Virus record (IMG/VR): IMGVR_UViG_3300001529_000023
Coordinates: 1 to 11,654 of that record
Source: a virus
Direction: 5' to 3' (one strand)
DNA: 11,654 bases
Positions 1 through 11,654 of this stretch are shown here, in pieces. Each line of letters starts with the position of its first letter. The first letter of the stretch is position 1. Below the pieces are notes generated by a model. That model had not been told where the DNA came from. It saw nothing but the letters and a program-made list of their open reading frames with translations, and ran no database searches. A program made the translations under genes and the position numbers.

Positions 1-7508: not shown

Positions 7509-8060
7509 TTATTCTACGTTTTTAACTTTTTCTGCTAGGGCTTTAAGCTCTCTTTCTTTACGCTCTTTCTTTTTACGTGCCTTTTTCTCAGCCTGACGTT
7601 TACGGGCGGCCGCACGTTCTTTTTCTTCTCTTTCTTTTTTAATTCTTTCTGCCTCTTGTTCTTTAAAGAGTTTTTTTGCTTCCTTTACTTTCTTAACCCA
7701 ATATTTTTGATATTTCATTTCATGGGCTTTGTGTTCAACGCCTTCTTTTGTAAACCTATTACTATTTATAAGTTTAGAATAAGCAAGATAAATAGCAAAA
7801 TCAAAATCGAAAGCATCTTCTTCATTACATACTGTTTTAATTTGAGTCCCAAATTTAAAAGTAAAACGTAATACTTTATTAGGGACAAGAATTTCAATTT
7901 TTACTATTTCTGAATAAAATATATCATCTGTTATTGGATTGTTTTTTGTTTTTTGAATAGCTTTGGCAATAACACTATTTGCATATATGTCACTCGCATT
8001 AATAGTAATTGATTGTGATGTTGGTACTGATGAAAAATGCATAAGTTCTGAACAATTCAT
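7509..8060 (-). CDS. Hypothetical protein with a highly charged K/E/R-rich C-terminal tail
   Basis: A 183-aa ORF. The last ~55 aa read KKEREEKERAAARKRQAEKKARKKKERKERELKALAEKVK. The RBS AAGGAGAA is upstream and the stop is TAA. Confidence 0.55.
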   Translation of the reverse strand: MNCSELMHFSSVPTSQSITINASDIYANSVIAKAIQKTKNNPITDDIFYSEIVKIEILVPNKVLRFTFKFGTQIKTVCNEEDAFDFDFAIYLAYSKLINSNRFTKEGVEHKAHEMKYQKYWVKKVKEAKKLFKEQEAERIKKEREEKERAAARKRQAEKKARKKKERKERELKALAEKVKNVE

Positions 8061-8216
8061 TTTTTATTTTCTCCTTTTTTTATTATGATAATATTATATA
8101 ATAATTTTTTTAAAAGGTCAAATTCAAGAAAAATAGGATTTAGGTTTTTTATTTTTAAAAGAATATATAAATAGGAGAATTAGTATAGATTATACTATAA
8201 AAAGGAGGAAAAATAG
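8061..8216. promoter_or_regulatory. Divergent AT-rich intergenic region between the minus-strand block and the plus-strand late block
   Basis: 156 nt with no ORF. It contains TATAAT-like hexamers and a repeated AAATAGGA...TTAG motif at about 8133 and about 8171. The strong RBS AAAGGAGG (8201-8208) precedes the ATG at 8217. Confidence 0.3.
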
Positions 8217-11123
8217 ATGCCAGGAATAAATAATAATTTATACCCACCTATTTTTAAAACAGCATATGCGCCTGCTTTCGCTGATGAATGTAGAGTTTAT
8301 TTTGCAATATCTAATTATAATAATTTAGATGATATTGATATAAATAAAGTACAAGTAATTGTACAAAATCAAAAAACGAATCAATCTGTATTAAAAAAAG
8401 AATCATACCCTAGCGGTATAAAAATTGCGTCTTTAAAAACAGATCTTGAACGAGCAGGAGATGATAGATATTACATTGAATTAATGGATTCTGATATTGA
8501 AGGAAAAACGGGTTTTAGTTACAATCAATATTATAAAGTTCAAATTAGATTTACTGCGAAGAATAAACAAGTAAAAAATATTTCAAATTCGCAGAAAATA
8601 GATAATTGGTTAAATGAAACTTTACAATATTTTTCTTAGTGGTCAACGGTAGTATTAATAAAACCTGTTAGTCGTTTAAAAATTTCTTTAAAATATTTTG
8701 AACAAGAATCTTAGAGTAATACTTTAACAACTAATTCTTTTACTGTTCTTGGATAGGTGAAGCATGAGGCTGATTCTGATAGAGAGGAATTAAAAAATTA
8801 TAGAATATCCGTATATACTGAAGACGGAGAATTATTAGAAGATAGCGGATAGTTACTTTTTAATGAGGATAATTAGATTCAATACCATTGTCGATATAAT
8901 TTTTAGAATGGAGATTATAAAATAAAAGTATCTGTATTAACTAAAAATTTATATTTTCAATAGCAAGTTTTTGATTTTCAGGTGTCCGCCGTCGCTTATA
9001 CTAATTTTGAGGCAGTGATTTCCGCAGATATAGACAATAAAAATGCATGCGCGGTTATCTCTGTTAAAAAAGATTTAATGGTTGGATTAAATACTAATAT
9101 AGTAATTTAGAGAACTTCTAATAAAGAAGATTTTAAATATTGGTAGGATGTTTATACAACTTCAATTCCTGCAAATAGTATTTTAAATTTTACTTGGAGA
9201 GATTATACTATTGAAAGCGGCGTTTGGTATAAATATAGAGTATCTAAACGAAATCAATAGAATTTTAGATCGACTCCTATTGAAATAAAAAATCCTATTA
9301 TGGCAGATTTTGAAGATATATTTTTAACTAATATTGAAGGACAATTAAAAATTCGATTCGATCCTCAGATTAATAATTTTTCTAAAGTCGTATCGGAGTC
9401 CTTAGTAGAAACAATTGGTTCTCAATATCCTTTTATTAGAAGGAATGGTAAAGTTGGATATAAGACTTTTTCTATCTCTGGAACCATATCTTATTTAACA
9501 GATATAGGTTCTAATTTAATGCATGCTTCTAAAACATAGCTGTATGGAGATTCGGCAAATTTATATAAAGAATATAATCAATAGAACAATATTAATTTAT
9601 ATAATGATATTACTCAGGAAAAAGTTTTTCGAGATAAAGTATTAGATTTTTTATATGAGAATAATGTAAAATTGTATAAATCTTCAACAGAAGGTAATCT
9701 TTTAGTTAAATTAATGAATATTAGTTTAACTCCTAATAATACATTAAGTAGACAAATCTATAGTTTTACATGTACTGCATACGAAATTGATACTTTTAAT
9801 TATAATAATTGTATAAAATATTTTATTCAAGACCCTGGCCAATACGTTTAGGAAGATATTTTATTAATACAGAGATATGGACAGCTTTATTATCCTAATT
9901 TAAGTGTATATTATCCTCAAGAGGATGAGTCTAAACATTTTAATAATAATGATTTATATTTTGGAGCAGGATAGATTTTATCAACGTTAATAAAACAAAA
10001 GTATCAAACTTTAACTAGTGAAGATATTGATATTAATATAAATAAACTATCTTATTTAAAAATTACTTTAACAAGCCCTCCTTATTTAATTGGAGTGATG
10101 GAAAGTTAGCCTTATCGTATTACAGATAGTACATCCGTGACCAATGCAGTTTATTCTGGTCATATAGTTAAAATTAATGGTGTTCCAATTATAATTAATA
10201 AAGATGGTATATATTAGCTTTCTAATGATGATACGGCAATTACTTCATTACAATTTGTCTCTCCTTATGAACAAGGCGTTATAGATTTTGAAGTTTATAT
10301 AGAAGAAAGCGAAAAACAAAAAGTGGATTTTAAAGGATATAATAGTTTTAATAAAATAGGTCAGTTATGGGGAACTTTTAGTTTCTTTGATAGCTTAAAA
10401 GAAAATCTTTGTAATAATATAACAAATAGGTATCTTTTTACAAACGATTCTTACGAACAAGAGGTTCAGCAAATTAATGGTATAAGATTTCAGGCGGAGC
10501 CTGGAACGGTTATTTTTGTACGAGAAAATCAAGATGGCCAATACGAAAAGCATATTTTGAATGAAACTGGATTATTATAGTTTTATGATTAGGATACTAA
10601 TATTCAAGGTTTTTATTTTATGGGACCGAAACTTGAAGAGGTATCAGCGGAAGAGAAAGATAAATATGGTTTAAAACCTTATCAATTTTTTAATACGAAT
10701 GAACCTATTACTTTAGATGTTATAAAACATCCTCAAAATAATTATGTTTATTATTTTTCTTCATATAATAGTATTACTGATACTTTAACGGTTCCCGCCG
10801 GTTAGCTTCATGATTATGGAGATAATGAAATAGATGGTAATGCTTTAGTTATTTCTGATAATACTTTAAATGGTAATTTAATAGGCCCTAATATTTTACA
10901 ATTATATTCTAATTTAAATGACACTACATACACATGGGACGCTACAAGTCAAGAAGCTAGAGAATTAAATAATGAAACTTTAGGATTATTATTTGCTACT
11001 GCTAATAGCTGGATTTATTACCAAGGTATGTGGTATCCTTTTTCTCTTGATCATCAAGTACCTTTAACTCAAACTGAAGCTATAATAGATTATTATTGTA
11101 CAGTTTTGAAAAGGAGGTATTAA
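8217..11123 (+). CDS. Large late/virion-type protein (about 968 codons) in which TAG is a sense codon. About 19 in-frame TAGs; the terminator is TAA at 11121-11123.
   Basis: The track ORFs 8217-8639, 9300-9539, 10323-10580 and 10620-10805 all start in the same frame (start mod 3 = 0). Hand translation of 9300-11123 shows one frame interrupted only by TAG. Track-based positions of those TAGs are 9537, 9582, 9849, 9972, 10107, 10215, 10578, 10590 and 10803. The 8640-9299 stretch likewise holds one frame with nine TAGs and no TAA or TGA. Composition is rich in N, Y, T, S and I. There is a single strong RBS, at 8201-8208. The product family was not recognised. Confidence 0.6.
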
Positions 11124-11128
11124 TTTTT

Positions 11129-11654
11129 ATGAATAAAAGCACAAAATATCAAAAGTATTTAACTGATGCCGCTTTTTTAAAATAGCTTACTGAATTACAT
11201 ATAAAAGATTATTTTGTAAAGATAGCTGTTTTAGATTGGAAAGAGAATTTTATTGAAAATATTGAAGGTAAAGTAATAAGTGCAAGTATCAATATAGATG
11301 GGAATAGTATTATTCGTCGTACCGCAACTTTAAGTGTATTAATAGATGAAACTAATAATAACATTACTAATGTTAAAAATATTTTATCTATTAATAAAAA
11401 AATTAATTTACAAATAGGTTTTATTAATAGTACGGATAAATATTTAGATGAGCCTATTATTTGGTTTCCTCTTGGAGTTTATGTAATAACTGATAACTCA
11501 ATTTCTTACTCAAGCACCGGATTGGTAGCATCGTTACAATTAAAAGATAAAATGTGTTTATTAAACGGAGATTGCGGCGGGACCTTTCCCGCATCAGTTA
11601 TTTTTGATACTTATACGACTATTGATGAAAATGGACATGAAGTAATTGAACGAC
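11129..11654 (+). CDS. Phage structural protein (possible tail or baseplate component), 3'-partial, with an in-frame TAG at codon 19
   Basis: AGGAGG (about 11112-11117) lies upstream of the ATG at 11129. The translation is MNKSTKYQKYLTDAAFLK-TAG-LTELHIKDYFVKIAVLDWKENF...GVYVITDNSISYSSTGLVASLQ... The frame is open for 156 codons after the TAG (about 11183-11185) to the window end. Confidence 0.5.

Follow-up and report, generated by a model that had tools for sequence, protein, structure and literature searches.

How can a reading frame of 969 codons be broken by one kind of stop codon only, and what does that codon mean there? The window analyzed here, the whole 11,654-nucleotide stretch of IMG/VR record IMGVR_UViG_3300001529_000023, poses this question on its plus strand, where a frame opened by an ATG at 8217 runs to a TAA at 11121 to 11123 (969 codons including the stop, 968 of them sense) and holds 19 in-frame TAG codons, no TGA, and no internal TAA. 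The TAGs start at 8637, 8712, 8754, 8850, 8874, 8904, 8961, 9108, 9144, 9258, 9537, 9582, 9849, 9972, 10107, 10215, 10578, 10590, and 10803, and a Shine-Dalgarno motif read from the sequence, AAGGAGG at 8202 to 8208, lies 8 nt upstream of the ATG. Each of the remaining five frames of the region is interrupted by 45 to 126 TAA or TGA codons, and a run of 968 codons free of both has a chance of about 3e-43, calculated from the TAA plus TGA frequency of 6 to 13% in the two other plus-strand frames. An earlier note on this DNA had described a single long frame broken by TAG alone, which holds, and its counts of nine TAGs in each of two stretches are right; the nineteenth, at 8637, ends the first fragment called with table 11. 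The missing base that it suspected between 8640 and 8654 does not exist: the codon at 8655 is TTA, the TAA at 8656 to 8658 is out of frame, and the frame is continuous.

That this frame is coding only with TAG translated, through stop-codon recoding as in gut phages, is supported. A search with the protein found 1148 homologs, hundreds of them full length and some of these without any TAG; one protein of 968 amino acids is 99% identical over its full length, and together with more than 1000 homologs it crosses every TAG junction. Same-length homologs with zero TAG exist, and members of the gene family are found with the standard code, with TGA as sense, and with TAG as sense. Four independent assemblies contradict the idea that the TAGs are assembly errors, as every covered TAG is kept and no change touches one: 19 of 19 in L447 (100% identity to the window) and in L004 (97.7% identity, whole gene covered), and 18 and 12 in the covered parts of L446 and L448, both cut by the locus end. 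Divergence among the assemblies is concentrated at third codon positions and mostly synonymous (synonymous versus nonsynonymous counts of 51:12, 40:5, and 24:4), and the comparison shows purifying selection on 8217 to 11123. We read TAG as sense here because the stops are of one type, the homologs are full length, and the divergence is mostly synonymous. Under table 11 the region does break up into separated fragments of 140, 120, and 105 codons, but a decayed pseudogene, four separate genes read with table 11, or TAGs created by faulty assembly or sequencing are highly improbable given one stop type over 968 codons, homologs that align over all junctions, the four concordant assemblies, and the same in-frame TAG pattern in six downstream genes of L004.

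The 968-residue product is predicted to be an FN3-rich virion or tail-module protein (PHROG 30026). Its profile matches are to phrog_30026 and Enterococcus phage homologs, and an AF2 model (pLDDT 76.7) matches only FN3/Ig-like folds and a chain of the phage T5 tail tip, the latter being one match among many FN3 proteins in the structure search. A Pfam scan of the protein matched no family. Immediately downstream, a second late gene, represented in the window by its 5' part (11129 to 11653, plus strand) and preceded by an AAGGAGG read from the sequence at 11111 to 11117, matches the tail protein families phrog_32343/phrog_1887 and forms with its neighbor a conserved pair that is also present in Enterococcus phage VRE9_2. 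This gene has one in-frame TAG inside the window (11183 to 11185) and 12 in the complete 711-residue copy of L004, whose downstream tail genes carry 1 to 12 TAGs apiece.

The rest of the window is written differently. All 12 open reading frames of positions 1 to 8060 lie on the minus strand and contain no in-frame TAG in 2533 codons, versus 20 in the 1144 codons of the plus-strand block. They include a partial GH25 endolysin (1 to 474) and an r1t-type holin (604 to 834), which make up a TAG-free lysis cassette, along with a metallophosphoesterase (1415 to 1957), an AAA_33 kinase (1959 to 2450), an RNA ligase (3045 to 4271), and a major-vault-protein-like protein of 829 amino acids (4979 to 7468). 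Small open reading frames are also found in this block. Eleven stops could be counted there (10 TAA, 1 TGA, 0 TAG), and the recoded gene ends in TAA; in the window TAG is never a terminator, and TAA and TGA are retained as stops. The code switches at the AT-rich, divergent intergenic region at 8061 to 8216, where GC content and skew switch as well. A putative sigma-70-like promoter in this region (TTGACC-17-TATAAT, 8121 to 8093, 11 of 12 consensus matches) would serve the minus-strand operon; a promoter of similar strength was not found on the plus strand, and an Rfam scan of the window returned no known RNA. Past the window edge the minus-strand block goes on with genes of DNA metabolism, gyrase and ligase among them. 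The source is probably a 118- to 140-kb tailed phage of the rumen or gut, with a host that is probably a member of the Bacillota.

This division of the genome, code neutral in one block and amber sense in the late one, resembles that of known recoded phages. As in the crAss-like, Lak, Garnet/Amethyst, and phAss-1 phages (the "Caudoviricetes code 15 clade"), TAG is concentrated in structural and late genes while other genes are TAG free, TAA and TGA still terminate, and codes differ between close relatives; the 8217 to 11123 gene even has a distant homolog with 25 TAGs in phAss-1. These phages encode a tRNA(CUA), which here is seen in relatives of the window phage. The lysis cassette is unrecoded in the window phage, in contrast to the recoded lysis genes stressed by Borges et al. 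In the Mgcod preprint (bioRxiv 10.1101/2022.06.29.495998), dual-coded phages likewise join a standard-compatible block to a block with a reassigned stop, but the cases given there involve TAG as Gln or TGA as Trp rather than the Glu suggested for the window lineage, and their boundaries differ from one that sets early, DNA-metabolism, and lysis genes against tail genes.

What is inserted at TAG is the more difficult question. The earlier note held that the amino acid could not be read from the sequence and cited TAG as Gln (table 15) as the precedent; comparison with relatives makes the residue inferable, and Gln is probably the wrong code here. TAG in the lineage of the window is most likely Glu because TAGs fall on conserved Glu rather than Gln columns, because of their codon-exchange spectra, and because related suppressor tRNAs are tRNA-Glu-like. 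Against 30 nonredundant reference homologs that do not use TAG as sense, codon 141 (8637 to 8639, motif FS-E-WS) aligns with Glu in 30 of 30, and the same column in other TAG-coded relatives holds GAA, GAG, or TAG only, never CAA or CAG; codon 310 (9144 to 9146, motif W-E-DVYT) aligns with Glu in 27 of 30. Over all 19 TAG columns of the window, the reference residues are 28% Glu, 5% Gln, and 7% Lys. When 328 TAG codons were pooled, the profile log-likelihood was best for Glu (-819), followed by Asp (-864) and Gln (-887), and as a control of the method, TGA in TGA-coded relatives was assigned to Trp (-133 versus -198 for Phe).

Ordinary code 15 is the strongest competitor, though an unlikely one. 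It would place Gln at every TAG and attribute the Glu columns to mutation of GAG to TAG wherever the conservative change from Glu to Gln is tolerated, as the authors of the Lak study proposed for the TAG-Glu alignments that they saw under TAG as Gln (PMC8346664). In the phage literature searched, amber has been reassigned to Gln alone, the public database entry of this gene is already translated with Q, among TAG-coded sequences the TAG columns are about 2-fold enriched in Gln codons, and in one column of a downstream gene L006 has TAG where its clade mates have CAA. Synonymous CAG-to-TAG change predicts TAGs on conserved Gln, however, and among reference-conserved columns the sister lineage L025/L026/L056 has TAG on Gln only, in 21 of 51 Gln cells and 0 of 87 Glu cells. 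In the window clade TAG occurs on Glu only (41 of 203 conserved cells, versus 0 of 119 for Gln), and the columns concerned have CAA or CAG in no TAG-coded sequence. As TAG is absent from those Glu columns in the Gln-type lineage, they do not tolerate Gln. The significance of the difference between the two groups (Fisher P = 5e-17) is overstated, as the cells are not phylogenetically independent. Codon exchanges also separate them sharply: TAG pairs with GAA or GAG in 39% and with CAA or CAG in 5% of cases in the Glu-type group, while 86% of pairings in the Gln-type group are with CAA or CAG. Thus, TAG in the window clade does not correspond to Gln in standard-code homologs as table 15 implies.

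The preference for Glu over Gln draws its strength from the clade. The window alone contributes 5 nats (logL for Glu minus logL for Gln, +5.0) and two TAGs on strongly conserved Glu columns; the strong signal comes from L004 (+14.5) and from the clade, whose members score +8 to +17, whereas the Gln-type controls score -14.6 to -16.7. For phAss-1, taken as a Gln control on the basis of the literature, only 8 TAGs aligned in the column test, too few to be informative. The pattern of TAG on Glu recurs in three further late genes downstream.

Suppressor tRNAs of related phages point the same way. A tRNA(CUA) is present in many contigs related to the window phage, and those of Glu-type relatives share with Bacillota tRNA-Glu the acceptor stem, the D-arm (GUCAAGCGGUU(U)AAGAC), and a short, 4-nt variable loop, differing in their CUA anticodon from the UUC or CUC of the host-type molecules. 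Among the matches listed, only Bacillota genomes combined this D-arm with a UUC anticodon loop. In MAFFT alignments 11 of 13 suppressors had tRNA-Glu as their nearest isotype or nearly tied for it, and Gln was never nearest; because tRNA-Glu is abundant in the reference set, the comparison leans somewhat toward Glu, and we give more weight to the acceptor and D-arm identity. Three contigs (L213, L212, and L215) have the gene order tRNA-Glu(UUC), tRNA-Glu(CUC), tRNA(CUA). The first pair of the Glu-type suppressors is G1-C72, C1-G72, or G1-U72, never U1-A72, position 73 is mostly A (C in L213), and the D-loop is at least as long as in tRNA-Glu. By comparison, the phAss-1 suppressor, reported as Gln, has U1-A72 and G73, which are tRNA-Gln identity features. 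ARAGORN found no CUA tRNA, which the earlier note had proposed to look for, in the window, in nine loci of its clade, or in three stretches of 20 kb from this phage, and no RF2-like gene was present among the window proteins scanned. Pattern scans of IMG/VR for the suppressor of the window clade returned only suppressors and tRNA arrays of other contigs among the matches listed, and a scan for the Gln-type suppressor returned no L025/L026/L056 contig among those listed. L213, which comes from the same metagenome, belongs to an L023-like phage and not to the window phage.

Less probable again than a uniform Gln is ambiguous decoding, in which Glu is partly amidated to Gln, two suppressors compete, or another acidic or polar residue is used. 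Many TAGs of the window fall where the alignment is variable but polar (E, D, N, S, K), with codon 298 on an R/K column, Asp has the second-best profile, and two contigs (L216 and L218) each carry two different CUA tRNAs. The composition fits neither simple model: Glu plus TAG amounts to 8.1% versus 6.5 to 7.1% in the references, Gln plus TAG to 5.25% versus 3.6 to 3.8%, and TAG adds about 1.8% to the composition with no matching fall in Glu or Gln. Conserved columns, however, hold 86 TAGs on Glu versus 7 on Asp, 1 on Gln, and 11 on others, a distribution best fit by one meaning, and the suppressors are without both GatCAB determinants. Pyrrolysine or programmed readthrough is scarcely credible, as the "tRNA-Pyl" name given to the CUA tRNAs is an ARAGORN default, these tRNAs are canonical (56 to 66 bits on the standard model) and nearer to tRNA-Glu than to tRNA-Pyl, Lys at 7% of TAG columns is no enrichment, the window proteins scanned include no pyl genes or domains (pylS, pylBCD), and 20 TAGs in about 1100 codons that share no common context indicate a general reassignment.

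Taken together, we consider a two-dialect phage with an amber-sense late block, in which UAG most likely means Glu via a tRNA-Glu-derived suppressor, a likely explanation of this locus. The minus-strand block, with its tRNA-repair-like trio, vault-like protein, and lysis cassette, would be readable by an uninfected host. The late block from 8217, in which TAG makes up about 1.8% of codons and termination occurs at TAA or TGA only, could be translated in full only when a tRNA that decodes amber is available, and virion production may thereby be tied to the phage's own translation switch. The suppressor, presumably encoded in the genome of the window phage itself, would derive from tRNA-Glu by an anticodon change from CUC to CUA that mirrors the codon change from GAG to UAG, and the host glutamyl-tRNA synthetase may charge it with Glu. 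GluRS normally reads the anticodon, which counts against this step, and it would have to tolerate A36. GatCAB rejects tRNA-Glu by two features, the missing U1-A72 pair and the longer D-loop (PMC2811023). Because the suppressors lack U1-A72 and have a long, tRNA-Glu-type D-loop, they would escape this enzyme and keep their Glu. With slightly less confidence, we think it probable that a GluRS-charged, GatCAB-ignored suppressor makes UAG Glu, that the same late genes exist in four coding states (standard, UGA as Trp, UAG as Gln, and UAG as Glu) within one family of Bacillota phages of about 140 kb, and that table 15 mistranslates about 2% of residues in the virion proteins of this family.

Amber recoding of late genes is already established; the new part, judged from comparative sequence data, is probably its meaning. 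To our knowledge, no virus or prokaryote is catalogued with UAG as Glu. Among eukaryotes this reading belongs to the nuclear codes of peritrich ciliates (table 30) and Blastocrithidia (table 31), which are whole-genome codes that reassign UAA too. The proposed phage code likewise would read amber as Glu through a tRNA of tRNA-Glu type whose anticodon matches the stop codon, but it would change UAG only and in only part of the genome, with TAA still the main stop. A literature search for amber-to-Glu reassignment in phages, with subscription journals mostly outside its scope, found no report. In code 15 phages TAG is taken as Gln, and one study (PMC9523058) showed this by mass spectrometry for two crAss-like phages, whereas in the window phage TAG tracks Glu columns and avoids Gln columns. 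Borges et al. observed TAG-to-Gln and TGA-to-Trp as the only reassignments and built their mechanistic argument on GlnRS and TrpRS as host enzymes that phages can hijack.

If UAG is Glu in this lineage, then in the late genes examined gene callers using code 15 put Q for E at about 2% of residues, an error that would affect structure prediction, proteomic searches, and phylogenies, and tRNA-Glu-like CUA suppressors may interest genetic-code engineers. Beyond GlnRS and TrpRS, a third host synthetase would be open to co-option by phages. The choice of amino acid would then be linked to host biology, as hosts that make Gln-tRNA indirectly offer GluRS and not GlnRS, and sister clades that read the same genes in four codes would constitute a natural experiment on code switching.

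The plus-strand frame from 8217 to 11123 runs from ATG to TAA over 969 codons, the stop included. TAG occurs in frame 19 times, TGA never, and TAA only as the terminator. The ATG follows a consensus Shine-Dalgarno sequence (AAGGAGG, 8202-8208, plus strand) at a distance of 8 nt. Each of the remaining five frames of this interval holds 45 to 126 TAA or TGA codons, and given the TAA plus TGA frequency of the two other plus-strand frames, 968 codons free of both would occur by chance with a probability of about 3e-43. An earlier note, made from the sequence alone, had described a frame of about 969 codons broken by TAG alone and had counted nine TAGs in each of two stretches of it, and it was right on both points; the nineteenth TAG, at 8637, closes the first fragment predicted under translation table 11. 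Its suspicion that one base was missing near 8640-8654 proved unfounded: position 8655 begins a TTA codon, and the neighboring TAA is out of frame.

By the evidence of its homologs and strain variants, 8217-11123 is a single gene. A public protein of 968 aa (P0001) is 99% identical over its full length, and most of the 1148 homologs are 900 to 1050 aa long. Some homologs of equal length have no TAG at all, such as a 970-codon open reading frame of gut phage MT835469.1 and many on IMG/VR contigs; full-length homologs of this kind lead us to reject separate table-11 fragments. The same phage is present on ENA contigs of 118 to 140 kb. One assembly (L447) is identical to the window; two others (L446 and L448) share about 98% identity with it, as does L004, a contig from IMG/VR. 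All TAGs within reach of these four assemblies are kept, and strain differences are mostly synonymous (synonymous to nonsynonymous, 51:12, 40:5, and 24:4), so we also reject the TAGs as errors. The window and L004 differ at 66 nucleotides, 55 of them at codon position three. Where the earlier note would have counted an absence of homology and codon periodicity against its own reading, full-length homologs and a third-position bias were found. Its proposal that amber is recoded to sense is supported by TAG-spanning homologs and by TAGs kept between strains, and we regard it as virtually certain that TAG is a sense codon in this phage lineage. Amber recoding of phage genes is, as such, already known.

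This gene family is unusually informative about which amino acid is inserted, because its IMG/VR loci fall into three groups by stop-codon usage: standard (about 42 loci), TAG-sense (about 25 loci, with 8 to 29 TAGs per gene), and TGA-sense (13 loci). As references, we used 30 nonredundant homologs in which TAG is not sense. At the 19 TAG columns of the window, reference residues are E (28%), D (11%), S and N (9% each), K and R (7% each), and Q (5%); the column of codon 141 is E in 30 of 30 references, and that of codon 310 in 27 of 30. A profile-likelihood test, with substitution profiles drawn from the sense codons of the queries themselves, gave pooled log-likelihoods of -819 for E, -864 for D, and -887 for Q over 328 TAG codons in 20 nonredundant TAG-coded genes. 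Applied to the TGA codons of TGA-coded relatives, the test chose W decisively (-133 versus -198 for F).

Columns with at least 70% E in the references carry TAG in the window, L004-L013, and L044-L053, and all other cells of TAG-coded sequences there are GAA or GAG, never CAA or CAG. On reference-Q columns, TAG appears only in L025, L026, and L056, plus one case in L060; the first three loci, our Gln-type control, have no TAG on E columns. This lineage-specific pattern, the decisive one, is reproduced in three independent downstream genes. Taken over four genes, logL(E) - logL(Q) per locus is +5.0 nats for the window alone, +14.5 for the near-identical L004 (41 TAGs), +8 to +17 for other members of the window clade, and -14.6 to -16.7 for the control loci. 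On columns with one dominant reference residue, TAG occupies 41/203 conserved-E and 0/119 conserved-Q cells in the window clade, 86/471 and 1/274 in all loci whose TAGs track Glu columns (Glu-type), and 0/87 and 21/51 in Gln-type loci; Fisher's test gives 5e-17 to 2e-21, values that are overstated because cells are not independent events. TAG exchanges with GAA/GAG in 39% and with CAA/CAG in 5% of pairings in the Glu-type group, and with CAA/CAG in 86% in the Gln-type group.

The amber codon of the window lineage thus probably specifies glutamate. That TAG means Gln here and that its occurrences arose from GAG at tolerant sites, an explanation proposed for some Lak alignments (PMC8346664), seems unlikely. 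Synonymous CAG-to-TAG changes would fill conserved Gln columns, as in the control lineage, but such TAGs are absent from the window clade; moreover, neither CAA nor CAG occurs at the conserved Glu columns of any sequence, nor does TAG in the Gln-type lineage, and these columns therefore do not tolerate Gln. Under the glutamate reading, a rough neighbor-joining tree places the window inside one TAG = Glu clade, with a second elsewhere; the TAG = Gln clade adjoins a standard-code clade, and TGA = Trp loci group with a few standard-code loci. Across L004-L082, this one late gene family most likely spans four coding states: standard (about 42), TGA as Trp (13), TAG as Gln (L025, L026, and L056), and TAG as Glu (about 20).

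Neither the window nor the 20-kb stretches of this phage yielded a tRNA gene, and the anticodon-CUA tRNA that the earlier note suggested seeking is not within the window. On related Glu-type contigs, however, tRNA(CUA) genes with good tRNA scores are present and form two families of amber suppressors. The first (L213, L219, L217, L044, and L055) has an acceptor stem GGCCC.../...GGGUC, a D-arm GUCAAGCGGUU(U)AAGAC, and a 4-nt variable loop, as in Bacillota tRNA-Glu. When bacterial genomes were scanned for this D-arm joined to a UUC anticodon loop, all of the records listed were Bacillota, and GGCCC(C/G)TTGGTCAAGCGGTTAAGACACCGCCCTTTCACGGCGG... was the most frequent sequence. L213 (3170-3523), L212, and L215 have the order tRNA-Glu(UUC), tRNA-Glu(CUC), and, about 130 nt downstream, tRNA(CUA), with sequences identical across the three contigs. 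The second family (L021, L049, L051, L053, plus the contigs that contain L027, L031, and L060) combines a D-arm UAGUGGAG..ACAC with an anticodon loop CUCUAAA, both similar to those of tRNA-Glu(CUC) of phAss-1; the phAss-1 loop, CUCUCAA, differs only in having C36 where the suppressors have A. In a comparison with 432 Bacillota tRNAs that ignored the anticodon, a reference set rich in Glu, the nearest isotype was tRNA-Glu, or a near-tie with Asp, for 11 of 13 suppressors and Gln for none.

Bacterial GatCAB accepts tRNA-Gln via U1-A72 and rejects tRNA-Glu via G1-C72 and the extra D-loop base U20B (PMC2811023). The phAss-1 suppressor, reported as Gln-inserting, has U1-A72 and G73, as in tRNA-Gln of these phages and of Bacillota. 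In the Glu-type suppressors, the first pair is not U1-A72, and the D-loop is at least of tRNA-Glu length. Given these features, the most economical mechanism would be that host GluRS, presumably tolerating A36, charges the CUA tRNA with Glu, that GatCAB leaves the product alone, and that UAG is read as Glu. Other features of these tRNA arrays include an anticodon-UUA (ochre-cognate) tRNA in the TAG-recoded L049 (4269-4343), where TAA is still the stop of the genes examined, an oddity also reported for Lak phages (PMC8346664). tmRNA genes within the arrays of L046 (6130-6407), L217 (3426-3735), L216 (7441-7791), and L218 (4350-4717) adjoin or lie near amber suppressors. In L216 (7888-7964 and 8409-8483), and likewise in L218, a tRNA(CUA) gene with a Glu-like D-arm is accompanied by a second tRNA(CUA) gene of a different type, so that a single phage might have two amber decoders.

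The plus-strand block of the window contains 20 TAGs in 1144 codons and continues in L004 with six further genes of 1 to 12 TAGs each, among them members of the PHROG families annotated "tail protein" and "tail fiber." For the 968-aa protein, the sole match is PHROG 30026, a family without assigned function. AlphaFold models it (pLDDT 76.7) as a string of beta-sandwich domains that match FN3/Ig-like proteins and a tail-tip chain of phage T5, and in Enterococcus phage VRE9_2 its homolog directly precedes the counterpart of the gene that follows it in the window. Because of this gene order, the tail-family neighbors, and the model matches, we call it a putative tail-module structural protein.

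On the minus strand, 12 open reading frames from 8060 down to 1 contain no TAG in 2533 codons and end in TAA (10) or TGA (1). G+C is 29 to 43% here versus 24 to 28% in the plus block, with opposite GC skew. A near-consensus sigma-70 promoter (TTGACC-17-TATAAT, 8121 to 8093) is directed into this block; none of equal quality was found toward the plus-strand gene. The block encodes an 829-aa protein (4979-7468) with a major-vault-protein shoulder (PF11978, 2.5e-23), Vault_3 repeat domains, and a long coiled-coil tail, which matched no PHROG family, is conserved in all assemblies of the phage, and in one strain variant has an additional weak Band_7 match. An RNA ligase (PHA02142 OB-fold plus RNA_ligase), an AAA_33 (polynucleotide-kinase-like) kinase, and a metallophosphoesterase cluster within 1415-4271 and look like a tRNA/RNA repair set, noteworthy in a phage family that relies on its own tRNAs. 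A 183-aa protein and several small open reading frames have no assigned function. Stop-free plus-strand frames at 6383-7525 (380 codons) and 3582-4304 (240 codons) oppose the vault-like and RNA ligase genes at the window's GC-richest parts and are probably shadow ORFs. On longer contigs, the block extends to genes for DNA metabolism: gyrase B, gyrase A/topoisomerase IV, DNA ligase, and GIY-YIG. L446 and L447 have an uninterrupted gyrase A/topoisomerase IV gene (781 aa), whereas that of L448 (14820-18230) is split by an inserted GIY-YIG endonuclease ORF (pieces of 169, 251, and 608 aa).

Dual-coded amber-recoded phages likewise combine a TAG-free block that the host can read with a late block in which amber is sense, and likewise never terminate at TAG. 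One departure is the lysis cassette (1-834, minus strand), an r1t-type holin and a GH25 endolysin truncated by the window edge (on longer contigs it has 490 aa and a CHAP domain): published models stress recoded lysis genes, but this cassette lies in the TAG-free block without an in-frame TAG. From the holin, the GH25/CHAP lysin, the Enterococcus phage relatives, and the Bacillota-like tRNAs, we infer a Bacillota host.

Stop-codon recoding, block-wise dual coding, and suppressor tRNAs are all well described in phages. Borges et al. observed only TAG-to-Gln and TGA-to-Trp in phages differing from their host, the phAss-1 authors assigned amber to Gln, and the public database entry for the 968-aa gene is translated with Q at TAG. 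A full-text literature search, with most subscription journals outside its coverage, turned up no description of a phage that reads amber as Glu. Some nuclear codes of eukaryotes (tables 30 and 31) assign UAG to Glu, and the assignment is not known from elsewhere. What would be new here is glutamate as the meaning of amber, together with four coding states in one phage gene family. The glutamate reading, the most likely one on consistent, purely comparative evidence, is directly testable by proteomics.
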